DNA of 47,793 bases from Chloroflexota bacterium (lineage in GTDB: Bacteria > Chloroflexota > Dehalococcoidia > Lucifugimonadales > UBA3495). This document shows positions 1 to 47,793 of the stretch, piece after piece (within the stretch, counting starts at the first letter, position 1; every line of letters begins with the position of its first letter). The notes below the pieces were generated by a model. It ran no database searches. It saw only the letters and a list, made by a program, of their open reading frames with translations, and was not told the origin of the DNA. The stretch covers positions 1 to 47,793 of the forward strand of contig JAQBVF010000027.1 in the NCBI GenBank assembly GCA_027623675.1, read 5' to 3'. The translations under genes were made by a program, and so were the position numbers.

Positions 1-383
1 TGGCAGTACCGTGGTTGCCCTATGAAAGCGGGGGGTTGAGCGCATCAGGCCGCATTTGACGTCCTTGGAATTGGTGAATATAGTTGGCGCTATCCCAGAG
101 GGAGCTATATCCAGGAAAGTCGGTTTGATCTGGGGAATCCAGGCTAAGATCAGCTTGGAAGAATGAGTGCAGACGGAGCAATTCTAAGGCAGGAACCCAG
201 ACGAGAGCCATCTGGGCGTCTATTACGACACACCCATTCTACTATAACCGGTTCTTAGCGGAAGAGGCGCCGAATGATCGTGGGGTAGCTGCCCCGGGCC
301 CCATCATTGCATGGGACCTAGAGCAGCTACCGTGATTGCCCGTCGTGGTGCCAAAGTTTTTGCTAAGGACTAGATCGAGTCGA

Positions 384-2096
384 TCACTTGGCGAGCTCGA
401 CTGTCCAAAGAGCGCTGGCATACGGGAGCAGGGGCCAGGGTTCCCAGGACGCAACGCCCTTGCCAACTCCCCAGGGGGTGTTGGCAGTGAATAGGCTCCA
501 CTCGTAGTTCTCTTCCCTGGCCGCCACGTAAATCTCATGATAGGCGTCATGGCGTTCTTGCATGGTGCCAATCGTGCCAAGATTCTTCACGGTCAAGTCC
601 CTGAGGACCGGGTCGCGAGCGACGTAGGACTCCGCTTCACCATAGTGGCCGTAAGCGATGCTGCCACCGTCAAAACGGTCTTCGTTGGGGCGAATGACGA
701 AGTATCCGGGGACCTCGGCGCCGTGCATCTTGTCCTTGATCGATACAGAGTCACCAACCTCAACTTCGCAGTTGATGCCGAGGTTTTTCTTCCACATGTC
801 GCAAACCAACTGGGCGGCATCCGGAACGAAGGGCAGCTCGGAAGCTTCCCAGGTGAACAGGGTGAAGGGATCGGGGAAGCAGGATCCGTTCGGGCAACCA
901 TCCGCTGCCAATAACTCTTGCGCCTTGGCCGGGTCGAAGGGCCAAGAGTCCAAGTCTGGCTCGTAACCGAGGGCGGACGGGCTAACGTGGGCCCAACCTT
1001 TGGTCTCGGCCACTTCAGGACCGTACAAGGTGTTGGCGATCAACTCTTTGTCGATGCCATAGTTCAACGCCTGCCGTATGCCCTTGGTGAAAGGATACGG
1101 AGTAGATTCATCGAACCCATATTCGGTGATCATGTAGAGGTAAACCGCTTCAGGGGCAAAGACGATCTTGCCGCCGGCGTTCTCTATCTGGTCACGGACT
1201 TCCAGGTTGGCCTCAACCAGATCGACTTCACCAGCCCGCAGGGCGGCTACTCTGGTGGAGAGTTCAGGAATGGCCCTGAGTTCCAGGGTGTTGAACCGGT
1301 GGTCCCGGTTCTCTATGTCCCAGTACCCGTCGAACCGCTCGAATTCCATGAGCGAGCCCTTGTCGTGCTTGACCAGATTGAAAGGCCCAGTGGTACCGGG
1401 GGAGGGGTCGTCGTTGTAACCGTCGCGGCCAACGCTCTCACGATAAGCCTTTGAGAAGATGGTCCCGGACGGGTCCGCGCCCATCTCCGAAAGGTTGAAG
1501 GAAAGGAACATCAGGGGTTCAACGGTGGTAACGCTCACTTCCCCGGAATCGGTCACGATCCATGGCTCAGTGGAACGGGCCAGAGCGCGGACTGAAGGGC
1601 TTACAGCCTCTTCTTCAGCCCTGGGTCCGAACTGCTCCTCCAAGGAGAAGGCCACGTCTTCCGCGGTCAAGATGTCTCCGTTATGGAAGGGGACTCCTTC
1701 ACGGACCTTAAAGCTCCAAGTCAAACCGTCCGGAGTGAAAGTCCAAGATTCAGCGATAGCGGGAACCAGCTCTTTGCCTTGTTTTCCCTGGATGAAGTAA
1801 TCATGAACCAGGCGTTGGTAAACTCCGCCCTCGCCACGAACATCGTGGTCGGTAAAGAGTTCATTGCCCCAGTCAGATGTGGCAACGACCAACGTGCCGG
1901 TGGTCGCTCCTGAAGTTCCCGATGGAGCGGATGTACTCCCTGGCTTGGCCGTGGGGACCGGTCCTCCGGTGCTGGAGCCGGCGTCGGGGACTGCCGTGGC
2001 CGAGCTGCCGCAGGCGACAATCACCACCAGGGCCAACATCATGGCCACCGGCCAGTACCTGGCAACTGACTTTTTTAGGAATCGCGGGATAGGCAT
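384..2096 (-). CDS. ABC transporter substrate-binding lipoprotein, family 5 (peptide/nickel type)
   Basis: SBP_bac_5 motifs (LVPAIAESW...TWSFKVREGVPFHNGD.LTAEDVAFS; GPFNLV; RVAALRAGEVD). Lipobox-like VIVAC followed by an S/T/G/P-rich linker. Start moved to ATG 2096, preceded by AAGGAG. Confidence 0.88.
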   Translation of the reverse strand: MPIPRFLKKSVARYWPVAMMLALVVIVACGSSATAVPDAGSSTGGPVPTAKPGSTSAPSGTSGATTGTLVVATSDWGNELFTDHDVRGEGGVYQRLVHDYFIQGKQGKELVPAIAESWTFTPDGLTWSFKVREGVPFHNGDILTAEDVAFSLEEQFGPRAEEEAVSPSVRALARSTEPWIVTDSGEVSVTTVEPLMFLSFNLSEMGADPSGTIFSKAYRESVGRDGYNDDPSPGTTGPFNLVKHDKGSLMEFERFDGYWDIENRDHRFNTLELRAIPELSTRVAALRAGEVDLVEANLEVRDQIENAGGKIVFAPEAVYLYMITEYGFDESTPYPFTKGIRQALNYGIDKELIANTLYGPEVAETKGWAHVSPSALGYEPDLDSWPFDPAKAQELLAADGCPNGSCFPDPFTLFTWEASELPFVPDAAQLVCDMWKKNLGINCEVEVGDSVSIKDKMHGAEVPGYFVIRPNEDRFDGGSIAYGHYGEAESYVARDPVLRDLTVKNLGTIGTMQERHDAYHEIYVAAREENYEWSLFTANTPWGVGKGVASWEPWPLLPYASALWTVELAK

Positions 2097-2479
2097 AAAG
2101 AGTCTCCTTGATTGAGGGTAGTAAGGGCGGCCGTGATTGGGATAGGTTATGTGTCGTTGCGAACAATGTTTGCCGCCGAGGGAACCAAGCTCGTCCCCGC
2201 AGATCAATTATCTGCCAGTTCCCTTTGGCCGCTCATCTCAAAAACGACGTCCTAATCGGATATTAGAGCCGTCCAGGTATAGGCTCTCGCCTTGATACGG
2301 TCAACGAAGTCGTTGGTTGTTCGTAGGCAGATTGTTAAAGTCCTGCCAAAGTTGCCCCCCCCCATCAACTTGGCGATCCCTGTTCTTCGGTGCTGATTTC
2401 GATGCTGATTTAGATACGATCGAGAATAACATCGAACGGCGCCTAGCCCAGCCGGGCACCGCTCATTGAGCAGGGCTAA

Positions 2480-3043
2480 TCATGTCGGCACTGGGGACAG
2501 CCACGCCTCTCCTATCAGAATGGCTTCCACCTGGGGCGCCGCGGCTAGGGCCAGGACGCGCACGTCGTTGTCGTCCTTCAGATCGGCCAATGGACCCATG
2601 GAGTGGGAGATGACCGCGATCGGATAATCGGGTATCCCCTGGGCCCGGGCCATCCCGCGTCCCGTGGTCTTAACCAGTTTCTCGACCCCAATGCTGGCAG
2701 CCGGGATCCCTGCCTTTTCCATGAGTAATGCGTCGAGCACACTGCCCGACGTGCATGAGCCTCAATCCCCGATCCCGGTGATGACCGCATCACAGGATTC
2801 GACGATCTCGTCCCGTATGGACGCGGGCGCCACATTGCCGATGAAAGGCTTCTTTCGGAACGTCACCGACTCGAAGCTGTACTTCTGCCGCAACAGGTCA
2901 ATCACGGAATTGATGACCCGGTCGCCGTAGGGGCGTCCGTTCCAGATGACGCCCAGGCGCAGGCCGTCCAGGGTTCCGGTCCGTTCGGCCATCATGATCT
3001 TCCCGGTGGCCGGACCGGCGGTTGGATTCAATACTTCTATCAT
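2480..3043 (-). CDS. UGSC-motif selenoprotein (Sec at TGA 2762-2764), ~187 aa, putative thiol/selenol redox protein
   Basis: Minus strand reads ...GGG ATC GGG GAT TGA GGC TCA TGC ACG TCG GGC AGT GTG CTC GAC = GIGD-U-GSCTSGSVLD, joining track ORFs 2762-3043 and 2480-2740 in frame. UxxC motif, hairpin 3' of the TGA, SD AGGAGG before the ATG. Confidence 0.88.
2731..2751 (-). promoter_or_regulatory. Bacterial SECIS-like stem-loop
   Basis: mRNA CGUCGGGCA-GUG-UGCUCGACG: 9-bp stem with one G-U pair. The stem begins 10 nt after the UGA and the G-starting apical loop 19 nt after it. Confidence 0.72.
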
Positions 3044-3111
3044 GGAGACCTCCTATTCGCCGTGATGCGCTAAGGTAAAAATCGAACTGGTCCTGCAAAA
3101 GCTGCCTGCCC

Positions 3112-4224
3112 CTATACGGGGTGAACCGCCACGGTCATCGGATCGGTGGAAACGCCGTAAGGCGCCAGGAAGCACAACCGGGGACCGGCATTGCCGCCGC
3201 CGACCACCACGTAGATGTCGGAGCGTCTCAGCAGCGTGGTGTCGTCGAACATGATTCGGTCGTACTCGTGGGGCTTGAAGACGTAGGCGTAGCGGTCTTC
3301 ATCCCCTGGCTGCACCGCCTGCGCCACACCTGCGAACCCGTCGTATTCCGAAGAATGGAGCCCCCAAAGCCCTCGGCGCTTCAGGTCGGCGACCGAACGC
3401 TTGCAGTTGTCCATCAGGTAGCGGCGAACGTCGTGTTTGCTCCAACCGCGCTGGATGAACAACTCGGCGAAATGAGGCGGGACCAGCAGGATGTAGGTGC
3501 CCCGGTAGAAGTCATAGGTGGAGATGGCGTCGGCCATGGAGTCCAGCATCAGCTCGGGATTGGCCGTGCGCTGGCAGTAGACCTGGTAGGGGCCGGGGTA
3601 GGTGGACACGGCAGTGACCGTGCTCTGCTCCCGGTCGAATCCCAGCATCACGTGCAGCGGGTCCCAGGAAGTTTCCTCGTTCTCGGCGATGCAGTAATGG
3701 CCTCGGCCCGGATTGCCGAACTGGCCGCGCTGGATGCCGTCGGGCCGGGACTCGGTGCAGTTCCAGAACAGCAGACTGATGGCCCTGGCCACGGTGCTGC
3801 TGGGCCGGTTTCCGGCGGAACTCAGCAGGTACATCCCGCTGTTGAAGCCCAGGTCTCTGCCCATCGGGCCGTTGACGATCAACATGGGCCAGGCGCTGCC
3901 CAGGGTGGCCATGTGGTTGAACCGGAAGTCGGGATGGCAGATCGCTTCGACCGAGGCCACCAGCACCGGCATGTACTCCTTCTTGCAGCCGGCCATGACG
4001 GCGTTGATAGCCAGGTGCTCGGCGGTAATCACGCGGTCCCGTTCCGGAACATCTCCCAAAGGCCGGCCGGGTTCTAGTCCCGCGTAATCCAAGAACTCCA
4101 TCACTTTCATCTCGGTGGGCGGCACCACCGGCAGGCCATCAGTCCAGCCCCTTTCGAAATACAGTTCCATGGCTGCGTCCAGGTTTTCCACTGAGATTCG
4201 GTCTGCGGTCAATCGATCGACCAT
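3112..4224 (-). CDS. Conserved protein of the family that partners or fuses with UGSC (seleno)proteins
   Basis: Motifs RGWTDGLPVVPPT, AINAVMAGC, IVNGP, GQFGNPG...AENE, PLHV..GF..EQSTVT. Immediately upstream of and co-oriented with the UGSC gene. SD GAGGTG before ATG 4224. Confidence 0.8.
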   Translation of the reverse strand: MVDRLTADRISVENLDAAMELYFERGWTDGLPVVPPTEMKVMEFLDYAGLEPGRPLGDVPERDRVITAEHLAINAVMAGCKKEYMPVLVASVEAICHPDFRFNHMATLGSAWPMLIVNGPMGRDLGFNSGMYLLSSAGNRPSSTVARAISLLFWNCTESRPDGIQRGQFGNPGRGHYCIAENEETSWDPLHVMLGFDREQSTVTAVSTYPGPYQVYCQRTANPELMLDSMADAISTYDFYRGTYILLVPPHFAELFIQRGWSKHDVRRYLMDNCKRSVADLKRRGLWGLHSSEYDGFAGVAQAVQPGDEDRYAYVFKPHEYDRIMFDDTTLLRRSDIYVVVGGGNAGPRLCFLAPYGVSTDPMTVAVHPV

Positions 4225-4397
4225 GGCGCACCTCACAAATGTTGTTTGGCCAGTCCGAGGAGATCAGTTGGACTGGCCTAGTGCGGGACCCGGCACGGAG
4301 AGTGCGGCGGAGCCTTGGGCTGATGTCACGGACCGCCTTGGGCCAGGGTCCATTGGTACAACTGTAATCGGTATAAACAAGGGTCGACAGATACAGT

Positions 4398-4427
4398 TGC
4401 ATCATCCGCAATGATGCAGATGCATCA
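4398..4427. promoter_or_regulatory. Overlapping palindromes, candidate operator in a divergent intergenic region
   Basis: TGCATCAT-CCGCA-ATGATGCA overlaps TGATGCA-GA-TGCATCA, giving three alternating copies of TGCATCA. Confidence 0.45.
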
Positions 4428-4555
4428 ATTAACCAAGGACTCCCCCGGCCAAGAACTCCGGACCGTTCGTACTCGCCGGCTTCAGAATCAGGAAAGGTCT
4501 CGACCAGCGCCTACCCGAACTCCACCGGAACATATGGGGCGGCGGTTCTCATTGG

Positions 4556-4564
4556 TGGTAGAAT
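4556..4564 (+). promoter_or_regulatory. Extended -10 promoter element candidate
   Basis: TGgTAGAAT about 65 nt upstream of the LLM start. Confidence 0.4.
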
Positions 4565-4628
4565 CATATCTCCACGCGCCTCGATGAGCCGCCAGAGCAA
4601 CCCACCGAGTAGTTGAGGAGGAGCAATC

Positions 4629-5747
4629 ATGGACTTTGGGTTATTCGATACTTGGAACGCCTTGTACGCCGGTGACACGGTCCCCTGGGACCCCGCTTAC
4701 GCCGGAGGGGAGCTTCTGGAATCAGAGGCGTACAGCAAGAACTTCGAACAGGTCGATGCCGTTGAATCAATGGGCTGGGATTACATCTGGCTGGGGGGAG
4801 GCCACTTCTCCAGGCAGGCCAGCATGGACCCCCAGGTGCTGATGCTGGCAGCCGTGATCGCCGCCCGCACCAAGAACATCAAGATCGGGTCGTCCATCCA
4901 CCGCCCGCTGATGAAGCTGGAGGGAGAGGAATTGTCGGCACGGGCGCTGCCCCACGAGAGATACGCCTTCGACAACCTGATGTTGGACGACCCATTCCAG
5001 GTCGCGGAGCAGATCTCCATAGTGGACCAGGTCAGCCAGGGCCGGTTCATCTACGGCGCCGGAGCGCGGTCTCGCGGCTCTGAGGAGCGCCGGGACTACT
5101 TCTTTGAGTTCCTGGAAGTGATGAAGCAACTCTGGACCGAGGAGCACTTCTCCGGCTTCGAGGGAAAGTATTACAACTACCCGGCGTTCTACGAGCCGTA
5201 CCTGTCCATACCCAAGCCCTATCAGAAGCCCTATCCCCCCATGTTGCTGCCCGTGGATAGTCAAGAGAGTTTCGTGCCCATGGGCCGGTTGGGTTACCGG
5301 ATCGCCATCGGGGCCGGAAGCTCCCCACACAACATCAGGGGGTCCCAGGTCCTGCGCGAAGACGTGCAGAGCTACAAGAATGCCTGGAAGGAAGCGGGGC
5401 ACCCCGGCGAGCCGACCACCGTGGTCCGCATCCCGACCCTGCTGGCTGACACGAAGGCAGAAGCCGACAGCCAATCCGAAGACCTGATGCGGCTCGCCCG
5501 GCAATATTATTCGGGAAGGGCGGGCATCGGAAGCACCGACGCCGGCGCCGCCAGTCCCGACGCGACCGCCGAGGTCAACCTGTTCGGCACAGCCGAGGAG
5601 GTCGTCGACAAGATTGAGGTGCTCCGCGAAGCATTCAGCACCGACGAGATCATGTTCGAGGTCAACTGGACGTCATCGGTCCCCCGGGACATCGTGATGA
5701 ACACCATGCGCATCCTGACCGACAAGGTCATACCCAATTTCAAATGA
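4629..5747 (+). CDS. LLM-class (luciferase-like) flavin-dependent oxidoreductase
   Basis: MDFGLF start; GWDYIWLGGGHF; AAVIAARTKNIKIGS; DPFQVAEQISIVDQVSQGRFIYGAG; PKPYQKPYPP; GTAEEVVDKI; strong SD GAGGAGGAG. Confidence 0.9.
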   Translation: MDFGLFDTWNALYAGDTVPWDPAYAGGELLESEAYSKNFEQVDAVESMGWDYIWLGGGHFSRQASMDPQVLMLAAVIAARTKNIKIGSSIHRPLMKLEGEELSARALPHERYAFDNLMLDDPFQVAEQISIVDQVSQGRFIYGAGARSRGSEERRDYFFEFLEVMKQLWTEEHFSGFEGKYYNYPAFYEPYLSIPKPYQKPYPPMLLPVDSQESFVPMGRLGYRIAIGAGSSPHNIRGSQVLREDVQSYKNAWKEAGHPGEPTTVVRIPTLLADTKAEADSQSEDLMRLARQYYSGRAGIGSTDAGAASPDATAEVNLFGTAEEVVDKIEVLREAFSTDEIMFEVNWTSSVPRDIVMNTMRILTDKVIPNFK

Positions 5748-5802
5748 TTCAAGATCGGGCGCATCCGATCAGACGCTGATCAAGGAGCGTTAAGGAGCCT
5801 AA

Positions 5803-6585
5803 ATGAAGTTCGCCAGGTTCGAGACCAACGGATGGGAAAGCTACGCTGTCGTCGAAGGAGACCAGCTCAGGGTGATCCAAGGCGACCTCTTCGGTCAGCA
5901 TCACTTCACCGACGCCAGATACCCCATCAGCGGCGTGAAGATACTGCCGCCCACCAGGCCCAAAAGCTTCTGGGCGGTGGGGCTGAACTACGCTGACCAC
6001 GTTGCCCACCAGGTGGAAAATCTGGACGCCGAGCGCATAACCAGGGACGCCCAGACCTTCCGTCCCTGGCAGAAAGGGGTCAGCAGCATCATCGGCCAAG
6101 ACGACACGATCGTCCTTCCCAAAGAGTCGGACTACGTCCACTATGAGGGCGAGTTGGTGATCGTGATTGGCAAACCCGCCCGGCGGATCACCCCCGAAGA
6201 AGCCCCCAATTTCATACTCGGCTACACCTGCGGCAACGATGTCAGCGGAGAGGGGTCCTGGTCCAACGACCCATCCAACTGGCGGAAGAAAACCAGCGAT
6301 ACGTTCGGTCCGGTCGGCCCGTGGATCGAGACCGATATCGACCCCCAATCGGTAGACATCATCACGCGGGTCAACGGCAAGGAGAACGACCGGGGCAGCA
6401 CCTCCGGCATGACTTTCAACTGCTACGAGACGGTTAGCCGGATCAGCCAGTTCGTGACGCTTCACCCCGGAGACCTGATCCTGACCGGCGCTCCCGGTGC
6501 GGTGGATGGGCTCAAGCCCGGCGACGTGGTGGAGATTGAGATCGCCGAGATCGGCACCCTTCGAAACCCGGTCGCCGCCGAGTAA
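5803..6585 (+). CDS. Fumarylacetoacetate hydrolase family protein
   Basis: AVGLNYADH, VHYEGELVIVIGK, ILGYTCGNDVS, KTSDTFGPVGPWI, TLHPGDLILTG. Confidence 0.92.
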   Translation: MKFARFETNGWESYAVVEGDQLRVIQGDLFGQHHFTDARYPISGVKILPPTRPKSFWAVGLNYADHVAHQVENLDAERITRDAQTFRPWQKGVSSIIGQDDTIVLPKESDYVHYEGELVIVIGKPARRITPEEAPNFILGYTCGNDVSGEGSWSNDPSNWRKKTSDTFGPVGPWIETDIDPQSVDIITRVNGKENDRGSTSGMTFNCYETVSRISQFVTLHPGDLILTGAPGAVDGLKPGDVVEIEIAEIGTLRNPVAAE

Positions 6586-6763
6586 CCGGCTGAAAACCTA
6601 TCGGGTTGGAGCAATGGCCCCGGCAGCGCCCACCGGCCGTTGATTACGGGTTGTTCCCAGTTGTTCCTGGGTATTCAATGCCAGCCTCTGTTGGCATGAC
6701 TCCAGGTTACTTCTCTGCCTCGGGCCGCACGCGGCAATCTTTGAATCTGATGGAGGCTGTCTG

Positions 6764-7822
6764 ATGCCCTATCATATGTACGTTTCCCTTCAGGACGATG
6801 ACAAGATATTAGGTTTCTCCATGGACTCCGAGACCGGGAGATTGTCCCCAGCGGGTGAAACCCTAGCCCCCGGCGGGCCATCATCCTCAGCTATCAGCCC
6901 AGACAAAAAGACCTTTTATGTCGGCCATCGCAACAGCAACGAGATCTCGAGTTACCGGATAGATACCGCCACAGGGGCACTGGAACCAGTCAACAAGGTC
7001 CAACTGGATGCTTCGCCAACTTTCCTGTCACTGGACCGGAGGGGCCGGTATCTACTTTCCTCCTACTACCAGGGGGCCCACGTAGCGGTCCATTCCGTGG
7101 GGGCTGACGGATCGGTGGGTAGCCAACCCATAGAATGGCTGGAAACCGCGACCGCCGCCCACGCGATCCAAACTGACCATTCGAACAAGTTCGCCTTCGT
7201 GCCGCACATCGCACGGCTGAGCGACAGCGTGATGCAACCTCCAGGGGATGCACTCGGGCCCAACGCCATCTTCCAGTTCAAGTTCGACGAGAACACCGGC
7301 AGGCTAACACCCAACTCACCGTTGAAGGTTGAGCCGGAAGAATTCCTTGGCCCGCGCCATCTCTGCTTCCATCCGAGCTTGAACGTGGTCTATTTCTCCA
7401 ACGAACAGGGAGGCAGCGTAACCGGCTACCAGATGGATCCCTCGGCCGGGACCCTATCGGCCTTCCAAACCATATCGACCCTGCCCGAAGGTTATTCGGG
7501 GAGGAACACCTGCTCCCAGATACAGATCACTCCGTCCGGGAGATTCTTGTACGCCCCCAACCGGGGCCACAACAGCGTCGCCGGTTTCTCCGTGGATGCA
7601 TCTTCCGGCCGGCTGACCGCCATCGGGCGGGCGCCGACCGAGTCGGTTCCCAGCGCGTTCAGCCTGGACCCAGACGGAAGGTTCCTCTTTGCCGCCGGCT
7701 CGGAGTCGGACCGTTTGGCGTCATACCAGATCGACGCCGAGACCGGCGTCTTGACCCCCCTTGAGACCTATGCGGCGGGCAAGCGGCCCATGGGAGTGCT
7801 GATCGCGAACGTCGGAGAGTAG
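6764..7822 (+). CDS. Lactonase family beta-propeller (6-phosphogluconolactonase / cycloisomerase-like)
   Basis: AHAIQTD, GPRHLCFHP, YFSNEQ, FQTISTLP, GRFLYAPNRGHNSV, PSAFSLDPDGRFL. Confidence 0.9.
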   Translation: MPYHMYVSLQDDDKILGFSMDSETGRLSPAGETLAPGGPSSSAISPDKKTFYVGHRNSNEISSYRIDTATGALEPVNKVQLDASPTFLSLDRRGRYLLSSYYQGAHVAVHSVGADGSVGSQPIEWLETATAAHAIQTDHSNKFAFVPHIARLSDSVMQPPGDALGPNAIFQFKFDENTGRLTPNSPLKVEPEEFLGPRHLCFHPSLNVVYFSNEQGGSVTGYQMDPSAGTLSAFQTISTLPEGYSGRNTCSQIQITPSGRFLYAPNRGHNSVAGFSVDASSGRLTAIGRAPTESVPSAFSLDPDGRFLFAAGSESDRLASYQIDAETGVLTPLETYAAGKRPMGVLIANVGE

Positions 7823-7938
7823 ACTCGGTGTCTCGGGAATGAGGCCATCTGCTGCGACGTGAAACCAGCTTGGGAACAGGGCCAACCCGTCAGCCCGAAG
7901 GTCGGGCGTTCGTCGAAAAAACAAAAGGGGGATCCACA

Positions 7939-8799
7939 ATGTCTCTCGCCCGCGAGCGGTTTCGCGCCGCGCTGTCCCGGCCTGATTGCACTCTGGCCGC
8001 GAATATCTTCGACCCGCTGTCGGCCCGCATCGCTCACATGCTGGACTATGAAGTCTGTTTCCTGTCCGGCTCGGTGCACAAGGTTGCCAACCTGGCCGTG
8101 CCCGACATCGTGCTGACCAACCTGTCGGACCTGGTGGACGTTTGCCGGCGCATCACCCGCATCGCCGACGTGAGCTTGATGCACGATGGGGAAGACGGGT
8201 TCGGCAACGCGGTCAACGTGGTGCGCTCCGTCAAAGAACTGGAGGCGGCGGGCGTCTCCGCCATCGAGATCGAAGACGCCATCCCGCCGTCCCGTTTCAA
8301 CCAAGAGGACCTTGGCCTGTATTCAGAGGCCGAGCAGGTGGGCAAACTGGAGGCGGCGGTGGCCGCGCGCAACGATCCCATGACCGTGATAGTCGCCCGG
8401 ACCACTGTACTGGCCCGATTCACCCTGGATAAAGCGCTGGACCGGATCAAAGCCTACTCTCAGACCGGCGTGGAGGCCATCAGACTGGCCGGTTTGCGCA
8501 CCAGGGACCAACTTGAGGCGGTGCACCAGGCAACCCCGTTGCCCATCACGGTGCTGAGTCCTCCCGACGGCATGACCAACGACCGGGAGTTCCTGGCGGC
8601 CAACGGAGTGAGGATATTGATGGCGGGAAACCCGGCCTTCGGGATGGCCATCCAGGCCGTGTACGATGCCCTGAAGCACCTGAAGGACGGCGGCCCGGTG
8701 GGCGATCTGACGCCCAGGGAAGCCGATGCCGAGTTGCTGCGCCGCGTGAACCGCACCGACGAGTTCATCCAACTGCAAAAGCAGTTTCTGCGCCACTGA
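7939..8799 (+). CDS. Isocitrate lyase/PEP mutase superfamily protein, oxaloacetate decarboxylase-like
   Basis: FDPLSARIA, LSGS, PD, DGEDGFGNAVNV, IEIED, IVART. Lacks the KxCGH loop of PrpB/ICL. Start at ATG 7939. Confidence 0.82.
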   Translation: MSLARERFRAALSRPDCTLAANIFDPLSARIAHMLDYEVCFLSGSVHKVANLAVPDIVLTNLSDLVDVCRRITRIADVSLMHDGEDGFGNAVNVVRSVKELEAAGVSAIEIEDAIPPSRFNQEDLGLYSEAEQVGKLEAAVAARNDPMTVIVARTTVLARFTLDKALDRIKAYSQTGVEAIRLAGLRTRDQLEAVHQATPLPITVLSPPDGMTNDREFLAANGVRILMAGNPAFGMAIQAVYDALKHLKDGGPVGDLTPREADAELLRRVNRTDEFIQLQKQFLRH

Positions 8800-8860
8800 A
8801 ATAACCCTGACGGGCGCGGCCCGGCCACGCCGCTGCCAGGGCAATCTCAGATCGAGCGTA

Positions 8861-8869
8861 TGTTAAAAT
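8861..8869 (+). promoter_or_regulatory. Extended -10 promoter element candidate
   Basis: TGtTAAAAT about 40 nt upstream of the ATG, with SD AGGAG. Confidence 0.45.
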
Positions 8870-8910
8870 CGCAGTGTTCCGGCACACAGGCTAGTGAATA
8901 GGAGAAAGCT

Positions 8911-11223
8911 ATGGCTTCCAACGTGGTTCTGTCCAACCAAGAATTCAATGTGGTGGGCACCAGGCCCATCCGTCACGACGGCAATGACAAAGTAACCGGG
9001 CGAGCGCGCTACAGCGCCGATATGACTCTCCCCCGGCTATTGCACGGCAAGATTCTACGCAGCCCCCACGCCCACGCCCGCATCAGGTCCATCGACCCGA
9101 CCCGCGCCCTGTCGCTGGATGGCGTGAAGGCAGTGGTAACCGCCGCTGACTTCGCCCAGCCAAGCGGCAAGATCGCCGACCTGGGTGAAGGCGCCATGGC
9201 CAACCCCAAGTGGATCAGCAACAACTGCATGGCCGCCGAAAAGGCCCTGTACAAAGGGCACGCCGTGGCCGCTGTCGCCGCGACTACCCTCGGGATCGCC
9301 GAACAGGCAATGGCCTTGATCGATGTTGACTACGAGGTGCTGCAGGCCGTGGTAGACCTGCCTTCGGCCATGAAAGACGACGCGCCGATTTTGCACGAAA
9401 GACTAGCCAACTCGGAGAACGCGAACATCCGCCCCGGTGGTCTGCGCGATGACGACGATACCGGCAAAGCCACCAACATCTCCAACCACTTCGTTTTCGA
9501 GTTGGGAGACCCGGAGAAAGGACTCAAGAAGGCTGATATCGTGGTGGAGCGGGAGTACACCACCTCCACGGTGCATCAGGGTTACATCGAACCGCACACC
9601 GCCACCGCCATGTGGGGAGAAGACGGCAAGTTGACCATCTGGTGCAGCAGCCAGGGTCATTTCCAGATCCGAGACCTCACCAGTCTGGTCCTCGGCGTTC
9701 CCGTTTCTGACATCAAGGTGATTCCCATGGAGATCGGCGGCGGCTTCGGCGGAAAAACGGTTATCTACCTGGAGCCGGTGGCCGCGGCGCTTTCCAAGAA
9801 AGCCAGGCGTCCGGTGAAGATATCAATGGGCCGCGCTGAGATCTTCGAGGCGACGGGGCCGACCTCGGGCAGTTCCATCCGGGTGAAGATCGGAGCCAAC
9901 AACGACGGTATGATCACCGGCGCCGATGTCACCATGATCTACGAAGCCGGTGGCTTCCCCGGATCGCCCATCAACCAGGCTTGCCAGTGCGTTCTGGCGC
10001 CCTATGAGATCGCCGATGGGCGGATCGAGGGCTACGACGTGGTGCTAAACAAGCCCAAAGCCGCCGCCTACCGCGCACCAGGCGTGCCTGCGGCGGCCTT
10101 CGCGGTGGAGTCGGTCATCGACGAGATCTGCGAAAAGCTTGGGGTTGACCCGCTGGAATTCAGGGTTAAGAACGGGTCCAAGGAAGGGAGCCGCCGCATC
10201 CCCGGTCCGGTCTTGCAAAGGGTCGGCTACATGGAAACCTTGGCGGCGGCCATGAATACCGAACATTACAAAACCCCACTGACGGGCCCCAACCAGGGCC
10301 GGGGAGTCGCCGCTGGGTTCTGGTTCAACGGCACCGGACCAGCCTGCGCCACCGCCAGCGTCAATGCCGACGGCACGGTAAGTCTAACCGAGGGCTCGCC
10401 CGACATCGGCGGCGGCCGGGCGTCGATGGCGATCCAGTTGGCTGAAGTGCTGGGCATACCCGCCGAGGACGTACACCCATCGGTGGGCGACACCGACGCC
10501 ATCGGCTATACCTCTTTGACCGCCGGCAGCGGGGCTACCTTCAAGTCCGGCTGGGCTTCATTCGAGGCAGCCACGGATATCAAGCAGCAGATCATTCAGC
10601 GGGCCGCGCGGATCTGGGATGTCGGGCCCGAGCTTGTGGAATACGCCGATGGCGTGGCTTCCCACAAGTCAGACCCAGAGTTGAAGTTGACCTTCAAGCA
10701 GATCGCCGCCCGGTTGAACGGGACCGGTGGACCGGTTATCGGTCGCGGCAACGTGAACCCGGCGGGAGTGGGTAATGCTTTTGCGGTGCACATAGTTGAC
10801 GTGGAAGTAGACCCGGAGACCGGCAAGGTGGACATCCTGCGCTACACCGCACTACAGGACGTGGGCAAGGCCATCCATCCCAGCTACGTGGAGGGTCAGT
10901 TGCAAGGTGGAGTAGCACAGGGGATCGGCTGGGCGCTAAACGAGGAATACGTCTATAACGCATCCGGCGCGATGGCCAATTCGTCCTTCTTGGACTACCG
11001 GATGCCCACCAGCCTTGACCTGCCAATGATTGACACGGTGATCGTGGAGGTTGCCAATCCTGGACATCCCTTTGGAGTCCGGGGGGTCGGTGAAGTGTGT
11101 ATAGTGCCTCCCATCGGCGCGGTGGCAAACGCCATCCACGCCGCCGCCGGCGTCCGCATGGGTGTGCTGCCCATGTCTCCGGGCAACATCCTGGAAGCCC
11201 TGTGGGCCCAGGAAGGCAAGTAA
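8911..11223 (+). CDS. Xanthine dehydrogenase family molybdopterin-binding (large) subunit
   Basis: KVTGRARYSAD, LRSPHAHARI, HQGYIEPH, IGGGFGGK, AYRAPG, VEVDPETGKV, EGQLQGGVAQGIGWAL, GVRGVGE. Confidence 0.93.
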   Translation: MASNVVLSNQEFNVVGTRPIRHDGNDKVTGRARYSADMTLPRLLHGKILRSPHAHARIRSIDPTRALSLDGVKAVVTAADFAQPSGKIADLGEGAMANPKWISNNCMAAEKALYKGHAVAAVAATTLGIAEQAMALIDVDYEVLQAVVDLPSAMKDDAPILHERLANSENANIRPGGLRDDDDTGKATNISNHFVFELGDPEKGLKKADIVVEREYTTSTVHQGYIEPHTATAMWGEDGKLTIWCSSQGHFQIRDLTSLVLGVPVSDIKVIPMEIGGGFGGKTVIYLEPVAAALSKKARRPVKISMGRAEIFEATGPTSGSSIRVKIGANNDGMITGADVTMIYEAGGFPGSPINQACQCVLAPYEIADGRIEGYDVVLNKPKAAAYRAPGVPAAAFAVESVIDEICEKLGVDPLEFRVKNGSKEGSRRIPGPVLQRVGYMETLAAAMNTEHYKTPLTGPNQGRGVAAGFWFNGTGPACATASVNADGTVSLTEGSPDIGGGRASMAIQLAEVLGIPAEDVHPSVGDTDAIGYTSLTAGSGATFKSGWASFEAATDIKQQIIQRAARIWDVGPELVEYADGVASHKSDPELKLTFKQIAARLNGTGGPVIGRGNVNPAGVGNAFAVHIVDVEVDPETGKVDILRYTALQDVGKAIHPSYVEGQLQGGVAQGIGWALNEEYVYNASGAMANSSFLDYRMPTSLDLPMIDTVIVEVANPGHPFGVRGVGEVCIVPPIGAVANAIHAAAGVRMGVLPMSPGNILEALWAQEGK

Positions 11224-11322
11224 GAGGCAGCCGCGAAACGGCGCCAGATAAACCAAGCGCCGCCCGGTACGGATCCGTTTCGCCCTCGCCCTGAATCGAC
11301 CAACAAACCGGAAACACGATTG

Positions 11323-11358
11323 AGAGGCCCCAGGCTCATGCACGAGCCTGGGGCCTCT
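11323..11358. repeat. Perfect 15-bp inverted repeat (strong hairpin, no U-tract)
   Basis: AGAGGCCCCAGGCTC-ATGCAC-GAGCCTGGGGCCTCT, 100 nt after the xdh-like stop codon. Confidence 0.75.
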
Positions 11359-11614
11359 GTGCGCACAGCCCCATCTCGATCGAGTCGCCCTCCAGCCAAG
11401 CTTTGGGGGAATGTTGAAAGCCCGATCTTTTGGTTCCATCAACCTAGACCGTGTGGTAGGCTGTTCGATGCGAACCGCCAGGCTGCCACGGCTTTGAACT
11501 AGACGTTGGCGCTAACACCGCCGGAATAGACTCGCCCGGTGAAGTTTGCCCCGGCCGTCTGCGGAAGTCATCTTCGGTTTGGTCCGGTCCAATGTTCTTA
11601 GTCCTGGCGGCCGC

Positions 11615-11640
11615 TTGACAGGAAATGGTTTCCGAATAAT
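11615..11640 (+). promoter_or_regulatory. Candidate sigma70 promoter with a palindromic operator in the spacer
   Basis: Consensus TTGACA (11615-11620), then GGAAA-TGG-TTTCC (11621-11633), then AT-rich AATAAT. The -10 spacing is imperfect. Confidence 0.42.
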
Positions 11641-11674
11641 CCTAAAGTCGAGATTAAATATCTAGGGAGAATCC

Positions 11675-13249
11675 ATGAAATACGACATTGTCATCGTCGG
11701 CGGCGGGGCTGCTGGTTCGGTGCTGGCCAGCAGATTAGCCGAGGACTCGAATACCTCGGTGCTGTTGCTGGAAGCCGGGCCGGATTACCCGGACCCAGCC
11801 AGCCTGCCGGACGAGGTTAAATTCGGCCACACACGATACGCCGAAGCCCAGGACTCACAGCACAACTGGGCGCTGCGCGGGACCATCACCGAAGAGCAGG
11901 GCGAGATTCACGTGGCCCAGGGCAAGGTGATTGGCGGCGGTTCATCCATCAACGGTCAGGCGATGCAAAGAGGACTGCCCGAGGATTTCGAGAACTGGGC
12001 CGAAATGGGCAACACCGAATGGTCCTACACCAAGGTGCTGCCCTTCTTCAGGAAGTCGGAGCACGATCTGGACATACGTGATGACTTCCACGGCACGGAC
12101 GGACCGATGCCCGTAAGGCGCCGCCAGTCCGGCCCGACGCCCGACATTCAAAGGGCGTTCCGGGAGGCCTGCTTGCAGGAGGGCTTCAACGTCACGGAAG
12201 ATACCAATGGCCCCAACCCGGCCGGGGTTGGCGTGGCGCCTTCGAACAACCTGGACGGCATGAGGATGAGCGCCGCCATGACCTACCTGGGTCCCATGCG
12301 CCACCGCCTCAACCTGACGGTGCGGGGCGGGGTACTGGTCAGGAAGATTCTGATAGAGAACAACAAGGCCGTTGGCGTGGAAGCCGAAAGCGGCGGCGAT
12401 GTCTTCAACATCGAAGCTGACCGGGTGGTACTGAGCGCCGGAGCTATCAAATCGCCCCACCTGCTTATGCTGTCAGGCATCGGCCCGGAAGACCAACTGA
12501 AGGAATTTGGGATTCCCATCATCAAGGCGGCGCCAGGGGTGGGCCAGAACCTCTTTAACCACCTCAGCTCCCACGTCGCCTTCAAGGTCAAGGACGGGGT
12601 GACCCTGTCCGGCGATGTCGACGCGGTCCATTACAGCCTGCATTACTCGTCGGAGGGGACAGGCATCGTGAACGACATGGTGCTGCGGACGAATCCGGTG
12701 GTTGACGAACGTGAGGAGAAAGTACCCGGGTTACGGACCAAATACGTCACCGACGGTATCTCGCCCGATCAGGTGGGGCGGATCTCCTGCACGCTTGGCC
12801 TGCCCGATGGCTCAGGACAGGTCAGGCTGGCGTCAACCGACCCTTCGGTGCAGCCGTCTTTCAACTACCAGTACCTGCAGAACGCCAACGACGCCAAGCG
12901 CGTCCGGGACGGAGTACGGATGGCCACCAGGTTCCTGGAGACCGATGCGTACAAGGACGTGTTGGACCACCGGATCAACCCCACCGACGATATCTTGGCC
13001 GACGATGACGCTTTGGACCTGTGGATACGCCAGAACGTGGGCACTGCCAGGCACGTTTCCGGGACCTGCAAGATGGGACCAGATTCGGACCCGATGGCGG
13101 TGGTCGATCAGTACTGCCGGGTAAAGGGGATACAGAGCTTGTGGGTGGTTGACGCATCGGTGATGCCTCGGGTCCCCAGGTCCGGCGGCGCCCATGCCAC
13201 GGTCCTGATGATCGGAGAACGGGCGGTAGACTGGATCGCGGCGGGTTAA
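11675..13249 (+). CDS. GMC family oxidoreductase (MftG-like C-terminal motif)
   Basis: IVGGGAAG FAD motif, LLLEAG, GKVIGGGSSING, LSAGAIKSPHLLMLSGIGP, PGVGQNL, HVSGTCKMG, VVDASVMP. Confidence 0.93.
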   Translation: MKYDIVIVGGGAAGSVLASRLAEDSNTSVLLLEAGPDYPDPASLPDEVKFGHTRYAEAQDSQHNWALRGTITEEQGEIHVAQGKVIGGGSSINGQAMQRGLPEDFENWAEMGNTEWSYTKVLPFFRKSEHDLDIRDDFHGTDGPMPVRRRQSGPTPDIQRAFREACLQEGFNVTEDTNGPNPAGVGVAPSNNLDGMRMSAAMTYLGPMRHRLNLTVRGGVLVRKILIENNKAVGVEAESGGDVFNIEADRVVLSAGAIKSPHLLMLSGIGPEDQLKEFGIPIIKAAPGVGQNLFNHLSSHVAFKVKDGVTLSGDVDAVHYSLHYSSEGTGIVNDMVLRTNPVVDEREEKVPGLRTKYVTDGISPDQVGRISCTLGLPDGSGQVRLASTDPSVQPSFNYQYLQNANDAKRVRDGVRMATRFLETDAYKDVLDHRINPTDDILADDDALDLWIRQNVGTARHVSGTCKMGPDSDPMAVVDQYCRVKGIQSLWVVDASVMPRVPRSGGAHATVLMIGERAVDWIAAG

Positions 13250-13313
13250 ACCAGCCCTGACGAAGTCTAAGATGCCGGCCTGAAACCGGCGGACCGCAGA
13301 ACAACCTAGAAAG

Positions 13314-13349
13314 AAAAAAGCACCGACCGAATCTGGCCGGTGCTTTTTT
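13314..13349. terminator. Bidirectional intrinsic terminator
   Basis: AAAAAAGCACCG-N12-CGGTGCTTTTTT, with T-tracts on both strands, downstream of the GMC gene. Confidence 0.82.
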
Positions 13350-13473
13350 ATTCCGTGAGGCTCGAACTCTCGGTCAAAAACGGTTTGGTGGTTTCGGCGG
13401 CTAAACGCCGCTTTCTTTGAGGTACCGATAATCGACGTTGGTTCTTTTTCAACTCTACCTCAGGCTCCCGCAT
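13348..13473 (-). CDS. Possible 41-aa basic small protein (below the ORF-track cutoff)
   Basis: MREPEVELKKNQRRLSVPQRKRRLAAETTKPFLTESSSLTE. Its TAA runs into the bidirectional terminator. No family recognised. Confidence 0.25.
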   Translation of the reverse strand: MREPEVELKKNQRRLSVPQRKRRLAAETTKPFLTESSSLTE

Positions 13474-13744
13474 CTCTTTCGGGACCTTTAGGACAGCCGC
13501 CATGCTAGATGTGAGGCTGCGAACGCATCATCGGATTCCATATCGGCGAATCTAAGCCCTACGCCGGGGATTCCAGATGAGGGTTCCCACTCAACCAAGA
13601 ATGGTGTAGGCACCGCTGTGCTGATCACTTCCAACGCGCATGCTGTTGGGTAGCGAAAAATGGATCGCGGGTCGCGTTGGGTCCAACATGCTTGGTTCGC
13701 AGGTATCCACCTCGCCGTTGGTATCGGCCCCGCGGATAAATGGT

Positions 13745-14671
13745 ATGACAAACGATGTATTCAAGATTCCCGATCAACCCGGCCTTTGGGTAAAGGGTGG
13801 AGGCTGGCTGTTTGAATGGCTAGAAGTCCCAAGCCAAACTTGGCCGCTTGAATCTGGCGATACCGAAGTCGAGTGGGCTCTGGTCTACAGAATGTCCGGC
13901 GAGCCAAAGTTGGAGGTTTACGATCCTCTTTCTCAGCCCGAGCCGGTCTATCTGGCGTTTGCCGATCTGGGCAAGGCGGTGTGGGACGGTTGTGACCGGC
14001 GATTATTGGACGATTCGAAACTTGATGCAGATGTTCAAGAACGATTTGAGACTGCCGCAGGCCGGTTTATATTCCAATACGGGCCGCCGGTAGATCCAGG
14101 AGCCACCGGCATATCCCCGATGGAGAGGTCGGTGCACCACATGTTGCGTCAGGCACAGTTGGTCGACCTCGCCGTCCGATACCTCCGAGTGCGAAAAGGG
14201 GAGGAGGACACGAATCGACTTCGAAGTTATCTCCAGGCCGCACCGACGGCTGCAACGAAGAATGGCGAGGAACTTTCAGCCGAGTCGCCAATTCCGACAT
14301 TGGACTCATTCTATGAGATAGTGACCGCGGCTGAGGCGATGATTGATGGTCTGCAAACAAGTCAACTGAACCTTGGCGGTCTGGGGCTTGCCGTCCGGCC
14401 GCCCAGGCCTGACGAATCATCGCGGGATTGGACATTTGAACTGCGGTTCGAACATCTATTGAGCGTGATCTGGTATCAAACCCTAAAGTCGATCGTCTTG
14501 GGAACGCTGGTACGCGCCTGCCGGAACGTGCGCTGCCGCAAGCCCGGGCGGTTATTCGAGCCGTCTCGGACGAACCAGTGGTACTGCAGCACAAGATGCC
14601 GCAACACGCATAACGTGTGGATGTTTAGGCATCCCACACAGTCCGGGCGCCTTGACGATGTACTCCCTTGA
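13745..14671 (+). CDS. Hypothetical protein with a C-terminal CGNR-type zinc finger
   Basis: C-terminal RACRNVRC...LFEPSRTNQWYCSTRCRN..NV..FR. Start uncertain (13640/13688/13745). Confidence 0.65.
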   Translation: MTNDVFKIPDQPGLWVKGGGWLFEWLEVPSQTWPLESGDTEVEWALVYRMSGEPKLEVYDPLSQPEPVYLAFADLGKAVWDGCDRRLLDDSKLDADVQERFETAAGRFIFQYGPPVDPGATGISPMERSVHHMLRQAQLVDLAVRYLRVRKGEEDTNRLRSYLQAAPTAATKNGEELSAESPIPTLDSFYEIVTAAEAMIDGLQTSQLNLGGLGLAVRPPRPDESSRDWTFELRFEHLLSVIWYQTLKSIVLGTLVRACRNVRCRKPGRLFEPSRTNQWYCSTRCRNTHNVWMFRHPTQSGRLDDVLP

Positions 14672-14802
14672 CCAGGGTCCGGGAGTCGTGGCAACCGGTG
14701 ATCACCTACGACCTCGGACCGGCGTTATGGCCTTCCGGGAAAGTCAGATTTGGGACGGGGTGGTCTGTATATCAGGCGCTGGCTTCCCCGGTGGCTCGCT
14801 GG

Positions 14803-15663
14803 CTATCTCGCGCCGGGCGACCAGTTGTAGATCTTCTGGAGAGAGCCGCCCATGAGGACCGACCGCTCCGCATCCGATAGTTGGTCCGTAACCCGGAACG
14901 CCTCCACGCCCTGCTCGTAGTTCAACAGCAGCACCGCCCGGGTCCAGTCGGTGCCCCACATGCACCGGTCGAGTCCGAACGCATCGAACACCTTGCTCAG
15001 AGGCTCCCAGATGTCCGGGTAGGGGAAAGGCTGGTGGGACAGGGTGCCGGCGCCGGAGATCTTGATAGCCACGTTGTCGTAAGCGGCCAGGGCCAGCACG
15101 TTTGCCAGGTCGGCGAACGGTTCCGGCGGCGGCGGCGGCTCGAAAGGCTGGACCAGACCCACATGATCGACCACGATCTGCGTGTCTGGATTGCGCCGGG
15201 CCAACTCGCCCATGAGTTGCAACTTGCCCGAACACATGACATTGATGGGGATTCCGGCCTGGGCGCCGGCGGCGAAGATCCGGTTGAGACCTGGGTCATC
15301 CGCCGTGTATTCCTGGGCGGTGAGCATGATGCGGGCCCCAGCCACGCCGGGAGTCGCCGCCCAATCCGCGACCTCATCGGCCACCGATTCCGACGCGGGA
15401 TCGAAGGGCTTGATCAGGGCAAACCGGTCCGGGTGGGCCGCGTATACCTCCAGCGCATAGCTGGCATCGTAGCGGTAGAGACTGAACGGTGATATCAGCA
15501 GGGCCCCGTCAACGCCGACCGCGTCCATCGCCGCCACCATGTCGTCACCCGTAACCTCGTCCGGCCCCTGTAAAAAGCCGCTCCAAGGACGGCCCGGATG
15601 ATTTCTCTCATAGGCGTGTACTTGGACGTCGATCGTGGGAGTTTGTGTTGCCATCGCGCTCAC
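14803..15663 (-). CDS. Amidohydrolase family 2 protein (lactonase-like)
   Basis: IDVQVHAY, MDAVGVDGALL, IVVDHVG, NVAIKISG, FGLDRCMWGTDW. Alternative start at ATG 15654. Confidence 0.9.
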   Translation of the reverse strand: MSAMATQTPTIDVQVHAYERNHPGRPWSGFLQGPDEVTGDDMVAAMDAVGVDGALLISPFSLYRYDASYALEVYAAHPDRFALIKPFDPASESVADEVADWAATPGVAGARIMLTAQEYTADDPGLNRIFAAGAQAGIPINVMCSGKLQLMGELARRNPDTQIVVDHVGLVQPFEPPPPPEPFADLANVLALAAYDNVAIKISGAGTLSHQPFPYPDIWEPLSKVFDAFGLDRCMWGTDWTRAVLLLNYEQGVEAFRVTDQLSDAERSVLMGGSLQKIYNWSPGAR

Positions 15664-15959
15664 CGCATTCCTATCCGGATTTGAAGGCCAGCCGGCCTCG
15701 GGGTCATGACCCTTCAGCTTAATGCTGGCAGTGTAGGAGTGCGATCCGGCCCCGTCAATAACTTTTCAGATCTGGTTGGGAACGGTATAAGTCGCTGCAT
15801 CGGGCCTTAGAAGGCGATTATCCGTCTGATTTGCATTGCGAAGCAGATTGACGCACCGGGTCCGTAGGCATATAGTTCGCGCTACCCTTGGGATGTAAGC
15901 GTCAAGGGAAGCCAATCTCGTTATTCCAAGCACGATTCTGGATGGGACGTAGCGATAAT

Positions 15960-17222
15960 ATGGCGGAAAACTCAATCACATCGACCGACGAAGAGCGCCT
16001 TGGCGTCCGCAGGTCCGCGCCGTTCGTCTTGAGCGGGTTGAGCGCGGGCCACGGAATCTTCCACTGGTTCAGCCAGAGCTTCTTCGTGATGCTGCCGGAG
16101 GTGGTCGCCACCTTTGGCCTGAGCGGACTCCAGGTGGGCGCGATCTCGGCCACCCGCGAGGTAATCTCGGGAATGATTGCCCTTCCCGGCGGCGTGATAA
16201 CGGACATGGTGCGGCGCCACTGGGGTCTGGTGCTGGCCGGCTGCATGGGTCTGTTCGGACTGGGCTGGCTAATCATGGGGATCGCGCCGGTCTACCCGGT
16301 ATTGCTATTGGGCATGGCGGCAGTCGCGGCGGCCGCCTCCATGTGGCATCTGCCCGCGGCGGCGGCGTTGTCGCGGCGGTTCGCTGACCGGCGCGGCTCC
16401 GCTCTATCCATCCATGGCGTCGGCGGCAATATCGGCGATGTGCTTGGCCCCGCATTGACCGGCGTTCTGCTGCTGTCCCTCAGTTGGAGGGGGGTCCTCA
16501 GCATCTACGCCGTGGTGCCGATGCTGCTGATATTCGTGGTGTTTTGGTCATTCCGGGATATTGGCCGCACGGCTTCTCAAGCCGCCCCTGCCGCCAGGTT
16601 CCGCGAACAGATGGCCAACACCCGCCTGTCCTTCGCGGAGCATCCCCGGCTGTGGGGAATCATGGCCGTGGCGGGCCTTCGAGGCATGGCCAATGTGGCG
16701 TTTCTTCCCTTTCTCGCTCTTTACCTGGGACTAGACGAGGAATTGGGCTTGGGCAATGCTGCACTGGGGCTGCATATCGCGCTGCTTGTGGGCGTGGGGG
16801 TCGTGGCTGCGCCGGCCATCGGCTACCTATCGGACCGGGCCGGCCGGAAATTAGTGCTGGTGCCCGGCATGCTGACCCTGTGCGTTCTGACGGCGCTGCT
16901 GGTCCCGTTCGGTGACGGCATCGGGTTGATTGTTATCCTGGCGCTGCTGGGCATCTTCTTTTTCAGCGACCAGCCGATCCTGACCGCCGCGGCCCTGGAC
17001 ATAGTTGGCGACCGGGTTGCCGCCAGCACTCTTGGCGTGTTCTCTTTCTCCAGGTTCGTGCTTGCGGCCGCATCCCCGTTGATCGGCGGCAAACTGTTCG
17101 ATGAAGTGGGGATCGAATCCACCTTTTTCTACATCTCAGGCATCTACCTGCTGGGCACGATCGTGCTGCTGGCGGTCCCTCTCTCGGCGTCCAAAGCCAC
17201 CAAGGATGGCGGCGAGGATTAG
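15960..17222 (+). CDS. MFS transporter
   Basis: About 12 hydrophobic segments; motif A variants GVITDMVRR and GYLSDRAGRK; RRGSALSIHGVGGNIG (Fsr-like). Confidence 0.9.
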   Translation: MAENSITSTDEERLGVRRSAPFVLSGLSAGHGIFHWFSQSFFVMLPEVVATFGLSGLQVGAISATREVISGMIALPGGVITDMVRRHWGLVLAGCMGLFGLGWLIMGIAPVYPVLLLGMAAVAAAASMWHLPAAAALSRRFADRRGSALSIHGVGGNIGDVLGPALTGVLLLSLSWRGVLSIYAVVPMLLIFVVFWSFRDIGRTASQAAPAARFREQMANTRLSFAEHPRLWGIMAVAGLRGMANVAFLPFLALYLGLDEELGLGNAALGLHIALLVGVGVVAAPAIGYLSDRAGRKLVLVPGMLTLCVLTALLVPFGDGIGLIVILALLGIFFFSDQPILTAAALDIVGDRVAASTLGVFSFSRFVLAAASPLIGGKLFDEVGIESTFFYISGIYLLGTIVLLAVPLSASKATKDGGED

Positions 17223-17342
17223 CCTGGATCTAGGCAGGGTGATGCTGGGGCGCCGCTCAGACGCGCGGCGAGCATTTCGTAGTCTCCGGGGGGGAGTAAA
17301 TTGCCTCAAAGGGTGGGGCATCGGTCTCGGATAGGGCCCGCG

Positions 17343-17868
17343 CTATACGAACCAGCCCATCCCCTTGTGGTAGCCCCTGAGGTAGGCGATCTGCCCGCCG
17401 TGAACGCAATTATCGAAGCACAAAACTCCCAAAGAATGTGCCTATGGATGCCGGTGGCCGGGGCGGAACGTTTAGCTGGCGTTCCATATCGGTCACAGAC
17501 AAAGCCCCGATATATTCACTGGCCGCCGCCTTAACGCCGGCGTAGTAGCCGACGAGCGATTCCTTGGCCGGAAGCTGCCAGGCCGCGACCTGTTCTTTGG
17601 TCCAACCCTGCCCCGTATTGTCGATACCGCCGTCGAGGCCGAACTTGTCATTCCAACCGTCTTTGACCCACAACTGAGGAACTTCCTGGCACCACGTATG
17701 CACAAAGCGGTCGACGACCCGGGTCATGTGCCAAAGGAGCCACCCCATGGAGTTTGACTCGTCGTTTAATCGGACCCCGATCATTGCGTCGTCCACATCT
17801 TCCAGGGCTTTATCCACCATGGCCCAGTTACGCTCCAGGGCGGTTAGGGCAGTTTCTGCAGCTGACAT
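17343..17868 (-). pseudogene. DinB/YfiT family protein with a +1 frameshift near the 3' end
   Basis: N-terminal NSMGWLLWHMTRVVD. The family C-terminus (LGVLCFDNCVHGGQIAYLRGYHKGMGWFV*) lies in another frame after ACA TTC TTT GGG (~17431). The span is 526 nt = 3n+1. Confidence 0.8.
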
Positions 17869-18006
17869 CTATTCGACTCCAAGCACCTGATGTTTCAGGG
17901 GATTAATCTACCGGCGACCAGCCTGGTTGTCCAACCAAGAGCACAAAGGCCAGCGGCCGCCATCGCCGCGCCCGACCGTGTCACCAACCGGTGTTGCCTA
18001 CCGGTT

Positions 18007-19404
18007 TTATTTGATTGTGAGCTTGACGAGATGGTCGGCCCGGTCCTGGTTGTCGAGATCGCGGCAGGTCGCAATGATCTCTTCGAACCGCGACTCAGGG
18101 ATCGGCACACCGGGAATCACGCCGCGGATCCGCCGCGCCTCTTCATCGAAATCCCACATGAATTCGCGCCCGGTGGACTGTTTCGTATAGCTCTTGCCAT
18201 CTTTGGTGAAGATGGTGATGCGGGGCCCAAAGAGCGTCATATCGTGCGACGGGATGATGGTAACCCGGTGCATCAGTTCCAACACCTCCGGCGGGTCGCC
18301 TCCACCGTCCGCGGCGCCCATCTGCTGGCTCCGTAGCACCGGGAAACCCCGTTGGCAAACGCCGTACGCGGTGTAGTACTTGGTGCTCCCCGGCCCCGGC
18401 TCGCCGTCCTCCCGCCGGCTCGGGAAGGCCGGACTGGGATACTGGGTCTCAAGCCAGTTCACCACAGCCTCGACGCGCTCAACGTTCTCATAGCGGACAT
18501 CGTGCTCAGCACAGAGCTGGGCCGTCACGTCCACGTGGGCGATGTTGTAGCCGGCCGTTGAGTAGATGCGGTAGAGGGTTTCGAGGAACATCCAATCTTT
18601 CCCCAGCCCTTCGGTGATCTTGTCCAGGCTGGTCTGGGTGTCGCCAACAAAGCTGTGGGTAAGCCGGCCCGTGTTGTTGCCGGCATAGGCGTGATAGAAG
18701 CCGGCCTCGCCTTCAAGGGTGGTATCGCCGCCCACATGTCCCATCTGGGCCAGCGTCACCGCGAGCATGGCGTTTCGGACCGCGGCCCCCTCACGCAGAG
18801 CGCGGCCGCCGTTGCGAGGCCCTTCCAGGTTGCCCGCCGCCAGATGAACACAGAGCGCGATGGCGCTGTTCACCTGGTCTTCGTTAAGGTCCATCATCTT
18901 TGCGGCGGCGATGGCCGGGCCGAAGATGCCGAACACCGGACCGGCATGAAATCCGCGGGCCATCACCGTGGGGATGAAGTCGGACGCCAGCCGCTCCATG
19001 ACTTCATAGCCGGCGGCAACACCGGTCAGGAATTCCTTGCCGGAGGCGCCGGCGGTTTCCGCGCCCACAAAGGCGCCCGGAAGTATGCTGGTGCCGGGGT
19101 GCGTGAGCATGCGGAAGGAGTCCAATTTACCGCCGGACATGGCCATCTCCGCATTGGCGAAGGCGGCGCCGCCCTTGGTCGCCGTTGTGCCGTCAACCAT
19201 GATGGTGGCGCCCCGGCTCACGCCAGATTCTTCGGCGGTGATGAGCTGCACGGCCTGCTGGCCGCTGTGCGTCTGCGAGCCAAGGAGCACCGATGCAAGA
19301 CTGTGAAGCGTGACGCCCTTGGCCCGGTCTATCACCGCAGGGGGAAGATCGTCATAGCGCAGTCCTACGACCCACTGCGCAAGTTGCCGGCTGAGAGATT
19401 CCAT
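18007..19404 (-). CDS. MmgE/PrpD family protein
   Basis: LRYDDLPPAVIDRAK, AAFANA, THPG, SGKEFLTGVAAGYEV, RGFH, LEGEAGFY. Confidence 0.88.
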   Translation of the reverse strand: MESLSRQLAQWVVGLRYDDLPPAVIDRAKGVTLHSLASVLLGSQTHSGQQAVQLITAEESGVSRGATIMVDGTTATKGGAAFANAEMAMSGGKLDSFRMLTHPGTSILPGAFVGAETAGASGKEFLTGVAAGYEVMERLASDFIPTVMARGFHAGPVFGIFGPAIAAAKMMDLNEDQVNSAIALCVHLAAGNLEGPRNGGRALREGAAVRNAMLAVTLAQMGHVGGDTTLEGEAGFYHAYAGNNTGRLTHSFVGDTQTSLDKITEGLGKDWMFLETLYRIYSTAGYNIAHVDVTAQLCAEHDVRYENVERVEAVVNWLETQYPSPAFPSRREDGEPGPGSTKYYTAYGVCQRGFPVLRSQQMGAADGGGDPPEVLELMHRVTIIPSHDMTLFGPRITIFTKDGKSYTKQSTGREFMWDFDEEARRIRGVIPGVPIPESRFEEIIATCRDLDNQDRADHLVKLTIK

Positions 19405-19609
19405 ATCTTTCTCCGATGTGTTGCTAGAGTTTTTCGTGCGCCTTGGAAATAAGGCCCTAAATGGCAGCCCAGGTAGTCTATCGCATCATCAAGATCGAGG
19501 GAGCTAGACGAACTCCCGGTCAAAAAATATCCTCAGCTCTTGACGGCTGGGAAAGATCAAACCCTGCCTAGATCACACCCTTGGTCCATGCGGTGACGCC
19601 CCAGTTCGG

Positions 19610-20644
19610 TCACCTCATGCCAACCACTCGGACACGGTGGTTGATGCCGTCGGCGATGTACAGATTGCCGTTCCGGTCGATCCCGCAGCCGTGTGGGCGC
19701 TCCAGCCCGGCCTCCGTGGCGCTTCCGCCATCGCCGTCGCCGCCCTGGTGTCCTCCGGCGATGGTCATCACGATCCCGGTTTCGGCGTCGATAAGCCGGA
19801 CGGCATTGTTCTCCGTGTCGACAACGATCACGTTGTCGTGATGGTCGCACCGGATGGCTTTGGGGGCACCCCAAGTGGCGGTCAGGGCTGGGCCGCCGTC
19901 CCCGCTGTAGCCAGGCTGGCCGGTCCCCGCGAAAGTGCTCATGATTCCGTTGGAATCCACTCTGCGGACGCCGTTGCCTTCCCTCTCGGCGATAAACGTG
20001 TCGCCCTTGCTGTTCACGCACACCGCCCTGGGTCCGAAGAGTGACGCTTCGGTGGCCGGCCGGCCATCGCCTTCCCGCCGTTTCTCGCCGTCGCCCGCGA
20101 AGGTGGTTATGATGCCGGTCTTCAGGTCCAGGCGGCGTATGCGCTGGTCCTGGATGTCGGCGATCAGCAGCCCGCCCTTGCCGTCCAAGAAGCAGTCGTT
20201 GGGTTCGCGCATCTGGGCCTGGGCGCCGGGGCCGCCGTCGCCTCCGTAGCCGGGTTCTCCGGTCCCGGCCACCGTGGTGATGACGCCGGTGGCGGCGTCG
20301 ACCTTGCGGATAGCCGCGTTGAACCGGTCTACGATGTAAATATCGCCGTTGGTATCCACGGTTAGTGAATATAAGTTGTTCATGGTCGCCATCGTCGCGG
20401 GGCCGCCGTCGCCAGAGTACCCCGCCTCGCCGGTGCCCGCCACCGTGGTGATCACCTGCGTGGTCCTATCGATACGCCGTACCGTGTGGGTCCGTCCGTC
20501 GCAGATGTACAGATTGCCGTCCACATCGAACGCGCACCCGTAAGCCTCGCCGATCAGCGCCTGGGTTGCGGGGCCTCCGTCACCGGCGTAACCTTCCTGG
20601 CCCGTACCGACCACCGTGCAGATCTTTCCTAACTCGAAGTCCAT
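19610..20644 (-). CDS. NHL-repeat beta-propeller protein, no signal peptide
   Basis: Six repeats of ITTVAGTG..GYSGDGGPAT.A ... D.NG.LYIAD..N..IR.ID. Confidence 0.88.
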   Translation of the reverse strand: MDFELGKICTVVGTGQEGYAGDGGPATQALIGEAYGCAFDVDGNLYICDGRTHTVRRIDRTTQVITTVAGTGEAGYSGDGGPATMATMNNLYSLTVDTNGDIYIVDRFNAAIRKVDAATGVITTVAGTGEPGYGGDGGPGAQAQMREPNDCFLDGKGGLLIADIQDQRIRRLDLKTGIITTFAGDGEKRREGDGRPATEASLFGPRAVCVNSKGDTFIAEREGNGVRRVDSNGIMSTFAGTGQPGYSGDGGPALTATWGAPKAIRCDHHDNVIVVDTENNAVRLIDAETGIVMTIAGGHQGGDGDGGSATEAGLERPHGCGIDRNGNLYIADGINHRVRVVGMR

Positions 20645-20703
20645 GTCCCGCCCCAATGTTGAAATTTAGGTCCCGTAAGCGAACAGCGTTGGCCGTGGGG
20701 CTG

Positions 20704-21645
20704 CTACCGCCTGAAATGTGGAATCACGTCTTGGCCGATGGTGGTGATCGTTTGCAATGCCCGCTCACGTTCGTCCAAGGCGCACCGGAACAATACCTCG
20801 GTCACGCCGGCCGACTCCATGTCTTCCAGGTACGCGATGCATTCATCCGGGCCGCCGACCACCAACGACCGTTCCAGTTCAGCCGCGCCGAACCCACGGT
20901 AGCCATTTTTAAAAAGCGTCTGGGCCTCGCGGTGGCCGGCGGTTGAAGTCGGACCAAGATGCGCGTCACGCCGGAGCACGATGCTCATATCGTGCATGCC
21001 GCGGCCGCAGTCCGACACGGCTTGTTTGTACACCGCTATCCCCTTTTTCGCCACGTCCGGTGTGGAGCCTGGGGCGATCACCCATCCGTCCGCCATCTTA
21101 GCCGCCCTCCGTATCGCCGGTCTCGCGCTTCCGGCGATCCACATGGGCAGTGGCCGGGAGATGGGTTTGGGATTCATGGAAACGGGGGCGTCGATGGAGT
21201 AGTGGCGGCCCCGGTAGGTGACTCCGTCGCCCGCCCAAAGCAGCTTCATGATCTCGAATGTTTCGACGAAGCGGGAGACCCGGTCTCCCTGGGTTGTTTG
21301 AAATGCCGTGAAAGCGGCGGGGTCGTATCCGAGAGCATTGATCACCGTGGTCCTGCCGCCGGAAATCACATCAAGGGTGGCCAGTTGCTCGGCAAGCAGC
21401 AGGGGATTGTAGAATGGCAGGAGGAAGAGCGGCAACAACCGCATGTTGCCACTGACCGGCGCAAGACTGGAGATGGAGGGCAGCACTTGCAGGTAGTGGT
21501 TGTCGGTCAGATGGTGGTCGCCCAACGAGAATGAGTCGAACCCAAGCTGGGCCATGAGTCCAACTTCCTCGACCAGGTTGGCCATGATCTTCAAGCTGTC
21601 CTGGTCGATAGGATAGCTCGAAGTTAATGACATGCCGATCTTCAC
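20704..21645 (-). CDS. LLM-class flavin-dependent oxidoreductase
   Basis: LGFDSFSLGDHH, YNPLLLAEQLATLDVISGGR, PKP..RPLPMWIAG, AIRRAAKMADGW, VVGGPDEC. Confidence 0.9.
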   Translation of the reverse strand: MKIGMSLTSSYPIDQDSLKIMANLVEEVGLMAQLGFDSFSLGDHHLTDNHYLQVLPSISSLAPVSGNMRLLPLFLLPFYNPLLLAEQLATLDVISGGRTTVINALGYDPAAFTAFQTTQGDRVSRFVETFEIMKLLWAGDGVTYRGRHYSIDAPVSMNPKPISRPLPMWIAGSARPAIRRAAKMADGWVIAPGSTPDVAKKGIAVYKQAVSDCGRGMHDMSIVLRRDAHLGPTSTAGHREAQTLFKNGYRGFGAAELERSLVVGGPDECIAYLEDMESAGVTEVLFRCALDERERALQTITTIGQDVIPHFRR

Positions 21646-21688
21646 TTTGGCACTTCCTCCGGCGCACGGTCGTGGGGTGCGCAGCGGT

Positions 21689-22552
21689 CTAATTGACTAT
21701 CTTGGCCCGTTCTTCCACGGTCGCGATCTTGAAGATGGTCCAATGCCTCAACTGGGCCAGCGCAACGCCTGCTTGGTCCACCAGGAGGACATCGTAGCTG
21801 GCAAAATGGTGGGCCTTTCGCTCGTAGGCGTCAAGCAGGTGCGCGCCTCCGATGACCGTGGTCCCGACCGGTATCCTGCGGTGGTGCTGCACCCGGCTCC
21901 GGGTGTGCATGGAGCTTGGGACGGCGAAATTGTGCCGGAGAAGTTTCTCGGCCCACCCGGCGGTCCAAGAGGGATGGGCGATGGCCTTCGCGCCGACAAA
22001 CAATGGGTTGCCGGTGTGCTGTTTCTGAGCGATGAAATCTTTGGCTGTTTCCGGTGATAGTTCAAGCTCCATCGCCGACCAGTCTTTCCCGATCTCCGCA
22101 TTCTCCAGTGTTAGGGGACCTTTGCTATCCGACTCACCTGCCGGAGTCATGGAGCGCGGTTTGGTGAGTTCGTGAAGCCACGGCGCCTTCCCCAGGCCGA
22201 CCGTGCCGGCCACGCAGACATCGCCGGACTCATTGATCATCTCCACTTTCCAAGATTCGGCGGGCGAAGCTGGAATCAACCCGGTCAACGTGGCTCTAAC
22301 CGTGAGGGTGTCGCCGGGGAAGGTGGGTTGCCGGAAGGAATACTCGGCCCAGCCATCTTCGAGCCAACCCTCACCCAGCGCCTCCAGTATCGTGTCGGTG
22401 GCCCATCCCCAGACGGTGACGCCGCCGACCAGTGGGCCGTTAAACCCATAGGCCTTCGCGACTTCCGTCGAGTGGATCGGGTTGGTTATATCGGGGCTGT
22501 CATCGTTATCAAGATAGGCGACGACCGTCTTCTCGATTCTCGTTCCTGCCAT
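21689..22552 (-). CDS. Double hot-dog fold (MaoC-like) dehydratase
   Basis: Hydratase-2-like motif NPIH..VAKAYGF.GPLVGG, FRQPTFPGDTLTV; second hot-dog half with HTRSRVQH. Confidence 0.72.
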   Translation of the reverse strand: MAGTRIEKTVVAYLDNDDSPDITNPIHSTEVAKAYGFNGPLVGGVTVWGWATDTILEALGEGWLEDGWAEYSFRQPTFPGDTLTVRATLTGLIPASPAESWKVEMINESGDVCVAGTVGLGKAPWLHELTKPRSMTPAGESDSKGPLTLENAEIGKDWSAMELELSPETAKDFIAQKQHTGNPLFVGAKAIAHPSWTAGWAEKLLRHNFAVPSSMHTRSRVQHHRRIPVGTTVIGGAHLLDAYERKAHHFASYDVLLVDQAGVALAQLRHWTIFKIATVEERAKIVN

Positions 22553-22602
22553 CGCGCCACCGTCCTATCATTGGAGTAATCTGGTTGGGAACGACGAAGA
22601 AA

Positions 22603-22965
22603 TCAGCCTTTGGGGAGCCAAGGGCCGTCTTCCAAGGGCACATTCATCGAGATCCGGGACCCTTGACCGATTCCCCGGGTGATATGCCCATGCCCGGTGG
22701 TGTCCTGGGCGATCAGGATATCGCCGGGACCGAGGCGTTTGACCGTCCCATCGGCCACTTCGATCTCGGAGATGCCTTCCAGGTGCACGACGTACTGGAT
22801 GCGGGATGCGTTGTGATAGTCGTCCATTGAAGGCGACTGGTTTTGATTCAGCCTGGTTGCGCCTTCCCCGATGTGCTTGACGATCTCGGCGAACTGATCG
22901 GTGGAAACGTCGATTAGGCGCGACTCGCCGTCGGCGGCCGGGTAAACCGTAACGATCTGGACCAT
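22603..22965 (-). CDS. Small cupin domain protein
   Basis: YHNASRIQYVVHLEG..EIEVADG...LGPGDILIAQDTTGHGH. Confidence 0.85.
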   Translation of the reverse strand: MVQIVTVYPAADGESRLIDVSTDQFAEIVKHIGEGATRLNQNQSPSMDDYHNASRIQYVVHLEGISEIEVADGTVKRLGPGDILIAQDTTGHGHITRGIGQGSRISMNVPLEDGPWLPKG

Positions 22966-23034
22966 CAGACCCTCCTAGTTATGTTGTCGTTATATTGTTC
23001 TCAAGGGAAATGTCCGGAGGCGGCTAAACTCGGG

Positions 23035-24201
23035 TCAGCGGTTCCCGGCCAGATAGGAATCGGTGGCCCGTTTCAGGCCGGCCCTACGGTTGGCTTGAAG
23101 CGCTTCCTTCATGCTGGCCGACCGCTGCTGGGAGTCGATGATCCCGGTGAGGCTGCCTTGGTATTGGGGCATGACGTAGCGGGCCATCAACTCATAGCTG
23201 CGGTGCAACTTGTCGCGGGGCGCCCAGTCTTCCGCCCGCAAGAGCAGACCGCCGAACCCGCCGCTGGCTTCCTGAAGGCGCTCGATGCCGGCGATGCAAT
23301 CGTCAGGGGTCCCCACGATCCACTGATTGTGCTCCACCATGTAGTCGACGACCTCGTTGGCGGGAACGTCGGGGATGGGATTGCCGTTGGTGCCGCCGGT
23401 GTATTCCGTCACCACACGGCCTGCGCCAATCCGGATGTCCTCGAATGCCTGCTCCCGGGTTTCGGCCAGATGACACCCAACGGACAACCGCCAGTCTTCA
23501 CGCCGCACGGTCTTCCCGTTGGCCGCCGCCGTCTCTTCGGCGATGGCCCACTGGTCCTTCAAAGAGGTGCTTCTGACGGCGTCGCGAGGCACGCTCAGCG
23601 AGATCACGGAGACCCCGTGCTTGCCGGCCAACAGCACCCCGGACGGGGACTGAACGGAGGCCACGGCCACCGGCAGCGTCGGCTTCTGGTAGGGCCGCAG
23701 CTGCAGCGTGGCGTCTTTCAACTTGAACCAGTCGGTCTCGCAAGTCACCGGTTCGCTGCCATCCAGGAGCCGCATGATCACTCCCAGCGATTCGTCCATC
23801 ATCTCCCGCTGCCGCTCGGGGTCGATGCAGAACATGTTGGCGTCCGACGCCAGAGCGCCGGGCCCAACGCCCAGCATCACCCGTCCGCGGGTCAGGTGGT
23901 CCAGCAACACCATGCGGTTGGCCACCATGTAGGGATGGTGGTAGGGCAGGCTGACCACGCCGGTGCCCAGGCGGATGTGGCGCGTGCGGCCGGCTGCGGC
24001 GGCGATGAATACCTCGGGGGACGCGATGGTCTCCCAGCCGCCGCTGTGGTGCTCTCCGATCCAGGCTTCATCGAACCCCAGGCTATCCAGCCACTCGATC
24101 AATTCCAGGTCGCGTTCCAGGGCCAGAGTGGGGTTCTCGCCCACCCGGTGAAAGGGGGCCATAAAAGTCCCGAAGGTCATGTTGTCAGTAAGGGAAGTCA
24201 A
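23035..24201 (-). CDS. LLM-class flavin-dependent monooxygenase (limonene 1,2-monooxygenase-like)
   Basis: FGTFMAPFH, NPTLALERDLELIEWLD.LGFDEAWIGEHHS, LDHLTRGRVMLGVGPGALASD, RSYELMARYVMP. TTG start with SD GGAGGAG. Confidence 0.9.
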   Translation of the reverse strand: MTSLTDNMTFGTFMAPFHRVGENPTLALERDLELIEWLDSLGFDEAWIGEHHSGGWETIASPEVFIAAAAGRTRHIRLGTGVVSLPYHHPYMVANRMVLLDHLTRGRVMLGVGPGALASDANMFCIDPERQREMMDESLGVIMRLLDGSEPVTCETDWFKLKDATLQLRPYQKPTLPVAVASVQSPSGVLLAGKHGVSVISLSVPRDAVRSTSLKDQWAIAEETAAANGKTVRREDWRLSVGCHLAETREQAFEDIRIGAGRVVTEYTGGTNGNPIPDVPANEVVDYMVEHNQWIVGTPDDCIAGIERLQEASGGFGGLLLRAEDWAPRDKLHRSYELMARYVMPQYQGSLTGIIDSQQRSASMKEALQANRRAGLKRATDSYLAGNR

Positions 24202-24230
24202 TTTGATCTCCTCCGTCCAGTTTGAATCTA

Positions 24231-26306
24231 CTAATCATCTTTGCCGGTTGAGCCGGCAGGCCCGCTCATCCCAAACACTTTCAAAGCGAAAGCGTACTCC
24301 AGTGCCACTTCTTTCAGCCGGTCGAACCGGCCCGACGCTCCCCCGTGCCCGGAATCCATATGAATCTTCAACAACAGGAGATTGTCGTCGGTCTTTGAGT
24401 CCCGCAGACGAGCGGCCCACTTGGCCGGTTCCCAATAGGTCACCCTGGGGTCGCTGATGCCGCCGGTGATCAGCATATGCGGGTAATCTTGGCGCTTGAC
24501 GTTGTCGTAGGGCGAGTAGGTTTTGATGTAGTCGTAATAATCCTTCACCTGGGGATTGCCCCACTCGTTATACTCCATCGTGGTCAGTGGCAGAGTATCA
24601 TCCAGCATCGTGTTCAGCACGTCCACGAATGGAACGTCGGCGACGAGCGCCTTGAACAGGTCGGGGCGCAGGTTGGCCACCGCCCCCATCAGCATGCCGC
24701 CGGCGCTGCCGCCCGAGGCGATGATTCTACCTCTTTGGGTGTAGTTCTGAGCGATCAGGTGCTCGGCGCAGGCGATGAAATCGGTGAATGTATTACGTTT
24801 TTTGAGCAGTTTGCCCTCTTCGTACCAGTCCCACCCCAGGTCCATCCCGCCCCTCACATGGGCCACGGCAAAGATGAATCCCCGGTCCACCAGGCTCAGC
24901 CGGGCCGACCCAAAATTCGAATCGACCACTATGCCGTAGGACCCGTACCCGTAGAGATAGAGGGGCGCGGACCCGTCGAGGGGAGTCTCCTTGGCAAAGA
25001 GGAGCGATATGGGGATCAGAGTGCCGTCTTCCGCCGGCGCGAATATCCTTCTGGCCTCGTATCTCTCAGAGGAGAAGTCTCCCAGAACCTCCGTTTGTTT
25101 CCTCAGTTCCCTGGTGTGGGTTTCGATGTCGTAGTCGTATATCGCCGCGGGGGTCGTCAGCGATGTGTAGGCGAACCGCAACGCGGGTGTATCCCATTCC
25201 CGCCCTTCGATCACTCCAGCCGAGTAGTCATCTTCATCGAAAGCCACGTCAAAGGCATTCCCAGAGGCATGTTCGACGACTCTTATCTGGGGCAACCCGT
25301 TTTCACGACAAGAAAGAACCAGGTGATTGCGGGTAACCGTGATGCCGCTGATGGGGCGGCCCGGCACGTGGGGAATCAGGTCCTGCCAATTCTCCGATGC
25401 GGGGGCCGTTACCGGTGTTTCCGAAACCTTGAAGTCCTTGGCCCCATCCGCGTTGTTGCGGACCAAGAACCGGTCGCCGTGGTCGGCAACATCATATTCC
25501 AACCCTTCCCGGCGCGGCTCGATCAGCGTCAACTCGGACCCAGGATCGCCGGCATCCATGAACCGCCACTCCGACATGTTGTTGCCTGAAGCTGCGACAT
25601 AGAGGAAGCGTTTGCTGGAAGATTTAATCACACCAACGAAGAACCGCTCGTCCAGCTCCTGGTAGACCAGTTCATCCACCGAAGGATCATCGCCGAGACG
25701 ATGCCTGAATATCTTGACCGGCCGGTGGTTCTCGTCCAGCACATCGTAGAAGATGGTCTGGTTATCGTTCGCCCATTCCAGGGAGTAATAAGAACCAGGG
25801 ATGGCCTCCGGCAACAGGTCGCCCGTCTCCAGATTCTTGATGTGGATGGTGTATTGCTCCGACCCGTCGGCATCCACCGAATAAGCCAGCCACCTGTGGT
25901 CCGGGCTGTTCGCCAGATTGCCAACGCGGCAATAATCCAGGTCCTTTGCCAGTTCGTTAACGTCGATAAGAATCTCTTCCGGAGCGTCCAGGGATAGATG
26001 CTTGCGGCAATAGACCGGGTACTGGTTCCCTTCCTCGTAGCGGGTGTAGTAGAAGTAGTCGCCATCTTTCTGCGGAACGGTGGAGTCGTCCTCTTTTATC
26101 CGGCCTCGCATCTCCTCGAATAGGGCCTCTCGAAGACCACTCTCCGGCTCCAGCATCGCTTCGGTGTGGGCATTTTCGGCGTTGAGGTATTCCAGGGTCT
26201 CCGGGTCGTCGATATCACGGAGCCAGAACCAGGGATCGTTTCTGATGTCACCGTGATTCGACAGCTCTCGCGGTCTTTGCGGGGCGGAAGGCGCTTGGTC
26301 TGTCAT
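24231..26306 (-). CDS. ptrB: Oligopeptidase B (S9A serine peptidase)
   Basis: DPWFWLRD, YLNAEN, LYGYGSYG, catalytic GGSAGG, DPRVTYWEPAKW, GHGGASGRF. Confidence 0.93.
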   Translation of the reverse strand: MTDQAPSAPQRPRELSNHGDIRNDPWFWLRDIDDPETLEYLNAENAHTEAMLEPESGLREALFEEMRGRIKEDDSTVPQKDGDYFYYTRYEEGNQYPVYCRKHLSLDAPEEILIDVNELAKDLDYCRVGNLANSPDHRWLAYSVDADGSEQYTIHIKNLETGDLLPEAIPGSYYSLEWANDNQTIFYDVLDENHRPVKIFRHRLGDDPSVDELVYQELDERFFVGVIKSSSKRFLYVAASGNNMSEWRFMDAGDPGSELTLIEPRREGLEYDVADHGDRFLVRNNADGAKDFKVSETPVTAPASENWQDLIPHVPGRPISGITVTRNHLVLSCRENGLPQIRVVEHASGNAFDVAFDEDDYSAGVIEGREWDTPALRFAYTSLTTPAAIYDYDIETHTRELRKQTEVLGDFSSERYEARRIFAPAEDGTLIPISLLFAKETPLDGSAPLYLYGYGSYGIVVDSNFGSARLSLVDRGFIFAVAHVRGGMDLGWDWYEEGKLLKKRNTFTDFIACAEHLIAQNYTQRGRIIASGGSAGGMLMGAVANLRPDLFKALVADVPFVDVLNTMLDDTLPLTTMEYNEWGNPQVKDYYDYIKTYSPYDNVKRQDYPHMLITGGISDPRVTYWEPAKWAARLRDSKTDDNLLLLKIHMDSGHGGASGRFDRLKEVALEYAFALKVFGMSGPAGSTGKDD

Positions 26307-26378
26307 TCGGTTCACCAATCTCAGATAGTGCATTCTCTTAGGAATCGGCTATCGGCGCAACAACCCGGGACCCGCTTT

Positions 26379-26441
26379 GGACCATTGGGGTCTGATTATA
26401 TGGTCCGGCGGTTGAGAGTAGGCGATGACTTTGGCTATAGT
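26379..26441. promoter_or_regulatory. Divergent promoters with an inverted-repeat operator candidate
   Basis: Minus-strand TATAAT (26395-26400). Plus-strand TTGAGA-N18-TATAGT (26412-26441). GGACCAT-N14-ATGGTCC (26379-26406) straddles the minus-strand -10. Confidence 0.5.
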
Positions 26442-26470
26442 GTAACGATTCAGATTGAGGAGCAGATCCA

Positions 26471-27568
26471 ATGCCAGACAAGATCCGCTTGGGATTCGTG
26501 GGAGCCAACGTAAACTCGAACTGGTCATCCCAATCGCACTACCCGGCGCTGCTGGCCAGCCCGGACGTCGAGTTCACCGCGGTTTGCACTTCCAGGCCCG
26601 AGAGCGCGGAAGAGGCCCGTCAAGCTTTCGGCGCCAAGTTAGCCTTCCACGATTTCCGGGAGATGGTGGCGTCGCCGGACATCGACGCGGTGGCCGTCGT
26701 GGTGCGGGTGCCCTTGCACTATGAGCCGACGAAGGCGGCCATCGAGGCCGGCAAGCACGTCTACACCGAATGGCCGTTGGGCCGGAACACCGCCGAAGCC
26801 GAGGAACTAGCTGCATTGGCCAAGGCCAAAGGCGTCCAAACGGTGGTGGGTTTGCAATCGCGGGTCAGCCCGGCTCTGCTGTACATCAAGGAGTTGATCG
26901 AGGGCGGCTACGTGGGCGAGGTGCTGTCTTGCCATGTCACCACCATGCGTGACGGCGCGTTGGAGCGCCCTTCCAGCCGCACCTGGCAGCGGGATATCAA
27001 TCTGGGCGCCAACACCCTAACCATCGCCAACGGGCACGTGATCGACGCCCTGCGTTTCGTTTTGGGCAACTTCTCGCGGGTGGCGTGCATGGTCACGACC
27101 CAGGTGCCGAAATTGTACGAGACCGACACCAAACAGTTTGTGGATGTCACCGCCCCCGACAACGTGCGGGTATCAGGGCAGCTTGAGCGCGGCGCGGCGG
27201 CATCGGTGCACGTGGGCGCCGTGCCCTGGGCCGGCAGCGGATTCCGCATGGAGATCTACGGCCGGGAGGGAACGCTGGTCACCACCGGGAGCGTCTCCTC
27301 GCAGCGTGGCGAGATGCTGCGGGTGCAAGGCGTCCAGGGCGGACACGACCTACAAGACCTGGCCATACCGGAACGTTTCGTCTACGTTCCGGACGACTTC
27401 CCCCGCGGCGACCCGTTCAACGTCGGTCAGATGTATGCACTGTTCGCCGAGGCGGTCCGAACTGGAAAGAACCGACTGCCGACGTTCGATACCGCCGTCG
27501 AACTCCACCGCTTCCTCGATACCATCAAGGAAGCGTCGGATGCCGGCCGGGAGCTGCCGGTCGCCTGA
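26471..27568 (+). CDS. Gfo/Idh/MocA family oxidoreductase
   Basis: IRLGFVGA, PDIDAVAVVVRVPLH, AGKHVYTEWPLG, GHVIDAL, MEIYGREGTL. Confidence 0.92.
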   Translation: MPDKIRLGFVGANVNSNWSSQSHYPALLASPDVEFTAVCTSRPESAEEARQAFGAKLAFHDFREMVASPDIDAVAVVVRVPLHYEPTKAAIEAGKHVYTEWPLGRNTAEAEELAALAKAKGVQTVVGLQSRVSPALLYIKELIEGGYVGEVLSCHVTTMRDGALERPSSRTWQRDINLGANTLTIANGHVIDALRFVLGNFSRVACMVTTQVPKLYETDTKQFVDVTAPDNVRVSGQLERGAAASVHVGAVPWAGSGFRMEIYGREGTLVTTGSVSSQRGEMLRVQGVQGGHDLQDLAIPERFVYVPDDFPRGDPFNVGQMYALFAEAVRTGKNRLPTFDTAVELHRFLDTIKEASDAGRELPVA

Positions 27569-27725
27569 CCTGATCTGGCGGGAGGCCCTGAGAAAGCTCT
27601 CAGTCAGAATATTCAGACCAAGATGGCAGGCATGCCTTTCCAGGTCCCTGCCATCGTTTTTTAACTTTGGGGCCAAAGCTTTATGTTCACCGGCTAACTT
27701 GGGCGGTGACGGGAGAATATCGTTC

Positions 27726-29267
27726 ATGAAATACGACCACATCGTGGTTGGCGGCGGCACTGCCGGTTGCATCCTGGCCACCAGGCTATCGGAAGACCCG
27801 GCCCGGTCGGTCCTGTTGCTGGAAGCGGGACCGGAATACCCGGACTTTGAGCGGTTGCCCGACTCATTGAAATACGGCTGGGGAATGTTGAATCTGGAAG
27901 CGCGGAAAGCGGGCGGACCCTTCAACTGGTCGTTCACGGGGACAGCCACGCCCCAGCAGGCGGCGCCAATGCCGGTGCCGCGGGGCAAGGCGATGGGTGG
28001 GACCAGTGCGATCAATGGCCAAACATTCATCCGAGGGGCGCCCGAGGACTTCGACACCTGGGCAGCCATGGGCAATGAAGGCTGGTCCTATGTGGAGTGC
28101 CTGCCATTCTTCCGCAAGCTTGAAAGCGACGAGGATTATTCGGGAGATTTCCACGGCAGCGACGGGCCCGTGCCGGTGCGGCGTCACCACCGGGAGACCT
28201 GGCCGCCGGCCCAAGAGGCGTTCTATCAAGCCTGCATCGCGGCCGGGCATCGATATATTCCGGACATCCACGAGCCAGATTCCACCGGAATCAGCCTCCG
28301 GGCCGAGAACAACGTCGAAGGCGTGCGGATGAGCATGGCCCTGGCATACCTAGACCCCAATCGGCACCGGCTCAACCTGACCGTCAAGGCCGGGGTGCAG
28401 GCATTGAGAGTCCTTTTCTCCGGCAACCGGGCCACGGGCCTGGAAGTGGAGAGCGGCGGCGAGCGCTTCGTCATCGAGGGCGATGAGATTATCCTATGCT
28501 CGGGAGCGGTGGGTTCGCCCCAGATCTTGATGCTTTCCGGCATCGGCCCCGCCGGCCATCTGGCGGAACTCGGGATCCCGGTGGTGGCCGACTCTCCCGG
28601 TGTGGGTCAGAACATGCGCGACCACCCCAACGTCACCGTCAAGTTCACGGTGCAAGAGGGCACCTACGACGACCCCAATGGGATGAGGGCGCTTCGCCTA
28701 CGGTTCACCGCCACGGGCTCAGATACGCCCAATGACATGATCCTATCTCCGGCGTCGATGAACACGGTGATCGCGGAGGGAGAAAACCCCAGCCACACCA
28801 TAAACTGTGGCCTGTACCTGGCGGCAGGCAAGGGCGAGCTTCGCCTTACGTCGGCCGATCCCCACGCCCACCCCAGCATGAACTACCACTATCTGGAAGA
28901 ACCCTGGGACCGGGAGCGGCTGCGGGAGGCGGTCCGAAAGTGCGTCGACCTCCTGAAAGACCCAGCGTACGCCCAGATCATTGGGGAACGGACCGCACCG
29001 CTGGATTCCGACCTCGTTTCAGATCAGACGCTGGACGACTGGATGCTCCGAAACGTGAGCTCGTCTTTCCACATTTCCGGCACCTGCAAGATGGGGCCGG
29101 ACGATGACAACGAGGCCGTGGTCGACCGGCGTTTGAAGGTGCGCGGCGTCGAGGGACTGCGGGTGGTGGACGCATCGGTGATGCCGGATGTTGTCCGCGC
29201 CAACACCAACGTCACGACCATGATGATCGCCGAGCGGGCTGCGGAGTTCATCCGCAACGGACAGTAG
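27726..29267 (+). CDS. GMC family oxidoreductase (choline dehydrogenase/MftG-like)
   Basis: True start MKYDHIVVGGGTAG at 27726. RGKAMGGTSAING, SPQILMLSGIGP, HISGTCKMG, RANTN (His/Asn pair). Confidence 0.93.
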   Translation: MKYDHIVVGGGTAGCILATRLSEDPARSVLLLEAGPEYPDFERLPDSLKYGWGMLNLEARKAGGPFNWSFTGTATPQQAAPMPVPRGKAMGGTSAINGQTFIRGAPEDFDTWAAMGNEGWSYVECLPFFRKLESDEDYSGDFHGSDGPVPVRRHHRETWPPAQEAFYQACIAAGHRYIPDIHEPDSTGISLRAENNVEGVRMSMALAYLDPNRHRLNLTVKAGVQALRVLFSGNRATGLEVESGGERFVIEGDEIILCSGAVGSPQILMLSGIGPAGHLAELGIPVVADSPGVGQNMRDHPNVTVKFTVQEGTYDDPNGMRALRLRFTATGSDTPNDMILSPASMNTVIAEGENPSHTINCGLYLAAGKGELRLTSADPHAHPSMNYHYLEEPWDRERLREAVRKCVDLLKDPAYAQIIGERTAPLDSDLVSDQTLDDWMLRNVSSSFHISGTCKMGPDDDNEAVVDRRLKVRGVEGLRVVDASVMPDVVRANTNVTTMMIAERAAEFIRNGQ

Positions 29268-29498
29268 GAACTGGGCCTCGGCCCATCGAGATGCGCACCG
29301 GTGGAACGCGAAATTAGCCCAAGCAGCCGCAAGGGATAGACCGAGTTGACCGGCGTGGCGTTGGAATCCTAGACTGGAACCGCTCGCGACCGCCTTGGCA
29401 GATTCCGGGGCAGATACCCGGGCACCCATCCGGGCGTATATCCGGCTTTCTTGGATTTCTCGTTATCATCTCGACATCCGCGACCGAAACGGCCTAAT

Positions 29499-32159
29499 AT
29501 GGCCGCTGATTCCCAGGTCACCCTCAAGATCACCTCTTTCTTGGAGGCGAAATCCGGCTGGTTGATACTCTTCACCATCCTTCTGACCGTGGCATTGGCT
29601 GTGCCCATGATTGTCATGACCCCGGAACAAGACGCGTCTGACAATCCGGGCGGCCCGGTGTTCGACCTTCAGGACATCGTGGACCGAGAACTTCCGCGCC
29701 GGATATTCACCCCCTTCTACATGGTGGAAGCCCGGGATGGTGACATACTTACCCGGCAGCCGCTGTTGGAACTGCTGCGGAATTCCCAGAAGTTGAGGGA
29801 GGCGGACGCTGCAGGCGAACTCAACCCGCCAGACCTGCCCAATCAGCCGTACCTGTACAACGGCTTCGACGCCGACCGGCAGCAACCGGTATTCGGCATC
29901 TTCACCTTTGCCGACGCGGTGCTGGAGGCATTGGCCGCCCACCCCCTTCTGAACACCGATCTGGACCGGGCGACCGAAGACCAGGTCAAGATTGCAGTGA
30001 GCGCTGTTTTAAGCGACCCCCGCACCGACTGGCTGAATGACCAGCTGTCTCAACAGAGATCGGTGGAACGCCGCACCGTCCTCGGCCAGGAGATTGATTA
30101 TTGGACGGCGCCCGCCTACGCCTTCGGCGTTTTCGCCGACAACGAACTTCTGGGCGGCGGTGGCATGAGCATCGGCGCCACCAGCGACCCAACAACCACG
30201 GGCAAGGAGCATTTCAGCCGAAAAGTCCAAACGATATTGCGCGGCGAACAGATCAACTATCAACTGTGGGGCGTGGCCATCGACGCCAGCCTGGAGATCG
30301 CCGACGAAGTGAACACCGCCGTCCCATTCATCATGGCCACGGTGATAGCCGTGCTCATCGTTGTTGGAATCGCCCTGCGCTCTGGGATGTTGGTACTTCT
30401 CACCGCCGTGGGTCTGATTTCCATGATCGTCTGGCTCAAGGGGCTTTCCAACCTGGTGGGACTGAACTCATCGACCACTCTGGACTTCATCGTGCCGATC
30501 GCCATGATTTCCCTGGGGGCCGACTTCGTGATCCACGCCGTAAACCGCTACCGGCAGGAGCGCCGGCTGGGCCTGGACCCGCGGAGCGCGTTTCGCGTCG
30601 GCATCGCTGGCGTTTTGACCGCGCTGACGCTGGCATTCTTGACTGACTCCATAGCCTTTCTATCAAACGCATCGGCGAACATCGAAACCGTGATCGGTTT
30701 TGGCATCGGCGCGGCGCTGGCCACCTTGGCGGCTTTCGTGATCCTGGGTCTGGTGGTCCCGGTGACCTACATGAGGTTTGAAGCCTGGCGGTCCCGGCGG
30801 GACCCGGCTTCGTCTACACCTGTGATGGACGCCGGCGAAAAGAGCGAGGAGCGGGAGCGTTCCCGCATGGTGACCCCTCTCCTTCTTTTGGCGACCAAGT
30901 GTTATCTGGTGCTGGCAGTCGCGGCTGCGGTCACCGCCGTTGCGGGGTTCTACGCCACCAGGCTGGAGGCCACTTTCGACGTCAAAGACTTTTTCAAGAG
31001 CGACTCCGACTTCGTAGTCGGCCTGGACAAGGTGGATGAACATCTTGCCGAAACCGCGGGCGAACCGGCCATCGTTTACGTGCGGGGCGACCTTGCAGAC
31101 CCGCGGGCCCTGGACGCGCTTGAAGCGTTCAGGGTGTCATTGGTATCGGACCCCAACGTGGCCAAGAACAACTACGGTGAGGTAACCCTGCAGGCGAGGC
31201 CGCTCTTTGCGGTGATCGGCCACGTTATGGACTCGGATTACGCCCGGGCAAAGATCGAGGAGGCTTCGGGGGTTTCCCTGGAACCGGGCCCAACCGCGCG
31301 CACGGCCTCATATGCCGGGAAGACCTACACCTGGCCCGGATCAAGGGACCAGATCACGGCCATCTATGACTACATCGCCGTGAACGGGGTGCCGCAGGGT
31401 CCGGACCAGAACATCTACGACTACCTGGAAGTGGGCGAGACGTTGTCTCACGATCCGTCGGGAGCGGAGGAAGATTCAACTGTTTTCATATTCGGGGTAC
31501 CGGGAACCCGGGAACAGACCAACGTGATCGAATCCCGTAAGACCTTCTCCGCCGCGATCGCGTCATTGGAGGAAAACCCGGCGATCTCGTTCGCCGGTCT
31601 CACCGGGTCGCCTTACACCCGGCAAGCCTCATTGGATGCCACCACCAACGGTCTGCAACGGGCCTTTCCCATCGCTCTAGTAGCCTGTTTGGCCTTAGTG
31701 ATCGTGGCCATGAGATCGGTCCGGTTTGGGCTGGTCACCATCCTGCCCATAGCGCTGGTGGTCGCCTGGCTCTACGCAGTCATGAATATCTTTGGGTTTG
31801 GCCTAAATTTCATCACCGCCACCATCGCGGCCATATCCATCGGAGTGGGTATCGACTACTCGGTGCACTTCACCGAGCGGTTCCGGCAAGAATTGCGCGT
31901 CACCGGGAAGCGTGACCAGGCCATGCGCCGGACTATCACCGGCACCGGTGCGGCGCTGATTGCTTCGGCGGCCACCAGCGTCATCGGCTTTGTGGTCATG
32001 GCGTTCGCGCCCATGCCCATGTTCGCCGCCTACGGCATCCTAACCGCCATAATGATCTTCCTGGCTGCCGTGGCCGCCCTGTTGGTGCTGCCTTCGCTGT
32101 TGTACCTGGTGACTCCGGCTGGCGACGCCGATGGCCGCCAAGCCCGGGCCGACGCTTAG
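29499..32159 (+). CDS. MMPL/RND superfamily membrane transporter
   Basis: Twice-repeated architecture of 1 TM, large loop, 5 TM, with SLGADFVIH and GVGIDYSVH motifs; SAATSVIGF. Confidence 0.88.
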   Translation: MAADSQVTLKITSFLEAKSGWLILFTILLTVALAVPMIVMTPEQDASDNPGGPVFDLQDIVDRELPRRIFTPFYMVEARDGDILTRQPLLELLRNSQKLREADAAGELNPPDLPNQPYLYNGFDADRQQPVFGIFTFADAVLEALAAHPLLNTDLDRATEDQVKIAVSAVLSDPRTDWLNDQLSQQRSVERRTVLGQEIDYWTAPAYAFGVFADNELLGGGGMSIGATSDPTTTGKEHFSRKVQTILRGEQINYQLWGVAIDASLEIADEVNTAVPFIMATVIAVLIVVGIALRSGMLVLLTAVGLISMIVWLKGLSNLVGLNSSTTLDFIVPIAMISLGADFVIHAVNRYRQERRLGLDPRSAFRVGIAGVLTALTLAFLTDSIAFLSNASANIETVIGFGIGAALATLAAFVILGLVVPVTYMRFEAWRSRRDPASSTPVMDAGEKSEERERSRMVTPLLLLATKCYLVLAVAAAVTAVAGFYATRLEATFDVKDFFKSDSDFVVGLDKVDEHLAETAGEPAIVYVRGDLADPRALDALEAFRVSLVSDPNVAKNNYGEVTLQARPLFAVIGHVMDSDYARAKIEEASGVSLEPGPTARTASYAGKTYTWPGSRDQITAIYDYIAVNGVPQGPDQNIYDYLEVGETLSHDPSGAEEDSTVFIFGVPGTREQTNVIESRKTFSAAIASLEENPAISFAGLTGSPYTRQASLDATTNGLQRAFPIALVACLALVIVAMRSVRFGLVTILPIALVVAWLYAVMNIFGFGLNFITATIAAISIGVGIDYSVHFTERFRQELRVTGKRDQAMRRTITGTGAALIASAATSVIGFVVMAFAPMPMFAAYGILTAIMIFLAAVAALLVLPSLLYLVTPAGDADGRQARADA

Positions 32160-32186
32160 ATATCGGATGGGGCCTGCCCGTCCGGT

Positions 32187-32918
32187 CTAGGGACGCCTCA
32201 CCGTGACGGCAGCTAGGGTCAGAAGAACCGCGGCGAATCCGGCCAACACTCCCAGATCCGTTGCCACGTCCGCCAAGGACTGCCCGCGAAGCATTATGTC
32301 TTGAAGCGCCTCCACGGCGTAGGTCAGCGGCAGCAGCCTGGCGATAATCTCGAGATAGCGCGGCATGTCTTCGATGGGTAGAAAGATGCCTGATAGAAAG
32401 ATCTGAGGCACGAACACCATGGGAATAAACTGGACCACTTGGAACTCGTTGCTGGCGAACGTGGAAACAAAGACCCCCAGGCTGACCGATACAACGGTGA
32501 GCATGGACAGCAGCACGAATATCTGCCAAAGATCACCCTGGTAGTTGATCTGCAGCGCGATCACGGTGAACATCAGCACCACCACCGTCTGGATGGTGGC
32601 AAACAGCAGGAACCCCAATAGATACCCAAGCAGTATGTCCCAACGGCCCACCGGGGTCGTCATCAGGCGCTCCAGCGTTCCCTGCGCGCGCTCCCTCAAG
32701 AAGCTGACGCCGGTCAAGATGAAGGTGAAGAATAGGGCGAAGACGGCGAGCAGGGCCGGCGCCACCCGGTCCAACACTTCCCGCTGATCAGTGAAGGTGA
32801 AACCCACCAGGGCCATGACCACGATTGGCGCCACCAAGATCAAGGCCAACGACCGGCGGTCGCGGAGCATCTGCTGGATGATGCGGTTGGCGATCGCGGT
32901 AGTCCTTCCGGGTGACAT
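32187..32918 (-). CDS. ABC-2 type transporter permease
   Basis: LRDRRSLAL, LRERAQGTLERLMTTP, PQIFLSG, LPLTYAVEAL. Confidence 0.92.
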   Translation of the reverse strand: MSPGRTTAIANRIIQQMLRDRRSLALILVAPIVVMALVGFTFTDQREVLDRVAPALLAVFALFFTFILTGVSFLRERAQGTLERLMTTPVGRWDILLGYLLGFLLFATIQTVVVLMFTVIALQINYQGDLWQIFVLLSMLTVVSVSLGVFVSTFASNEFQVVQFIPMVFVPQIFLSGIFLPIEDMPRYLEIIARLLPLTYAVEALQDIMLRGQSLADVATDLGVLAGFAAVLLTLAAVTVRRP

Positions 32919-32920
32919 GG

Positions 32921-33691
32921 TTACTGTCCCAACCGCACGAAGTGTAGAAAGGCGTCTTCAAGCGATGCGCCGGCGATGCCGGCCGCGGAACTCAACTCAG
33001 ATGGGCTGCCCTCGGCGATCACCCTACCTTCTTGAAGAAAGGCCAACCGATGGCAATGGGCCGCGTCGTCCATGGTGTGGCTCGACAGCACCAAGGTGAC
33101 GCCTGACGCCGCGAGACTCCGGAAATGGTCCCAAAACGAGGCTCTCAACTCCGGGTCCAGCCCAACTGTAGGCTCATCCAAGATCAACAACAATGGTTGG
33201 TGGACCATGGCGATGGCCAGGCTTACCCTCTGCCGCATGCCCCCGCTAAGACTGAGCACGGCGTCTTTCCGGCGTTCCCAAAGCCCGACCAGATCAAGGA
33301 CCGCTTCTTCTGCTTCCCGGCGTTCTTTGGCGTTGGACAGGCCGAACATCCGGGCGAAGAAGTCCACGTTTTGTTCCGCGGACAGTTCCAGATAGAGGGC
33401 GTTAAGCTGGGGCATGTAGCCGATATTTCGGGCGGTACGGGACGAAGGCTTTTCTCCAAAGACCGTAAGTTGGCCGCCATCGGTTTTGAGCAGACCGGCC
33501 ATGAGGCGGATCAACGTGGTCTTGCCGGCCCCGTTCGCACCCAAGATGCCATAGATCTCGCCCTTTGGGATGTGCATGGACACGCCGTTGAGCACCTGGC
33601 GCTGGCCGTAACTGAACACAACATCGGTAGCGTCAACCACGAAGCTTGCAGCAACGTTCTCTTTGTCTCGATCAACCGAAGGCAGTGCCAT
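32921..33691 (-). CDS. ABC transporter ATP-binding protein
   Basis: Walker A GANGAGKT, signature LSGGM, Walker B LILDEPT, H-loop SSH. Confidence 0.94.
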   Translation of the reverse strand: MALPSVDRDKENVAASFVVDATDVVFSYGQRQVLNGVSMHIPKGEIYGILGANGAGKTTLIRLMAGLLKTDGGQLTVFGEKPSSRTARNIGYMPQLNALYLELSAEQNVDFFARMFGLSNAKERREAEEAVLDLVGLWERRKDAVLSLSGGMRQRVSLAIAMVHQPLLLILDEPTVGLDPELRASFWDHFRSLAASGVTLVLSSHTMDDAAHCHRLAFLQEGRVIAEGSPSELSSAAGIAGASLEDAFLHFVRLGQ

Positions 33692-33899
33692 CAGCCCCCA
33701 CTCTGATCAAATATGACCATCTAGAATCGACCGCTCTGTTTGATTATATCGTCATCACTCGACCTTAGCCTTGAACCTGGGCTAACCCGACGTCGAAAGA
33801 GTAAACGGTTCAGGCGGAAAGACAGCAGGGAAAGGCGCTTGAGATTCCCGCATTACACACCTCGTGAGGAGTATATTAAGTGCCCTACAAACGATTCAT

Positions 33900-33958
33900 C
33901 CGCGGACGTCATCGTGCTTTTTTACCGGTGGGAAAGAAGTGCGTGATGCGTCCTGCGG
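33900..33958 (+). promoter_or_regulatory. Long imperfect hairpin in the 5' leader of the hydrolase gene
   Basis: CCGC-GGACG-TCA-T-CGTGCTTTTTT pairs with AAAGAAGTGCG-TGA-TG-CGTCC-T-GCGG using G-U wobbles, and ends about 9 nt before the SD GGAGG. Confidence 0.5.
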
Positions 33959-33981
33959 CTCGCTTATGGAGGAAGGTCGAT

Positions 33982-34737
33982 ATGCCGATCTATGAAAGAG
34001 GACCCGTCCGGATCCAATACGAGGAGGTAGGCTCGGGATTCCCGTTGCTGATCATTCCGGGGGGCGGACTAAATTCCACCCTGTCTTCGTTGCAGACATC
34101 GGTGCCCTTCAACCCGATGGAAACCTACAAAGACGACTTCCGCTGCATCAGCGCCGACCTGCGCAACGCCGCCGCCGGCCGGTCCAGCGGACCGCTGGAG
34201 ATAGACCGCCCGTGGGACGCCTATTCCGATGACCACCTGGGGCTGATGAACCACCTGGGCATCCGAGAGTTCCTGGTCATGGGGTTCTGTATCGGCGGGC
34301 CGATGATCCACAACCTGCTCCGGCTGGCCCCGGACCGGGTCGTCGCGGCAGCGCTGATGCAGCCCAGTGGATTCAACCCTGCCTATCCCGATCTCTTCTA
34401 CCAGAACAACATAAAGGGCTGGGGGCCGCCGCTTTGCGAGAAGCGCCCTGAAGTCACCATGGAGATGGTCCATGATTTCCTCACCAACATGTATACCGAC
34501 CGGGCCGACTTTGTATTCACCGCCACACGCGATTTCGTGCGCTCGGTGCAAACGCCGTTGCTGATCGCGCCCGACGACGTGCCGGCGCACCCGTACGATG
34601 CCGCGATGGAAGTCGCCAACCTCGCACCGAACTCAGAAGTGACGATCTATCCGTGGAAAGATTCGCAGGCCCACATCGACGAAGTAGTGGACCACGCGCG
34701 GCGCTTCCTCAAGAAGCACGAGCCCGTCAGGCGGTAG
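33982..34737 (+). CDS. Alpha/beta hydrolase with a Cys nucleophile elbow
   Basis: IQYEEVGSGFPLLIIPGGG, ISADLRNA..GRS, GFCIGG, TPLLI.PDD.PAH. SD GGAGG before ATG 33982. Confidence 0.87.
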   Translation: MPIYERGPVRIQYEEVGSGFPLLIIPGGGLNSTLSSLQTSVPFNPMETYKDDFRCISADLRNAAAGRSSGPLEIDRPWDAYSDDHLGLMNHLGIREFLVMGFCIGGPMIHNLLRLAPDRVVAAALMQPSGFNPAYPDLFYQNNIKGWGPPLCEKRPEVTMEMVHDFLTNMYTDRADFVFTATRDFVRSVQTPLLIAPDDVPAHPYDAAMEVANLAPNSEVTIYPWKDSQAHIDEVVDHARRFLKKHEPVRR

Positions 34738-34845
34738 GGGCGAACGGGCTTCATCTGCCGGGGCTGGTTGCGGACCGGTTATTTGGTTCACGCCAGCCTC
34801 GGCGCGCCTCAGGGGTTACGCTACGGCACGTAGGATTATTATGCG

Positions 34846-36009
34846 TTATGCCGGTGCGTAGAGCCGGTTCAAGTTGGCGTAGCGGGCCGGGTCCAAGTCC
34901 TTGCCGTCAAGTGACGGGTGGTCCGGGCCATAGCGATGGGCGCGGAACACCGCGTTTCCAGAGATGGAGGCGGAACCGCCGCCGTGTTCGCCGCTCATGC
35001 CGGCGAAGGGATTGATGTACTCCCAGACGATGTCATGGCTGGGCGTGACCTCAAAGATTCGGCCAGGGGCGCCTTCGCAGATAAGTGTGTTGCCATTGGG
35101 CAGTCTTTCGGCGCCGCTGATGTGGTAGCTGAAGAACGATATCGGCGGGTTGCCTCGGTACTCCCAAGCGATCTGGTTATCGCTCGGATCAACCTCAATG
35201 ACCCGCGAGTGGCTCATGCCCTGGCGGTGGGGACCGTTATCGAACAACAAGACGTTTCCGTTGTCCAGATGGGTCGGGTTGTGCTGATGAGAGATCTCAC
35301 CGGGGCCCCACTTCCAACGGAATTCCCCGCTGGTCCTATCAACTATGCCGACCGTACTGGTCTGACGAAAACTAACCAATAGGTCTCCTTCCGTAGTCAC
35401 GTTCAAGCAATTCTGATGGGTCCACTCCAACCGCCCCTCCAGCGGGCATATCATGTCCTCTTCCAGGCTCAGGTGCTCCCAGGACCGCCACTCATTGACG
35501 GTCTCGCCACTCGGCGTAACCTCTCGCACCACGTCGCCCAGCATCTGGCCTCTAGTCGTGCCGGCATCGAATCCGCCGCGCACCTGTGAGGCTAGCTCTT
35601 CGGGGAGCGCCTCCCACACCAAGACCAAAGTGTTCCCGTTGGACAGGCGTTCAAAATCGTGGTGCAGCAAAGGATCACGGTAGGCCCAGACCACGTTGCT
35701 GTCCCAGTCTAATTCCAGGATCGCCCCCGCTGCCGTTCGCCCGCCCCTGGGCAGAAGATCCCGCTCCGGGCGGTCTAAGAAAGATACTTCCTGCGATGCC
35801 GGGCCGGTCCGAAGCAGCAGGTGGCCGTTGGGCAAAAGGTAGCTGTAGTGGATCCCCTCGTCAGACCGCCACGTATGGCACACACGGCCTTCCATATCGA
35901 CCAGATTGGTGTGATGGCCGCCGAGGTTGCTGATCAGGGTGTAGCCCCGATAGCTGCTTTGCGGGGAATAATGGATCAAACCGGTTGGATGATGTGTGGA
36001 CCAGCCCAT
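34846..36009 (-). CDS. Aryl-sulfate sulfotransferase (ASST) family beta-propeller
   Basis: LHHDFERLSNGNTL, WTHQNC, HQHNP..L.NGNVLLFDNG, SGAERLPNGNTLICEG, VWEYINP, VFRAHRY. Confidence 0.85.
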   Translation of the reverse strand: MGWSTHHPTGLIHYSPQSSYRGYTLISNLGGHHTNLVDMEGRVCHTWRSDEGIHYSYLLPNGHLLLRTGPASQEVSFLDRPERDLLPRGGRTAAGAILELDWDSNVVWAYRDPLLHHDFERLSNGNTLVLVWEALPEELASQVRGGFDAGTTRGQMLGDVVREVTPSGETVNEWRSWEHLSLEEDMICPLEGRLEWTHQNCLNVTTEGDLLVSFRQTSTVGIVDRTSGEFRWKWGPGEISHQHNPTHLDNGNVLLFDNGPHRQGMSHSRVIEVDPSDNQIAWEYRGNPPISFFSYHISGAERLPNGNTLICEGAPGRIFEVTPSHDIVWEYINPFAGMSGEHGGGSASISGNAVFRAHRYGPDHPSLDGKDLDPARYANLNRLYAPA

Positions 36010-36152
36010 GGCGGCATTGTGCTCCCTTAACTAAATCTGGACCGTCGATTCGCGGAAATATCTTGGACCCGCCTTAGCTTATAATATCTCGGCCTGAAGG
36101 TGAACGATTAATCGCCTGATCGGCCCAGTCTTTTAGGAAGGAACGAACAACG

Positions 36153-36641
36153 ATGCCACCACCGGACCGTTATAACACTGGATACAACGTCGGCGTTGGC
36201 GGAGCGGTAGTTGACGACGGCCGATCGCTGCTGGTCCGCCGGGCGTCGCGCCGAGGCCGCGGTAACTGGCAGATCCCCGGAGGGTTCGTCGAGCAAAATG
36301 AAACGATGGAGCTAGCCGTGGTGCGCGAAGTGGAGGAGGAAGCCGGTGTCACCGCCACGGTCCAGGGCGTATTGGGTATCAGGAACCGGTACGATGAAGA
36401 GGGTGGCAACAGCTTGTATGTAGTGATGCTGCTGGACCCTAAGTCCGGCGCACCCAACCCTGACATGAAAGAGGTGGACCGGGCCGAGTATTTTAGCCTG
36501 GCGGAGATCCAAGCTCTGGAGCAGATCTCGCCGGTAAATATCGAAGTGGCCCAGCGGGCGTTGGCCCAGGACCGCCGCATGTTGTGTGCCCAGACGGTCG
36601 ATCAAGGGAATCGAGGGACCTACACGTTGTTCATTGGGTGA
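36153..36641 (+). CDS. NUDIX hydrolase
   Basis: Nudix box GGFVEQNETMELAVVREVEEEAGV. Confidence 0.92.
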   Translation: MPPPDRYNTGYNVGVGGAVVDDGRSLLVRRASRRGRGNWQIPGGFVEQNETMELAVVREVEEEAGVTATVQGVLGIRNRYDEEGGNSLYVVMLLDPKSGAPNPDMKEVDRAEYFSLAEIQALEQISPVNIEVAQRALAQDRRMLCAQTVDQGNRGTYTLFIG

Positions 36642-36702
36642 GGGCTGCGCCAGCCACTATCTCACCATTACCGGAGCGCCTGCCCCTCTTCTTGCCTGCA
36701 CG

Positions 36703-38229
36703 TTAGAGTTGCATCGTCTCGTACGTCAGGTCGCCGGCCAGGCTTTCCTGCAAGAGGTCCAGCATTGGGAAATCCCACTCGGTTACAAATGTGATGGCGG
36801 TGCCTTCGCGTCCCATGCGAGCGGTTCTGCCGATCCGGTGGACATACTCTTCCAGGTTTTGGGGCATGTCATAGTTGACGACGTGGGAGACCTCCGGAAT
36901 ATCCAGGCCCCGGGCCGCCACGTTTGTCGCCACCAGCACCTTTAGGTCTCCGGCGTGAAACGACCGCATCGCAGAATTTCGTTCGGACTGTGCCAACCCG
37001 CTATGAATCCCGGCGGCTGAAATGCCTTGCCGCCGCAGCGCCTGGGCCAGATTGTCGACGCCGGCTTTCGTTCTTCGGAACGTGAGGACCTTGCCCCCAT
37101 TCACATGCGATTCCAGCAGCCGCACCAACGCACGCACCCGGTCCTGTTCCAGGACTTCGAAGTACACCTGGTGCAGGTCGGGCGATGTCTCAATGTCATT
37201 CCCTATCCGTATCCAGACCGGTGAACGCATGTGGCGGCCGACGATTCGCCGGATAAGGGACGGCATCGTGGCAGAGAATAGGGCGGTCTGCCGGTTCTTG
37301 GGAGTACGGCTCAGGATCAGTTCAATATCGGGGAGGAAGCCAATGTCCAACATCTCGTCGGCCTCGTCCAATACCACGGTGCGAACGGCATCGATCCGCA
37401 GGGTCCCTCTACGTAGGTGATCAAGCACGCGGCCGGGCGTGCCCACAACTACATGTGTCCTACGGTTAAGCGCCGCAATCTGCTTGGCGATGGGCTGTCC
37501 TCCGTAGCAAGCGACCACGCCCAAACGGCGAAACTGGGCCAGGGAGATAAGTTCATCACGGACCTGCATCGCCAGCTCTCGAGTTGGGACCAGTATCAGA
37601 CTCTGAACGAAGTCTTGGGACGGGTCTACCCGTTCCACCAGGGGAATCCCGAAAGCGGCAGTTTTGCCAGTGCCCGTATGAGCTTGGCCCACCAAATCAT
37701 TGCCGGCTAACAGCGGACCGATGCAATCAGATTGGATAGGAGTGGGTTCCTCGTAGCCGATGGATTTTAGGGCGAGGGCAACTTCGCGACTGACATTCTG
37801 AGTCCCGAACCAATACGGGCCCGCCCCATCAAGCACCGCGCCGTTGGGGGGTGCTGCCTCGTTTGGAATTGTTGCCTTTTTTGGGCCGACGTTATTGCGG
37901 CCTCGTCGATTACGTCCGTTGCCGCCCCCGGAGCCTCCCTCGGAGCCGCGGCCTGCGTTTGCCGGGCGGGGGACGACCGGAGGGGTTTGGTTAACTTGAG
38001 GAGGTTGCTCAACTTTTGGTGGAGGAGCGACAACCTCTGGTGGAGCTTGCCTGGCTTGAGGCACCGGGACGGGAGTAGTGTCTTGATCCTTACGCCAAGG
38101 ACGGCGTCGCCACCACCGTGTTGGCCGATCGGGCGGCGATTCCGTCTGTGAGGTCTGGGGCTTGGCGTTGGATGTATTGAGTACGATGCTATTTTCCTTG
38201 TTGTTTTGATTCGGGACTTGTTCAGCCAT
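36703..38229 (-). CDS. DEAD-box RNA helicase with a long disordered N-terminal extension
   Basis: Q motif GYEEPTPIQ, AHTGTGKT, PTRELA, GG, TPGR, DEAD, SAT, ARGLD, HRIGRTAR. Confidence 0.95.
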   Translation of the reverse strand: MAEQVPNQNNKENSIVLNTSNAKPQTSQTESPPDRPTRWWRRRPWRKDQDTTPVPVPQARQAPPEVVAPPPKVEQPPQVNQTPPVVPRPANAGRGSEGGSGGGNGRNRRGRNNVGPKKATIPNEAAPPNGAVLDGAGPYWFGTQNVSREVALALKSIGYEEPTPIQSDCIGPLLAGNDLVGQAHTGTGKTAAFGIPLVERVDPSQDFVQSLILVPTRELAMQVRDELISLAQFRRLGVVACYGGQPIAKQIAALNRRTHVVVGTPGRVLDHLRRGTLRIDAVRTVVLDEADEMLDIGFLPDIELILSRTPKNRQTALFSATMPSLIRRIVGRHMRSPVWIRIGNDIETSPDLHQVYFEVLEQDRVRALVRLLESHVNGGKVLTFRRTKAGVDNLAQALRRQGISAAGIHSGLAQSERNSAMRSFHAGDLKVLVATNVAARGLDIPEVSHVVNYDMPQNLEEYVHRIGRTARMGREGTAITFVTEWDFPMLDLLQESLAGDLTYETMQL

Positions 38230-38237
38230 TAAATTTC

Positions 38238-38306
38238 GGAGACGAAACTCGTCTCCCCTCTGAGATTTTTCCGGTTTAGAATACTGCTTTTCTCCGGACA
38301 GTATTC
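38238..38306 (-). promoter_or_regulatory. Two hairpins in the helicase translation-initiation region
   Basis: GGAGACGA-AAC-TCGTCTCC (38238-38256) and GAATACTG-N12-CAGTATTC (38279-38306). Confidence 0.55.
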
Positions 38307-38315
38307 CAATCGCTG

Positions 38316-38594
38316 CTAGCAGTTGCCGGTAGTGACGGCGCTATCAGTCTTCGTTCCCTTGAAGAAGCAATCGCTACAATAGGCTGGCCGATCACTACGG
38401 AGCCTAAATGGCAATATCGCCTCCTTGCCACACTCAGCACAAACTGCTGGGTACATGGCTTGGGGCGACCCGCCCAATCCCCGGCACTCGGGGCAGCGCC
38501 TCGGCTTGGAGGCGAAAAACCTCTCCTCGCCGACGTTGAAGGTAAAGGGTGAACTGCATTCCACGCATTTGAAAGTTCCGTCTAAAAGCACCAT
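38316..38594 (-). CDS. Double zinc-ribbon protein (N-terminal Zn ribbon plus CxxC-x17-CxxC domain)
   Basis: CVEC..PFTF..GEERFF...PRRCPECR and MYPAVCAECGKEAILPF.....RPAYCSDCF. Confidence 0.88.
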   Translation of the reverse strand: MVLLDGTFKCVECSSPFTFNVGEERFFASKPRRCPECRGLGGSPQAMYPAVCAECGKEAILPFRLRSDRPAYCSDCFFKGTKTDSAVTTGNC

Positions 38595-38643
38595 CCGATG
38601 TCCTCCCCAAAATGCTGACTTAGATCAGTCAAATCCCATTTAA

Positions 38644-38973
38644 CTAATGCGCCACCATCGAAGGGCGTCGGTCTGTTAAGAACACTGTACCATCTTCCGC
38701 AAGGTATCCTTCGAAGACGAGGGCTTTCCTATCTCCACTGAATTGGAGCCCCAAGTCTAGATATTTCGCTTTGCCCCCTGCCCCACCCGAGATGAGCGCC
38801 GGATCAAAAACCCTGATTGATTGCACTCGCTGATTGCCTTGGCGTCCGGGTTGCCCCAGAAAACGTAGCTTTTCTACGCTCTCCGGGGTCATCCCAAACT
38901 GAGACATCAAAGTGTTCTTGACTACCGCCGGCAATTCCTGAGATCCAGATTTGCCCCACAATCTCCACTGCAT
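38644..38973 (-). CDS. Hypothetical protein, 109 aa (paralog A of an 'IRxFDPALIS' family)
   Basis: ATG 38973 with SD GGAG. 46 of 104 aligned residues are identical to the 42872-43213 product (manual alignment). Confidence 0.8.
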   Translation of the reverse strand: MQWRLWGKSGSQELPAVVKNTLMSQFGMTPESVEKLRFLGQPGRQGNQRVQSIRVFDPALISGGAGGKAKYLDLGLQFSGDRKALVFEGYLAEDGTVFLTDRRPSMVAH

Positions 38974-39034
38974 GAAGTCTCCGTCACATCCAAGAATCCG
39001 GTTTTGCCTTAGGTTATAGCCTAAAGATGCGCTG

Positions 39035-41030
<1,996 letters not shown>

Positions 41031-41196
41031 TTTATGTCTCCTTGTGTTACCTATGCGTCATATTCTTAGAGTAGGGTTCAACCAGGTCGGCTTGGGGGCA
41101 TCATAAGGGTGTTACATCAGACAGTCATTGCCACCTTTTGCGGCTTGAGATTCGGTAGAGGCTCGATTCTGGCTGCGATTCCACGCGCCCACACGG

Positions 41197-41502
41197 TTAA
41201 CGCCTCTTTGTCAGTTCCTCGATCTCCCGTTCTATGAGTGTGGAATCAAACCCCAACTTTACTGCTGATACCACGTCAAGTCGCGCCTTTTCATCTTTGT
41301 GCAGGAGTGTGTAGGCAAACGCGCGACCGGCATAAGACTCAGCCCCCTCAGGGGAGATCCGCACGGCCTCGTTGTAGTCCTTGATAGCCAGATGGTAACG
41401 GCCATAGCGCCGGTAGGCGTCGGCCCGAAGGTTGTAGGCCCTGGGACTCTTTGGGTCAAGGCGGACCGCCTGGTTATATGCCGCCATCGCTTCTTTCGTC
41501 AT
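41197..41502 (-). CDS. Short tetratricopeptide-repeat protein
   Basis: EAMAAYNQAVRLDP..PRAYNLRA, LAIKDYNEAVRISP..AESYAGRA. About 2.5 TPRs; start uncertain and possibly truncated. Confidence 0.78.
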   Translation of the reverse strand: MTKEAMAAYNQAVRLDPKSPRAYNLRADAYRRYGRYHLAIKDYNEAVRISPEGAESYAGRAFAYTLLHKDEKARLDVVSAVKLGFDSTLIEREIEELTKRR

Positions 41503-41624
41503 TTCTTCTACGCTTACTCCAAAGGCTTGGCCTGCCGTCTGATGAACTGCGCAGGAACCAGATTGGAATGAAAGTTTATAAAATTGGAATATCCAGGGTT
41601 CCAAGGGCGGTCAGGCTAAGGTCA

Positions 41625-41654
41625 TACGGGGCACGGGGTACGGGGTACGGCGTA
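41625..41654. repeat. Heptamer tandem repeat (TACGGGG) x ~4
   Basis: TACGGGG-CACGGGG-TACGGGG-TACGGCG-TA just beyond the DedA/VTT stop codon. Confidence 0.7.
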
Positions 41655-41665
41655 GGGCTTTGTCT

Positions 41666-42304
41666 TTAGGCGGCGGTAGCCAAAGCCGACTCGGAATTCC
41701 GACGAGACCAGACCATCCCAAATAGTGTCGGAATCAAAGCAACGATGAAACCCATCAGGAGCACGTACATCAGGGGGATGGTTAGCCAAGAGCTCGCAAC
41801 GGCCAAAAGATAGTACCGGGGCGCCCGGCCGATGACGTTGGCGGATACATAAGGCAGCAACGGGTAGTTAGAACTGAGGGCCAGTATCCGAACCGGAAAG
41901 AATGGAAGCGGCGTGAAAGCGAAGACCACGATGGTCCACCACGGTTGCCAGTAGAAGCACCGGACCGCGGCCTGATAGAAAGATGTCCGTTTCAATGGCT
42001 CCAACCGTCGAATCCCCAAGACTTTTTTGACGGTGAAGTAGTCGATGAGGGATGCCGTTACAGTAGCCAGGCTAAATAGGCCCACCACCAAGCCGGGGTT
42101 GTAGAGGGTGCCGGCATAGATTACCGCAGGCTCCTGAGGGATCACGGTACCGGGCAGGAAATACCAAACATAACCGGCCAGATGCCACCATTCCCCAATC
42201 AATAACCCAATCAATAACGTCCCCAGCAGAGCGGGGGCTATCGCTGCAGCCACCCATAGCATTGGGGTACGACGGGCCTCCTTGAACAGGAACGCACCGG
42301 TCAA
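41666..42304 (-). CDS. DedA/VTT (SNARE-associated) family membrane protein
   Basis: IPQEPAVIYAG, ASLIDY, FAFTPLPF..VRILA, IGRAPRYYLLA, several TM segments. Confidence 0.8.
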   Translation of the reverse strand: MTGAFLFKEARRTPMLWVAAAIAPALLGTLLIGLLIGEWWHLAGYVWYFLPGTVIPQEPAVIYAGTLYNPGLVVGLFSLATVTASLIDYFTVKKVLGIRRLEPLKRTSFYQAAVRCFYWQPWWTIVVFAFTPLPFFPVRILALSSNYPLLPYVSANVIGRAPRYYLLAVASSWLTIPLMYVLLMGFIVALIPTLFGMVWSRRNSESALATAA

Positions 42305-42413
42305 TTCAGTCTCCTATCGCTCCAACTACAACCGTTTTCTAGGCCAATACAGCCTCCATCAAAAACGATCTGCAATTTAGGTTTGCATTGGCTCACAGGT
42401 TCGATCAGTCCTG

Positions 42414-42422
42414 TGCTATACT
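42414..42422 (+). promoter_or_regulatory. Extended -10 promoter element candidate
   Basis: TGcTATACT upstream of the wHTH gene, followed by two ACATGA boxes. Confidence 0.38.
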
Positions 42423-42511
42423 AGACATGAACTTCAAACCCTGATAAATAAAACATGATAATGATAGCATATGTCCCACCTTAAGGCAACAGATTGAATG
42501 GACTAGAGAAC

Positions 42512-42811
42512 ATGCCTCCATGGGAATTCATTACTAACCACGGCGCCGTGCTCATCATGGTTTTCCAGCATCCGAAAATCACCGGTAGAGAAATCTCCCA
42601 GCAGATCGGCATTACCGAGAGAGCCGTGCTCAGAATCGTCGCCGACTTGGACGACGCGGGCTACATAGCAAGGACAAAAGAAGGCCGGACCAATACCTAT
42701 ACCGTGAACCAAGACCTACCTCTGCCTGGTCCGATCCTAAAGGACGTAGCCGTGGGGGACCTGCTAGACGTTCTGAAGATCGGTTCCCCAGATTTCGCCA
42801 CCAACGACTAA
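42512..42811 (+). CDS. Winged helix-turn-helix transcriptional regulator (MarR/ArsR-like small family)
   Basis: WEFITNHGAVL...GREISQQIGITERAVLRIVADL..AGYI.RTKEGRTN.Y. Confidence 0.87.
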   Translation: MPPWEFITNHGAVLIMVFQHPKITGREISQQIGITERAVLRIVADLDDAGYIARTKEGRTNTYTVNQDLPLPGPILKDVAVGDLLDVLKIGSPDFATND

Positions 42812-42871
42812 CCTCCTTAAGTAACCTCCTCAAGCCTGAATCGATCTAAGACTCGCAAAGGACGGTAACTC

Positions 42872-43213
42872 ATGAATCTGTTGTTTTGGACTGGATCAAA
42901 ATCCCAGGAGCTAACTCAGGCAGTTCGCGCGAACTTGGAGTCCGAGTTTAAGGTTGGGCCCGAATCGTTGGCGAAACTCAGTTCCCTTGAAAAGAATGGG
43001 AAATTCGCCGGTCGAAAGGTGAGGTTTATCCGAATCTTCGATCCCGCTCTTATATCCAACAGCGATGGGTCCAAGCTAAAATACCAAGACTTCCAGGAAA
43101 CTGAAGACCGCGAAGCTCTTCGGTTTGAAGGGCACATCGAACTGAATGGACCGATCTACCTGGCGGACCGTCGTCCGAAGGTTGCCAACGGATTAACTCA
43201 GGATTCCGATTAA
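42872..43213 (+). CDS. Hypothetical protein, 113 aa (paralog B of the 'IRxFDPALIS' family)
   Basis: Shares SQEL, PES..KL, IRxFDPALIS, KY.D, DR.AL.FEG and L.DRRP with 38644-38973. SD AAGGA. Confidence 0.8.
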   Translation: MNLLFWTGSKSQELTQAVRANLESEFKVGPESLAKLSSLEKNGKFAGRKVRFIRIFDPALISNSDGSKLKYQDFQETEDREALRFEGHIELNGPIYLADRRPKVANGLTQDSD

Positions 43214-43431
43214 CTGGGCGCAGTGTCTGCGGCATTATTGGATCACTTAAATCTGTAGAATCCCCATCCTCGGCCGCCGGCCACTAACGACATTAGGGGA
43301 TTGCAGGGGAACCAGTCTTTGACTCCAATCATTAACTCTGGAACATTGAGTTTGGGATTCTAGATGAGTCTCCGAAACAAGCAAAACTGTGCTGACGATA
43401 CCGACGGTCAACCTAGTCTGATGGGACTCTG

Positions 43432-43632
43432 ATGGAAACGGCTATCGGGTACCTTGGATTGGTCGCAGCCGTGATTCGGTCGGGATTGAAAGACGAGAGT
43501 TGGGAATATCCGCTGACCGACGACGGCCGGTACTGGTGTGGCTTGGCCAACATTGATCCTGAGCACGTTTCTAAGAGAGCCACCAAGTCATTCCTTAAAA
43601 ATTCTGTCCCGGTTCCGCAGAACCAGGAGTGA
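43432..43632 (+). CDS. Hypothetical small protein (66 aa)
   Basis: ATG with weak SD (GGGA). Protein-like composition (LVAAVIRSGLKD...YWCGLANIDPEHV). No family recognised. Confidence 0.45.
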   Translation: METAIGYLGLVAAVIRSGLKDESWEYPLTDDGRYWCGLANIDPEHVSKRATKSFLKNSVPVPQNQE

Positions 43633-43933
43633 TTGGACGGACGCAGGAATGAAATTCTGGGCGGCCTCCTCTCACCGGGTTGAGTAACACATCGGCGAAC
43701 GCCCGATTATCTAGCGGCGCCGTTTGGACCGAGTTGGACGAGCACGTCGGCCCGTCAGCACTGGAACTTCACCCCGTAAACCGCCACAGTCGGGCCGTAT
43801 CCCATGGTGACTCCACCACAGATTACTGAGATCCTCGTTTCGCTCTGCTGGATACCCACACCGCTCCAACGTGAATCCCCAACGCATCAAGACAGACCAG
43901 GCTTTGATCGTTTCGGGTCGGATACCTGGCGCC

Positions 43934-44199
43934 GGATTGCATTCTTAATTTCATCTCTTGTGCTGTAGATTCAGACATCAGATCTATCTTTTTCATGGGC
44001 AACGCGATGCTATGGGCATGAACCTAATCAAATTGGTAGACCGATTTCGTCCTGAAGATAGGTGCAGGGGACACTTGGAAACTCTGAGTTGGCCTGCTGG
44101 GGTTGCTTGTCTCCGCGGTGGGAGCGACGCGCCATTTGTAGGAGGCAAAAAGATCGCAGGTCCTGATTCTACCGCAGCCTAGCGTGAAGTATGCAGTCT
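43934..44199 (+). mobile_element. Internally deleted, degenerate IS1595-family remnant
   Basis: From 44018: MNLIKLVDRFRPEDRCRGHLETLSWPAGVACLRGGS, matching the IS1595 transposase N-terminus with a decayed CPRCG. Imperfect terminal inverted repeats GGATTGCATTCTT (43934-43946) and AAGTATGCAGTCT (44187-44199), 10/13. Confidence 0.62.
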
Positions 44200-44254
44200 C
44201 GGGTACTTTAATCGTTAAGGTTAAGACTGGCTTCCGGGTCGATACCACATTCCC

Positions 44255-44297
44255 AATAAACGAGGCGCCCCAGGCTTCCAACGAGCCTGAGGCGCCT
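44255..44297 (-). terminator. Probable intrinsic terminator of the groES2-groEL2 transcription unit
   Basis: 14-bp stem with one mismatch (44263-44276/44284-44297), followed on the minus strand by CGTTTATT. A second hairpin GGGGAGG/CCTCCCC lies at 44313-44331. Confidence 0.55.
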
Positions 44298-44411
44298 GAT
44301 TCGTTTAACGCCGGGGAGGTTGGTCCTCCCCCAAACCTTTATTCCCGCCTGGATGTTGGTCCCGCTGACTCTGGAACGGGTTCAGCAGCCAGCGCGGCCT
44401 GGGACGCCGGA

Positions 44412-44606
44412 TCACGTCCTTGCTTCAGCCGAGAGGCGGTCCAGTGACCAAGGTTGGAATCCCGACTTGATCTCATCGTCTCCGTCCAGCAAGACCCAAA
44501 GTTGGCCGCCACTGGAATATTTGATCGTGCCCTGCCTTCCCTGGTATTCGACGCGGCGGCCGTTCACTGTGACCCGGTCGCCGACTTTAAATTCGTGGTT
44601 AGCCAT
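44412..44606 (-). CDS. Small SH3/KOW-like beta-barrel protein (64 aa)
   Basis: FKVGDRVTV...YQGRQGTI.....LWVLLDG pattern. SD AAGGAG. Confidence 0.65.
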   Translation of the reverse strand: MANHEFKVGDRVTVNGRRVEYQGRQGTIKYSSGGQLWVLLDGDDEIKSGFQPWSLDRLSAEART

Positions 44607-44731
44607 GCATTTTCTCCTTCTGCATTCAAGAATGAATCAGGAACCAGCGGCCAGCGTCTGGCAGCGAAACAAGCCACTGGACCAAGATCTACACCCGATC
44701 CGCCAAAACACCGGTCGATGAGCGAAAGCAG

Positions 44732-45013
44732 TTAGGACACCAGCACATCCTTCTCGACCATCTCCGGTATCCGCCACTCATTTGAGTCGAAAGATCCCGA
44801 GGCGGTCGAACCTATACCTGCGGATAAGTCCGGTTTGCTCCAATCCGTGGCCGTGATGTAGTTCTTAAACTCCCGCCCCTCACCACACAATCTGCACACT
44901 CCCGGACTCACCAGTCCGATAGGCGGTTCGATGACCCAATGATGTACGCAAGCCGACTTCGCACAGTTTTCCCGGTCCGGCCCGATGATCGCGTTCTTCA
45001 TCTCTTCAATCAC
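44732..45013 (-). CDS. Hypothetical Zn-ribbon-like protein (CxHHW...CxxC)
   Basis: CVHHWVIEPPIGLVSPGVCRLCGEGREFKN. Start at GTG 45013 or ATG 45001. Confidence 0.7.
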   Translation of the reverse strand: MIEEMKNAIIGPDRENCAKSACVHHWVIEPPIGLVSPGVCRLCGEGREFKNYITATDWSKPDLSAGIGSTASGSFDSNEWRIPEMVEKDVLVS

Positions 45014-45109
45014 CTCTTAAGTACAGCTGACCGCACGGTATCAATGATTCCGATTACCCCGTGATCTAATGTGCATCTGGACATCACTACTGGGAAACCG
45101 TTTGATGCT

Positions 45110-46729
45110 CTAGAAATCCATGGGCGGCATGGCTGGTGCGACAGGCTCTTTCTCGTCAACCTCTGCAATCATGGATTCGGTGGTCAGCACCAACGATGCT
45201 ACGCTGGCCGCGTTCTGGAGAGCCGAGCGAGTTACCTTGACGGGGTCCACGATGCCCCGCTCCAACATTGGGCCGTATTCGCCCAAGTCGGAATCGAACC
45301 CGTAGTCATCGGCTTGGTGTTTCACCCGATCGAGGACCACCGAGCCCTCAAATCCAGAGTTGTTGGCGATATAACGAAGGGGCTCTTCCAGGGACCGGCG
45401 AATGATATCGACACCCACCAGTTCATCCCTAGACATGCCATTCAGGTTGGCCAGAGCTCGCTGGGCCCGCACCAGGGCAACACCGCCGCCTGGAACGATT
45501 CCCTCCTCCACAGCCGAGCGGGTCGCGGAGAGGGCATCCTCTACCCTAGCCTTCCGTTCTTTAAGCTCCACTTCCGTGGCCGCTCCAACTTTGATAACGG
45601 CTACGCCGCCCGAGAGCTTGGCCATACGCTCTTGGAGTTTTTCACGGTCATAGTCCGAGGTGGTTTCTTCGATCTGTGCCTTGATCTGTTTGATGCGGGC
45701 CTGGATCAACTCATCCTTCCCGTAGCCTTCAACGATCGTGGTGTCGTCCTTCGTTGCGGTCACCCTTCTAGCCAGGCCAAAGGCATCCATCTCAGCGGTG
45801 TCGAGTTTCCTCCCGGTCTCATCGCTGATCACGGTGGCGCCGGTCAACAAAGCGATGTCCTCTAACATGGCCTTGCGGCGGTCGCCGAACCCTGGCGCTT
45901 TAACCGCTAGCACATTCAGGGTCCCCCGTAACTTATTCACGACCAGCGTCGCCAGCGCTTCGCCGTCCACGTCTTCAGCAACGATCACGACGTCTTTCTT
46001 TCCGGCTTGCAGCAGCTTTTCCAACACGGCCAGAAAATCGGAAACAGCCGAGATCTTCTTAGTGGTGACAATGATGGTCGGGTTTTCGATCACCGCCTCC
46101 ATGCGGCCGGAATCGGTGATGAAGTACGGAGATATATAACCGCGGTCGAACTGCATGCCTTCGACGTATTCGATCTCATCCTTAAGCCCATTCGACTCTT
46201 CGACGGTGATGACTCCGTCTTTCCCTACCTTCTCCATCGCTTCTGCGATGGTGTTGCCGATGGCGTCTTCGTGGGCTGACAGGCTCGCGACTTGACCGAT
46301 TCGTTCGCGGGTCTCAACCGGTTCGGCCATCCTTTTGACTTCATCGACAACAGCACCGACGGCCGCCTCGATGCCGCGCCTGATGGCCATCGGGTCGGCG
46401 CCGGCCGTTACGTTCTTAAAACCATCATTGATGATGGCCTGCGCCAAGACCACGGAAGTGGTGGTGCCATCACCGGCGTCGTCATTCGTCTTAGCAGCTG
46501 CTTCCTTGAGCAGACGCGCGCCCATGTTCTCAAACTTGTCCGGCAACTCGATCTCTTTGGCGATGGTCACCCCGTCGCTGCAGATCTGAGGCGCGCCGAA
46601 GCTTTTGTCCAAGATGACGTTGCGGCCCTTGGGTCCAAGAGTCACTTTGACGCACTCAGCCAAAGTGTCGATGCCCACTCTGATCGCCCTTCGTGCTTCT
46701 TCAGAACGGGCTAATTGTTTCGCAGGCAT
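45110..46729 (-). CDS. groEL: Chaperonin GroEL (copy 2, 539 aa)
   Basis: Same diagnostic motifs as copy 1. SD AAGGAG. Confidence 0.97.
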
Positions 46730-46754
46730 TCCTGGTCTCCTTCTACGACTACGT

Positions 46755-47069
46755 TCAGTTCAGCTTTGCCAGGACATCACTTTCCCGCACCAGGAGATAC
46801 TCGTCTGCTCCGAACTTGTATTCGGTCCCGGTAAACTTGGAGTAGATCACTGTGTCGCCGACGGAAAGCTCCATCGGCACCCTTTTTCCATCTTCGGTGA
46901 CCCGCCCTGGTCCAATGGCGATCACCTCACCCTCCTGGGGCTTCTCTTTCGCGGTGTCGGGCAGCACGATCCCGCCCTTGGTGACCTCTTGACTTTCCGA
47001 GGGCTTAACGACAACCCTGTCCCTCAAGGGACTGAAGTTGACTGAAGTTCGTTCTTGGGCTTGTACCAC
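46755..47069 (-). CDS. groES: Co-chaperonin GroES (copy 2)
   Basis: [36 protein letters not shown]. Real start is GTG 47069 with SD AAGGAG. Confidence 0.95.
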
Positions 47070-47121
47070 GGTTTTGCTCCTTGATTTGATTGGGTAATTG
47101 ATCGGCGAATCCATCGGCCAA

Positions 47122-47322
47122 TTAAGCGGCATCTCCGCCAGGCTGACGTTTGTAATCGGTGGTGTAGAAACCTCGTCCTTTGTAAATAACTGGCACAGCG
47201 TGGTATCGCCGGCTGCTGGGTCCGTTGCAATCCGGGCATTGTGCCCATGGCCCATCACTAAATCTCTGCTTTAGCTCAAAGTCATGGCTGCAACGGCCGC
47301 AGTGGTATACGTATATCGGCAT
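47122..47322 (-). CDS. FmdB family zinc-ribbon putative regulatory protein
   Basis: [14 protein letters not shown]...CPDC......[20 protein letters not shown]. Confidence 0.9.
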
Positions 47323-47367
47323 CATCGAACTCCTGATTGAAAAGGCGGACCGTCATTTACCGCGGGG

Positions 47368-47586
47368 CTAGTCTCGGGATCCGTAATAGCGGACCCCGGG
47401 TGATGGGACGCTGTAGAACCAACAACCATCATCGGGTTGGAGTGGCGCGGCGCTCCCGATAGTTCGCTCGACGATACCGATCACTTGTTCCGCAGCGGTA
47501 CCGTTCAGTGGCTCCGGCTCGGCCGCCAATCCTCCCGCGATGCCCGCAAGATCGCTTTCCATGACTCGCAAGTCATTTGTGGGCAT
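47368..47586 (-). CDS. Hypothetical small protein (~72 aa)
   Basis: ATG 47586 to TAG 47368, co-oriented and 43 nt upstream of the FmdB-family gene. The track's longer N-terminus is antisense IS sequence. Confidence 0.4.
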   Translation of the reverse strand: MPTNDLRVMESDLAGIAGGLAAEPEPLNGTAAEQVIGIVERTIGSAAPLQPDDGCWFYSVPSPGVRYYGSRD

Positions 47587-47602
47587 TATCGAATCCGTTG
47601 TG

Positions 47603-47793
47603 TGAGGTGGACCCGGTTTTTCAGACAACTGGTTAAGTGAGAGTCCCGCTCCTAAAATGACGGACAGCGGTTGCTGTCGTGAGGAGGAGTGGGACATGTC
47701 GAAGGGACGAAGGAAGCACAGCCCAGCGTTCAAGGCCAAGGTGGCCCTGGAGGCGGTCAAGGGAGAGGAGACGGTGGCCCAATTGGCCGCCCG
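47603..47793 (+). mobile_element. IS3-family insertion sequence, left end (runs off the window)
   Basis: 5'-TG end TGAGGTGGACCCGGTTTTTCAGACA (IRL-like), followed by SD GAGGAGGAG and the OrfA start. Confidence 0.85.
47696..47793 (+). CDS. IS3-family transposase OrfA, N-terminal fragment
   Basis: MSKGRRKHSPAFKAKVALEAVKGEETVAQLAA, a typical HTH_Tnp_1 start. Confidence 0.9.
   Translation, partial: MSKGRRKHSPAFKAKVALEAVKGEETVAQLAA

Follow-up and report, generated by a model that had tools for sequence, protein, structure and literature searches.

Does the minus strand near the start of this contig carry two small genes, or one selenoprotein gene that is split at a selenocysteine codon? And if it is a selenoprotein, what might it do? 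We analyzed a window of 47,793 nucleotides (the whole stretch of DNA considered here), in which an ORF finder reports two short open reading frames at this locus: 3043..2762 (93 amino acids, ending in GIGD-TGA) and 2740..2480 (86 amino acids, with a GTG start). The first-pass annotation had proposed that they are the halves of a gene from the UGSC family of selenoproteins.

The in-frame TGA of the UGSC gene

Translation of the minus strand confirmed that the two ORFs share a frame and that the gap between them is just the TGA and seven codons (GSCTSGS). The read-through gene (2480..3043, minus strand) has 187 codons and a single internal stop, a TGA at 2764-2762 in the context GIGD-stop-GSCTSGSVLD. 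The true stop is also TGA (2482-2480). The TGA at 2762..2764 would encode Sec94, which places the family's U/C-G-S-C motif at its conserved column, as GD-U-GSC. A Shine-Dalgarno-like AGGAGG (3049..3054, minus strand) precedes the ATG at 3043 with a spacing of 5 nt, and the same motif is found ahead of three orthologs. The GTG at 2740 has no Shine-Dalgarno-like site at the usual distance. This GTG is inside a hairpin, and its first base is the final one of the loop. A scan for promoters and terminators found nothing above chance, and there was no match to Rfam in the window.

The read-through protein belongs to the described family: residues 3-176 match PF24696 (142.2 bits, with a gathering cutoff of 25; positions 1-170 of 172 in the model). 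Its match to the NCBIfam model NF041046 (102.2 bits, E = 2.5e-29) is below the curated cutoff of 125, so we file it in the Pfam UGSC family and consider it related to, but divergent from, the NCBIfam equivalog. It shares with the family a full-length Pfam match, the UGSC motif, a Sec codon with a bacterial SECIS (bSECIS), and a link to the Unknown_1 domain. It differs in belonging to a divergent subfamily, with U-GSCTSGSVLD instead of the commoner U-GSC-x-x-C/W-S-V-H-D. As far as the accessible text of these papers goes, UGSC was catalogued as a selenoprotein family in 2007-2008 (PMC1976440, PMC2398784), ranked as one of the commonest selenoprotein families in the GOS survey, with 255 sequences (PMC2398784), and is described as being of unknown function (PMC1976440, and still so in PMC13188914).

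The source genome (3.07 Mb, 91% complete, 5.7% contamination) contains all four components of the Sec machinery that the first-pass annotation suggested looking for, each above its cutoff: selA (554.8 bits), selB (347.7 bits), selD (380.3 bits), and selC, a tRNA-Sec with a TCA anticodon (70.4 bits). The selD gene (G000:C3:54314, L026) has an in-frame TGA of its own (CAG-U-AAK), followed by a hairpin, and probably encodes a selenoprotein itself. The co-occurrence of UGSC with selA is uninformative, as selA is present in 36 of 41 relatives, among them most of the genomes that lack a UGSC match.

A search of the genome with PF24696 found 8 UGSC genes, and every one of them has a single TGA, located at this motif. 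More broadly, a profile search against 1.84 billion representative proteins gave 5,836 matches at E = 0.001. Among the best 150 of these that are full-length, the residue at the Sec column is Cys in 146, Ser in 3, and Gly in 1. Sec forms cannot appear in such full-length records, and C stood at this column when the profile was built, so the Cys count leans that way. UGSC matches beside partner genes (described below) were read at the DNA level, which avoids this bias, and 76 of 81 have TGA at the motif (2 have a Cys codon and 3 were unread). Nearly all of these homologs carry Cys or TGA at this position, and they do not end there.

Matches to the protein are present in 34 of 41 genomes of relatives (its own included). 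Within the genus, all 19 other genomes contain family matches (5-12 each), and 3 of the 19 contain close orthologs. These three orthologs (86-89% identity) all keep the TGA. Across the six pairs of the four orthologs, dN/dS is 0.024-0.093 for codons 95-180, versus 0.137-0.191 for codons 1-93. The region past the TGA is under purifying selection, and the selection is stronger there than before the TGA. In the same study, a second sample yielded a contig that covers this stretch with 3 differences and has an intact TGA (the best-matching assembly is a possible source of our sequence and was left out). One groundwater run also covers the TGA, with a flank too short to count.

In a phylogenetic tree of 46 chosen sequences, the protein is in a clade of 13 that comprises 8 Sec forms and 5 Cys forms (support 99/93), apart from the six paralogs from its own genome that were included. 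The Sec and Cys labels require 6 changes on this tree, in which several long branches are unsure.

The hairpin after the TGA (2731..2751, minus strand) has a 5' arm at 2751-2743, a GUG loop at 2742-2740, and a 3' arm at 2739-2731, with 9 base pairs including one G-U. The first-pass annotation described this stem and its G-starting loop correctly but placed the hairpin 19 nt downstream of the TGA. That is the distance to the loop; the stem itself begins after 10 nt. In PMC13188914, the part of the text that covers bSECIS elements gives a loop of 3-9 nt, a stem of 4-16 bp, a G in the first two loop positions, a distance of 16-37 nt from the UGA, and an energy of -7.5 kcal/mol or lower. The hairpin agrees with all of these (GUG loop, 9 bp, 19 nt, -15.0 kcal/mol).

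Taken alone, the hairpin is only modestly above chance. When synonymous codons were shuffled, 43 of 2000 sequences had an equal stem length and 115 of 2000 had an equal or lower energy; 6 of 200 dinucleotide shuffles folded as well (z = -2.25). Such a stem is present in 3 of the 308 long ORFs in the genome that end with TGA.

The evidence across homologs is far stronger than the evidence from the single sequence. The 5-pair core of the hairpin is unbroken in 33 of 33 genes, with two-sided changes at 3 of the 5 pairs (RNAalifold). For the full 9-pair stem, 83.9% of cells are paired, compared to 76.3% in shuffles, and the outer three pairs and the innermost pair are often open. In the covariation test, 0 of 500 shuffles did as well, which is not a probability, as the structure came from our own sequence and the related rows were included. 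Among 68 distinct TGA genes from other phyla, 65 form a stem with at least 5 pairs, and in 62 the loop starts after 18-19 nt. Also, among the six ortholog pairs, the hairpin codons (98-105) have 0-1 synonymous differences, versus a dS of 0.26-1.09 in the rest of the 3' half.

We considered whether the TGA could be a real stop, in a nonsense pseudogene or between two small genes, or a sequencing error. The modest signal from the lone hairpin would be compatible with this, as would the score below the NF041046 cutoff, and our evidence for Sec insertion is indirect. But a real stop would leave the same TGA in all 8 paralogs, in three orthologs, and in 76 of 81 matches from other phyla without explanation. 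It also conflicts with the stronger purifying selection after the TGA, with the preservation of the TGA in the second sample, with the single domain that spans this codon, and with a second "start" that lacks a ribosome-binding site and sits within the hairpin. We consider a real stop to be very improbable. Still less credible is an alternative genetic code in which TGA is read as Trp or Gly. The open frame would fit, and nothing further does: TGA ends 308 of the 1350 long ORFs in the genome, as well as the UGSC gene itself, the genome encodes tRNA-Sec (TCA), and the homologs have Cys at this column.

It is very likely that 3043..2480 is a single gene of the UGSC family in which the internal TGA is decoded as selenocysteine. 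We infer that SelB almost certainly binds the hairpin and that tRNA-Sec reads the UGA. The Cys column, the four sel genes, the hairpin, and the family match all support the original proposal that this organism decodes Sec and that standard gene callers split the gene.

The partner gene and the genomic neighborhood

Just upstream of the UGSC gene (by 68 nt), on the same strand, is a gene at 3112..4224 that encodes 370 amino acids from the ATG at 4224 (the frame is open from a GTG at 4236). The first-pass annotation did not note this gene. The protein has no family match in Pfam or NCBIfam. It contains the conserved motifs GWTDGLP and AVMAGC; its AINAVMAGC is the motif of the domain Unknown_1, which is given as A-V/I-N-x-V-M-A-G-C in Fig. 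S1A of PMC2398784. The same source, in its accessible part, already reports the link between UGSC and Unknown_1, which has thus been in print since 2008. The partner has at least 6,828 relatives, and those with names are from Dehalococcoidia/Chloroflexota.

The partner is adjacent to, or fused with, all 8 UGSC genes of this genome. Among the best 80 of 607 partner loci, which come from many phyla, UGSC is found on the same strand and no more than 1.5 kb away at 70; of the remaining 10, some are on short contigs. Fusions tell the same story. Partner sequence is present in 21 of the 150 UGSC matches, and in 18 of the 19 that are longer than 350 amino acids; conversely, UGSC is present in 85 of 120 listed partner proteins of over 700 amino acids. 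The partner also has conserved cysteines: the Cys of AMAGC is kept in 93 of 96 sequences and a second Cys in 85 of 96. We are confident that the UGSC protein and its partner act together, and the linkage and the fusions predict that they probably bind each other as well.

The family also has some unusual members. In the same genome, UGSC and the partner are naturally fused in one gene (G000:C46:13390-15189, L008), where the motif is the variant H-U-GGC, and another gene of the partner family (G000:C26:103092-103970) has no UGSC match beside it. Many UGSC-partner fusions have 700-1100 amino acids (P0313-P0409); the named ones are from Clostridia/Oscillospiraceae, and several contain fibronectin type III domains. 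We checked four long fusions that have no match to C-G-S-C, and they suggest that some have lost the motif.

A structural model of the partner, folded as one whole chain, is confident (pLDDT 93.1). It had no match at Z of 5 or above among 48,161 solved chains, a result that does not show a new fold, and only unnamed clusters in the ESM Atlas. Searches of solved structures by sequence, with UGSC, the partner, or PrdB-like proteins as queries, returned nothing beyond noise from coiled coils or designed proteins.

Across 88 neighborhoods, there is no third conserved gene. The commonest named neighbor is a short-chain dehydrogenase, at 14 loci; other recurring neighbors are various dehydrogenases, luciferase-like monooxygenases, CoA-transferases, ThDP enzymes, and transporters. 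In our window, the gene downstream of UGSC (384..2096, minus strand) starts about 380 nt away and encodes a family 5 solute-binding protein (PF00496, 188 bits). The gene order elsewhere suggests that it is linked to the UGSC module. In a related genome (G003), the genes that come after the orthologous UGSC-partner pair encode a UGSC-partner fusion, two family 5 binding proteins, two permeases, and an ATPase. Our binding protein is 81% identical to the second binding protein in this complete ABC operon. At another locus (L072), UGSC-partner pairs are interleaved with four family 5 binding proteins. We found no permease in the 383 nt between our binding protein and the end of the contig. Relative to G003 (L185), two genes are missing at positions 2097-2479 of the window: the UGSC-partner fusion and one of the binding-protein genes. 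We looked at 2120-2478 for a remnant of this fusion, which G004 and G015 also have, and there was no match at the DNA level.

Elsewhere, the window has two genes for chaperonins (Cpn60) that share a strand and are separated by about 4 kb (39035-40750 and 45110-46729), and two long ORFs without Pfam matches (13640-14671, 343 amino acids; and 22981-24225, 414 amino acids). The latter overlaps an ORF of 388 amino acids on the other strand.

Relationship to PrdB and GrdB, and a possible electron supply

We compared a profile of UGSC to 34 PrdB-like or GrdB-type sequences from this genome and its relatives. The alignment (hhalign probability 95.3, score 57) covers 82 columns and places UxxC on UxxC. 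With a profile of 8 sequences, the probability of the same alignment is 91.1. In controls, the best of 66 families of paralogs from this genome reached a probability of 5.9 and a score of 25.8, the reversed profile reached 0.9 and 17.8, and the profile with the motif masked reached 88.2 and 44.0. Curated models for GrdF/GrdB/GrdH or PrdB match 2 of the 7 natural UGSC-domain proteins that we scanned, weakly (E = 6e-5 to 3e-3) and in the same region. Our own UGSC protein does not match PF07355, TIGR01918, or TIGR04483. Judging from these alignments, the Sec region of UGSC is remotely homologous to the Sec region of PrdB/GrdB (strand-UxxC-helix-ExxG). We did not find this link in the parts of the UGSC literature that we could access, where coverage of subscription journals was thin.

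As with PrdB and GrdB (or GrdF and GrdH), UxxC is at the homologous position and the Sec protein is paired with a larger second subunit. However, just 82 of about 220 PrdB columns align. Also, the UGSC partner is not like GrdE or PrdA, and our UGSC protein lacks UxxCxxC. We considered the partner as a homolog of GrdE/PrdA and rejected this, as the hhalign probability against a GrdE-type profile of 9 sequences is 0.09. PF09338, the pyruvoyl proprotein of PrdA/GrdE, was not found in the 91%-complete genome. The same genome, with no PF09338 match, has three PrdB-like genes with U-P-x-C (G000:C18:39698, C5:32017, and C10:79320; L055-L057). According to the portion of PMC11229817 available to us, the Sec of PrdB attacks the alpha carbon of the substrate held on the pyruvoyl group of PrdA, and changing U to C abolishes activity. 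Because the partner is unlike GrdE/PrdA and PF09338 was not found, the Schiff-base activation of the Grd and Prd systems is not transferable to UGSC, and we borrow the Sec chemistry alone.

In the structural model of UGSC (pLDDT 93.6), for which U was replaced by C, each of five strands leads into a helix. Residue 94 is at the start of the helix that follows strand 3. The best fold matches are generic Rossmann-like or flavodoxin-like alpha/beta domains, over residues 23-186, with Z of 8-10 and none outstanding. There was no thioredoxin-family entry among the matches listed, which does not exclude a thioredoxin fold. UGSC does resemble the Trx-like and Prx-like UxxC selenoproteins in having a Sec/Cys pair two residues apart at the start of a helix and in being fused to parts of the thioredoxin system, but it differs in its predicted Rossmann/flavodoxin-like domain and has no match to thioredoxin-family models from Pfam.

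Some fusions point to a source of electrons. Among 120 listed long partner proteins, 12 end with a thioredoxin-reductase domain with CxxC, and in one protein (P0271), UGSC itself is fused to such a domain. A module with C-P/E-T-C precedes the partner at 18 of 80 loci, and 2 of the 5 that we tested match redoxin models. The thioredoxin module is in none of the partner genes of this genome that we examined, and we saw no thioredoxin gene beside our UGSC gene. Another UGSC module in the genome (G000:C17:90927, L179) lies directly before genes similar to NuoE, NuoF, and NuoG (of the formate dehydrogenase type), and these might be the electron source for that copy.

Possible functions of the UGSC module

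By analogy to PrdB/GrdB, we propose that UGSC and the 370-amino-acid partner form a two-subunit Sec-dependent reductase, with Sec94 as the nucleophile and recycling by thioredoxin. We give this proposal, together with the whole mechanism described next, a probability of roughly 45%. The selenolate of Sec94, at the start of a helix in the predicted alpha/beta domain, would attack a substrate that is activated by the partner. Cys97 would then resolve the adduct to give a selenenylsulfide, which the thioredoxin/thioredoxin-reductase system would reduce, perhaps via the near-invariant Cys of the partner. From the gene context, our copy may act on a small organic compound that the neighboring family 5 ABC transporter imports; the 8 paralogs may serve different substrates.

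Two other roles would also involve Sec insertion. UGSC could be a general thiol/selenol oxidoreductase or an antioxidant protein that acts on peroxides, sulfoxides, or disulfides, and the partner could be either a target or a regulator of it. This would suit the "Trx-like" label in the literature, yet the model of UGSC matches Rossmann/flavodoxin-like domains across residues 23-186, and the genome has eight divergent paralogs. Each of these has its own partner, and most are surrounded by genes for catabolism or transport, which fits better with substrate-specific enzymes than with a housekeeping antioxidant. We consider this role unlikely. A slightly poorer prospect is that Sec94, Cys97, and the partner's Cys serve as ligands of a metal or an iron-sulfur cluster, or carry sulfur or selenium. 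A NifU-like domain with CxxC is fused to UGSC in 3 of the 11 UGSC proteins that we scanned (C-terminally in P0180, P0215, and P0286; P0152, P0191, and P0224 look similar by eye), and U-x-x-C-x-x-C is present in 36 of the 68 TGA genes from loci across phyla; our copy lacks the third Cys (it has Gly100), as well as the His that is common at position 103. Structural comparisons hint weakly at the same role. The UGSC model matches a chain of the MCR activation complex (Z = 10.0, rmsd 3.3, 130 residues aligned), which holds Fe-S clusters (PMC12176620), and the partner's best Foldseek match is a subunit of class I fumarate hydratase (TM 0.28, E = 5.8e-4). But both are within the generic range: a protein designed de novo has the same Z of 10.0, and the fumarase match has Z of 3.9. 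Fe-S assembly genes do not recur in the neighborhoods, and in the PrdB/GrdB homologs, Sec is catalytic.

We return to the proposed two-subunit reductase. As the family has been catalogued since 2007-2008, the Sec call is correct but ordinary: it mends one annotation, and the pairing with Unknown_1 had already been published. The constant partner, the PrdB/GrdB-like site, and the fusions to the thioredoxin system are more useful, because they indicate what to co-purify and which electron donor to add, and so the function of UGSC becomes testable. Since natural Cys forms are found in the same clade, such studies do not need Sec insertion.

More speculatively, and with less confidence than in the reaction itself, UGSC and its partner may represent a widespread new class of two-subunit selenoenzymes. 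These would combine a stripped-down Sec domain of the PrdB/GrdB type with a partner, possibly of a new fold, that replaces the pyruvoyl subunit, and they would be driven by thioredoxin. With 5-12 copies per genome in this genus of Dehalococcoidia, they might cleave or reduce varied substrates, and the copy described here might act on the compound that a family 5 ABC transporter brings in. If each paralog does have another substrate, then a reductive, selenium-dependent family would join the paralog expansions of these bacteria.
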